NCBI GenBank assembly: GCA_964016885.1
Contig: OZ024743.1
Location: forward strand, 101,370,001-101,434,000
Direction: 5' to 3'
Origin: Eledone cirrhosa
Lineage: Eukaryota
DNA: 64,000 bases
Of the stretch, positions 1-64,000 are shown one piece after another (position 1 is the stretch's first letter; each line of letters starts with the position of its first letter). The notes below the pieces were generated by a model. That model saw nothing but the letters and a program-made list of their open reading frames with translations. It did not search any database and was not told the DNA's origin. The position numbers and the translations under genes are program-made.

Positions 1-1938
1 ACTTGCAATTGCATATAGATGAGAAGCTCTGGCAGTATCAGCTGGTCAGGTATAAGGGCCGGACATATTGCCTGACCAGGCTCGGTTTCGGGCTGAGCTC
101 CGCACCGAAGATCATGGCGGCGGTTCTCAAGACCATTCTGGGAAAGGCCGACAAGATGAAGAGGGCCACTAACTCCTACATTGACGACATCCTAGTGGAC
201 GAGTCTGTGGTGTCGGCGGCGGAGGTCACAAGCCATTTACAGGTGTATGGACTAGCTGCGAAGCCGTCAGAAGCGTTGGAGGGAGGAGCCACGCTGGGAC
301 TTAGGCTACGGTGAGACAGGATGGGCGTCTTGGTATTCCAGAGGGGAAATGAAGTTCCAGAACTGGGCCCAAGTATGAGTAGGCGGGAGCCTTTCTCAGT
401 GTGTGGGAAGTTGGTGGGTCACTCCGGACGGCATGCAGCTATGTCAAGAGACGAGCGGGAGGAGTGACTTGGAGTGACAGAGTGGGAGAGAGGACGGTGG
501 CCATGATGCAGGAGATCGTGGGGAGGGTGAAGGCCGACGACCCAGTGCGGGGATGCTGGTATGTTCTCAAATCGCAGAGTGGGACTGTATGGTGCGATGC
601 CAGCAGCATAGCGCTGGGTGTCACGTTGGAGATAGGAGGTGTTGAGGTCGAGGATGCAGCCTGGCTTAGGAAGAAGGACGACTGCAACCACATCAATGTG
701 GCCAAACTGGACGCAGTGTTGAGAGGGGTGAACCTCGCCCTGAAGTGGGGACTGTGCACCATCGAGATACGCACCGACTTGGCTACTGTACTCGGATGGG
801 TGAGATCAGTGCTCACCATTGAGAAGAGTGCGAACGAGAGGGGCAGCAGAGATGCTGATAAAGCGCCTGGGGAACTTTAGGAGAGCTGGCCACCGAGTTC
901 GACCTGAGGCTGAGCGTAGTTTTCGTGCCTTCAGAGAAAAATAGGGCGGACGTCTTAACTAGGGTGAAGAAAGCCTGGATGGAAGCGCCGGAGGAGGTAG
1001 ATGAGATAGCTGCCGTGTGTCAGCTGACTGAGTCGGATCTGAAAGGGTTTCATGACATGCACCACATGAGAGTGGATAGGTGCCTGTTCCTAGCCAGGAG
1101 AATCGACTCGGACGTTAACAGACACAGTGTTCAAAGGGTGGTTAGCGGCTGCGTCCGACATCAGTCCATTGATCCCGCCCTGGGTGTGCACGAAACGGGA
1201 AGCCTCCCGGTGGATCGCGACTAGAAGCGATTGGCAGTGGATGTAACACACTACCGACAGGGAACGTACCTCTCAATGGTCGACTGTGGACCAGGACGGA
1301 TGGCGATATGGAGGGAGATGAAGACTGGAATGGTCGAGGAAATCATGCGGACGTTAAGAGAAGTGTTCTTGGAGCGGGGCCCTGTGGACGAACTGCTGAT
1401 GGACAACAGCGCAGCGTTCCGCTCGGAGGCGCTGAGAGAGATGCTCGATGGATGGAAGGTGGACCGTTTCTTCAGAGCAGCGCACAGGCCGAGCGGGAAT
1501 GGAATTGTGGAGCGACACCACCGGACGATCAAGGCAATGGCAGAGCGGGGCCATATCTCACCAATGGAGACAGTGTTCTGGTACAACATGTCCCCTCGGG
1601 TGGGACAGGTTGAGGAATCGGTGCCACACAGAGCAGTATTCAGATATAAGTGCACGCCACCACAATGGCCAGTGGGGAGAGAGAGTGCATTCGTGCAGGT
1701 GGGCGAAGAAGTCTGGGTTAAGCCCCCAGATGCACGTTGCACATCTCAATGGGGAAGAGGAACGGTGATGGCCGTAAATTCCCAGAACAATGTGTCCGTG
1801 GGCGGAGTACCACGTCATGTCCTGGATGTCCGTAGAATCACAAAGTGCCGCCCCAACACTGCGGAGATCGCAAAGAAGTCGCAAACCACCAACCTGGACA
1901 GCAGACTTTCATATGCAGAAGGACGAGGGGGAAATTGA
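1..1938 (+). mobile_element. Ty3/Gypsy LTR retrotransposon pol (RT, RNase H, integrase), disrupted by stops and frameshifts; 5' part lies outside the window
   Basis: RT FGLSSAP...YIDDILV; RNase H VWCDASSIALG...HINVA; HH-C zinc knuckle remnant near 1050-1160; integrase AVDVT, LMDN, PSGNGIVERHHRTIK; C-terminal VGEEVWVK. Domain order RT-RH-IN. Confidence 0.92.
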
Positions 1939-1958
1939 TCCTTGAGATCAGGGGGGCG

Positions 1959-2196
1959 TGTGGGTATGGTGTGGCGTGCGGTGGCCGGAAGCGGGGGAGT
2001 GCTCGACCGGAAGGGTGCTTGGCCGGAAGGGCCAGCAGATCGGCCTCTCTCTAGTGGTGACCAGGAACGGTGTGGACACGAGTTTTGGCAGCTCCTGGTG
2101 TTAATGAGTTGGACGCACGTGGAAGAGGAGAAACCAGCAATGGGATTTAGCGGCGCCTATGAAAAGCGGTAAGTGAGATAGCTTTTTTTAACCACA
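1959..2196 (+). mobile_element. 3' LTR of the Gypsy element (about 238 bp)
   Basis: Purine tract GAGATCAGGGGGGCG immediately before TGTGG at 1959; ends CCACA at 2196 (5-bp inverted termini); abrupt switch to A/C-rich sequence afterwards. Confidence 0.7.
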
Positions 2197-2689
2197 CAAA
2201 ACACAAGCTGAACGACTAAAACACACAATAACAGTTAATATGAAAAGAACAACATACACAAAAGTTAACGAACTTTACAGACAGAAACGCATTAACAGTA
2301 AGGAAGTCCGAAATCTCACCACACCAAATGAGAGTGATGACTTCATGAGCGTCATTTGACGTGAAACGAAATACGCCCGAAACGAATACAATAGGCATTT
2401 CAATAAGAAATTAGAATGGATGAATAAGAAAAAACTAGAAGAAAGAAAAATAGAATATTTTCAAAAATACCCAGATGACATCAACAATATCCGTATGACT
2501 GATGTAGAACTACCGGAAGAATTTACCAATGACCACAGTAAATATTTATGGGAACACTTTAATCAGTGAACAAGAACAACAAATCCTGCAGCTACCACCA
2601 AAATTTGCCATCTACAAAAATATTAACCCTATTGAGTGAAAAACGGAGCTGGAAAAGTGTTTCACAAAAATACGTTGGAATGCAAAAGT

Positions 2690-3350
2690 AAACAACAATA
2701 ATAACGGTAGTAGTAATATAAACAATAACTCTGAGTATAGAAATAACAGCTATAATAGTAATAGTCATAACAATAACAATAGCAGGAGAGTGAGAAATGG
2801 TAATAATATAAACGATAGACAGAACAACAACCACAATAATAATTGTTTCTACTTTTGGCACAAGGCCAGAAATTAACCAGTACATTACTGGTACTTTATT
2901 TTATCGACCCCGTAAGGATGAAAAGCAAAGTTAATAACCACAATAATAATAATAATAGAAACATTAACTACAGACACAGCAGCAGCGACCACAGTAGTAA
3001 TAACGGTAACAATACGAATAACAACAACAACAACCACAGTGGTAATAATAGAAATAATATATGTAGCAACATTAATGATAGATACAACAAAAACAAGAAA
3101 CATAATAAAAGTAACAACCACAATGGTAGAAATAACAGTAACAACAACAATAACTGGAGAAAACAACAACAATACATCTAACAATCACAGCAACAATACA
3201 TCTAGCAATCATAACAACAATACATCTAACAATTACAGCAACAATACATCTAGCAATCAACAATAATAATGCTAATGATAGGAACAACAACAACCACCAT
3301 AATAACAATAATAGCAACACACACAACTATGACGATAGATATAATGACAA
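2690..3350. repeat. (AAT/AAC)n low-complexity tract with an embedded SINE fragment (about 2845-2935)
   Basis: Asn/Thr-type trinucleotide runs; embedded fragment ACTGGTACTTTATTTTATCGACCCCGTAAGGATGAAAAG also resembles 62975-63010. Confidence 0.8.
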
Positions 3351-5988
3351 CCCCTTAGAGAAACTATTCTTCAACCCAGCTGACAAAACATATAAGATGG
3401 GTAATATCTATCCTACGAGGTTACCCTTTAATAAAAGAGTTTGCATACCACAACAAATAGATGACGAGACAGAGGCACAGTTCACCATAGCTAGAAATAA
3501 GATTAGACAAATAGTAGACCGGTATACTAAGAGACAGAGCAGACCAGAGGTTCAACAACTTGGGAGGAAACCTGTAGAAGGCTTGGTTAGCCTCAAGCAG
3601 CGCACAAGGGATGGTGAGGTAGTATGTCTACCCACGGATAAGTCTGGTAGAATATCAATAGACAGCATACCGAACTACATCAAGGCTATGCAACCCCACA
3701 TCACCAACACGAGCGAAATTGCACAGCAAATACATGATGGGAGAGAGAAAATCCTCAACGCTCACATGATGATGTGGACCGACATCCTAAAGCCAAGTAG
3801 ATGCACTGCCAACAACTTCCAGGCATCCAACAATGGCATACCACCCTTGTATGGGCTCCACAAAGACCACAAGACAGTCGACGACCCGACAACAGGACCA
3901 CCAACAAGACCTGTATGCGTAGCAAATATAGCTAGCAACTACAGGATCTCCTACTTCCTCTCAATGGTGATACGCCCCATAATCAAGATGTCCCCAGATG
4001 TATGTGACAGTACAGAGGAGCTCCTCAGCAGAATCAGTGAGTGTAACAAAAACAGGAACCTATCCAACTGCATAATAGACAGTATAGATGTGGTATCACT
4101 GTACCCATCCATTAACATTGATTTTGCTGTGGAAAAATGTGTTGAGATGATCATTGAGAGTGAGGTGGAGTTCTGCGACGTCGACACAGACGAACTGGGC
4201 CTCCTACTTAGACTTACCTACGACACTGACTACCTAGACAGCCATGACCTTAGACGTTTCTGCCCCAGTAGACCCATAAGAGGTAGATGCTCCACCATAA
4301 CCTCAATGGCAAAAAAGACTCCCATGGGAAGGTGGATTGGGTGGACCAAAGCTATACGGACCCCCCAAAACAATGATCAGGTAAGAAAAATGGTCGCACA
4401 TGCAATAGGGGCTAGTATCAAAACTACCCTAAAGGGCCACATATTCAAGTTCAACGAGAAGATCTACACCCAAAATGAGGGAGCAGCCATTGGCGTCAGC
4501 ATAGCTGGTGATGTTGCCAACCTTTTTATGGTATGGTGGGAAAGGAGAATCAAAGATCTCCTTGATGAGAGTTCCATAGACCTCATCATGTACTCTCGTT
4601 ACGTAGACGACATCAATATAGTAATAAGGACATCCCCCACAAGAGAGCACTAACAAGTTTGATTTAGAACGTAGCACAATGGAAAGCATCCAGCAGATAG
4701 CTAATTCCATACACCAGAGTATAACTGTAACTATCGACTACCCTTCCAAACACCCTAACAATAGACTACCTGTATTAGACACGGAACTCTGGATTAACGC
4801 TATAGACGAGAGAGCCCAAATTCTCCACTCACACTATGCTAAACCCATGGCCTCCAAATACCTGATACTAAAAAACTCAGCAATGTCCAGTAGTGCTAAG
4901 TTTAATATTCTGATCGCAGACTTGGTACGAGTGATGAAGAATGTGTCCCACATGTGCGACCCAACAGAAATGGAAAGACACATTCAACACTTCATCAACC
5001 GCATGCAGTTCTCTGGCTACGACCAAAGAGACAGAATCAGAGTATACGAAGGAGCCACGGAGAAGTATAAGACCCTTATAGAACTGGACATGAAAGGAAT
5101 TTGCCCATTATACAGGAGCAAATCATGGAATAGCTTAGATAGGACTAGACATAAGATAGGAAAGCCACCTCATGGTACGACAACCAGAGATACCAGAGTG
5201 TCATGTTTGTGGATGCTACCCCTGGAGGGAAATTAGCTAACCAGTGTAGAAAGGCCCTGAGAAAGACCCACTTAAAGATTAAGGTGGTAGAAAAGTCAAG
5301 AACCACCATAAAATCCCCGATCAGCAAAACCTACCCTTTTAAGAAAACCCACTGTACTAATAGGAAATGTATCATATGTAGAGTAAACCCCCCGGATAAA
5401 CTGTAAAACTAGAAACGTAGTCTATAGCATACAGAGGGTACTTGCAGAAACATGACAACAACATACATAGGCGAGACAGCTCGTAGCATAGGTGAAAGGA
5501 TAGACCAACATTGGAGGGAACTAAAAGGACGAAAAAACGGTTCAGTACTATACGAACATGCCAGACAACAACACAACAGTAACATAGACAACATAGAACT
5601 TAGAATAATATCTAAACATAGAAATTACCCAGCAGATAGGCAAATCAGAGAGGCCAGCAAAATAGAACTTAGAAGGCCAAGGCTAAACAGAAAAAATGAA
5701 TGGAATAACAACACCCAAACAAACAACACTGACCTAAGAGAAGTATAAATAAATAAATACATACACAAGCACAATAACAACAAACACATATAAACACACA
5801 CTAGTAAACTAAGATAGAATACATTAACCAATACACAGTCACCCAAACAAGAACACACATCAAACAAAACACTATACACACACACAAACGCATGCGCAGA
5901 GAAGACAAAATAAAATAAACAAATAAATAAATAAATAAACAGACTAAATAAAGATGGCGTAAGCATACAATGCAATGGGAGGAAACAT

Positions 5989-6044
5989 AATAGCAACACT
6001 GACGATGTTGCAGATGTGCAATGAAAGAACTTTGATAAACTATA
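5989..6044 (+). ncRNA. Type I hammerhead ribozyme motif in the Penelope pseudo-LTR (imperfect stem I)
   Basis: CTGACGA (5999) - stem II GTTGCA/TGCAAT - GAAA (6023) - GAAC - TT; stem I ATAG-CAACA pairs only partly with TGATA-AA-CTAT. Confidence 0.55.
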
Positions 6045-6660
6045 TATATGTGTTTATGTCTATATTGTATCTGTATTTTTGACCGTTGGTCAGTCAATGG
6101 CAACATTGAGGACCGAATAAATTAAATTAACCAATATAAAAGACACAGAAGCGAAAACCAACCAAACAGTGAGTGCGTTCTGTTATTAATTCTGGCAATA
6201 TTATTACACAAATATGACCCTCCCCAAGTAAAACAATATATATATATATATATATTATTAGAAAGTGAGGTTTTTTTACAAAATGAAAAAAAAAACGAGA
6301 TGTCCTACACGAGTGAAGGTATAAAGAAAAAAGATGAAATCGAAAATGCAACTGGAGTCTTTTTTAAAAAAATATATATTTATTTGGTTCCTTTAGCGGT
6401 TTCGCAGTTCTTGTGTTTTTCAAAAGTAGAATTGAGATGGAGGGTTTGTGGTTTTTCTCGCATCTGGTTGGTGTTCGAATGTTACTTCTGTTCTATATGG
6501 AAAAAAGTGGCTCGAAATGCTAGGTTTTTAGAAAAGTAATTTGGTTGGTTGATGACTGATGTGAATAAGTATAATAAATTTTGTGCCAGTTCGCGTTACA
6601 AAGTTCTTATTATATTTGCCTTTAAAAAAAGGGGGGCTCAGATTGTTTTTTCATATATAA

Positions 6661-8870
6661 AGCCAGATTGACTTCTTACTAGTTAGGCGGCAGGACAGGC
6701 AGATGGTGTCAAATACCAAGGCATACCCTGGGGAAGAATGTACTCAACAGCATAGGTTAGTCGTCAGTGATATCTCAGTAAGCAAGAGATGGAATGAGAC
6801 ATACAGGAAGGTGTGGAGAAGAAAGGTCTGGAAGCTAAAAGACCTTTCACTAAAATACAAATTTAGGAAAGCCCTTCAAGATGTGTATGACGAAAAAGAA
6901 GAAATTTAGAGTCGTATGACATAGATAATAACTGGAATTTCTTACGTGACAACTTACTGTAGGCTACTGATGAAACTTGTGGCTGGAGCAGAACTCCAAC
7001 CAGACAGAGAGTGGCCTGGTGGTGGAACAGCACAGTAGATAAGGCCATTAGAGATAAAAGACTAGCATGGAAGGCTTGGAAAAAGAGTGGGAGTAGAGAA
7101 GGATATACAGCCACTAAGAGAGAAGCTAGACGTCAGGTGTACTTAGCACGCAGGGAGGCTGAGAGTAGGAGGTTTGCCAATGTTCTGCGACGGGAAGATC
7201 AGAGGCGTGCGGTGTTCCACATTGCAAGGCAGTGTGTCAATGCAGATCAGGATGTTGTTGTAGATAACTGTGTCCGGAATGATGCCGGTGTACTTAGTAT
7301 CACAAATGATCAGAAAAATGAGGCCTGGAAATGTCATTATGAGAGACTGATGAATGTGGAGAACGAATGGGAGAGAGAGAAATTACTCTCAGTAGATCCG
7401 ACAGAGGGACCAGCTATTGAGATTGACGAATATAGGGTCCAAGAGGCGATTAAGGAAATGAAAAATGGTAAGGCTGCTGGGCCGTCGGGGATAGTTGCTG
7501 AGATGCTGAAAGCATCAGGGGCGTAGGCACTAAATTGGTTGCACGCATCATCAATCAGGCTATATATGGCGGTGTCATACCCAAAGACTGGTGCAGCAGT
7601 ATTCTCATAAATTGCTACAAAGGTAAAGGGGATGCTCTGGAGAGGAGCAATTATAGGGGTATAAAACTGATGGATCAGGTTATTAAAGTGGCAGAAAGGA
7701 TAATAGCACAACTAATCAGAGAAAGGGTCACACTAGATGAGTTGCAGTTTGGTTTTGTGCCTGGGAAAAGAACAACAGATGCCCTCTTCTTGGTGAGACA
7801 ATTACAAGAGAGGTTCTTAGAGAAGAATAAGCCACTATACTTAGCCTTTGTTGACCTAGAGAAGGCCTTTAATAGGGTACCCCAATCTGCCATCTGGTGG
7901 TCCCTAAGGAAAGTAGGTGTTGAGGAATCGCTTGTGAGGACAGTGCAAACTTTGTACAGAGGCGCTGACAATAAAGTCAAGGTAGGAATGGAGTTTAGTG
8001 AGGAATTCCAGATACAAGTGGGAGTACATCAAGGTTCGGTCCTCAGCCCGCTCTTGTTCATTATAGTCCTCCAAGCCATAACAGGGGAGTTTAAGTCTGG
8101 CTGTCCATGGGAACTTCTCTATGCTGACGATCTGGTTCTTATAGCAGAATCAGTAGAGGAGCTAGAGAATAAATTCTGGCTATGGAAACAGCAGTTGGAA
8201 GCAGGAGGACTGAGGGTGAACCTAGCTAAGACAAAAGTGTTGATGAGTAGAAAAGAGGACAAAATTCTGATTCCGTCAGGGAAATGGCCATGTTCGATAT
8301 GCAGAAAAGGAACTGGCATAAATTCTATAAAATGCACACAGTGCAGATCCTGGGTACACAAGAGATGTAGTGGGATAGCAGGCAAACTAACAGGTAGGGA
8401 GAAATACGTATGCAGTAGATGTACAGGGAAATTAGACAGTAGAAGTCGCATTGATAGACACATTTTTCAAATGCAGGCGGGGGCTATAGAAGTGGTGGAT
8501 AGCTTCCGGTACCTAGGAGATCAGATTAGCATGGGAAGGTGGGGTTCCGAGGCCATAGTATCTAGAATAAGGACAGGTTGGAAGAAGTTTAGGGAGCTGC
8601 TTCCTCTGCTGAAGAAGAAGGGTTTCTCCCTGCGTACGAAAGGCCGGTTATATGATGCCTGTGTGAGGAGCGCGATGCTGCATGGTAGTGGGACTTGGGC
8701 AGCAACTGCAGAGGATATGCGACTGCTGGAGAGAAATGAGGCAAGCATGCTCCGTTGGATGTGCAATGTCAATGTGCGTGAACGACCCAGCATGGATGTG
8801 TTGAGAGAGAAACTGTGTCTGAGAGGGATAGAATGTAGTGTGCGAGAGAGGAGACTGCGGTTGTATGGAC
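6661..8870 (+). mobile_element. RTE-clade LINE fragment (end of APE endonuclease, RT, PHD-like finger), degenerate and truncated at both ends
   Basis: SQIDFLL, AWWWN, GKAAGPSG, NYRGIKL, QFGF, AFVDLEKAF, GVHQGSVLSPLLF, LLYADD, FRYLG; C4HC3 CSIC..CTQC..HKRC..CSRC. Confidence 0.93.
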
Positions 8871-9009
8871 AAAGATTATCCAGCCATCAGAGTATTCGGT
8901 TTATTTTCTTTACATATTGTCCACGCATGCAGTTTTTCCATGATTAGGTCTGTTGGCGGCCCGCATTCCAAAATACCTTATCCCGTGCAACAACGGGTAC
9001 TACTGCTAG
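8871..9009 (+). mobile_element. Helitron-like 3' end
   Basis: Subterminal hairpin CCCGTGCAACAACGGG (8982-8997) followed 8 nt later by CTAG|T (9006-9010); it truncates the RTE copy. Confidence 0.55.
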
Positions 9010-9149
9010 TGTATTATATTTGTTTCTTCTCTTCTTTTCACTTTCAACATTACAGGTAGTGATACTAGCTTACATTATGCATAAATAGAGATCCCATTCC
9101 TCAGTGGTTAAACCTTCAAAAATCTGTGGCTTACTACTAGAATACTGCC

Positions 9150-9255
9150 TCAAACATCTTGTCCAACCCATGCCAGAATGAAAAAAAAATGAATACAAAA
9201 CTGATGATAATGATGATGGTAGTGATGATGATGACGATGGGGATGATGATGATTA
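9150..9255 (+). mobile_element. SINE 3' end with RTE-like (GAT)n tail
   Basis: GTCCAACCCATGCCAG...GATGATGAT, similar to 20135-20185 and to the RTE tail at 19480-19506. Confidence 0.55.
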
Positions 9256-9278
9256 AAATGACTCAAAAATAGACTTGC

Positions 9279-9347
9279 AGCCTGGATATCTTGAGATAGA
9301 AAGACTTCTTCAACGTCTGCAGAAAGAGTTGTCCAATTATCAGCTTC
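9279..9347 (-). CDS. COG7: COG7 internal exon EADNWTTLSADVEEVFLSQDIQA (GC donor)
   Basis: Acceptor tgttgtag, donor GCT|gcaagt, 69 nt phase 0. Matches recalled human COG7 [23 protein letters not shown]. Confidence 0.88.
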
Positions 9348-9959
9348 CTACAACAGAATATAATTCAACAGCAAAGAATTAGGAACCAAGAAAAATAGAG
9401 CAGGTGAAACTCAATACTGAGTACTCCTTTCTCTCAACCATCACACACACACACATTTTTAAAATTTTTTTTAGCATTTATAATTTGTTTCAATTAGAAG
9501 CATCCTAACTGTTAAGTAGCCATTTTTGTTATGGCATTTTTACTTCAAAAACCATGTGGAGATTATATCTTTTTCAATTTCCTTCATAAAATTAGCAGTG
9601 CATACATCAGATCTTTATGTTCTACTGCAGAATACTGAATATGTAATTGCAGGATGTCTGTGATTCGCTGGCAATCAAGCAAAAGTAGGGCCACCAAACA
9701 TCTTTTTTAATTCATTCCCTTTAGATAGTTTCCCTTTGTGTTAGAGTAGGTGAGGCATAACCCTACATGTGGGGAAGACTGTACATGGATATGTACATGC
9801 ACATTCCCCTTCCAATCCAGCCATACAATATAGTAAATGTTATACTTACTACATCAGAGATAAATAGGAGGCACATGTAAATTGTGATGGACCTAGCGAC
9901 TAGAGGTAGCCCCAGCTGTCACTCTGGTGGAAACTACAAACATCTGAGTGACTACACAA

Positions 9960-10430
9960 TACAGTACATGAAAAACCTCAACATGCATGTATATCTCCTG
10001 GCTATTACCAAGCAGTAAAGTGGTCATATGTTAGAGAGGAGATGAGTAGAAGTGTGTTGTGTGCACAAAGTATGGTGGAGGGCTGCTTCAGCCAGACTCA
10101 TCACAAGCAAAGAACAATGGCACAAATTATTCTGGGCCGGTAGCAATTGTGGGGTGGATGGAGTAGATCAGGTAACTGAGGTAGTCAGAGTAAGTGATAG
10201 AATAATTAAATTTAGACTAGGCTTGGGCAATACTACAGCCACTATACTATCTGCATACACCCCACAAGCTGAACTTGCTTATGAACATAAGGAGCATTGG
10301 TGACTTCAATAGACATTTTGAGAAACATCATGACAAATTCTCTGGCATACATGGTAGCTGCAGTTATGGTGCAATAAATTAAGAGGGGACTAGGCTTCTA
10401 GACCTCTATGATACTTTCAACTTAATAATC
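9960..10430 (+). mobile_element. Degenerate RTE APE endonuclease N-terminal fragment in a COG7 intron
   Basis: VCCVHKVWWR..SARLI...KLFWAG...GV...VVRVSDRII...ILSAYTPQ; several stops. Confidence 0.75.
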
Positions 10431-10456
10431 TGAATAATTTTGAAAATCCATTTTAC

Positions 10457-10546
10457 CTTGAGAGCATTAGAAGTAGCTTTCATCCGAGATTTGATGCCAT
10501 CCAGCTTCAACAGGGTCTGCATGGATTGAGATGTGTCTTGTTCAAC
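10457..10546 (-). CDS. COG7: COG7 internal exon [30 protein letters not shown]
   Basis: ttttag acceptor, gtaaaa donor, 90 nt phase 0. Matches recalled human [30 protein letters not shown] and splices in frame to 9347. Confidence 0.92.
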
Positions 10547-10731
10547 CTAAAACCAACAAAAATTAAGAAAGATTTAAGCAAGAACTATACAATAAGGAAC
10601 TATTTCAACAACTCCTCTCTTTACAAACACAGATTCTACACAAATCACTGAGTTCAGCCTCATTGCTTGGCACCTTCGACAAATGTCTGATGTGTGTGAG
10701 AGAGAGAGAATGATTTGGCATATATATTTAC

Positions 10732-10816
10732 CTTTTGAATATCTTGCTTCACTAGTCTCATCTGGTCTTGCAGAAGTACTGCTTCCTGTCGAACAGCTTC
10801 AATTTTTCTCATCACC
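10732..10816 (-). CDS. COG7: COG7 internal exon (R)VMRKIEAVRQEAVLLQDQMRLVKQDIQK
   Basis: aag acceptor, gtaaat donor, 85 nt. Matches recalled human [29 protein letters not shown] and splices in frame to 10546. Confidence 0.88.
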
Positions 10817-11269
10817 CTTATTGTTGATATTTAATAATGGAAAAATAAAAGCAACAATGTCTTAGAATAAGGATTACTAACATTGGCAATAGGAGAGGAG
10901 TTTAGATGACTTAAATCCTTTTATCACCATATTTCTGATTTAAAAATCACAAAGAATTTGGAGGGTTTTAGTAATATAACTAACTTTCTGCACAAGGGGA
11001 CTATTTCAAAGTAGATGGTGTTTAAACTTATATAAATAAAGTCCTTTTTTAAATAAAAAGCTAGTCTGGAAACTTTTTGACTTACCCTTGTATATATGTA
11101 TCAATTAAAAAGTTATTTGTCTCTAATATTAGACATCTCAATGAAAAGATAAATTATCAACTCAGAGAAGCAATTAAACACATTAAACTTAAGCCAAAAT
11201 CTCGAATTGTGGTGACACAAGCTAGACCAACTAAACTAAGTCAGTTTAACTCACATATATATATATATA

Positions 11270-11550
11270 TTTTTTTCACGCTCAGAGTTGCTGAAGCATG
11301 AAACAAACTGCCTGCGTCAGTTGTTAGCTGCCGAGACACTGCATCCTTTAAAACCCTCGTGCTTCCCGAAATACGCCAAAACTACACCTGATGTACCCAT
11401 TCCATACACATGTACACGTGTATATCATGACTCATGCACTGTTCATTTTCCTGACGTTTGTACATTACCCTATGTACTATACATACACTTTCTGATGAGT
11501 TGTAGTGCGCCTGAGCACTGTACACAATATTTCATTATTATTATATATTA
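11270..11550 (+). mobile_element. 3' end of a CR1-like LINE carrying a single copy of the 61-bp satellite monomer
   Basis: FFTLRVAEA*NKLPASVVSCRDTASFK, then a 3' UTR with hairpin TAGTGC-N6-GCACTG and an (ATT)n tail; same family as 23687-24081 and 60873-61030. Confidence 0.85.
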
Positions 11551-11625
11551 TATAGTAATAATAATAAATGTGAAGACTAAAATCCGAAGATAAAGATAAT
11601 ATATATAAAGATCGTAGAGCAAATA

Positions 11626-11744
11626 TTTATTAAAATAACAGATTAAAGTTTAAGCAAAGAATCGCTGCTTTCACCCTCAGAAGATCCCATTAAGGGTGAA
11701 AGCAGCGATTCTTTGCTTAAACTTTAATCTGTTATTTTAATAAA
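11626..11744. repeat. Fold-back palindrome (52-bp arms, 15-nt spacer), same family as 16850-17062
   Basis: TTTATTAAAATAACAG...TTTCACCCT / AGGGTGAAA...CTGTTATTTTAATAAA. Confidence 0.9.
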
Positions 11745-11767
11745 CTATATTTATAAAACGACATTTA

Positions 11768-11824
11768 TTCTATTATATATATTTCAAGGGTACCAAAATT
11801 TTGGTACGCTATCATCAGATAAAA
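11768..11824 (-). ncRNA. Type I minimal hammerhead ribozyme (Penelope type)
   Basis: Minus strand TTTTAT-CTGATGA-TAGCGTACCAAAATTTTGGTACCCTT-GAAA-TATATA-TA-ATAGAA, followed by AATAAA. Confidence 0.7.
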
Positions 11825-12668
11825 TACAAAATGTTTTATAAATATTTGACATAACCAAGGATAACATACATTAACGGTTCAAGTTATCCCTGGATAGTGA
11901 AGGGAAGAGAAAAAAAGTCAGATATTTCAAATTATTAAGATGAGTATGCAAATGATGTTTATGTAAAAGGACTGAAAAAAACGTTATTTTAGACGCTATG
12001 GAAAATTTAAATAATTATAAGTTATTGTATGCGGAGGAAAGAAGAGAATGGAAGAAGTGCTAGCATTGACGTTAATTTGGGGGAAAAGATTTGTTTACCT
12101 ATATTATGAGTTATAATATTGTATATATAATCAATTAGATTATATGAAGAATTATGGTTGTAAGTATTTTTATCTTATTACATTAGGATAGGTTATATGT
12201 ATATAAATATCTCTCTATATATATTAATAAATTGCGTATGTATTAGTTGTTTATATATCAAATATGAGTTCCGAAGGTTGTTGAATTTGTATTTTACTTA
12301 AAAAATAGGTGGTTCAAGTTGTGAGAGTAGAATAATTTGTGGATTCAAAAATGTTGTTCAACATTGAGAATGTTTTCAGAATATTGTTTATTTAACGAAG
12401 CTATATAGATTATCAAACATAAAATCGTTATGTTTGCACGATTGAGAAGAATGTTTATGTTTGCAACGATTGAGAAAGGAAAGATAACTCCAATTTTGTT
12501 TGTTAACCATTAAATTAGAGAAAAAATTATATATTATTTTATGTGAGATCCATTATTTTGTGTGAATATTTGGATAACAAAAAGAGAGAGGAAAAATGTA
12601 ATGTGTTTTCTTAAAGAGGATAAATTTTCAGAACGTCATTTAAAGATTATCAATCTACATCTAAAATA

Positions 12669-14130
12669 TAGAACTTTAGTCTTAGACAAGTTAATTTTAA
12701 GGCCTTTTGATTCTAGGCCATGCTTCCATGTTTGGAATTTCTTCTCTAGTTCAGCCATTGATTCGGCTATGAGCGTTAGATCATCTGCATATAGAAGTTC
12801 CCATGGGCATCCGGTCTTGAACTCCTCTGTTATAGCCTGGAGGGCGATAATAAATAGGAGGGGGCTAAGGACGGAGCCCTGATGAACACCAACTTTTACG
12901 CTAAACTCTTCACTATATTCGTTGTTAATTCTAACCTTGTTGACTGTTTCTTTATACATGGCTTGTATAGCTCTCACAAGCCATTCATCAACACCTAGTT
13001 TTCTGAGAGCCCACCAGATAATGGGGCGTGGGACTGTCAAAGCCTTTCTCCAAGTCAACGAAAGCTAAGTATAGGGGTTTACTTTTAGCTAGGTACTTCT
13101 GTAGTTGCCGTACAATGAAAAGAGCATCTGTGGTACTTTTACCTGACACAAACCCGAACTGCATTTCATCTAGATCAATTCACTCTCTGATTAGTTGCGC
13201 TATTACTTTTTCTGTGACCTTCATGACCTGGTCAATTAATTTAATGCCTCTATAGTTTCCCCTATGTAGGGCATGTCCTTTACCTTTGTAGTAGTTAATG
13301 ATGATGCTGCTATGCCAGTCCTTTGGTACGACCCCATTCTGTATGACTTGGTTTACTATCCGGGTCACCATAGTGTGTCCCACCGTTCCAGATGCTTTCA
13401 GCATTTCAGCAACTATTTACACAGGCCCGGCCGCCTTGCCCGTCTTCATATCTTTGATTGCCTTACTTATTATACTACCTTCAATTGCACTGCTGGTCCC
13501 TCTATTGGATCGATGTGGGGGAGACTGTCTTTCTCCCATTTATTCTCCTCATTTAGTAGCCTTTCGTAGTGACACTTCCAAGCTACCTGCTTATCAGCGT
13601 CAGTGATGGCAAGTACACCATCTTTATTATGGACACACTTCTCCCCGACAATATCACGGTTTTCCTTGACACATTGCCTAGCAATCCTGAACACCTCACG
13701 TTTTTTGTCCTCGCGTTGTAGAACATGCTTGAACTTTCTTTCCTCTGATTCCCTTCTTGCGAAGTACACTTGTCTCCTAGTTTCCCTCCTGGCCACTTGA
13801 TAGTCTTCTCTACTTCCCCAATCCCGCCATACTTTCCAAGCCCGCTTTTTGGCCTTGATTGACTCCTCCACCTTACTGTTCCACCACCAACTTACTCTCC
13901 TCCTGCCTATAGGTCTGCTCCAGCCACAGATTTCATATGTCGCCTTCAGCAGGTTAGCTTTCAGGAATTCCCACTGTTCCTCTATATTGTACAACTCTAA
14001 TTGCTCTTCCTTACTGTCAAAAGCATCAAGTAATATGCTTTTAAATTTATTACTGGCTGTGGGGTCCTTTAGCTTCCATATTTTTCTCCTAAGGATAGTC
14101 GTTCTCTGTTGTCGAGTACGTCTCAAGCAA
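12669..14130 (-). mobile_element. RTE-clade LINE fragment (linker plus RT), degenerate
   Basis: ORFs 13470-14126, 13180-13404 and 12636-13058: SWWWN, NYRGIKL, GVHQGSVLSPLLF, LLYADD; ends abruptly at KTKVL. Confidence 0.92.
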
Positions 14131-14399
14131 GTGTTTTAACCCTTACCTCTTTATACTCTAAGGAGGCCGAGCCACATTCAGGTCATGACTCTTGAGTGTT
14201 TTTATGCTGATGTCTTTAAACCATTTGGCAACTGAAGACTTGTGTGTTGTGCACCTAAGCCTTATAAAGATCGTTTCTGTCACTCCTCGACCAGATTAAA
14301 CTGGAACGCCACTCTGCGACCCCAACTATTGCTTTAGGGCTTTGGTTCTCTTCTTTCTAAAGATTAAGGCATAACCCTCAACATAATATTACAAATAGA

Positions 14400-15030
14400 A
14401 AGAGAAAAAAAAAGAAAGAAAAAAAGAAAGAGAGAAAAACACACAAGTAGGTAATACACACATCTGGGACCACATAGAACAAAAGGCAGGTGAAAGGGGT
14501 GGACAAACTAACCGCTGCCAGAGCAAAAGATAACAATATCGCGAGGAGCACTGGGAAACCTCTCTAATAATATGTGAGGCAAGCCATCACGCTCGCAGCG
14601 TTACTCGGGTGATGGCGAGGCTGATACGTTGGAACAGACAAGCGCCCTCACGAGCATCACCAGTTACTTCGGTTAGGCGAGCCGCCAGTGAAGATAAGAA
14701 CCTCACTGTCAGTAGCCCGACTCCCCCAAACGTCTCGAACGCCACAGACTGGATAATGTAGTTAGCTGACAGAACACGGTATTTAAGGATTTTGTTCCGT
14801 TCGGCTGCGGAAGCTGTAGCTCTCGCCCTAACTGAAGCATCCAAGATGTGGGAAGAAGCAAAAGGGTCACTAACTGTGACATGCCAGATAAGACACCTGC
14901 CTCTTAACCAGGGGCACAGGGTAAGACCGTCAGGTCTTTTCCCATCAATTCTGGACAACTCAGATGGTTTCAAAATTGAGGGGATGTTTTACCGGGCCAA
15001 AGCCCTCTTGATGAGGTTTAGCTCAGTGTG
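14400..15030 (-). mobile_element. CRE-clade non-LTR retrotransposon 3' end (restriction-like endonuclease plus 3' UTR)
   Basis: DGKRPDGLTLCPW..G..LIW.VT...AE..K..KY...VAFETFG...QRISLAI motif set. Confidence 0.85.
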
Positions 15031-16278
15031 ATTAAGAATTGTTTCATGAAACTATAGTTAGATCTGCCTACAAACACTCTTGCTTCAACCTCTGTGGCAA
15101 GGTCTTTGGCCCGGAAGTCATGTTTTCACGAGCTGCTGGTTACACTGGTATCTACTTTCAGTCTCGTACCGTCATTTACTCTCTCACACAGTGTTTTTTG
15201 CTCTTTTATCATTAACTTGTTTCTATTTTACTGTTTTCTCTATTCCCCACTCCCCATCCTTCATACACATACACACATAAGCCAACAAGGAGCCCCTATT
15301 TGTCGTCCGACCTGCTAAAAATAGTAGTCATATCTCTCTAAAATCCTCACCCTATTGTCAAAAAAGGAAGGACACGTTAAATACTATAATATAACTGCAC
15401 AAAACCTTTATTCCACGCAGCTTGACATTTTTTGAGAATATCTAATCCTAATAAATTAGTATATAATTTAAATTAAATATTTTTTATTTCAATTCTTTTT
15501 TTAAAAACACTTTTACTGATGATGCCATTGGAATACGGCCTAGCTGGAGCACCACCTTTAACAGTTTTACTAAACTACGTCAACGCTAGTACTTAGATTG
15601 ATACTTAATTCAGTGATTATAGTTTATTGAATTATTTAAGTTTTACCAAAGTAACGTCCAATGAAAGAGTTACCTCCCTTCTGGAAATGTCCAATGAAAG
15701 AGTTACCTCCCTTCTGTAAATGTCCACACAATATTATTTTGTCTTGATGTATAACTCCCTCACACCTCGAATAACACCCGTATGTATTTGTACGACGTTT
15801 TTAGAAATTTAAATAATGGTGGAAGGTTTTTAGATAAATATAAACACTTTAAAACAAGTAATTTTGTATTATATGACTGGGAGCAGTTTCAGACAGTTTC
15901 ATATTAAAAGGGTTAAACATTACAGCTTCTGCAAAGACAAAATCTCACCTTCCAATCCCGTTCGCCTGTGGTTATTTTGATTTATTTTATCTTTTATTTC
16001 ATTTTTCAAAAAACTTCTTGAGGAGGAGATACAAATGAATTAGGAGTGAAGGCATGAGACCAGAAAGTGAGAAATAGAGACCATTCTAATAGCAATAGAA
16101 ACCACAGAGGGAGGAAACAGCACCTGTGTGGGTCTGAGGCATGGATGTGTCAGTGAATAATTTTATGCCAATCAATGAAGAATTTTGAGGGATTTGCTAA
16201 AATTATTATTTTCATTCCTAAGACAGAAACTTAACATCTGGTTATTATATGAAGTTATGTTGGAAAAATGTTATTTAA

Positions 16279-16495
16279 CCCTTTAGCATTTAAACCGGCC
16301 ATATCCGGCCAGAACTCTCCTCTTTCTGTTCAAATCAGCTGTAACTGGCTGTTCATACTTATGTTAAGGTATTCTTCTCAAAATAAATGATATCAAAATC
16401 TTGTAGATTTGATATTATGTGAGATAATTATGTGAAATAAAATGTTTACCGTGAAAATACAACAGTATATAGAGAGTAATATAAATGCTAAAGGG
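16279..16495. mobile_element. piggyBac-type MITE
   Basis: TTAA|CCCTTTAGCATTTA ... TAAATGCTAAAGGG|TTAA; a related inverted copy lies at 22822-23110. Confidence 0.85.
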
Positions 16496-16821
16496 TTAAA
16501 TACGAATCCTTTAAAATGAGTGATTTTGTTTCATAAAACCAGAGCCACTTTTAGCTGGATTCATAATGAAAGCATTAAGGGAAGTTCTATTCATTTAAAT
16601 CAATTGCAGTACTTGACTGATACTTAATTTCTTGTAACCCTGGAAGGAAGTCAAAGTTGCTCTTGTTAGTATTTGGACTTAAAATGTAAGGGCTGTAACT
16701 AATGATATTTTGACTGATGCTGCCAATTCTCAATGTAATAATTAAAAATGTTGTCAATCATTAAAACCGATGCTCTAAAAACTGCCAAATCACCTCCTTA
16801 TATGTGTGTGTCTACACACAT

Positions 16822-16849
<28 letters not shown>

Positions 16850-16856
<7 letters not shown>

Positions 16857-17062
16857 TTGAAATAACAGATTAAAGTTTAAGCAAAGAATCGCTGCTTTCA
16901 CCCTTAACAGGATCTTCTGAAACTAACAAAGTCAATCTGTAACGTTTTTTGAAATATCCAGTTCTGCGTTTACAGATTGACTTTGTTAGTTTCAGAAGAT
17001 CCCGTTAAGGGTGAAAGCAGCGATTCTTTGCTTAAACTTTAATCTGTTACTTTAATAAATAT
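16850..17062. repeat. Fold-back palindrome (about 93-bp arms, 27-nt spacer), probably Penelope pseudo-LTR derived
   Basis: Arms 16850-16942 and 16970-17062; the right arm continues to GGATTTTAGTCTTCA, an end shared with 11570-11590 and 20489-20505. Confidence 0.85.
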
Positions 17063-17144
17063 TTGCTCTTCGGTTCTTATATATTTGATATATATTTTCC
17101 TTATCGAGCCCTCTCTGGATTTTAGTCTTCAATTTTATTATTAT

Positions 17145-17180
<36 letters not shown>

Positions 17181-17220
17181 AAACAAAAAATCAGTGATGC
17201 ATCTGAACTCAATTTATTGT

Positions 17221-17258
17221 GTGTTACAATTGTTTCGCTGGCGGACAGCTCGAGACAC
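17221..17258 (-). ncRNA. Degenerate hammerhead ribozyme (2-nt core deletion)
   Basis: GTGT-CT[GA]CGA-GCTG/CAGC-GAAA-CAATTG-TA-ACAC then AATAAA; all stems are intact but the core reads CTCGA. Confidence 0.5.
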
Positions 17259-17509
17259 GATCATTGTGTGGATCTGTCTGAGTCTGGATCTGCAGGTTCG
17301 ACGGACACGTCTAATGATTTCAGAGTAAATTCTTTCACTGGCGTGTTACCGTCAAAAACATCATCCTCTTCGCACGTCCTGTTATTGGCCACTGGTTGTC
17401 TACGTCATCATAATTCTGACCACAGGTATCGTTCAGTTGACCATCAGCTGTCCCATGTCTGCCACACCTCAATGAATTACTGCTGGGGTTGGTAGTTCAC
17501 ACGTCCATG

Positions 17510-17862
17510 CGCGCACTCACACACACATACATACACGCACACACACACACAATCACATAGATAACGACAGTCGTACGCATAGACTCCCGCTATACACACA
17601 CATTTAAGGAGAACATATAAACCTATAAACATACGCATACACACACGCATGCCTACATGCCTATATACATCAACACACGCACACACACAGGCGCACACAC
17701 ATGCATACGCGTATATATACCCGTACACACAAACAGGGACAGGCATATACATAGACTCCCCCTTCTTTTTCCCCCATGCACACACACATACACACACATA
17801 TCCATATATACAGGCACAGATACACACTCGCTCACAAACACACACATATATATATATATACA
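17510..17862. repeat. (CA/TA)n compound microsatellite
   Basis: Dinucleotide-rich tract. Confidence 0.85.
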
Positions 17863-18017
17863 TAAGCCCTTTCCCTACAGTGGGAATCATATCTGGAATC
17901 ATATGATTCCAGTTCCTCAGAGAAATAACAACCCAACCAGGAGCTGGACATATCGGAGTATTGACGGAGTAAAACACTTTAACAACATGTGTACCTGTCT
18001 CTACCACACCAATTCGG

Positions 18018-18072
18018 GCTGCCTGAAGAGGTCACAGCCAATGATGGCTGTCACCGAAATATATATAGCAGT
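18018..18072 (+). ncRNA. Type I minimal hammerhead ribozyme with intact core
   Basis: GCTGC-CTGAAGA-GGTCACAGCCA(ATGA)TGGCTGTCACC-GAAA-TATATA-TA-GCAGT; predicted cleavage after 18067; AATAAA at 18081. Confidence 0.82.
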
Positions 18073-18236
18073 ACATTCTTAATAAACGAAGCCAAATTTA
18101 AAATATTTGACTTAATTACTTTATTTTACATTACTTCGGAGTAACCAAACCAACCTGCGTACTTCGTCGAGTGCTCCAAACTGCATACTGCGGTGTCGGT
18201 AAACAACCAACATATACTCAAAATTTATATATATAT

Positions 18237-19506
18237 ATTATCTGGTGGGCGCTTAGAAAACTAGGTGTTGATGAATGGCTTGTGAGAGCTATACAAGCCA
18301 TGTATAAAGAAACAGTCAGCAAGGTTAGAATTAACAACGAATATAGTGAAGAGTTTAGCGTAAAAGTTGGTGTTCATCAGGGCTCCGTTCTTAGCCCCCT
18401 ACTATTTATTATTGCCCTTCAGGCTATAACAGAGAAGTTCAAGACCGGCTGCCCATGGGAACTCCTATATGCAGATAATCAAACGCTCGTAGCTGAATCA
18501 ATGGCTGAACTAGAGAAGAAATTCCAAACATGGAAGCATGGCCTAGAATCAAAGGGCCTTAAAGTTAACTTGTCTAAGACTAAAGTTCTAGTTTGTAGGA
18601 AGGAAAATAGGGCACTGGTCCCATCTGGGAAATGGCCATGCTCAGTGTGTAGGAAAGGAGTAGGCAGAAACTCCATTTTATGTCCCAAATGCAAAGTATG
18701 GGTACATAAAAGATGTAGTGGGATCACAGGTAAGTTAACTAAGAATAAAGATTTTATATGTGGCCGGTGCTCTGGTGCAATAAGTAGCAGCAAGTGCCCA
18801 CAGAATACTAGCTCATTCCATTGCACAGGTGGTACTATAGAAATAGTGGACACCTTCCGTTACCTGGGTGACAAAATCAGCAGTGGGGGAGGGTGCTCTG
18901 AAAGTACAGTAGCTAGAGTCAGAACGGGATGGAAAAAGTTCAGAGAGCTTATACCACTATTGGCTGCTAAAGGGTTCTCTCTAAAAATGAAAGGCAGGCT
19001 GTATGATGCCTGCATACGAATGCAATGTTACATGGCAGTGAGACCTGGACATTGTGTGCAGAGGATATACGCAGACTGGAGAGAAACGAAGCTTGCATGC
19101 TCCGCTGGATGTGTAATAGTAATATACGTGAACGGCAAAGCATAAACGAACTAAGGGAGAAATTAGGAATAAGAGGGATCAGATGTTATTTACTCGAGAG
19201 AAGACTACATTGGTATGGTCACGTGATGCGCATGAAAGACGACTGTATAAAAAAGTGCAAGGCGATAAAAATAGACGGTAGCCACGGAGTAGGCAGACCC
19301 AGAAAAACCTGGGACGACCTGATAAATTCCGACCTCACACACTTACACCTCTCCAAGACAATGTCACTGGACCGAGATCTTTGGCGCTACACAGTCATAC
19401 AGAAGACCCGCCTTGCCTAAGTACAAAGCAAAACCTACAGTCAGTAGGCACCTCTAACAAAATACACCCCCCGTGGAAGATGGACGTTAAACGATGATGA
19501 TGATGA
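18237..19506 (+). mobile_element. 5'-truncated RTE LINE (RT, PHD-like finger, C-terminus, (GAT)n tail)
   Basis: ORFs 18171-19145 and 19025-19420: HGSETW, RRLHWYGHV, GRPRKTW; tail GGACGTTAAACGATGATGATGATG. Confidence 0.93.
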
Positions 19507-19934
19507 AGATATCCAAAATTAAAATTAAGGGTTGTCATGTCTGAGAGACATGCGCCATATCCACTGTAGAATAAGCTCAAAGATTAGATCCAAGCATTAC
19601 ATATCAACTAGAAATAGATTGACATATATATATATATAAAATAAACATATGAAACAAGCACAGGGAATAATTTGTAAAGAATGTAAGCACACATAGCTAG
19701 GTAGGTAACTAATTAAAGTTTAACTAGAACTTCAAATATAGATACCTTTTAATATGATTAATCTCCTTTGTATATATTTCTTTAAGTAAGAAATATATTT
19801 CACCTATTAATCCTATTAGTATATATATATACTCTGTGAAGTACTTGGTGTTAGAAAGGACTTTCAGTTGTTGAAACCATGTCAAAAAGGGTTCGGAGAA
19901 CCCTTCTATCATAACACAGCTTCCTTTCTAATGC

Positions 19935-20187
19935 TGGTGCCATGAAAGATGTATCTAGTACACCTGTAAAGTGGTTGGGAATAGGAAGGATATCCAGCTG
20001 TAGAAAAAGGGTTGAAAGGACTCTTCAGTTGTGTCAAAGACCCAATGTGGGAACATATGCAAGCATGATGTAGGTACCACACCGTTTGAGAGGTCAGTAG
20101 CTCTGATTTAGTACTGACTTGGACTGTGACGATCTGTCCAACAATTGCTAGTAGGAAAAACAGATATTAAATGAGGATGATGATGGT
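19935..20187 (+). mobile_element. Degenerate SINE with RTE-like tail
   Basis: GTAAAGTGGTTGG..AGGAAGG..ATCCAGCTGTAGAAA body and ..TTAAATGAGGATGATGATG tail. Confidence 0.55.
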
Positions 20188-20318
20188 GAAGTGTCACACA
20201 CATGGATATACTCAAACACACAGGAACTCACACACATAGACACACACTCATGCACGTACACACACACATGGTGTATCCAATTGAAACACATCTTCAATCT
20301 ATTCTATTTCTCATTCTT

Positions 20319-20354
20319 TCTTCTGATGAAGGACTAGCGTCTGAAACGCTAAGA
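20319..20354 (+). ncRNA. Degenerate minimal hammerhead motif
   Basis: TCTT-CTGATGA-AGGAC(TAGC)GTCT-GAAA-CG-CT-AAGA; the conserved U16.1 is replaced by C. Confidence 0.45.
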
Positions 20355-20439
20355 CCCTCTTCCTGCTATTTCAAGCGTTAACCTAATATATTCCTTCCAT
20401 ATTCTGTACTGATTGAGTTGTTATTTTTGTTTACCTTTT

Positions 20440-20473
<34 letters not shown>

Positions 20474-20504
20474 TAATAATAATAAATTTGAAGACTAAAA
20501 TCCG

Positions 20505-21030
20505 AACAACACAGAAGCAGGTAATACATACATCTAGGACCACATACAACACATAACCAGGTAATACACACAAGTAGGACCACATACAACACATAACCAG
20601 GTAATACACACATCTAGGACCATACACAACACACAAGCAGGTAATACACACATCTAGGACTACATACAACACACAAGCAGGTAATACACACATCTAGGAC
20701 CACATACAACACACACGCAGGTAATACACACATCTAGGACCACATACAACACACAAGCAGGTAATACACACATCTAGGACCACATACAACACATAAACAG
20801 GTAAAACATACATCTAGGATGACATACAACACACAAGCGGGTAATGCATACATCTAGGACTACATACAACACACAAGCAGGTAATACATACATCTAGGAC
20901 CAGATACGACACATAACCAGGTAATATATACATCTAAGACTACATACAACACACAAGCAGGTAATACATACATCCAGAACCACATACGACACATAACCAG
21001 GTAATATATACATCTAGAACCACATACAAC
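20505..21030. repeat. 40-bp minisatellite (about 13 copies) derived from the CRE 3' UTR
   Basis: Unit ACAACACACAAGCAGGTAATACACACATCTAGGACCACAT; present once at about 14438-14480. Confidence 0.92.
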
Positions 21031-21315
21031 AACAGGCAGGCGAAAGGGGTGGACAAACGAGCTGCTACTAGAGCAAAAGATAACAGTATCGTGAGGAGCA
21101 CTGGGAAACCTCTGTAATGATTTTTGAGGCAAGCCAGCACATCTGCAGCGTTACCTCGGGCGATGGCGAGGCTGAGGAGCTGGAACAACCAAGCACCCTC
21201 ACGAGCTTCACCAGTCACCTCTGTTAGACGAGCCGCTAGTGAAGGTAGGAATTTTGTAGTCAGTAGCCCGACTCCCCCAAACGCCACAGGCTGGAAAATG
21301 TAGTTGGCTGACAGA
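21030..21315 (-). mobile_element. CRE-clade LINE 3' end (second copy)
   Basis: LSANYIFQPVAF..GGVG...AREGAWLFQLLSLAIARGNAA; homologous to 14480-14775. Confidence 0.85.
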
Positions 21316-21443
21316 TCACAGTCTAACTTAACAGTCAAAGATATTCTGTCTAAAAGAGGGGCGTGCAACAGGCGGCCCACAGGCCACAATCAAGCCCACC
21401 AGACCATTATTTAGAATTTTTTCCATACCTGCAATAATTCTGA

Positions 21444-22362
21444 TAGTTGACCTATACTAAAGGGCTTCACTGATAGCGTTATGTGTTATAATTCCCCAGT
21501 TGACATATACTAAAGGGCTTCACTGATAGGGTTATATATGTTATAATTTCCCAGTTGACTTATACTAAAGGACTTCACTGATAGGGTTATATATGTTATA
21601 ATTCCCCAGTTGACCAATACTAAAGGGCTTCACTGATAGGGTTATATATGTTATAATTTCCCAGTTGACTTATACTAAAGGGCTTCACTGATAGGGTTAT
21701 ATATGTTATAATTTCCCAGTTGACCTATACTAAAGGGCTTCACTGATAGGGTTATATGTGTTATAATTTCCCAGTTAACCTATATTAAAGGGCTTCACTG
21801 ATAGGGTTATATGTTATAATTTCCCAGTTGACCTATACTAAAGGACTTCACTGACAGGGTTATGTGTGTTATAATTTCCCAGTTGACCTATACTAAAGGA
21901 CTTCACTGATAGGGTTATATGTTATAATTTCCCAGTTGACCTATACTAAAGGGCTTCACTGTTAGGGTTATATGTTATAATTCCCCAGTTAACCTATACT
22001 AAAGGGCTTCAATGATAGGGTTATATGTGTTATAATTTCCCAGTTGACATATACTAAAGGGCTTCACTGATAGGGTTATAATTTCCCAGTTGACCTATAT
22101 TAAAGGGCTTCACTGATAGGGTTATATATGTTATAATTTCCCAGTTGACCTATACTAAAGGACTTCACTGATAGGGTTATATGTGTTATAATTTCCCAGT
22201 TGACCTATACTAAAGGGCTTCACTGATAGGGTTATATATGTTATAATTTCCCAGTTGACCTATACTAAAGGGCTTCACTGATAGAGTTATATATTTTATA
22301 ATTTCCCAGTTGACCTATACTAAAGGGCTTCACTGATAGGGTTATGTGTGTTATAATTTCCC
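21444..22362. repeat. 55-bp (53-55) minisatellite, about 17 copies
   Basis: Unit TATAATTTCCCAGTTGACCTATACTAAAGGGCTTCACTGATAGGGTTATATATGT. Confidence 0.95.
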
Positions 22363-22509
22363 CGTTCCATGTTATGGAAAGAAGTTGTGGTGAATCTTTG
22401 GAATAGAGCTTAATAAATATTAATGGCCCTAATAGTTGTTCCAATGTTCAAACGTGGCCTGCCAATGGAACATGTCGCACACCCCTGAACTAAAGGAATA
22501 TAGTCTAAT

Positions 22510-22815
22510 GCAAAGTGGGCGTTACCATTCTCAGGCCCCCGGGGATTGTTGAAAAGGTCCAGGGGGCTGCTAGAGATGATATAATATATTAAATATCAAA
22601 TGATACATATTATATAAAAATATAGTAAAATAAAAAAATATATATTGACTTATACATAGTATATATTATATTATTTATTATATATAAGTTAATGATTTTA
22701 TTTATTGTATATTATTTGCATGTAGGTAGGTCTGCCTAGAAATAGGATTGGGGGAAGCTGATGGTATTTTGTGGCCATGAGAGGGGCAGTGGTCCCAAAA
22801 GGTTGAGAACCTCTG
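22510..22815. mobile_element. hAT-like MITE remnant
   Basis: Right terminus GGTTGAGAACCTCTG (reverse complement CAGAGGTTCTCAACC, hAT-type); left TIR degenerate. Confidence 0.45.
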
Positions 22816-22821
22816 GTTTAA

Positions 22822-23110
22822 CCCTTTAGTATTTACATTATTCTATATATACTATTGTATTTTCATGGTAAAGGCTTTACCTCACATAATATCTCACATA
22901 ATATTTACATTACTCTATATATACTATTGCATTTTCACAGTAAAGGCTTTACCTCACATACCTCACATAATATCAAATCTATGAGATTTTGATATTATTT
23001 ATTTTTATAACAATACCTTAATATATGTATAAGCAGTCGGTTACAGCCAGTTTGAAGAGAAAGAGGTGAGAGAATTCTGGCTGGATACGGCTGGTTTAAA
23101 TGCTAAAGGG
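22822..23110. mobile_element. piggyBac-type MITE with an internal duplication
   Basis: TTAA|CCCTTTAGTATTTA...TAAATGCTAAAGGG|TTAA; inverted homolog of 16279-16495. Confidence 0.85.
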
Positions 23111-23686
23111 TTAATCTTCCAACAGTCTGCCACAGATATCCCTGTGATATCCAATAGTCTGTGAAATCCCTGTGATATTCAACAGTCTGTGATATCCCTG
23201 TGAAGTTATAATATTCTGGAGATTCAACTGAATGTCAGTGTCAACCTTGACCAAAGGAAAGCAACATTATTGTCCAACACAATGCTATAGAAAAATAGAT
23301 GTTGATAATTATAATAAGGATCTTAATAGAGTTTCCTTACTCTCTACCAACACCACCCCTCATCTCATTCAACACCACTCCACATCTCATTCAACACCCT
23401 ACCTCATCTCATTCACCAAAATATCAAAATTCAATTGTCTGTTATTTTTAATAGTTTTTTTACTTTTATCATAGGTTTATTTTCATTTTTACATTTATTT
23501 TTTCCAAATATATTTTTTATTAAATTTTGATTAAATTTCTTTGTAATTTTTTTATTGTTGTTTGAGAAATAAAAATTGAAAAGGAGAGAAAATTGGGCTT
23601 CTACCATAAACTCTATCTTCTAAAAACTGTTTCCTTGCTTCCATGGTTTTTTTTCTTCTTTTTTCTTAATGTCAGGAAGAGAATAT

Positions 23687-24081
23687 ACTCTGAGCACCTT
23701 TTTTAATTCCATGTGGCTAACACGCGTGGGCATGCCAACAAAATCAAAAAACAGCACAGCTCCCATGTCTTTCGCAAACATTTTTTCATGTTCAGAGTTG
23801 CTGAAGCATGGAACAAACTATCTGCTTCAGTTATTAGCTGTCGGCACACTGCATCCTTTAAAACTTCCATTCTTCCCTAGGCATGGATACATTGAAGCTC
23901 CGACATCTGGCAACTGACTTGGTAAACACCCACAAGATTATTACCCATATTGCCAACAACAACCCTGAACACCTTTTTTAATTCCATCTGTCTAACACCT
24001 GTGGACACGCCTACAAAGTCAGAAAACAAAACAGCTCCCCGGACGTTCGGAAATATTTTTTCATGCTCAGGGTTGCTGAAT
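23687..24081 (+). mobile_element. CR1-like LINE ORF2 C-terminus, two head-to-tail pieces, running directly into the satellite
   Basis: NTRGHANKIKKQ...RKHFFMFRVAEAWNKLSASV (23687-23876) and LGMDTLKLRHLATDLVNTHKII...GHAYKVRK...FFMLRVAE (23877-24081); CR1 signature TRGH..K...FF..RV...WN.LP. Confidence 0.85.
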
Positions 24082-27000
24082 CATCGAACAAACTACCTGC
24101 ATCGGTTGTTAGATGTCGAGACGCTGCACCCTTTAAAACCTCCATGGAACAAACTACCTGCATCAGTTGTTAGCTTTCGAAACACTGCATCCTTTAAAAC
24201 CTCCATGGGACAAACTACCTGCATCAGTTGTTAGCTGTCGAGACACTGCATGCTTTAAAACCACCATGGAACAAACTACCTGCATCAGTTGTTAGTTGTC
24301 GTGACACTGCATCCTGTAATACCACCATGGAACAAACTACCTGCATCAGTTGTTAGATGTCGAGACACTGCATCTTTTAAAACCACAATGGAACAAACTA
24401 CCTGCATCAGTTGTTAGTTGTCGTGACACTGCATCCTTTAAAACCTCCATGGAACAAACTACCTGCATCAGTTGTTAGCTGTCGAGACACTGCATCCTTT
24501 AAAACCTCCATGGAACAAACTAATTGCATCAGTTGTTAGCTGTTGAGACACTGCATCCTTTAAAAGTTCCATGTAACAAACTACCTGCATCAGTTGTTAG
24601 CTGTTGAGACACTGCACCTTTCAAACCTCCATGGAACAATCTACCTGCATCAGTTGTTAGCTGTCAGGACGCTGCATCATTTAAAACCTCCATGGAACAA
24701 ACTACATGCATCAGTTGTTAGCTGTCGAGACACTGCAGCCTTTAAAACCACCATAGAACAAACTACCTGCATCAGTTGTTAGCTGTCATGACAATGCATC
24801 CTTTAAAACATCCATGTAACAAACTACCTGCATCAGTTGTTAGCTGTCGAGAGACTGCATCCTTTAAAACCTCCATGGAACAACCTACATGCATCAGTTG
24901 TTAGATGTCGAGACACTGCATCCTTTAGAATATCCATGGAACAAACTACCTACATCACTTGTTATCTGTTGAGACACTGCATCCTCTAAAACTTCCATTG
25001 AACAAACTACCTGCATCAGATGTTAGCTGTCCAGACAATGCATCCTTTAAAACCTCCATGGAACAAACTATCTGCATCTGTTGTTAGCTGTCGGGACGCT
25101 GCACCCTTTAAAATCGACAGGGAACAAACTACCTGCATCAGTTGTTAGCTATCCAGACACTGCATCCTTTAAAACCTCCATGGAACAAACTGCTTGCATC
25201 AGTTGTTAGCTGTCGAGACACTACATCCTTTAAAAGCTCCATGGAACAAACTACCTGCATCAGATGTTAGCTGTCGAGACACTGCATCCTTTAAAACCAC
25301 CATGGAACAAACTACCTGCATCAGTTGTTAGTTGTCGTGACACTGCATCCTGTAATACCATCATGGAACAAACTACCTGCATCAGTTGTTAGATGTCGAG
25401 ACACTGCATCTTTTAAAACCACAATGGAACAAACTACCTGCATCAGTTGTTAGTTGTCGTGACACTGCATCCTTTAAAACCTCCATGGAACAAACTACCT
25501 GCATCAGTTGTTAGCTGTCGAGACACTGCATCCTTTAAAACCTCCATGGAACAAACTAATTGCATCAGTTGTTAGCTGTCGAGACACTGCATCCTTTAAA
25601 AGCTCCATGTAACAAACTACCTGCATCAGTTGTTAGCTGTTGAGACACTGCACCTTTAAAACCTCCATGGAACAATCTACCTGCATCAGTTGTTAGCTGT
25701 CAGAACGCTGCATCATTTAAAACCTCCATGGAACAAACTACATGCATCAGTTGTTAGCTGTCGAGACACTGCATCCTTTAAAACCTCCATGGAACAAACT
25801 ACCTACATCAGTTGTTAGCTGTTGAGACACTGCAGCCTTTAAAACCACCATAGAACAAACTACCTGCATCAGTTGTTAGCTGTCATGACAATGCATCCTT
25901 TAAAACATCCATGTAACAAACTACCTGCATCAGTTGTTAGCTGTCGAGAGACTGCATCCTTTAAAACCTCCATGGAACAAACTGCTTGCATCAGTTGTTA
26001 GCTGTCGAGACACTACATCCTTTAAAAGCTCCATGGAACAAACTACCTGCATCAGATGTTAGCTGTCGAGACACTGCATCCTTTAAAACCACCATGGAAC
26101 AAACTACCTGCATCAGTTGTTAGTTGTCGTGACACTGCATCCTGTAATACCATCATGGAACAAACTACCTGCATCAGTTGTTAGATGTCGAGACACTGCA
26201 TCTTTTAAAACCACAATGGAACAAACTACCTGCATCAGTTGTTAGTTGTCGTGACACTGCATCCTTTAAAACCTCCATGGAACAAACTACCTGCATCAGT
26301 TGTTAGCTGTCGAGACACTGCATCCTTTAAAACCTCCATGGAACAAACTAATTGCATCAGTTGTTAGCTGTCGAGACACTGCATCCTTTAAAAGCTCCAT
26401 GTAACAAACTACCTGCATCAGTTGTTAGCTGTTGAGACACTGCACCTTTAAAACCTCCATGGAACAATCTACCTGCATCAGTTGTTAGCTGTCAGAACGC
26501 TGCATCATTTAAAACCTCCATGGAACAAACTACATGCATCAGTTGTTAGCTGTCGAGACACTGCATCCTTTAAAACCTCCATGGAACAAACTACCTACAT
26601 CAGTTGTTAGCTGTTGAGACACTGCAGCCTTTAAAACCACCATAGAACAAACTACCTGCATCAGTTGTTAGCTGTCATGACAATGCATCCTTTAAAACAT
26701 CCATGTAACAAACTACCTGCATCAGTTGTTAGCTGTCGAGAGACTGCATCCTTTAAAACCTCCATGGAACAACCTACATGCATCAGTTGTTAGATGTCGA
26801 GACACTGCATCCTTTAGAATATCCATGGAACAAACTACCTACATCACTTGTTATCTGTTGAGACACTGCATCCTCTAAAACTTCCATGGAACAAACTACC
26901 TGCATCAGATGTTAGCTGTCCAGACAATGCATCCTTTAAAACCTCCATGGAACAAACTATCTGCATCTGTTGTTAGCTGTCGGGACGCTGCACCCTTTAA

Positions 27001-30000
27001 AATCGACAGGGAACAAACTACCTGCATCAGTTGTTAGCTATCCAGACACTGCATCCTTTAAAACCTCCATGGAACAAACTGCTTGCATCAGTTGTTAGCT
27101 GTCGAGACACTACATCCTTTAAAAGCTCCATGGAACAAACTACCTGCATCAGTTGTTAGCTGTCGAGTCTGCATTCTTTTAAACCACCATGGAACAAACT
27201 ACCTGCATCAGTTGTTAGCTGTTGAGTCTGCATTCTTTTAAACCACCATGGAACAAACTACCTGCATCAGTTGTTAGTTGTCGTGACACTGCATCCTGTA
27301 ATACCACCATGGAACAAACTGCTTGCATCAGTTGTTAGCTGTCGAGACACTGCATCCTTTAAAACCACCACGGAACAAACTACCAGCATCAGTTGTTAGC
27401 TGTTGAGTCTGCATTCTTTTAAACCACCATGGAACAAACTACCTGCATCAGTTTTTAGCTGTCAAGACACTGCGTCCTTTAAAACCTCCACGGAACAAAC
27501 TATCTGCATCTGTTGTTAGCTGTCGGGACGCTGCATCCTTTAAAACCACCATGGAACAAACTACCTGCATCAGTTGTTAGCTGTTGAGTCTGCATTCTTT
27601 TAAACCGCCATGGAACAAACTACCTGCATCAGTTCTTAGCTATCCAGACACTGCATCCTTTAAAACCTCCATGGAACAAACTATCTGCATCTGTTGTTAG
27701 CTGTCGGGACGCTGCACCCTTTAAAACTTCCATGGAACAAACTACTTGCATCAGTTGTTAGCTGTCGAGACACTGCATCCTTTAAAATCTCCATGGAACA
27801 ATCAACCTGCATCAGTTGTTAGCTGTTGAGACACTGCATCCATTAAAACCTCCATGGAACAATCTACCTGCATCAGTTGTTAGCTGTCAGGACGCTGCAT
27901 CCTTTAAAACCTCCATGGAACAAACTACCTGCATCAGTTGTTAGCTGTTGACACACTGCATCCTTTAAAACCATCATGGAACAAACTACCTGCATCAGTT
28001 GTTAGCTGTCATGACACTGCATCCTTTAAAACATCCATGTAACAAACTACCTGCATCAGTTGCTAGCTGTCGGGATGCTGCATCCGTTAAAACCTCCATG
28101 GAACAAACTACCTGCATCAGTTGTTAGCTGTCGAGACACTGCATCCTTTAAAACCACCATGGAACAAAATACCTGCATCAGGTGTTAGTTGTCATGACAC
28201 TGCATCCTGTAATACCACCATGGAACAAACTACCTGCATCAGTTGTTAGCTGTCGAGACAATGCATCCTTTATAACCTCCATGGAACAAACTATCTGCAT
28301 CTGTTGTTAGCTGTCGGGACGCTGCACCCTTTAAAATCGACATGGAACAAACTACCTGCATCAGTTGTTAGCTATCCATACACTGCATCCTTTAAAACCT
28401 CCATGGAACAAACTACCTGCATCAGTTGTTAGCTGTCGAGACACTGCATCCTTTAAAACCTCCATGGAACAAACTACCTGCATCAGTTGTTACCTGTTGG
28501 GACAGTGCATCCTTTAAAACATCCATGGAACAAACTACCTGCATCTATTATTAGCTGTCAGGAAGCTTCATCCTTTAAAACCTCCATGGAACAAACTACC
28601 TGCATCAGTTGTTACCTGTCGAGACACTGCATCCTTTAAAATCTCCATGGATCAAACTACCTGCAGCAGTTGTTAGCTGTTGAGACACTGCATCCTTTAA
28701 AACCTCCATGGAACAAACTACCTGCATTGGTTGTTAGCTGTCGGGACACTGCCCCCTTTAAAACCTCCATGGAACAAACTACCTGTATCAGTTTTTACCT
28801 GTCGAGACACTGCATCCTTAAAACTTTTATGGAACAAACTTCCTGCATCAGTTGTTACCTGTCGAGACACTGCATCCTTTAAAACCTCCATGGAAGAAAC
28901 TACCTGCATCAGTTGTTAGTTGTCAAGACACTGCATCCTTAAAACCTCCATGGAACAATCTACCAGGACCAGTTGTTAGCTGTCGAGAGACTGCATCCTT
29001 TAAAACCTTCATGGAACAAACTACCTGCATCAGTTGTTAGCTGTCGAGATACTGTATCTTTAAAACCTCCATGGAACAAACTACCTGCATCAATTGTTAG
29101 CTGTCGAGACCCTGCATCCTTTAAAACCAGCATGCAACAAACTACCTGCATCTGCTTTTAGCTGTCAAGACACTGCATCCTTTAAAATCTCCATGGATCA
29201 AACTACCGGCATCAGTTGTTAGCTGTTGGCACACTGCATCCTTTAAAACTTCCATGGAACAAACTTCCTGCATCAGTTTTTACCTGTCGAGATACTGCAT
29301 CCTTTAAAACCTCCATGGAAGAAACTACATGCATCAGTTGTTAGTGTCAGGCTGCTCTATCCTTTAAAACCTCCATGGAACAAACTACCTGCATCAGTTT
29401 TTAGCTGTCGAGACACTGCATCCTTTAAAACCTCTATGGAACAAACTACCTGCATCAGTTGTTAGCTGTCGAGACACTGCATCCTTTAAACCTTCAGGGA
29501 ACAAACTACCTGCATCAGTTGTTACCTGTTGACACACTGCATCCTTTAAAACCACCATGGCACAAACTACCTGCATCAGTTGTTAGCTGTCGAGACCCTG
29601 CATCCTTTAAAACCTCCATGGAACAAACTACCTGTATCAGTTGTTAACTGTCGAGACTCTGCATCCTTTAAAACCTCCATAGAACAAACTACCTGCATCA
29701 GTTGTTAGCTGTCATGACACTGCATCCTTTAAAACATCCATGTAACAAACTACCTGCATCAGTTGTTACCTGTTGGGACAGTGCATCCTTTAAAACATCC
29801 ATGGAACAAACTACCTGCATCTATTATTAGCTGTCAGGAAGCTTCATCCTGTAAAACCTCCATGGAACAAACTACCTGCATCAGTTGTTACCTGTCGAGA
29901 CACTGCATCCTTTAAAACCTCCATGGAACAAACTACCTGTATTGGTTGTTAGCTGTCGGGACACTGCCCCCTTTAAAACCTCCATGGAACAAACTACCTC

Positions 30001-33000
30001 CATCAGTTTTTACCTCTCGGGACGCTGCATCCTTAAAATTTTTATTGAACAAACTTCCTGCATCAGTTGTTACCTGTCGAGACACTGCATCCTTTAAAAC
30101 CTCCATTGAAGAAACTACCTGCATCAGTTGTTAGCTGTCAGGCTGCTCTATCCTTTAAAACCTCCATGGAACAAACTACCTGCATCAGTTTTTAGCTGTC
30201 GAGACACTGCATCCTTTAAAACCTCTATGGAACAAACTACCTGCATCAGTTGTTAGCTGTCGAGACACTGCATCCTTTAAACCTTCAGGGAACAAACTAC
30301 CTGCATCAGTTGTTACCTGTTGACACACTGCATCCTTTAAAACCACCATGGCACAAACTACCTGCATCAGTTGTTAGCTGTCGAGACACTGCATCGTTTA
30401 AAACCACCATGGAACAAACTATCTGCATCAGTTGTTAGCTGTCGAGACACTGCATCCTTTAAAACCACAATGGAACAAACTACCTGCATCAGTTGTTAGA
30501 TGTCGGGACGCTGCATCCTTTAAAACCACCATGGAAGAAACTACCTGCGTCAGTTGTTACCTGTCGAGACACTGCTCCTTTAAAACCTCCATGGAACAAA
30601 ATACCTGCATCAGTTGTTAGCTGTTGTGACACTGCATCCTTTAAAACCACCATGGAACCAACTACCTGCATCAGTTGTTACCTGTCGAGACACTGCTCCT
30701 TTAAAACCTCCATGGAACAAACTACCTGCATCAGTTGTTAGCTGTCGGCATGCTGCATCCTTTAAAACCACGATGGAAGAAACTACCTGCATCAGTTGTA
30801 AGCTGTCAGGATGCTCCATCCTTTAAAATATCCATGGAACAAACTACCTCCATCAGTTCTTAGCTGTTGACACACTGCATCCTTTAAAACCACCATGGAA
30901 CAAACTACCTGCATCAGTTGTTAGCTGTCGAGACACTGCATCCTTTAAAACCTTCATGGAACAAACTACCTGCATCTGCTGCTAGCTGTCGGGATGCTGC
31001 ATCCTTTAAAACCTTCATGGAACAAACTACCCGCATCAGTTGTTAGCTGTTGAGACACTGCATCCTTTAAAACCTCCAAGGAATCAACTACCTGTATCTG
31101 TTGTTAGCTGTCTAGACACTGCATCCTTAAAATCTCCATGGATCAAACTACCGGCATCAGTTGTTAGCTGTTGACACACTGCATCCTTTAAAACAACCAT
31201 GGCACAAACTACCTACATCAGTTGTTAGCTGTTGAGACACTGCATCCTAAAAACCTCCATGGAATAGACTACCTGTATCAGTTGTTACCTGTCGAGATAC
31301 TGCATACTTTAAAATCTCCATGGATCCAACTACCTGTATCAGTTGTTAGCTGTTGGGACACTGCATCCTTTAAAACCTCCGTGAAACAAACTATCTGTAT
31401 CAGTCGTTAGCTGTTGAGACACTGCATCCTTTAAAACCTCCATGGAACAAACTACCTGCATCAGTTGTTAGCTGTCGAATCACTGCATCCTTTAAAACCA
31501 CCATGGAACAAACTACCTGCATCAGTTGTTAGCTGGCAAGACTCTGCATCCTCTAAAACCTCGATGGAACAAACTACCTGCATCAGTTGTTAGCTGTCGA
31601 GACACTGCATAATTAAAAACCTCCATGGAACAAACTACCTGCATCAGTTGTTATGTGTCTAGACACTGCATCCTTAAAACCTCCATGGAACAAACTACCT
31701 GCATCAGTTGTTAGCTGTCGAATCACTGCATCCTTTAAAACCACCATGGAACAAACTACCTGCATCAGTTGTTAGCTGGCAAGACTCTGCATCCTCTAAA
31801 ACCTCCATGGAACAAACTACCTGCATCAGTTGTTAGCTGTCGAGTCATTGCATACTTAAAACCTCCATGGAACAAACTACCTGCATCAGTTGTTATGTGT
31901 CTAGACACTGCATCCTTAAAACCTCCATGGAACAAACTATCTGCATCAGTTGTTAGCTGTCGAGACTCTGCATTCTTTAAAACCTCCATGGAACAAACTA
32001 CCTGCATCAGTTGTTAGCTGTCGAGACACTGCATAATTAAAAACCTCCATGGAACAAACTACCTGCATCAGTTGTTATGTGTCTAGACACTGCATCCTTA
32101 AAACCTCCATGGAACAAACTACCTGCATCTGTTGTTAGCTGTTGAGACACTGCATACCTTAAAACCACCATGTAACAGACTACTTGCATCAGTTGTTAGC
32201 TGTCGAATCACTGCATCCTTTAAAACCACCATGGAACAAACTACCTGCATCAGTTGGTAGCTGTCGAGACACTGCATCCTTTTAAACCACAATGGAACAA
32301 ACTACCTGCATCAGTTGTTAGCTGTCGGGATGCTGCATCCTTTTAAACCACCATGGAAGAAACTACCTGCATCAGCTGTAAGCTGTCAGGATGCTCCATC
32401 CTTTAAAACCTCCATGGAACAAACTACCTGCATCAGTTGTTAGCTGTCGGGACGATGCATCTTTTAAAACCACCATGGAAGAAACTACCTGCATCAGTTT
32501 TAAGCTGTCAGGATGCTCCATCCTTTAAACCCTCCATGGAACAAACTACCTACATCAGTTCTTAGCTGTTGACACACTGCATCCTTTAAAACCACCATGG
32601 AACAAACTACCTGCATCAGTTGTTAGCTGTCGAGACACTGCATCCTTTAAAACCACAATGGAACAAACTACCTGCATCAGTTGTTAGCTGTTGTGACACT
32701 GCATCCTTTAAAACCGCCATGGAACCAACTACCTGCATCAGTTGTTACCTGTCGAGACACTGCTCCTTTAAAACCTCCATGGAACAAACTACCTGCATCA
32801 GTTGTTAGCTGTTGTGACACTGCATCCTTTAAAACCGCCATGGAACCAACTACCTGCATCAGTTGTTACCTGTCGAGACACTGCTCCTTTAAAACCTCCA
32901 TGGAACAAACTACCTGCATCAGTTGTTAGCTGTCGGCACGCTGCATCCTTTAAAACCACAATGGAACAAACTACCTGCATCAGTTGTTACCTGTCGAGAC

Positions 33001-36000
33001 ACTGCTCCTTTAACACCTCCATGGAAGAAACTACCTGCATCAGTTGTTAGCTGTCGGCACGCTGCATCCTTTAAAACCACCATGGAAGAAACTACCTGCA
33101 TCAGTTGTAAGCTGTCAGGATGCTCCATCCTTTAAAACCTCCATGGAACAAACTACCTCCATCAGTTCTTAGCTGTTGATACACTGCATACTTTAAAACC
33201 ACCATCGAACAAACTACCTGCATCAGTTGTTAGCTGTCGAGACACTGCATCCTTTAAAACCACAATGGAACAAACTACCTCCATCAGTTCTTAGCTATTG
33301 ATACACTGCATACTTTAAAACCACCATCGAACAAACTACCTGCATCAGTTGTTAGCTGTCGAGACACTGCATCCTTTAAAACCTTCATGGAACAACTACC
33401 TGCATCTGCTGTTAGCTGTCGGGTTGTTGCATCCTTTAAAACCACCATGGCACAAACTACCCGCATCAGTTGTTAGCTGTTGAGAAACTGCATCCTTTAA
33501 AACCTCCATGGAATCAACTACCTGTATCTGTTGTTAGCTGTCGAGACACTGCATCCTTTAAAATCTCCATGGATCAAACTACCTGCATCAGTTGTTAGCT
33601 GTTGACACACTGCATCCTTTAAAACCACCATGGAATAGACTACCTGTCTCAGTTGTTACCTGTTGAGATACTGCATACTTTAAAACCTCCATGGATCAAA
33701 CTACCTGTATCAGTTGTTATCTGTTGGGACACTGCATCCTTTAAAACCTCCGTGAAACAAACTATCTGTATCAGACGTTAACTGTTGAGACACTGCATCC
33801 TTTAAAACCACCATGGAAAAAACTACCTGCACCAGTTGTTAGCTGTCGAGACTCTGCATCCTTTAAAACCTCCATGGAACAAACTACCTGCATCAGTTGT
33901 TAGCTGTCGAGACACTGCATACTTAAAACCTCCATGGAACAAACTACCTGCATCAGTTGTTATGTGTCTAGACACTGCATCCTTAAAATCTCCATGGAAC
34001 AAACTACCTGCATCTGTTGTTAGCTGTCGAGACACTGCATCCCTTAAAACCACCATGTAACAAACTACTTGCATCAGTTGTTAGCTGTTGAGACACTGCA
34101 TCCTTTAAAACCTCCGTGAAACAAACTGTCTGTATCAGACGTTAGCTGTTGAGACACTGCATCCTTTAAAACCACCATGGAAAAAACTACCTGCAACAGT
34201 TGTTAGCTGTCGAGACCCTGCATCCTTTAAAACTACAATGGAACAAACTACCTGCATCAGTTGTAAGCTGTTGTGACACTGCATCCTTTAAAACCACCAT
34301 GGAACCAACTACCTGCATCAGTTGTTACCTGTCGTCACACCGCTCCTTTAAAACCTCCATGGAACAAACTACCTGCATCAGTTGTTAGCTGTCGGGACGC
34401 TTAATCCTTTAAAACCACCATGGAAGAAACTACCTGCATCAGTTTTAAGCTGTCAGGATGCTCCATCCTTTAAAACCTCCATGGAAGAAACTACCTACAT
34501 CAGTTCTTAGCTGTTGACACACTGCATCCTTTAAAACCACCATGGAACAAACTACGTGCATCAGTTGTTAGCTGTCGAGTCCCTGCATTCTTTAAAACCT
34601 CCATGGAATCAACCACCTGTATCAGTTGTTAGCTGTCGAGACACTGCATGCTTTAAAACTTCCATGGATCAAACTACTTGTATCAGTTGTTAGCTGTTGG
34701 GACACTGCATCCCTTAAAACCTCCATGAAACAAACTATCTGTATCAGTCGTTAGCTGTTGAGACACTGCATCCTTTAAAACCACCATGGAACAAACTACC
34801 TGCATCAGTTGTTAGCTGTCGAGACTCTGCATCCTTTAAAACCTCCATGGAACAAACTACCTGCATCAGTTGTTAGCTGTCGAGACACTGCATACTTAAA
34901 ACCTCCATGGAACAAACTACCTGCATCAGTTGTTATGTGTCTAGACACTGCATCCTTAAAACCTCCATGGAACAAACTACCTGCATCTGTTGTTAGCTGT
35001 CGAGACACTGCATCCCTTAAAACCACCATGTAACAAACTACTTGCATCAGTTGTTAGCTGTTGAGACACTGCACCCTTAAAACCTCCATGGAACAAACTA
35101 CCTGCATCAGTTGTTAGCTGTCGAATCACTGCATCCTTTAAAACCACCATGGAACAAACTACCTGCATCAGTTCTTAGCTGTCGCGATGCTGCATCCTTT
35201 TAAACCACCATGGAAGAAACTACCTGCATCAGTTGTAAGCTGTCAGGAAGCTCCATCCTTTAAAACCTCCATGGAATCAACCCCCTGTATCAGTTGTTAG
35301 CTGTCGAGACCCTGCATTCTTTAAAACCTCCATGGAACAAACTACCTGTATCAGTTGTTATCTGTTGGCACACTGCATCCTTTAAAACCTCCATGAAACA
35401 AACTATCCGTATCAGTTGTTAGCTGTTGAGACACTGCATCCTTTAAAACCACCATGGAACAAACTACCTGCATCAGTTGTTATGTGTCTAGACACTGCAT
35501 CCTTAAAACCTCCATGGAACAAACTATCTGCATCAGTTGTTAGCTGTCGAGACTCTGCATTCTTTAAAACCTCCATGGAACAAACTACCTGCATCAGTTG
35601 TTAGTTGTCGAGACACTGCATAATTAAAAACCTCCATGGAACAAACTACCTGCATCAGTTGTTATGTGTCTAGACACTGCATCCTTAAAACCTCCATGGA
35701 ACAAACTACCTGCATCAGTTGTTAGCTGTCGAATCACTGCATCCTTTAAAACCACCATGGAACAAACTACCTGCATCAGTTGTTAGCTGGCAAGACTCTG
35801 CATCCTCTAAAACCTCCATGGAACAAACTACCTGCATCAGTTGTTAGCTGTCGAGTCATTGCATACTTAAAACCTCCATGGAACAAACTACCTGCATCAG
35901 TTGTTATGTGTCTAGACACTGCATCCTTAAAACCTCCATGGAACAAACTATCTGCATCAGTTGTTAGCTGTCGAGACTCTGCATTCTTTAAAACCTCCAT

Positions 36001-39000
36001 GGAACAAACTACCTGCATCAGTTGTTAGCTGTCGAGACACTGCATAATTAAAAACCTCCATGGAACAAACTACCTGCATCAGTTGTTATGTGTCTAGACA
36101 CTGCATCCTTAAAACCTCCATGGAACAAACTACCTGCATCTGTTGTTAGCTGTTGAGACACTGCATACCTTAAAACCACCATGTAACAGACTACTTGCAT
36201 CAGTTGTTAGCTGTCGAATCACTGCATCCTTTAAAACCACCATGGAACAAACTACCTGCATCAGTTGGTAGCTGTCGAGACACTGCATCCTTTTAAACCA
36301 CAATGGAACAAACTACCTGCATCAGTTGTTAGCTGTCGGGATGCTGCATCCTTTTAAACCACCATGGAAGAAACTACCTGCATCAGCTGTAAGCTGTCAG
36401 GATGCTCCATCCTTTAAAACCTCCATGGAACAAACTTCCTGCATCAGTTGTTACCTGTCGAGACACTGCATCCTTTAAAACCTCCATTGAAGAAACTACC
36501 TGCATCAGTTGTTAGCTGTGAGACTGCTCCATCCTTTAAAACTTTTATGGAACAAACTACCTCCATCAGTTTTTACCTGTCGAGACACTGCATCCTTTAA
36601 AACTTTTATGGAACAAACTACCTGCATGAGTTGTTAGCTGTTGAGTCACTGCATCCTTTAAAACCTCCATGGAACAAACTACCTGCATCAGTTGTTAGTT
36701 GTCAAGACACTGCATCCTTAAAACCTCCATGGAACAATCTACCTGCACCAGTTGTTAGCTGTCGAGAGACTGCATCCTTTAAAACCTTCATGGAACAAAC
36801 TACCTGCATCAGTTGTCAGCTGTCGAGATACTGTATCCTTAAAACCTCCATGGAACAAATTACCTGCATCAATTGTTAGCTGTCGAGACCCTGCATCCTT
36901 TAAAACCAGCATGGAACAAACTACCTGCATCTGGTTTTAGCTGTCAAGACACTGCATCCTTTAAAATCTCCATGGATCAAACTACCGGCATCAGTTGTTA
37001 CCTGTCGAGATACTGCATCCTTTAAAACCTCCATGGAAGAAACTACATGCATCAGTTCTTAGTGTCAGGCTGCTCTATCCTTTAAAACCTCCATGGAACA
37101 AACTACCTGCATCAGTTTTTAGCTGTCGAGACACTGCATCCTTTAAAACCTCTATGGAACAAACTACCTGCATCAGTTGTTAGCTGTCGAGACACTGCAT
37201 CCTTTAAACCTTCAGGGAACAAACTACCTGCATCAGTTGTTACCTGTTGACACACTGCATCCTTTAAAACCACCATGGCACAAACTACCTGCATCAGTTG
37301 TTAGCTGTCGAGACACTGCATCGTTTAAAACCACCATGGAACAAACTACCTGCATCCGTTGTTAGCTGTCGAGACACTGCATCCTTTAAAACCACAATGG
37401 AACAAACTACCTGCATCAGTTGTTAGCTGTTGTGACACTGCATCCTTTAAAACCGCCATGGAACCAACTACCTGCATCAGTTGTTACCTGTCGAGACACT
37501 GCTCCTTTAAAACCTCCATGGAACAAACTACCTGCATCAGTTGTTAGCTGTCGAGACACTGCATCCTTTAAAACCACAATGGAACAAACTACCTGCATCA
37601 GTTGTTAGCTGTTGTGACACTGCATCCTTTAAAACCGCCATGGAACCAACTACCTGCATCAGTTGTTACCTGTCGAGACACTGCTCCTTTAACACCTCCA
37701 TGGAAGAAACTACCTGCATCAGTTGTTAGCTGTCGGCACGCTGCATCCTTTAAAACCACCATGGAAGAAACTACCTGCATCAGTTGTAAGCTGTCAGGAT
37801 GCTCCATCCTTTAAAACCTCCATGGAACAAACTACCTCCATCAGTTCTTAGCTGTTGATACACTGCATACTTTAAAACCACCATCGAACAAACTACCTGC
37901 ATCAGTTGTTAGCTGTCGAGACACTGCATCCTTTAAAACCTTCATGGAACAACTACCTGCATCTGCTGTTAGCTGTCGGGTTGTTGCATCCTTTAAAACC
38001 ACCATGGCACAAACTACCCGCATCAGTTGTTAGCTGTTGAGAAACTGCATCCTTTAAAACCTCCATGGAATCAACTACCTGTATCTGTTGTTAGCTGTCG
38101 AGACACTGCATCCTTTAAAATCTCCATGGATCAAACTACCTGCATCAGTTGTTAGCTGTTGACACACTGCATCCTTTAAAACCACCATGGAATAGACTAC
38201 CTGTCTCAGTTGTTACCTGTTGAGATACTGCATACTTTAAAACCTCCATGGATCAAACTACCTGTATCAGTTGTTATCTGTTGGGACACTGCATCCTTTA
38301 AAACCTCCGTGAAACAAACTATCTGTATCAGACGTTAACTGTTGAGACACTGCATCCTTTAAAACCACCATGGAAAAAACTACCTGCACCAGTTGTTAGC
38401 TGTCGAGACTCTGCATCCTTTAAAACCTCCATGGAACAAACTACCTGCATCAGTTGTTAGCTGTCGAGACACTGCATACTTAAAACCTCCATGGAACAAA
38501 CTACCTGCATCAGTTGTTATGTGTCTAGACACTGCATCCTTAAAATCTCCATGGAACAAACTACCTGCATCTGTTGTTAGCTGTCGAGACACTGCATCCC
38601 TTAAAACCACCATGTAACAAACTACTTGCATCAGTTGTTAGCTGTTGAGACACTGCATCCTTTAAAACCTCCGTGAAACAAACTGTCTGTATCAGACGTT
38701 AGCTGTTGAGACACTGCATCCTTTAAAACCACCATGGAAAAAACTACCTGCAACAGTTGTTAGCTGTCGAGACCCTGCATCCTTTAAAACTACAATGGAA
38801 CAAACTACCTGCATCAGTTGTAAGCTGTTGTGACACTGCATCCTTTAAAACCACCATGGAACCAACTACCTGCATCAGTTGTTACCTGTCGTCACACCGC
38901 TCCTTTAAAACCTCCATGGAACAAACTACCTGCATCAGTTGTTAGCTGTCGGGATGCTTAATCCTTTAAAACCACCATGGAAGAAACTACCTGCATCAGT

Positions 39001-42000
39001 TTTAAGCTGTCAGGATGCTCCATCCTTTAAAACCTCCATGGAAGAAACTACCTACATCAGTTCTTAGCTGTTGACACACTGCATCCTTTAAAACCACCAT
39101 GGAACAAACTACGTGCATCAGTTGTTAGCTGTCGAGTCCCTGCATTCTTTAAAACCTCCATGGAATCAACCACCTGTATCAGTTGTTAGCTGTCGAGACA
39201 CTGCATGCTTTAAAACTTCCATGGATCAAACTACTTGTATCAGTTGTTAGCTGTTGGGACACTGCATCCCTTAAAACCTCCATGAAACAAACTATCTGTA
39301 TCAGTCGTTAGCTGTTGAGACACTGCATCCTTTAAAACCACCATGGAACAAACTACCTGCATCAGTTGTTAGCTGTCGAGACTCTGCATCCTTTAAAACC
39401 TCCATGGAACAAACTACCTGCATCAGTTGTTAGCTGTCGAGACACTGCATACTTAAAACCTCCATGGAACAAACTACCTGCATCAGTTGTTATGTGTCTA
39501 GACACTGCATCCTTAAAACCTCCATGGAACAAACTACCTGCATCTGTTGTTAGCTGTCGAGACACTGCATCCCTTAAAACCACCATGTAACAAACTACTT
39601 GCATCAGTTGTTAGCTGTTGAGACACTGCACCCTTAAAACCTCCATGGAACAAACTACCTGCATCAGTTGTTAGCTGTCGAATCACTGCATCCTTTAAAA
39701 CCACCATGGAACAAACTACCTGCATCAGTTCTTAGCTGTCGCGATGCTGCATCCTTTTAAACCACCATGGAAGAAACTACCTGCATCAGTTGTAAGCTGT
39801 CAGGAAGCTCCATCCTTTAAAACCTCCATGGAATCAACCCCCTGCATCAGTTGTTAGCTGTCGAGACACTGCATAATTAAAAACCTCCATGGAACAAACT
39901 ACCTGCATCAGTTGTTATGTGTCTAGACACTGCATCCTTAAAACCTCCATGGAACAAACTACCTGCATCAGTTGTTAGCTGTCGAATCACTGCATCCTTT
40001 AAAACCACCATGGAACAAACTACCTGCATCAGTTGTTAGCTGGCAAGACTCTGCATCCTCGAAAACCTCCATGGAACAAACTACCTGCATCAGTTGTTAG
40101 CTGTCGAGTCATTGCATACTTAAAACCTCCATGGAACAAACTACCTGCATCAGTTGTTATGTGTCTAGACACTGCATCCTTAAAACCTCCATGGAACAAA
40201 CTATCTGCATCAGTTGTTAGCTGTCGAGACTCTGCATTCTTTAAAACCTCCATGGAACAAACTACCTGCATCAGTTGTTAGCTGTCGAGACACTGCATAA
40301 TTAAAAACCTCCATGGAACAAACTACCTGCATCAGTTGTTATGTGTCTAGACACTGCATCCTTAAAACCTCCATGGAACAAACTACCTGCATCTGTTGTT
40401 AGCTGTTGAGACACTGCATACCTTAAAACCACCATGTAACAGACTACTTGCATCAGTTGTTAGCTGTCGAATCACTGCATCCTTTAAAACCACCATGGAA
40501 CAAACTACCTGCATCAGTTGGTAGCTGTCGAGACACTACATCCTTTTAAACCACAATGGAACAAACTACCTGCATCAGTTGTTAGCTGTCGGGATGCTGC
40601 ATCCTTTTAAACCACCATGGAAGAAACTACCTGCATCAGCTGTAAGCTGTCAGGATGCTCCATCCTTTAAAACCTCCATGGAACAAACTTCCTGCATCAG
40701 TTGTTACCTGTCGAGACACTGCATCCTTTAAAACCTCCATTGAAGAAACTACCTGCATCAGTTGTTAGCTGTGAGACTGCTCCATCCTTTAAAACTTTTA
40801 TGGAACAAACTACCTCCATCAGTTTTTACCTGTCGAGACACTGCATCCTTTAAAACTTTTATGGAACAAACTACCTGCATGAGTTGTTAGCTGTTGAGTC
40901 ACTGCATCCTTTAAAACCTCCATGGAACAAACTACCTGCATCAGTTGTTAGTTGTCAAGACACTGCATCCTTAAAACCTCCATGGAACAATCTACCTGCA
41001 CCAGTTGTTAGCTGTCGAGAGACTGCATCCTTTAAAACCTTCATGGAACAAACTACCTGCATCAGTTGTCAGCTGTCGAGATACTGTATCCTTAAAACCT
41101 CCATGGAACAAATTACCTGCATCAATTGTTAGCTGTCGAGACCCTGCATCCTTTAAAACCAGCATGGAACAAACTACCTGCATCTGGTTTTAGCTGTCAA
41201 GACACTGCATCCTTTAAAATCTCCATGGATCAAACTACCGGCATCAGTTGTTAGCTGTTGGCACACTGCATCCTTTAAAACTTCCATGGAACAAACTTCC
41301 TGCATCAGTTGTTACCTGTCGAGATACTGCATCCTTTAAAACCTCCATGGAAGAAACTACATGCATCAGTTCTTAGTGTCAGGCTGCTCTATCCTTTAAA
41401 ACCTCCATGGAACAAACTACCTGCATCAGTTTTTAGCTGTCGAGACACTGCATCCTTTAAAACCTCTATGGAACAAACTACCTGCATCAGTTGTTAGCTG
41501 TCGAGACACTGCATCCTTTAAACCTTCAGGGAACAAACTACCTGCATCAGTTGTTACCTGTTGACACACTGCATCCTTTAAAACCACCATGGCACAAACT
41601 ACCTGCATCAGTTGTTAGCTGTCGAGACACTGCATCGTTTAAAACCACCATGGAACAAACTATCTGCATCAGTTGTTAGCTGTCGAGACCCAGCATCCTT
41701 TAAAACCACAATGGAACAAACTACCTGCATCAGTTGTTAGATGTCGGGACGCTGCATCCTTTAAAACCACCATGGAAGAAACTACCTGCGTCAGTTGTTA
41801 CCTGTCGAGACACTGCTCCTTTAAAACCTCCATGGAACAAAATACCTGCATCAGTTGTTAGCTGTTGTGACACTGCATCCTTTAAAACCACCATGGAACC
41901 AACTACCTGCATCAGTTGTTACCTGTCGAGACACTGCTCCTTTAAAACCTCCATGGAACAAACTACCTGCGTCAGTTGTTAGCTGTCGGCATGCTGCATC

Positions 42001-45000
42001 CTTTAAAACCACGATGGAAGAAACTACCTGCATCAGTTGTAAGCTGTCAGGATGCTCCATCCTTTAAAATATCCATGGAACAAACTACCTCCATCAGTTC
42101 TTAGCTGTTGACACACTGCATCCTTTAAAACCACCATGGAACAAACTACCTGCATCAGTTGTTAGCTGTCGAGACACTGCATCCTTTAAAACCTTCATGG
42201 AACAAACTACCTGCATCTGCTGCTAGCTGTCGGGATGCTGCATCCTTTAAAACCTTCATGGAACAAACTACCCGCATCAGTTGTTAGCTGTTGAGACACT
42301 GCATCCTTTAAAACCTCCAAGGAATCAACTACCTGTATCTATTGTTAGCTGTCGAGACACTGCATCCTTTAAAATCTCCATGGATCAAACTACCGGCATC
42401 AGTTGTTAGCTGTTGACACACTGCATCCTTTAAAACAACCATGGCACAAACTACCTACATCAGTTGTTAGCTGTTGAGACACTGCATCCTAAAAACCTCC
42501 ATGGAATAGACTACCTGTATCAGTTGTTACCTGTCGAGATACTGCATACTTTAAAATCTCCATGGATCCAACTACCTGTATCAGTCGTTAGCTGTTGAGA
42601 CACTGCATCCTTTAAAACCACCATGGAACAAACTACCTGCATCAGTTGTTAGCTGTCGAGACTCTGCATCCTTTAAAACCTCCATGGAACAAACTACCTG
42701 CATCAGTTGTTAGCTGTCGAGACACTGCATACTTAAAACCTCCATGGAACAAACTACCTGCATCAGTTGTTATGTGTCTAGACACTGCATCCTTAAAACC
42801 TCCATGGAACAAACTACCTGCATCTGTTGTTAGCTGTCGAGACACTGCATCCCTTAAAACCACCATGTAACAAACTACTTGCATCAGTTGTTAGCTGTTG
42901 AGACACTGCACCCTTAAAACCTCCATGGAACAAACTACCTGCATCAGTTGTTAGCTGTCGAATCACTGCATCCTTTAAAACCACCATGGAACAAACTACC
43001 TGCATCAGTTCTTAGCTGTCGCGATGCTGCATCCTTTTAAACCACCATGGAAGAAACTACCTGCATCAGTTGTAAGCTGTCAGGAAGCTCCATCCTTTAA
43101 AACCTCCATGGAATCAACCCCCTGCATCAGTTGTTAGCTGTCGAGACACTGCATAATTAAAAACCTCCATGGAACAAACTACCTGCATCAGTTGTTATGT
43201 GTCTAGACACTGCATCCTTAAAACCTCCATGGAACAAACTACCTGCATCAGTTGTTAGCTGTCGAATCACTGCATCCTTTAAAACCACCATGGAACAAAC
43301 TACCTGCATCAGTTGTTAGCTGGCAAGACTCTGCATCCTCGAAAACCTCCATGGAACAAACTACCTGCATCAGTTGTTAGCTGTCGAGTCATTGCATACT
43401 TAAAACCTCCATGGAACAAACTACCTGCATCAGTTGTTATGTGTCTAGACACTGCATCCTTAAAACCTCCATGGAACAAACTATCTGCATCAGTTGTTAG
43501 CTGTCGAGACTCTGCATTCTTTAAAACCTCCATGGAACAAACTACCTGCATCAGTTGTTAGCTGTCGAGACACTGCATAATTAAAAACCTCCATGGAACA
43601 AACTACCTGCATCAGTTGTTATGTGTCTAGACACTGCATCCTTAAAACCTCCATGGAACAAACTACCTGCATCTGTTGTTAGCTGTTGAGACACTGCATA
43701 CCTTAAAACCACCATGTAACAGACTACTTGCATCAGTTGTTAGCTGTCGAATCACTGCATCCTTTAAAACCACCATGGAACAAACTACCTGCATCAGTTG
43801 GTAGCTGTCGAGACACTACATCCTTTTAAACCACAATGGAACAAACTACCTGCATCAGTTGTTAGCTGTCGGGATGCTGCATCCTTTTAAACCACCATGG
43901 AAGAAACTACCTGCATCAGCTGTAAGCTGTCAGGATGCTCCATCCTTTAAAACCTCCATGGAACAAACTTCCTGCATCAGTTGTTACCTGTCGAGACACT
44001 GCATCCTTTAAAACCTCCATTGAAGAAACTACCTGCATCAGTTGTTAGCTGTGAGACTGCTCCATCCTTTAAAACTTTTATGGAACAAACTACCTCCATC
44101 AGTTTTTACCTGTCGAGACACTGCATCCTTTAAAACTTTTATGGAACAAACTACCTGCATGAGTTGTTAGCTGTTGAGTCACTGCATCCTTTAAAACCTC
44201 CATGGAACAAACTACCTGCATCAGTTGTTAGTTGTCAAGACACTGCATCCTTAAAACCTCCATGGAACAATCTACCTGCACCAGTTGTTAGCTGTCGAGA
44301 GACTGCATCCTTTAAAACCTTCATGGAACAAACTACCTGCATCAGTTGTCAGCTGTCGAGATACTGTATCCTTAAAACCTCCATGGAACAAATTACCTGC
44401 ATCAATTGTTAGCTGTCGAGACCCTGCATCCTTTAAAACCAGCATGGAACAAACTACCTGCATCTGGTTTTAGCTGTCAAGACACTGCATCCTTTAAAAT
44501 CTCCATGGATCAAACTACCGGCATCAGTTGTTAGCTGTTGGCACACTGCATCCTTTAAAACTTCCATGGAACAAACTTCCTGCATCAGTTGTTACCTGTC
44601 GAGATACTGCATCCTTTAAAACCTCCATGGAAGAAACTACATGCATCAGTTCTTAGTGTCAGGCTGCTCTATCCTTTAAAACCTCCATGGAACAAACTAC
44701 CTGCATCAGTTTTTAGCTGTCGAGACACTGCATCCTTTAAAACCTCTATGGAACAAACTACCTGCATCAGTTGTTAGCTGTCGAGACACTGCATCCTTTA
44801 AACCTTCAGGGAACAAACTACCTGCATCAGTTGTTACCTGTTGACACACTGCATCCTTTAAAACCACCATGGCACAAACTACCTGCATCAGTTGTTAGCT
44901 GTCGAGACACTGCATCGTTTAAAACCACCATGGAACAAACTATCTGCATCAGTTGTTAGCTGTCGAGACCCAGCATCCTTTAAAACCACAATGGAACAAA

Positions 45001-48000
45001 CTACCTGCATCAGTTGTTAGATGTCGGGACGCTGCATCCTTTAAAACCACCATGGAAGAAACTACCTGCGTCAGTTGTTACCTGTCGAGACACTGCTCCT
45101 TTAAAACCTCCATGGAACAAAATACCTGCATCAGTTGTTAGCTGTTGTGACACTGCATCCTTTAAAACCACCATGGAACCAACTACCTGCATCAGTTGTT
45201 ACCTGTCGAGACACTGCTCCTTTAAAACCTCCATGGAACAAACTACCTGCGTCAGTTGTTAGCTGTCGGCATGCTGCATCCTTTAAAACCACGATGGAAG
45301 AAACTACCTGCATCAGTTGTAAGCTGTCAGGATGCTCCATCCTTTAAAATATCCATGGAACAAACTACCTCCATCAGTTCTTAGCTGTTGACACACTGCA
45401 TCCTTTAAAACCACCATGGAACAAACTACCTGCATCAGTTGTTAGCTGTCGAGACACTGCATCCTTTAAAACCTTCATGGAACAAACTACCTGCATCTGC
45501 TGCTAGCTGTCGGGATGCTGCATCCTTTAAAACCTTCATGGAACAAACTACCCGCATCAGTTGTTAGCTGTTGAGACACTGCATCCTTTAAAACCTCCAA
45601 GGAATCAACTACCTGTATCTATTGTTAGCTGTCGAGACACTGCATCCTTTAAAATCTCCATGGATCAAACTACCGGCATCAGTTGTTAGCTGTTGACACA
45701 CTGCATCCTTTAAAACAACCATGGCACAAACTACCTACATCAGTTGTTAGCTGTTGAGACACTGCATCCTAAAAACCTCCATGGAATAGACTACCTGTAT
45801 CAGTTGTTACCTGTCGAGATACTGCATACTTTAAAATCTCCATGGATCCAACTACCTGTATCAGTTGTTAGCTGTTGGGACACTGCATCCTTTAAAACCT
45901 CCGTGAAACAAACTATCTGTATCAGTCGCTAGCTGTTGAGACACTGCATCCTTTAAAACCTCCATGGAACAAACTACCTGCATCAGTTGTTAGCTGTCGA
46001 ATCACTGCATCCTTTAAAACCACCATGGAACAAACTACCTGCATCAGTTGTTAGCTGGCAAGACTCTGCATCCTCTAAAACCTCCATGGAACAAACTACC
46101 TGCATCAGTTGTTAGCTGTCGAGACACTGCATAATTAAAAACCTCCATGGAACAAACTACCTGCATCAGTTGTTATGTGTCTAGACACTGCATCCTTAAA
46201 ACCTCCATGGAACAAACTACCTGCATCAGTTGTTAGCTGTCGAATCACTGCATCCTTTAAAACCACCATGGAACAAACTACCTGCATCAGTTGTTAGCTG
46301 GCAAGACTCTGCATCCTCTAAAACCTCCATGGAACAAACTACCTGCATCAGTTGTTAGCTGTCGAGTCATTGCATACTTAAAACCTCCATGGAACAAACT
46401 ACCTGCATCAGTTGTTATGTGTCTAGACACTGCATCCTTAAAACCTCCATGGAACAAACTATCTGCATCAGTTGTTAGCTGTCGAGACTCTGCATTCTTT
46501 AAAACCTCCATGGAACAAACTACCTGCATCAGTTGTTAGCTGTCGAGACACTGCATAATTAAAAACCTCCATGGAACAAACTACCTGCATCAGTTGTTAT
46601 GTGTCTAGACACTGCATCCTTAAAACCTCCATGGAACAAACTACCTGCATCTGTTGTTAGCTGTTGAGACACTGCATACCTTAAAACCACCATGTAACAG
46701 ACTACTTGCATCAGTTGTTAGCTGTCGAATCACTGCATCCTTTAAAACCACCATGGAACAAACTACCTGCATCAGTTGGTAGCTGTCGAGACACTACATC
46801 CTTTTAAACCACAATGGAACAAACTACCTGCATCAGTTGTTAGCTGTCGGGATGCTGCATCCTTTTAAACCACCATGGAAGAAACTACCTGCATCAGCTG
46901 TAAGCTGTCAGGATGCTCCATCCTTTAAAACCTCCATGGAACAAACTTCCTGCATCAGTTGTTACCTGTCGAGACACTGCATCCTTTAAAACCTCCATTG
47001 AAGAAACTACCTGCATCAGTTGTTAGCTGTGAGACTGCTCCATCCTTTAAAACTTTTATGGAACAAACTACCTCCATCAGTTTTTACCTGTCGAGACACT
47101 GCATCCTTTAAAACTTTTATGGAACAAACTACCTGCATGAGTTGTTAGCTGTTGAGTCACTGCATCCTTTAAAACCTCCATGGAACAAACTACCTGCATC
47201 AGTTGTTAGTTGTCAAGACACTGCATCCTTAAAACCTCCATGGAACAATCTACCTGCACCAGTTGTTAGCTGTCGAGAGACTGCATCCTTTAAAACCTTC
47301 ATGGAACAAACTACCTGCATCAGTTGTCAGCTGTCGAGATACTGTATCCTTAAAACCTCCATGGAACAAATTACCTGCATCAATTGTTAGCTGTCGAGAC
47401 CCTGCATCCTTTAAAACCAGCATGGAACAAACTACCTGCATCTGGTTTTAGCTGTCAAGACACTGCATCCTTTAAAATCTCCATGGATCAAACTACCGGC
47501 ATCAGTTGTTAGCTGTTGGCACACTGCATCCTTTAAAACTTCCATGGAACAAACTTCCTGCATCAGTTGTTACCTGTCGAGATACTGCATCCTTTAAAAC
47601 CTCCATGGAAGAAACTACATGCATCAGTTCTTAGTGTCAGGCTGCTCTATCCTTTAAAACCTCCATGGAACAAACTACCTGCATCAGTTTTTAGCTGTCG
47701 AGACACTGCATCCTTTAAAACCTCTATGGAACAAACTACCTGCATCAGTTGTTAGCTGTCGAGACACTGCATCCTTTAAACCTTCAGGGAACAAACTACC
47801 TGCATCAGTTGTTACCTGTTGACACACTGCATCCTTTAAAACCACCATGGCACAAACTACCTGCATCAGTTGTTAGCTGTCGAGACACTGCATCGTTTAA
47901 AACCACCATGGAACAAACTATCTGCATCAGTTGTTAGCTGTCGAGACCCAGCATCCTTTAAAACCACAATGGAACAAACTACCTGCATCAGTTGTTAGAT

Positions 48001-51000
48001 GTCGGGACGCTGCATCCTTTAAAACCACCATGGAAGAAACTACCTGCGTCAGTTGTTACCTGTCGAGACACTGCTCCTTTAAAACCTCCATGGAACAAAA
48101 TACCTGCATCAGTTGTTAGCTGTTGTGACACTGCATCCTTTAAAACCACCATGGAACCAACTACCTGCATCAGTTGTTACCTGTCGAGACACTGCTCCTT
48201 TAAAACCTCCATGGAACAAACTACCTGCGTCAGTTGTTAGCTGTCGGCATGCTGCATCCTTTAAAACCACGATGGAAGAAACTACCTGCATCAGTTGTAA
48301 GCTGTCAGGATGCTCCATCCTTTAAAATATCCATGGAACAAACTACCTCCATCAGTTCTTAGCTGTTGACACACTGCATCCTTTAAAACCACCATGGAAC
48401 AAACTACCTGCATCAGTTGTTAGCTGTCGAGACACTGCATCCTTTAAAACCTTCATGGAACAAACTACCTGCATCTGCTGCTAGCTGTCGGGATGCTGCA
48501 TCCTTTAAAACCTTCATGGAACAAACTACCCGCATCAGTTGTTAGCTGTTGAGACACTGCATCCTTTAAAACCTCCAAGGAATCAACTACCTGTATCTAT
48601 TGTTAGCTGTCGAGACACTGCATCCTTTAAAATCTCCATGGATCAAACTACCGGCATCAGTTGTTAGCTGTTGACACACTGCATCCTTTAAAACAACCAT
48701 GGCACAAACTACCTACATCAGTTGTTAGCTGTTGAGACACTGCATCCTAAAAACCTCCATGGAATAGACTACCTGTATCAGTTGTTACCTGTCGAGATAC
48801 TGCATACTTTAAAATCTCCATGGATCCAACTACCTGTATCAGTTGTTAGCTGTTGGGACACTGCATCCTTTAAAACCTCCGTGAAACAAACTATCTGTAT
48901 CAGTCGCTAGCTGTTGAGACACTGCATCCTTTAAAACCTCCATGGAACAAACTACCTGCATCAGTTGTTAGCTGTCGAATCACTGCATCCTTTAAAACCA
49001 CCATGGAACAAACTACCTGCATCAGTTGTTAGCTGGCAAGACTCTGCATCCTCTAAAACCTCCATGGAACAAACTACCTGCATCAGTTGTTAGCTGTCGA
49101 GACACTGCATAATTAAAAACCTCCATGGAACAAACTACCTGCATCAGTTGTTATGTGTCTAGACACTGCATCCTTAAAACCTCCATGGAACAAACTACCT
49201 GCATCAGTTGTTAGCTGTCGAATCACTGCATCCTTTAAAACCACCATGGAACAAACTACCTGCATCAGTTGTTAGCTGGCAAGACTCTGCATCCTCTAAA
49301 ACCTCCATGGAACAAACTACCTGCATCAGTTGTTAGCTGTCGAGTCATTGCATACTTAAAACCTCCATGGAACAAACTACCTGCATCAGTTGTTATGTGT
49401 CTAGACACTGCATCCTTAAAACCTCCATGGAACAAACTATCTGCATCAGTTGTTAGCTGTCGAGACTCTGCATTCTTTAAAACCTCCATGGAACAAACTA
49501 CCTGCATCAGTTGTTAGCTGTCGAGACACTGCATAATTAAAAACCTCCATGGAACAAACTACCTGCATCAGTTGTTATGTGTCTAGACACTGCATCCTTA
49601 AAACCTCCATGGAACAAACTACCTGCATCTGTTGTTAGCTGTTGAGACACTGCATACCTTAAAACCACCATGTAACAGACTACTTGCATCAGTTGTTAGC
49701 TGTCGAATCACTGCATCCTTTAAAACCACCATGGAACAAACTACCTGCATCAGTTGGTAGCTGTCGAGACACTGCATCCTTTTAAACCACAATGGAACAA
49801 ACTACCTGCATCAGTTGTTAGCTGTCGGGATGCTGCATCCTTTTAAACCACCATGGAAGAAACTACCTGCATCAGCTGTAAGCTGTCAGGATGCTCCATC
49901 CTTCAAAACCTCCATGGAACAAACTACCTGCATCAGTTGTTAGCTGTCGGGACGATGCATCTTTTAAAACCACCATGGAAGAAACTACCTGCATCAGTTT
50001 TAAGCTGTCAGGATGCTCCATCCTTTAAACCCTCCATGGAACAAACTACCTACATCAGTTCTTAGCTGTTGACACACTGCATCCTTTAAAACCACCATGG
50101 AACAAACTACCTGCATCAGTTGTTAGCTGTCGAGACACTGCATCCTTTAAAACCACCATGGAACAAACTACCTGCATCAGTTGTTAGCTGTCGAGACACT
50201 GCATCCTTTAAAACCACCATGGAACAAACTACCTGCATCAGTTGTTAGCTGTCGAGACACTGCATCCTTTAAAACCACAATGGAACAAACTACCTGCATC
50301 AGTTGTTAGCTGTTGTGACACTGCATCCTTTAAAACCGCCATGGAACCAACTACCTGCATCAGTTGTTACCTGTCGAGACACTGCTCCTTTAAAACCTCC
50401 ATGGAACAAACTACCTGCATCAGTTGTTAGCTGTTGTGACACTGCATCCTTTAAAACCGCCATGGAACCAACTACCTGCATCAGTTGTTACCTGTCGAGA
50501 CACTGCTCCTTTAACACCTCCATGGAAGAAACTACCTGCATCAGTTGTTAGCTGTCGGCACGCTGCATCCTTTAAAACCACCATGGAAGAAACTACCTGC
50601 ATCAGTTGTAAGCTGTCAGGATGCTCCATCCTTTAAAACCTCCATGGAACAAACTACCTCCATCAGTTCTTAGCTGTTGATACACTGCATACTTTAAAAC
50701 CACCATCGAACAAACTACCTGCATCAGTTGTTAGCTGTCGAGACACTGCATCCTTTAAAACCTTCATGGAACAACTACCTGCATCTGCTGTTAGCTGTCG
50801 GGTTGTTGCATCCTTTAAAACCACCATGGCACAAACTACCCGCATCAGTTGTTAGCTGTTGAGAAACTGCATCCTTTAAAACCTCCATGGAATCAACTAC
50901 CTGTATCTGTTGTTAGCTGTCGAGACACTGCATCCTTTAAAATCTCCATGGATCAAACTACCTGCATCAGTTGTTAGCTGTTGACACACTGCATCCTTTA

Positions 51001-54000
51001 AAACCACCATGGAATAGACTACCTGTCTCAGTTGTTACCTGTTGAGATACTGCATACTTTAAAACCTCCATGGATCAAACTACCTGTATCAGTTGTTATC
51101 TGTTGGGACACTGCATCCTTTAAAACCTCCGTGAAACAAACTATCTGTATCAGACGTTAACTGTTGAGACACTGCATCCTTTAAAACCACCATGGAAAAA
51201 ACTACCTGCACCAGTTGTTAGCTGTCGAGACTCTGCATCCTTTAAAACCTCCATGGAACAAACTACCTGCATCAGTTGTTAGCTGTCGAGACACTGCATA
51301 CTTAAAACCTCCATGGAACAAACTACCTGCATCAGTTGTTATGTGTCTAGACACTGCATCCTTAAAATCTCCATGGAACAAACTACCTGCATCTGTTGTT
51401 AGCTGTCGAGACACTGCATCCCTTAAAACCACCATGTAACAAACTACTTGCATCAGTTGTTAGCTGTTGAGACACTGCATCCTTTAAAACCTCCGTGAAA
51501 CAAACTGTCTGTATCAGACGTTAGCTGTTGAGACACTGCATCCTTTAAAACCACCATGGAAAAAACTACCTGCAACAGTTGTTAGCTGTCGAGACCCTGC
51601 ATCCTTTAAAACTACAATGGAACAAACTACCTGCATCAGTTGTAAGCTGTTGTGACACTGCATCCTTTAAAACCACCATGGAACCAACTACCTGCATCAG
51701 TTGTTACCTGTCGTCACACCGCTCCTTTAAAACCTCCATGGAACAAACTACCTGCATCAGTTGTTAGCTGTCGGGACGCTTAATCCTTTAAAACCACCAT
51801 GGAAGAAACTACCTGCATCAGTTTTAAGCTGTCAGGATGCTCCATCCTTTAAAACCTCCATGGAAGAAACTACCTACATCAGTTCTTAGCTGTTGACACA
51901 CTGCATCCTTTAAAACCACCATGGAACAAACTACGTGCATCAGTTGTTAGCTGTCGAGTCCCTGCATTCTTTAAAACCTCCATGGAATCAACCACCTGTA
52001 TCAGTTGTTAGCTGTCGAGACACTGCATGCTTTACAACTTCCATGGATCAAACTACTTGTATCAGTTGTTAGCTGTTGGGACACTGCATCCCTTAAAACC
52101 TCCATGAAACAAACTATCTGTATCAGTCGTTAGCTGTTGAGACACTGCATCCTTTAAAACCACCATGGAACAAACTACCTGCATCAGTTGTTAGCTGTCG
52201 AGACTCTGCATCCTTTAAAACCTCCATGGAACAAACTACCTGCATCAGTTGTTAGCTGTCGAGACACTGCATACTTAAAACCTCCATGGAACAAACTACC
52301 TGCATCAGTTGTTATGTGTCTAGACACTGCATCCTTAAAACCTCCATGGAACAAACTACCTGCATCTGTTGTTAGCTGTCGAGACACTGCATCCCTTAAA
52401 ACCACCATGTAACAAACTACTTGCATCAGTTGTTAGCTGTTGAGACACTGCACCCTTAAAACCTCCATGGAACAAACTACCTGCATCAGTTGTTAGCTGT
52501 CGAATCACTGCATCCTTTAAAACCACCATGGAACAAACTACCTGCATCAGTTCTTAGCTGTCGCGATGCTGCATCCTTTTAAACCACCATGGAAGAAACT
52601 ACCTGCATCAGTTGTAAGCTGTCAGGAAGCTCCATCCTTTAAAACCTCCATGGAATCAACCCCCTGTATCAGTTGTTAGCTGTCGAGACCCTGCATTCTT
52701 TAAAACCTCCATGGAACAAACTACCTGTATCAGTTGTTATCTGTTGGCACACTGCATCCTTTAAAACCTCCATGAAACAAACTATCCGTATCAGTTGTTA
52801 GCTGTTGAGACACTGCATCCTTTAAAACCACCATGGAACAAACTACCTGCATCAGTTGTTATGTGTCTAGACACTGCATCCTTAAAACCTCCATGGAACA
52901 AACTATCTGCATCAGTTGTTAGCTGTCGAGACTCTGCATTCTTTAAAACCTCCATGGAACAAACTACCTGCATCAGTTGTTAGCTGTCGAGACACTGCAT
53001 AATTAAAAACCTCCATGGAACAAACTACCTGCATCAGTTGTTATGTGTCTAGACACTGCATCCTTAAAACCTCCATGGAACAAACTACCTGCATCAGTTG
53101 TTAGCTGTCGAATCACTGCATCCTTTAAAACCACCATGGAACAAACTACCTGCATCAGTTGTTAGCTGGCAAGACTCTGCATCCTCTAAAACCTCCATGG
53201 AACAAACTACCTGCATCAGTTGTTAGCTGTCGAGTCATTGCATACTTAAAACCTCCATGGAACAAACTACCTGCATCAGTTGTTATGTGTCTAGACACTG
53301 CATCCTTAAAACCTCCATGGAACAAACTATCTGCATCAGTTGTTAGCTGTCGAGACTCTGCATTCTTTAAAACCTCCATGGAACAAACTACCTGCATCAG
53401 TTGTTATGTGTCTAGACACTGCATCCTTAAAACCTCCATGGAACAAACTACCTGCATCTGTTGTTAGCTGTTGAGACACTGCATACCTTAAAACCACCAT
53501 GTAACAGACTACTTGCATCAGTTGTTAGCTGTCGAATCACTGCATCCTTTAAAACCACCATGGAACAAACTACCTGCATCAGTTGGTAGCTGTCGAGACA
53601 CTGCATCCTTTTAAACCACAATGGAACAAACTACCTGCATCAGCTGTAAGCTGTCAGGATGCTCCATCCTTTAAAACCTCCATGGAACAAACTACCTGCA
53701 TCAGTTGTTAGCTGTCGGGACGATGCATCTTTTAAAACCACCATGGAAGAAACTACCTGCATCAGTTTTAAGCTGTCAGGATGCTCCATCCTTTAAACCC
53801 TCCATGGAACAAACTACCTACATCAGTTCTTAGCTGTTGACACACTGCATCCTTTAAAACCACCATGGAACAAACTACCTGCATCAGTTGTTAGCTGTCG
53901 AGACACTGCATCCTTTAAAACCACAATGGAAGAAACTACCTGCATCAGTTGTTAGCTGTTGTGACACTGCATCCTTTAAAACCGCCATGGAACCAACTAC

Positions 54001-57000
54001 CTGCATCAGTTGTTACCTGTCGAGACACTGCTCCTTTAAAACCTCCATGGAACAAACTACCTGCATCAGTTGTTAGCTGTTGTGACACTGCATCCTTTAA
54101 AACCGCCATGGAACCAACTACCTGCATCAGTTGTTACCTGTCGAGACACTGCTCCTTTAAAACCTCCATGGAACAAACTACCTGCATCAGTTGTTAGCTG
54201 TCGAGACACTGCATCCTTTAAAACCACAATGGAACAAACTACCTGCATCAGTTGTTAGCTGTTGTGACACTGCATCCTTTAAAACCGCCATGGAACCAAC
54301 TACCTGCATCAGTTGTTACCTGTCGAGACACTGCTCCTTTAACACCTCCATGGAAGAAACTACCTGCATCAGTTGTTAGCTGTCGGCACGCTGCATCCTT
54401 TAAAACCACCATGGAAGAAACTACCTGCATCAGTTGTAAGCTGTCAGGATGCTCCATCCTTTAAAACCTCCATGGAACAAACTACCTCCATCAGTTCTTA
54501 GCTGTTGATACACTGCATACTTTAAAACCACCATCGAACAAACTACCTGCATCAGTTGTTAGCTGTCGAGACACTGCATCCTTTAAAACCTTCATGGAAC
54601 AACTACCTGCATCTGCTGTTAGCTGTCGGGTTGTTGCATCCTTTAAAACCACCATGGCACAAACTACCCGCATCAGTTGTTAGCTGTTGAGAAACTGCAT
54701 CCTTTAAAACCTCCATGGAATCAACTACCTGTATCTGTTGTTAGCTGTCGAGACACTGCATCCTTTAAAATCTCCATGGATCAAACTACCTGCATCAGTT
54801 GTTAGCTGTTGACACACTGCATCCTTTAAAACCACCATGGAATAGACTACCTGTCTCAGTTGTTACCTGTTGAGATACTGCATACTTTAAAACCTCCATG
54901 GATCAAACTACCTGTATCAGTTGTTATCTGTTGGGACACTGCATCCTTTAAAACCTCCGTGAAACAAACTATCTGTATCAGACGTTAACTGTTGAGACAC
55001 TGCATCCTTTAAAACCACCATGGAAAAAACTACCTGCACCAGTTGTTAGCTGTCGAGACTCTGCATCCTTTAAAACCTCCATGGAACAAACTACCTGCAT
55101 CAGTTGTTAGCTGTCGAGACACTGCATACTTAAAACCTCCATGGAACAAACTACCTGCATCAGTTGTTATGTGTCTAGACACTGCATCCTTAAAATCTCC
55201 ATGGAACAAACTACCTGCATCTGTTGTTAGCTGTCGAGACACTGCATCCCTTAAAACCACCATGTAACAAACTACTTGCATCAGTTGTTAGCTGTTGAGA
55301 CACTGCATCCTTTAAAACCTCCGTGAAACAAACTGTCTGTATCAGACGTTAGCTGTTGAGACACTGCATCCTTTAAAACCACCATGGAAAAAACTACCTG
55401 CAACAGTTGTTAGCTGTCGAGACCCTGCATCCTTTAAAACTACAATGGAACAAACTACCTGCATCAGTTGTAAGCTGTTGTGACACTGCATCCTTTAAAA
55501 CCACCATGGAACCAACTACCTGCATCAGTTGTTACCTGTCGTCACACCGCTCCTTTAAAACCTCCATGGAACAAACTACCTGCATCAGTTGTTAGCTGTC
55601 GGGACGCTTAATCCTTTAAAACCACCATGGAAGAAACTACCTGCATCAGTTTTAAGCTGTCAGGATGCTCCATCCTTTAAAACCTCCATGGAAGAAACTA
55701 CCTACATCAGTTCTTAGCTGTTGACACACTGCATCCTTTAAAACCACCATGGAACAAACTACGTGCATCAGTTGTTAGCTGTCGAGTCCCTGCATTCTTT
55801 AAAACCTCCATGGAATCAACCACCTGTATCAGTTGTTAGCTGTCGAGACACTGCATGCTTTAAAACTTCCATGGATCAAACTACTTGTATCAGTTGTTAG
55901 CTGTTGGGACACTGCATCCCTTAAAACCTCCATGAAACAAACTATCTGTATCAGTCGTTAGCTGTTGAGACACTGCATCCTTTAAAACCACCATGGAACA
56001 AACTACCTGCATCAGTTGTTAGCTGTCGAGACTCTGCATCCTTTAAAACCTCCATGGAACAAACTACCTGCATCAGTTGTTAGCTGTCGAGACACTGCAT
56101 ACTTAAAACCTCCATGGAACAAACTACCTGCATCAGTTGTTATGTGTCTAGACACTGCATCCTTAAAACCTCCATGGAACAAACTACCTGCATCTGTTGT
56201 TAGCTGTCGAGACACTGCATCCCTTAAAACCACCATGTAACAAACTACTTGCATCAGTTGTTAGCTGTTGAGACACTGCACCCTTAAAACCTCCATGGAA
56301 CAAACTACCTGCATCAGTTGTTAGCTGTCGAATCACTGCATCCTTTAAAACCACCATGGAACAAACTACCTGCATCAGTTCTTAGCTGTCGCGATGCTGC
56401 ATCCTTTTAAACCACCATGGAAGAAACTACCTGCATCAGTTGTAAGCTGTCAGGAAGCTCCATCCTTTAAAACCTCCATGGAATCAACCCCCTGTATCAG
56501 TTGTTAGCTGTCGAGACCCTGCATTCTTTAAAACCTCCATGGAACAAACTACCTGTATCAGTTGTTATCTGTTGGCACACTGCATCCTTTAAAACCTCCA
56601 TGAAACAAACTATCCGTATCAGTTGTTAGCTGTTGAGACACTGCATCCTTTAAAACCACCATGGAACAAACTACCTGCATCAGTTGTTATCTGTCGAGAC
56701 CCTGCATTCTTTAAAACCTCCATGTAACAAACTACCTGCATCAGTTGTTAGCTGTCGAGACCCTGCATCCTTTAAAACCTCCATGGAACAAACTACCTGC
56801 ATCAGTTGTTAGCTGTCGAGACCCTGCATCCTTTAAAACGTCCATGGAACAAACTGTAGCGGTTGTCTCCCTTGTTTGGATTAACATCTGGACGGGAAGT
56901 GGAACCCTTTCTGTAACTTCCGGCAGAGCCCTATAATACGAACAACTTTAAGTTCTCACTCTCTCATTGCCCTTTCGTCACCAGGCCAAGAGCCTCTCAT

Positions 57001-57211
57001 TTGCCTTCCGGCGCCTGGCCTTAGCCAGGCGTCCTCTGCCAGCCGCGTTTGCCTGGCAATCAAAACGGTAACGACTAACTTTGTTTCATTCTATCATCTA
57101 TTTCTTTGACATTTCAACTATACTATCTACCATTGTTAATTAAATATTATACACACAAACCATGCCTCGTTTTGTTACCTTCATGCAACCCAGTCGTATC
57201 ATTGCTATAAG

Positions 57212-57223
57212 TGGTCACCCCGA
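57212..57223 (+). other. Primer binding site, tRNA-Trp-like
   Basis: TGGTCACCCCGA, 2 nt after the LTR end; one mismatch to the recalled tRNA-Trp PBS TGGTGACCCCGA. Confidence 0.65.
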
Positions 57224-58042
57224 AAAAAGAAAAAGATAGCAGATTCTGGAGTTGTGTGGGTAACATTGCGAATACACAGCAAATTTATCGACAAACTATG
57301 AAAATACTCAAAGAAACGGTAACACGCACATGTGGAATTCGCGTTCAGACAGACTTTTTCTCTCACGCATCAACTAACTGTCACATTTCACGATATATAT
57401 TCTCGTTTCTTACAACGAACACTTTCAAAACAAAAATAAAATAAAAAACATTTCACGATATATATATATGTTTCTCGTTTCTTACAACGAACTCTTTCAA
57501 AACAAAAAAAAAAAAGAAATTTGATATTCTTTAAAAAACATTTCAACAGGAACATTTATTTTCGATGAACCATTGCCTTTTTTTTCATCGTTTTCTTCAT
57601 CGTTCAAGTTTTTTTTCCAAAGTTCACACCAATAATTATGCTGAGTGAAGCCTTTCTTTTTCATCATTGTCACTTTCTCGCGCGTTAGAAATATTATTTT
57701 TTCAACCTTGTATTGGCACGTGTAGGCAGCACAAATTCTCGACTCACAGAGATAGCCGCACGCCAGAGATAACGTTTCTCGCCAAGGATTCTTCAGCCTT
57801 AAGCTATATTCTCCTATTTGCCGGTTTAAAAATTTACTACGTAAATTTGCCGTTGAAAACTGCGCATTTATTCAGAATGCTTATTTCTTTGGTCGCTGGC
57901 CTCTTGACCCTTCCAGGTCAACGCATTCTCAACATCGACCATCAACTTCGGCTGCTATTTCTAGCACTTTGCGCAACTCATTTTTTCTGAAAAAAATTTT
58001 TTTCACTGTGAATTTAAACACCGAATACGCTCACTCAGCGAG

Positions 58043-58270
58043 ACAACAGCAGCAGCAACAGCAACAGCAATATAACAGCAACAGCAGCAGCAACAGCAAC
58101 AGCAATATAACAGCAACAGCAATACAGCAGCAACAGCAATACAGCAGCAACAGTAGCAGCAACACCAACAGCAGCAGCAACAGCAACAGCAATATAACAG
58201 CAACAGCAATACAGCAGCAACAGCAATACAGCAGCAGCAGCAGCAACAGCAACAGCAATACATCAACACA
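58043..58270. repeat. (CAG/CAA) compound trinucleotide tract within the LTR element
   Basis: CAGCAGCAACAGCAAC runs with internal block duplication. Confidence 0.9.
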
Positions 58271-58748
58271 GCTTCACCAACAACCAAAGCCAGAGAATTT
58301 ATTTTTGCAGCACTCTTCCTGTGAGAAAATCCATTCGGAGGTTGTAAATTTCACGATATACCACAGAACAGAAACCACCTGCATTCATTCTCTGGAACAC
58401 ACTTTCTTTCCTGCTGTCATGTGATTACACACCTGTGAACTATATTTTGTACATTTGAACTTTGAGCCCTTCTCTTACTTTATTACATTGTATCTTTGGG
58501 TGATGGATAGATAGTCGTTCTCTGGCCAAGAGCGGTTGGCTACCTTGATATCTATCATTGATTTTTGCAAATATTCTTTTGTCGTAATTTTCATGCCTGT
58601 TACAACATTCTCGCCAACTTGCTACATATTTTCATTCGATTTTTATATCCTAAAATTCTGGCGGGAGGTTATGTAGCGGTTGTCTCCCTTGTTTGGATTA
58701 ACATCTGGACGGGAAGTGGAACCCTTTCTGTAACTTCCGGCAGAGCCC

Positions 58749-58755
58749 TATAAAA
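58749..58755 (+). promoter_or_regulatory. LTR TATA box (TATAAAA; TATAATA in the 5' LTR at 56932)
   Basis: About 78 nt into the LTR; ATTAAA poly(A)-like signal lies about 285 nt into the LTR. Confidence 0.45.
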
Positions 58756-60872
58756 CGAACAACTTTAAGTTCTCACTCTCTCATTGCCCTTTCGGCACCA
58801 GGCCAAGAGCCTCTCATTTGCCTTCCGGCGCCTGGCCTTAGCCAGGCGTCCTCTGCCAGCCGCGTTTGCCTGGCAATCAAAACGGTAACGACTAACTTTG
58901 TTTCATTCTATCATCTATTTCTTTGACATTTCAACTATACTATCTACCATTGTTAATTAAACATTATCTACACAACCCAATGTATTCCTGCGTTACATTC
59001 ATATAGCGAAGATACTGGGTTGTATGAATGTAACGCAGGAATACATTGGGTTGTGTAGATAATGTTTAATTAACAATGGTAGATAGTATAGTTGAAATGT
59101 CAAAGAAATAGATGATAGAATGAAACAAAGTTAGTCGTTACCGTTTTGATTGCCAGGCAAACGCGGCTGGCAGAGGACGCCTGGCTAAGGCCAGGCGCCG
59201 GAAGGCAAATGAGAGGCTCTTGGCCTGGTGCCGAAAGGGCAATGAGAGAGTGAGAACTTAAAGTTGTTCGTTTTATAGGGCTCTGCCGGAAGTTACAGAA
59301 AGGGTTCCACTTCCCGTCCAGATGTTAATCCAAACAAGGGAGACAACCGCTACAAAACTACCTGCATCAGTTGTTAGCTGTCGAGACACTGCATCCTTTA
59401 AAACCTCCATGGAATAGACTACCTGTATCAGTTGTTACCTGCCGAGACACTGCATTCTTTAAAACCTCCATGGATCAAACTACCTGTATCAGTTGTTATC
59501 TGTTGGGACACTGCATCCTTTAAAACCTCCATGAAACAAACTATCTGTATCAGTTGTTAGCTGTTGAGACACTGCATCCTTTAAAACCACCATGGAACAA
59601 ACTACCTGTATCAGTTGTTAGCTCTCGAGACACTGCATACTTAAAACCTCCATGGAACAAACTACCTGCATCAGTTGTTAGCTGTCGAGACACTGCATCC
59701 TTTAAAACCACCATGGAAGAAACTACCTGCATCAGTTGTAAGCTGTCAGGATGCTCCATCCTTTAAAACCTCCATGGAACAAAGTACCTGCATCAATTGT
59801 TAGCTGTTGAGACACTGCATCCTTAAAACCTCCATGGAACAAACTACCTGCATCAGTTGTTAGCTGTCGAGACACTGCATCCTTTAAAACCACCATGGAA
59901 CACACTACCTGCATCAGTTGTTAGCTGTCGAGACCCTGCATCCTTTAAAACCACCATGGAAGAAACTACCTGCATCAGTTGTAAGCTGTCAGGATGCTCC
60001 ATCCTTTAAAACCTCCATGGAACAAAGTACCTGCATCAGTTGTTAGCTGTTGTGACACTGCATCCTTTAAAACCACCATGGCACAAACTACCTGCATCAG
60101 TTGTTAGCTGTTGAGACACTGCATCCTTTAAAACTTCCATGGAATCAACTACCTGTATCAGTTGTTAGCTGTCGAGACACTGCATCCTTTAAAACCACCA
60201 TGGAAGAAACTACCTGCATCAGTTGTTAGCTGTCGAGACCCTGCATCCTTTAAAACCGCCATGGAAGAAACTACCTGCATCAGTTGTTAGCTGTCGAGAC
60301 CCTGCATCCTTTAAAACCGCCATGAAACAAACTATCCGTATCAGTTGTTAGCTGTCGAGACCCTGCATCCTTTAAAACCTCCATGGAACAAACTACCTGC
60401 ATCAGTTGTTAGCTGTCGAGACCCTGCATCCTTTAAAACCTCCATGGAACAAACTACCTGCATCAGTTGTTAGCTGTCGAGACCCTGCATCCTTTAAAAC
60501 CTCCATGGAACAAACTACCTGCATCAGCTGTAATGTGTCGAGACACTGCATCTTTTAAAACTACCATGAAACAAACTACCTGCATCTGCTGTTAGCTGTC
60601 CAGACACTGCATCCTTTAAAACCTCCATGGAACAAACTACCTGCATCTGTTGTTAGCTGTCGAGACACTGCATCCTTTAAAACCACCATGTAACAAACTA
60701 CCTGCATCAGTCGTTAGCTGTCGAGACACTGCATCTTTTAAAACCACCATGGAACAAAGTACCTGCATCAATTGTTAGCTGTTGACACACTGCATCCTTT
60801 AAAACCACCCTGGAACAAACTACCTGCATCTGCTGTTAGCTGTCCAGACACTGTATCCTTTAAAACCTCCAT

Positions 60873-61030
60873 ACTTCCTGAAATCTCCAACACTACATAT
60901 TCCCCCTCCATACACATACACACATGTATATCATGACTCATACACTGTTCACTTTCCTGACATACATGCACCTTTGATGAGTTGTAGTGCACCTGAGCAC
61001 TGTACATAATAATTTCATTTTTATTATTTT
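60873..61030 (+). mobile_element. CR1-like LINE ORF2 end, 3' UTR and tail, resuming after the satellite
   Basis: ACTTCCTGAAATCTCCAACACTACA...TATCATGACTCA...TGATGAGTTGTAGTGCACCTGAGCACTGTAC..TTTCATTTTTATTAT, collinear with 11360-11545. Confidence 0.88.
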
Positions 61031-61154
61031 TTTATGACCACATTTCTAATGAAATACACTCAATTAATTAATGAAGAATTTTGAAGGATTTACTAAAATT
61101 ATTAATTGTTTCATTAGTAAGATAGTAACTTAATGTGGTGAACACAATCAATGT

Positions 61155-61305
61155 TTTCCTCTGTCTCTCTTTCACTGTCTGCCAGTCTCCCTCTCTCTCC
61201 CTCTCTCTCTCTCACTGTCTGCAGTCTCCCTCTCTCTGTCACTGTCTGCCAGTCTCCCTCTCTCTGTCTCCCTCTGTGTGTGCGTGTCTCTCTGTCTCTC
61301 TCCAC

Positions 61306-61351
<46 letters not shown>

Positions 61352-61469
61352 ACATATAACTCTCCCACTACATCCAACATACTCTCTTTCCCTCTCTCTC
61401 TCTCTCTTTACCATCTAACTCTCTCTTTCACTCCATCTCTCTCTCACATTTACCTCTCTCTCTCTCTTT

Positions 61470-61515
<46 letters not shown>

Positions 61516-61540
61516 ATCATCTAACTCTCTCTCTCTCTTT
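61155..61540. repeat. (CT)n polypyrimidine microsatellite
   Basis: Long CT-rich tract. Confidence 0.9.
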
Positions 61541-61547
61541 ATTTCAG

Positions 61548-61612
61548 ATCTGATATGTTTCAACAGTTCCTTTCGTATGATGACATCCGAATATGTTCGC
61601 TACCGTTGTGAG
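61548..61612 (+). CDS. Candidate exon of an unidentified gene (DLICFNSSFRMMTSEYVRYRCE, or terminal SDMFQQFLSYDDIRICSLPL*)
   Basis: Strong acceptor tttatttcag after the pyrimidine tract, donor GAG|gtaatc, non-repetitive composition; product not recognised. Confidence 0.45.
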
Positions 61613-61699
61613 GTAATCCAGCCCTGACAATGACTGTGGCGATGACAGCGATGATAATGATGATAACAGCAATGACAGCCATGTAGGACACGGGCCTTA

Positions 61700-62425
61700 A
61701 TAAGACACAGAGCCACCTAGGGTACAGATCTCAGTGAGATACCCAGCTACCTAGGATACAGAACTTAGAGAGACACAGAACCACCTAGGGTACATAACTT
61801 AGAGAGGCACAGAGCCACCTAGGGTACAGAACTTAGAGAGACACAGAGCCACCTAGGGTACAGATCTCAGTGAGATACCCAGCCACCTAGGGTACAGACT
61901 TTAGAGGGACACAGAGTTACCTAGGGTACAGAACTTAGAGAAACACAGAGCTACCTAGGGTACAGACCTCAGAGAGACACAGAGCCACCTAGGGTACAGA
62001 CCTTAGAGAGACACAGAGCCACCTAGGGGACATCCTGACACAGATCCGCCTAGGGTACAGACCTCAGAGAGACACAGAGCCACCTAGGGAACAGACCTCA
62101 GGGAGACACAGAGTCACCCAGGGGACAGATCTCAGTGAGATACACAGCTACCTAGGGTACAGACCTTAGAGAGACACAGAGCCACCTAGGGTAGTACAGA
62201 CCTTAGAGAGACACAGAGCCACCTAGGGTACAGACCTTAGAGAGACACAGAGCCACCTAGAGTACATACCTCAGGGAGACATAGAGCCACCTAGGGTACA
62301 GAACTTAGAGAGACACAGAGCCAACTAGGGTACAGACTTTAGAGAGACACAGAGCCACCTAGGGTACAGACCTCAGGGAGACATAGAGCCACCTAGGGTA
62401 CAGAGAGACAGACAACCAGCTAGAG
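61700..62425. repeat. 34-bp minisatellite, about 21 copies
   Basis: Unit AGAGCCACCTAGGGTACAGACCTTAGAGAGACAC. Confidence 0.93.
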
Positions 62426-62584
62426 TACAGACATCAGATTGGTACATTACTGAACCTTAAAGTATCACAGTTTTATACAGGGCTGGTGCTACCATTAAGG
62501 CCAACTAGGGTACATTGCAGAACCTTAAGGACATACTTAGTTCCTCTACAACAATATAATATACACATTACCTAGTCTGGTATT

Positions 62585-62850
62585 ATGAAGGCCCTGAACA
62601 AGGATGTTAAAGCTACACATAATACACAGTGGTGTTAGGAAGGCTCAGAACAAGGAGGATGTTAAAAGCTACACTTAATACACAGTGTTGTTAGGAAGGC
62701 CCAGAACAAGGATATCAAAATCTACACTTAGTATACAGTGGTGTTAGGAAGGCCCAGAACAAGGATGTTAAAATCTACACTCAGTACATAGTAATGTTAG
62801 GAAGGCCCTGAACAAGGATATCCAAATCTACACTTAGTACACAGTGGTGG
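62585..62850. repeat. About 53-bp tandem repeat, about 5 copies
   Basis: Unit AGGAAGGCCCAGAACAAGGATGTTAAAATCTACACTTAGTACACAGTGGTGTT. Confidence 0.88.
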
Positions 62851-63390
62851 TGCAGGCAGGTATGACCCCATAACTCATTATAAAACCTGGCAGAGTACAT
62901 CTCCTCTCCAGGTCTGAATAAAACAGACAGAGTGTGAGAAAGAGATATAGAGGAAGAATTAACCCCTAGTATTTGACTGGTACTTTATTATCAACCCCGA
63001 ATGGAAGAAAAGTAGAGTTGAACTCAGATTAAAGAACTGGAAAAAATACTATAAAGAATTCTATCTGATGTTCTAACAACTTTACCAAATTACCTTATGT
63101 ATATATATTTGTCTCTAGAGATAAGAAAATAAACTGAAGAAGTTTAGTATGAACATACTTAGAGTATCTCCTGACCAGGATTGAACCCCAGACCAGAACC
63201 TCCACCATCTCTGGTATCTCACCAGACCACCATGAAGGCTAAAAGAATCTACTGAAATTTAATACTTATAAACCTACTTTCAAAATAGAAATAAAAATGA
63301 TGTGGTGTTGGTTATACCTTTCTTAAGGTATTTGGTTTAAAAGTTAGTTAAACCTAAAATTTCAATATTCAAATAATTATTGAATAGATA

Positions 63391-63980
63391 CACGCTGTTC
63401 TCAACGACATATTGAGAAGAAGCCTGGACGCAGCTGGCTTCCCATCACAACTGGGGCCAACAGGCCCCGGAGATGGCAAGCGCCCCGACGGAATCACTCT
63501 CTTCCCATTCGAAGGAGGTAGGTCCCTCATCTGGGACACCATCAGCTACGATACAATCTCCGCCTCCAACTTCGTTTCCAAGTCGTTTCGGCCACAAACC
63601 CCGGCATCGCAGCCCGCCTCGCAGAAGAACGCAAAATAAACAAATACCGAGGATTGTCCGGCCACTTGCTCTCTGCACCAGTCAACGTCGAGACCCCAGG
63701 AGTACTTGGACCCCATACTGCCGAGCTCCTCCGCAAGATCGGAGCGTCAGCGGCCCGTCTGAGGAGGGAACCTCGCAAGTTTGGGTGGATGTTGCATTGG
63801 GTATCACTGGCCATCGTCCGCGAGAGTACTTTTGCCGTCTTGTCCGTGGGGCGCAGCTCTTCTGCCCTTTTGCCCTAGACTCAAAGCTCAACCACCCTCC
63901 CCTTTCTTCTGCGACACCGGAGCTCTTTCCATCCCCTCTCCTTCCCGTACTTTTTCTTCTTTCTTTCTCTCTTCGATTTA
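63391..63980 (+). mobile_element. CRE-clade LINE 3' end (diverged family)
   Basis: HAVLNDILRRSL...DGKRPDGITLFPF.GGRSLIWDT; PVNVETPGVLG...VSLAIVRES. Confidence 0.85.
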
Positions 63981-64000
63981 ATCAACTTTCCCCTCCCCCA

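Follow-up and report, generated by a model that had tools for sequence, protein, structure and literature searches.

How does an LTR retroelement come to carry a third, inverted LTR, with a U3 end at both of its junctions with the flanking DNA? Such a unit, 2500 bp in length, occupies positions 56855-59354 of the 64,000-bp stretch of DNA analysed here (the window). The initial annotation offered two origins, a rare fold-back product of reverse transcription or a family of elements whose LTRs become terminal inverted repeats, and considered the U5 end to be defective for integration. We conclude that the element is most likely the result of a single copying error in reverse transcription and not a new kind of transposon. 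No description of this layout was found in the literature as covered by title and abstract opening, a scope that mostly leaves out subscription papers.

Organisation of the unit

The window is free of Ns, and the unit is arranged, in order, as AAAC, LTR, Trp-type PBS, non-coding interior, PPT, cut LTR, complete inverted LTR and AAAC. The 5' LTR (A1, 56855-57209, forward strand) is 355 bp long, runs from TGTAGC to GCTATA and carries a U5 sequence that we designate variant a; the limits of its U3, R and U5 regions are placed from the motifs TATAA at LTR position 78 and ATTAAA at position 285. It is followed on the same strand by an AG spacer and a tRNA-Trp-type PBS (57210-57223; PBS TGGTCACCCCGA at 57212-57223), the interior (57224-58659) and the PPT GGCGGGAGG (58660-58668), which with a TTA spacer extends to 58671. 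The 3' LTR (A2, 58672-59003, forward strand) stops after 332 nt, 21 short of 353, retaining ATTAAA and carrying U5 variant b. A2 meets the complete inverted LTR (A3, 59002-59354, reverse strand, 353 bp) at a U5-U5 junction with a TA overlap of 2 nt (59002-59003), and an unpaired loop of 19 nt (59004-59022) lies between the palindrome arms. The outer end of A3 is the exact LTR start and its inner end the exact LTR end, so that all three breakpoints fall at natural ends of retroelement DNA: the LTR start at both outer junctions and the LTR end at the inner one. Copies of AAAC border the unit at 56851-56854 and 59355-59358 (both forward strand), and no further LTR copy is present within the window. 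On recheck the coordinates and the layout given in the initial annotation hold, as do the position of AAAC outside the whole unit and in phase with the surrounding satellite, the TGTAGC U3 end at both outer junctions and the GCTATA end of both complete LTRs, A1 and A3.

The interior contains a 72-bp duplication (57383-57513) and a CAACAG microsatellite (58044-58262). No Pfam match reached cut-off in the 14 of 38 listed ORFs that were scanned, and CHCC, CCHC and GPY/F motifs are absent from all six frames of the interior. Three Pfam matches with E values of 0.017-0.059, all in a single AT-rich ORF of 48 aa, were dismissed as noise.

Classification of the element

Direct LTRs, a PBS and a PPT flank a non-coding interior, as expected of a non-autonomous LTR retroelement. 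In the published account of the CsRn1 clade of Ty3/gypsy (PMC2582038), termini are TGT...ATA or TGT...AAA, the PBS corresponds to tRNA-Trp with the motif TGGTGA(G/C)CCCG(T/A), TSDs are of 4 bp and no target preference is reported. A1 and A3 both have TGT...ATA termini, the PBS matches the motif at 11 of 12 positions, and AAAC at both ends gives a 4-bp TSD, albeit at a single locus within satellite DNA. The element further resembles CsRn1, PwRn1 and AgCR1-14 in having a PPT before the 3' LTR, and its LTRs fall within the range of 146-383 bp given in the rows compared there. In contrast to members of the clade, it lacks gag and pol, and with them the Gag CHCC and integrase GPY/F motifs, and it has an extra inverted LTR and unequal U5 parts. 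As assignment to a clade by protein is impossible without gag or pol, we file this non-coding element as CsRn1-like rather than as a member of the clade.

TRIM and LARD elements, which are also non-autonomous, share the order LTR, PBS, non-coding interior, PPT and LTR, high copy number and the need for a helper. Animal Helenus TRIMs likewise have 4-bp TSDs (PMC10886601). The present element differs from these groups in its 1.4-kb interior, the lack of any tRNA or 5S match to its LTR in Rfam, and its third, inverted LTR.

These comparisons remove the support for a U5 end that is integration-defective and rescued by the inverted LTR, since TGT...ATA termini, together with a Trp PBS and a 4-bp TSD, are published features of the CsRn1 clade (PMC2582038). 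The proposed defect is also opposed by the abundance of the family (see below) and by the existence of two U5 variants, alike in just 47 of 66 columns, that both end in GCTATA.

A probable single insertion into a satellite array

The unit is embedded in a 61-bp satellite. The left flank (24082-56854, forward strand) comprises 539 monomers with multi-kb higher-order duplications, and the right flank (59355-60872, forward strand) continues in the same phase and on the same strand; counts of satellite 10-mers are 62 on the plus strand and 0 on the minus strand to the left, and 14 and 0, respectively, to the right. A single insertion, bounded by a U3 end on either side and flanked by one 4-bp TSD, is supported.

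The TSD could be merely apparent, the flank being satellite, if two independent insertions in opposite orientations had struck monomers in the same phase and the DNA separating them had been deleted. AAAC terminates 479 of 563 satellite monomers, the family is very abundant, and no empty-site copy of the insertion flanks was found in the array, all of which count in favour of this scenario. Nevertheless, absent target preference, two unrelated insertions would match in phase by chance only about once in 61, the deletion would have to end precisely at the LTR end, and A2 and A3 are identical despite family copies being mostly less than 99% alike. Moreover, 34 kb of satellite array contains no other LTR copy, the higher-order block breaks three monomers to the left of the insertion and not at it, and the monomer at 56733 is identical to two monomers on the right-hand side. 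We therefore regard two insertions as highly improbable. Scored for satellite continuity, the observed join did not stand out from joins that were shifted or random (at k=2, for example, 17 against a median of 14 for random joins), since the flanks belong to an edge domain of which the window has no second copy.

Palindromes and satellites are prone to error, and an assembly or chimeric-read artefact has to be considered; no spanning read was seen among the pieces listed for the sequencing runs described below. A fold-back read would, however, continue the mirror image through the PPT and leave the flank inverted, whereas in this unit the mirror image ends precisely at the LTR start, and the strand and phase of the satellite are maintained. 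A simple fold-back read was rejected on these grounds, and artefact in general seems extremely unlikely. We also rejected an origin in which a second element had inserted into A2, as neither a remainder of A2 nor a matching duplication is found to the right of A3.

Origin of the inverted LTR

A2 and A3 share every letter along the length of A2 (332 of 332 nt), an identity that the initial annotation does not mention. From these two, A1 differs at two positions in the first 290 nt, and downstream of the ATTAAA signal it matches them in only 47 of the 66 columns mentioned above. At all six of six LTR sites chosen because the sequencing runs mostly or often show another letter there, A1, A2 and A3 agree, which fits a single parent lineage. 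Five Rfam miRNA-hairpin matches (E up to 1, all below gathering score) are artefacts of the palindrome.

On balance, and with somewhat better than even confidence, we favour a single insertion of a non-coding element of Ty3/gypsy type with CsRn1-like termini, by way of a faulty cDNA whose U5 end had likely given way to a second U3 end during reverse transcription. The fold-back product suggested by the initial annotation is thus the likeliest origin, given the identity of A2 and A3, the divergent U5 of A1 and the TA overlap. The process would begin with PPT-primed plus-strand LTR DNA (U3-R-U5b) whose 3' end lies at GCTATA. This DNA might fold back onto its own positions 331-332, or it might serve as the template for a U-turn by the strand displacing it; either route would yield LTR(1-332) joined to the reverse of LTR(353-1). 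As the joined molecule would lack a tRNA-derived PBS copy at this end, the left LTR would derive from another co-packaged genome, by way of its plus strand, and this would account for U5a in A1. The integrase of a helper element would then have processed the two U3 ends and inserted both in concert.

The breakpoints at natural ends, the single phased 4-bp TSD, the identity of A2 with A3 and the divergent U5 of A1 all fit a reverse-transcription error. In retroviruses the first plus-strand product normally extends past U5 with a PBS copy, so the exact GCTATA end would need a later round or trimming by integrase. Pairing of 2 nt at the 3' end can start synthesis by reverse transcriptases, including that of Tf1, in vitro, and such clamps require at least one C or G (PMC3035444). 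The TA overlap has neither, which counts against the proposed fold-back. Aberrant plus-strand transfers are known from HIV-1 proviruses (PMC12657518), where, as is proposed here, erroneous transfers leave legible scars in the integrated DNA; the products described in the HIV-1 passages covered are deletions and tRNA inserts and not inversions, whereas the element has an inversion.

The final sequence does not distinguish this route from a template switch by the host. In that case a normal TG...TA element would have inserted first, and at or after integration host replication or gap repair would have made a double switch of type 3-1-2-4, leaving at LTR position 332, passing to the opposite strand at the LTR end and running back through the LTR, with the return made via the imperfect terminal repeat of the LTR itself. 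According to PMC5453318, a switch of this type yields exactly an inverted repeat whose spacer is likewise inverted. It would keep the original TSD and account for zero differences between A2 and A3 beside two in 290 between A1 and A2, and the return could be guided by the match of the LTR start to the reversed LTR end (6 of 7 nt) and of the reversed PPT to the right flank (7 of 11 nt). Against this, the first landing must fall on the exact LTR end by means of TA alone, when the last 60 nt contain eight TA sites, and, at 353 nt, the tract copied would be long next to the short events of PMC5453318. The divergent U5 of A1 is left unexplained, and the contrast in age between A2/A3 and A1/A2 is not significant (P about 0.10). 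We consider a host switch the main alternative, but an unlikely one.

Alternatively, two linear cDNAs may have been end-joined U5 to U5 at TA and inserted through their outer U3 ends, the second element being reduced later to a solo LTR. Such a course would leave the TSD as observed and the inner LTR end intact, and the TA microhomology and loss of 21 nt resemble end-joining. It would, however, require three rare steps and predicts that A1 equals A2, whereas A2 equals A3 and A1 is different; a cDNA dimer is accordingly very unlikely.

Read as a reverse-transcription error, the locus is a clear fossil of that event. On this reading a gypsy integrase would seem able, in the germ line of an animal, to insert DNA that has a U3 at either end, and two templates would seem able to supply the two LTRs of one insertion. 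This bears on models of plus-strand transfer and on LTR dating, which presumes that the LTRs are identical at insertion. The layout itself is not expected to propagate, as RNA running from the R of A1 to the R of A2 would give ordinary TG...TA daughters. Transcripts reading through from A3, or beyond the polyA signal of A2, are predicted to form a perfect hairpin of 332 bp, which could feed silencing RNA against this abundant family. It is possible, though rather doubtful, that reverse transcription of gypsy elements regularly yields two-U3 insertions as a by-product and that small-RNA silencing of the family starts from the hairpins of these insertions.

Abundance of the family and rarity of the junction

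Depth was examined in four (X1, X4, X5 and X11) of 13 matching sequencing runs over the stretch 58270-59060, outside which lie A1, the PBS and most of the interior. The best-matching organism (organism A) may differ from the species of the window, with a best word share of 0.43 and near-fixed differences, and RAD reads cover few loci. The family is of very high copy number in the runs of organism A, as is the 3' part of the interior, and in X1 the summed depth reaches thousands to tens of thousands across the LTR and 3' interior. In X4, record 11 continues from the PPT into the LTR, and in X5 one LTR copy is flanked by an unrelated microsatellite. The X1 depth and the X5 flank indicate dispersed copies of LTR and interior, as in other non-autonomous LTR retroelements.

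If all copies had the layout seen here, depth just inside the A2-A3 junction should be about half that at the LTR end. The values are 1.4 against 216 in X11 (raw reads; at most 0.6%), 347 against 9726 in X1 (at most 3.6%) and an ambiguous 21.4 against 48.3 in X4. Neither a strand-change joint nor a piece bridging the palindrome occurs among the pieces listed for the four runs. The junction is therefore rare or absent in organism A among these pieces, though it may exist at low copy number, and the low depth indicates that A1-interior-A2-A3 is not the family layout. No RNA sequencing run containing the element was among the matches listed. In metagenome contigs the first 20 bases of the LTR hit four loci, all of them chance matches of 20-23 nt in GC-rich DNA. 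An indirect and weak estimate of the family U5 end, based on bin depth, came to 24.0-24.7 of 27 positions in four of five estimates and to 22.5 in the fifth, where 24 would correspond to a TA end and 22 to a CA end.

Relationship to other classes of element

Movement of the whole unit through its two TGTAGC ends, in the manner of a TIR transposon with an integrase-related transposase, would be of much greater import, as the conversion of LTRs into TIRs would then be shown; the evidence is against mobility. Ginger1 and Ginger2 transposons (PMC2836005) have TGTNR ends, 4-bp TSDs and long terminal inverted repeats, and target CCGG/CCGT (Ginger1) or RTATAY (Ginger2). The outer ends of the present unit are likewise near-perfect inverted repeats of 290 bp that begin with TGTAG, within a 4-bp TSD. 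In contrast to the Ginger elements, however, it inserted at AAAC, lacks a transposase (among the ORFs scanned), retains a PBS and PPT and is known from one copy, with the low junction depths in X11 and X1 given above. The perfect 332-bp palindrome suggests a recent event, and the need for a second U3 end disappears with the supposed U5 defect. Movement of a subfamily as an intact unit is hence scarcely probable. The related proposal of the initial annotation, a family that converts LTRs into terminal inverted repeats, fares no better, also when extended to a gypsy-derived subfamily that moves as one DNA unit through two U3 ends and so forms a living step toward a Ginger-like cut-and-paste element: read depth, the absence of a transposase and the lack of the Ginger1 target preference oppose it, an RNA copy would probably be unable to inherit the layout, and we judge it most improbable.

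Penelope-like elements with an inverted pseudo-LTR have a hammerhead ribozyme in the repeat and are not known to have a tRNA PBS or PPT. They were rejected, as Rfam (E up to 1) gave no hammerhead match and a PBS and PPT are present. Troyka elements were likewise set aside because they have CG ends and a 3-bp TSD, unlike the element described here. DIRS1-type elements (PMC7192593) resemble the unit in having facing outer repeats and an inner copy that complements one of them. They differ in possessing an ICR that joins both extremities and a tyrosine recombinase; here A2 complements A3 lengthwise, with no end-to-end junction and no coding sequence, and the PBS, PPT and 4-bp duplication bear out the earlier view that the unit is not DIRS-like.

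Architecture of the insert

The unit is a 2500-bp insert (56855-59354) within a 61-bp satellite, which a repeat search places at 24082-56855 and 59355-60872, and it is bordered on the left and right by AAAC in phase with the satellite monomer. The 355-bp first LTR (A1) is followed by an AG spacer, a primer-binding site (PBS), a non-coding interior of about 1.4 kb, a polypurine tract (PPT) and a second LTR (A2) that ends early, at position 332 of 353, and the unit closes with a complete LTR on the minus strand (A3, 59002-59354). A2 overlaps A3 by the two letters TA, and the remaining loop is 19 nt. Both outer ends read TGTAGC and both complete LTRs (A1 and A3) terminate in GCTATA; the inverted-LTR structure described in the initial annotation, with AAAC on either side and these ends, is thus borne out by the coordinates in the window. 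Read on the minus strand, a complete plus-sense LTR leads through TA into a minus-sense copy that starts from LTR position 330 and continues via the PPT, interior and PBS to A1. All three breakpoints fall at natural retroelement DNA ends (the LTR start twice, the LTR end once). The strand of the satellite is unchanged from the left flank to the right, which disfavours a simple fold-back read. The insert is real, aberrant and well preserved, and it belongs to an abundant gypsy family that is non-autonomous and CsRn1-like.

Relationship to the CsRn1 clade

Members of the CsRn1 clade of Ty3/gypsy elements produce 4-bp TSDs without target preference, have TGT...AAA or TGT...ATA termini and carry a tRNA-Trp primer site (PMC2582038); the Trp site and typical 4-bp TSD are given again in PMC3630058. 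The element resembles this clade in its TGT...ATA ends, its 4-bp TSD and its Trp-type PBS, which matches the tRNA-Trp site of the clade at 11 of 12 positions. CHCC, CCHC and GPY/F motifs are absent from the interior and none of the 14 ORFs scanned, out of 38 listed, has a Pfam match at cut-off, and we therefore term the element CsRn1-like rather than a member. By analogy with the clade, a TA end is best regarded as the norm for this kind of element. A defective U5 end rescued by LTR-to-TIR conversion, as originally proposed, is unsupported, since TGT...ATA is a published terminus of the CsRn1 clade (PMC2582038). Terminal letters can vary by lineage, as shown by Troyka (PMC12440569), which differs from the unit in its CG ends and 3-bp TSDs.

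LTR comparison and U5 variants

The 332 nt of A2 recur without a single change in A3 (332 of 332), an observation overlooked in the initial annotation. That the arms do not differ at all (95% upper bound 0.9%) suggests either a recent event or homogenised arms. A1 differs from A2 and A3 at only two positions in the first 290 nt, but past the ATTAAA signal (position 285) the match extends to only 47 of 66 columns; the 5' LTR therefore carries a different U5 (U5a) on an almost identical U3-R from that common to A2 and A3 (U5b). Both U5 variants end in GCTATA. At six LTR sites, chosen because a different letter predominates or is frequent there in the sequencing runs, all three LTRs agree, which is consistent with one parent lineage. 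U5b has its own 6-bp inverted repeat right before the position-332 cut (58978-59000, with a mirror in A3); its fold is weak (-1.7 kcal/mol), and it could act as a pause site. Family copies in runs X4 and X5 depart sharply from this copy beyond LTR position ~300, and U5 seems to be the most variable part of the LTR in the family.

Abundance of the family and of the junction

Of the thirteen sequencing runs listed, the best shares 0.43 of the words and none reaches half. In organism A, the source of the best-matching runs, LTR and 3' interior alike reach very high abundance; summed contig depth in X1, which is not a copy number, is mostly 5,000-85,000. Ordinary copies exist, since one X4 contig spans interior, PPT and LTR, and one X5 record has the LTR start adjoining an unrelated microsatellite. 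Runs X4 and X5 show that organism B, like A, has this LTR family together with its interior.

If all copies were inverted, roughly half of the LTR-end coverage would be expected to continue over the junction. Depth was compared in 4 of the 13 runs over 58270-59060, with the bin immediately inside the junction set against that of the LTR end, which gives upper bounds. The junction reaches 0.6% of the LTR end in the raw reads of X11 (1.4 vs 216) and 3.6% in X1 (347 vs 9726), and depth is absent from the junction bin in X5; the 44% in X4 (21.4 vs 48.3) is uninformative, as left-side contigs can end in the junction bin. The 4 listed joints are without a strand change, and of the 24 pieces shown not one runs across the junction. 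The inverted layout is excluded as the typical form of the family. The junction may be present as a rare form, because RAD reads cover few loci, organism A is possibly only a relative of the window's species, and the 24 pieces come from a longer listing with a further 614 pieces and 171 loose-end rows.

Possible origin of the inverted LTR

We infer every step of the mechanism that follows, and published support for it is general. PPT-primed plus-strand LTR DNA could fold back and prime itself, or the growing plus strand could take a U-turn and copy the plus-strand product that it had displaced; either event would yield the observed arrangement. Under the fold-back variant, the left LTR would be supplied by another genome in the particle, because a fold-back molecule would be without its own tRNA-derived PBS copy; the different U5 of A1 is consistent with such a source. 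Integrase would then meet two U3 ends. Yeast Ty elements undergo repeated rounds of plus-strand strong-stop synthesis. LTR elements co-package two RNAs and undergo intermolecular transfers (PMC6894440), and aberrant plus-strand transfers are described for HIV-1, with inversion unmentioned in the available portion of that source (PMC12657518). Several reverse transcriptases, Tf1 included, prime from 2-nt pairings that require C or G (PMC3035444), which disfavours a bare TA clamp. The best rival explanation attributes the inverted LTR to a type 3-1-2-4 template switch by the host (PMC5453318). Such a switch predicts the same final sequence as the reverse-transcription route and could be aided by matches between the two LTR ends (6/7) and between the reversed PPT and the flank (7/11); general host routes to inverted duplications are also described (PMC10766186, PMC10622511).

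Consequences and comparison with known systems

A2 retains its polyA signal, and an RNA copy would therefore run from the R of A1 to that of A2 and give ordinary daughters. The layout would thus not be heritable through retrotransposition, and mobility of the unit would require a cut-and-paste enzyme, of which there is no sign. If read-through RNA is made, the junction is predicted to fold into a hairpin free of mismatches (227 nt, -168.5 kcal/mol). The unit has TGTNR ends and 4-bp TSDs in common with Ginger, whereas the transposase and target preferences of Ginger have no counterpart in it (PMC2836005). It also differs from DIRS elements, which require an ICR and a tyrosine recombinase (PMC7192593). 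Within partial literature coverage, by title and abstract opening, we found no description of LTR-interior-LTR plus an inverted LTR in one TSD.

Neighbouring elements and satellite context

The elements around the insert point to an animal host, probably an invertebrate. The 3' part of another gypsy-type element (1-2170) comprises a PPT, a 3' LTR and a disrupted pol containing integrase and RNase H-like domains, and shows no similarity to the studied LTR. Long ORFs at 3154-5236 have a weak RVT_1 match and resemble a Penelope-type RT. Decayed LINE copies at 6963-8947, 12636-14135 and 18111-19420, which we take to be RTE-like, include one scanned copy with an RVT_1 and PHD-finger match within an ORF. 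Two related minus-strand fragments (14587-14988 and 20940-21389) resemble the end of a non-LTR element that carries the restriction-like endonuclease.

The satellite array contains long near-identical blocks; across 24082-56854 there are 193 distinct monomers among 563, with blocks recurring at 49, 54, 63 and 103 monomers. The block left of the insert stops three monomers short of it, where a different edge domain begins. These three monomers are like the right-hand domain, the monomer at 56733 being identical to two right-hand monomers. No second copy of the insert's satellite flanks was found in the window, and comparison of the join is thus neutral on deletion. Other minisatellites, of 40, 55, 34 and 53 bp, flank the main array (20506-22366 and 61703-62849).
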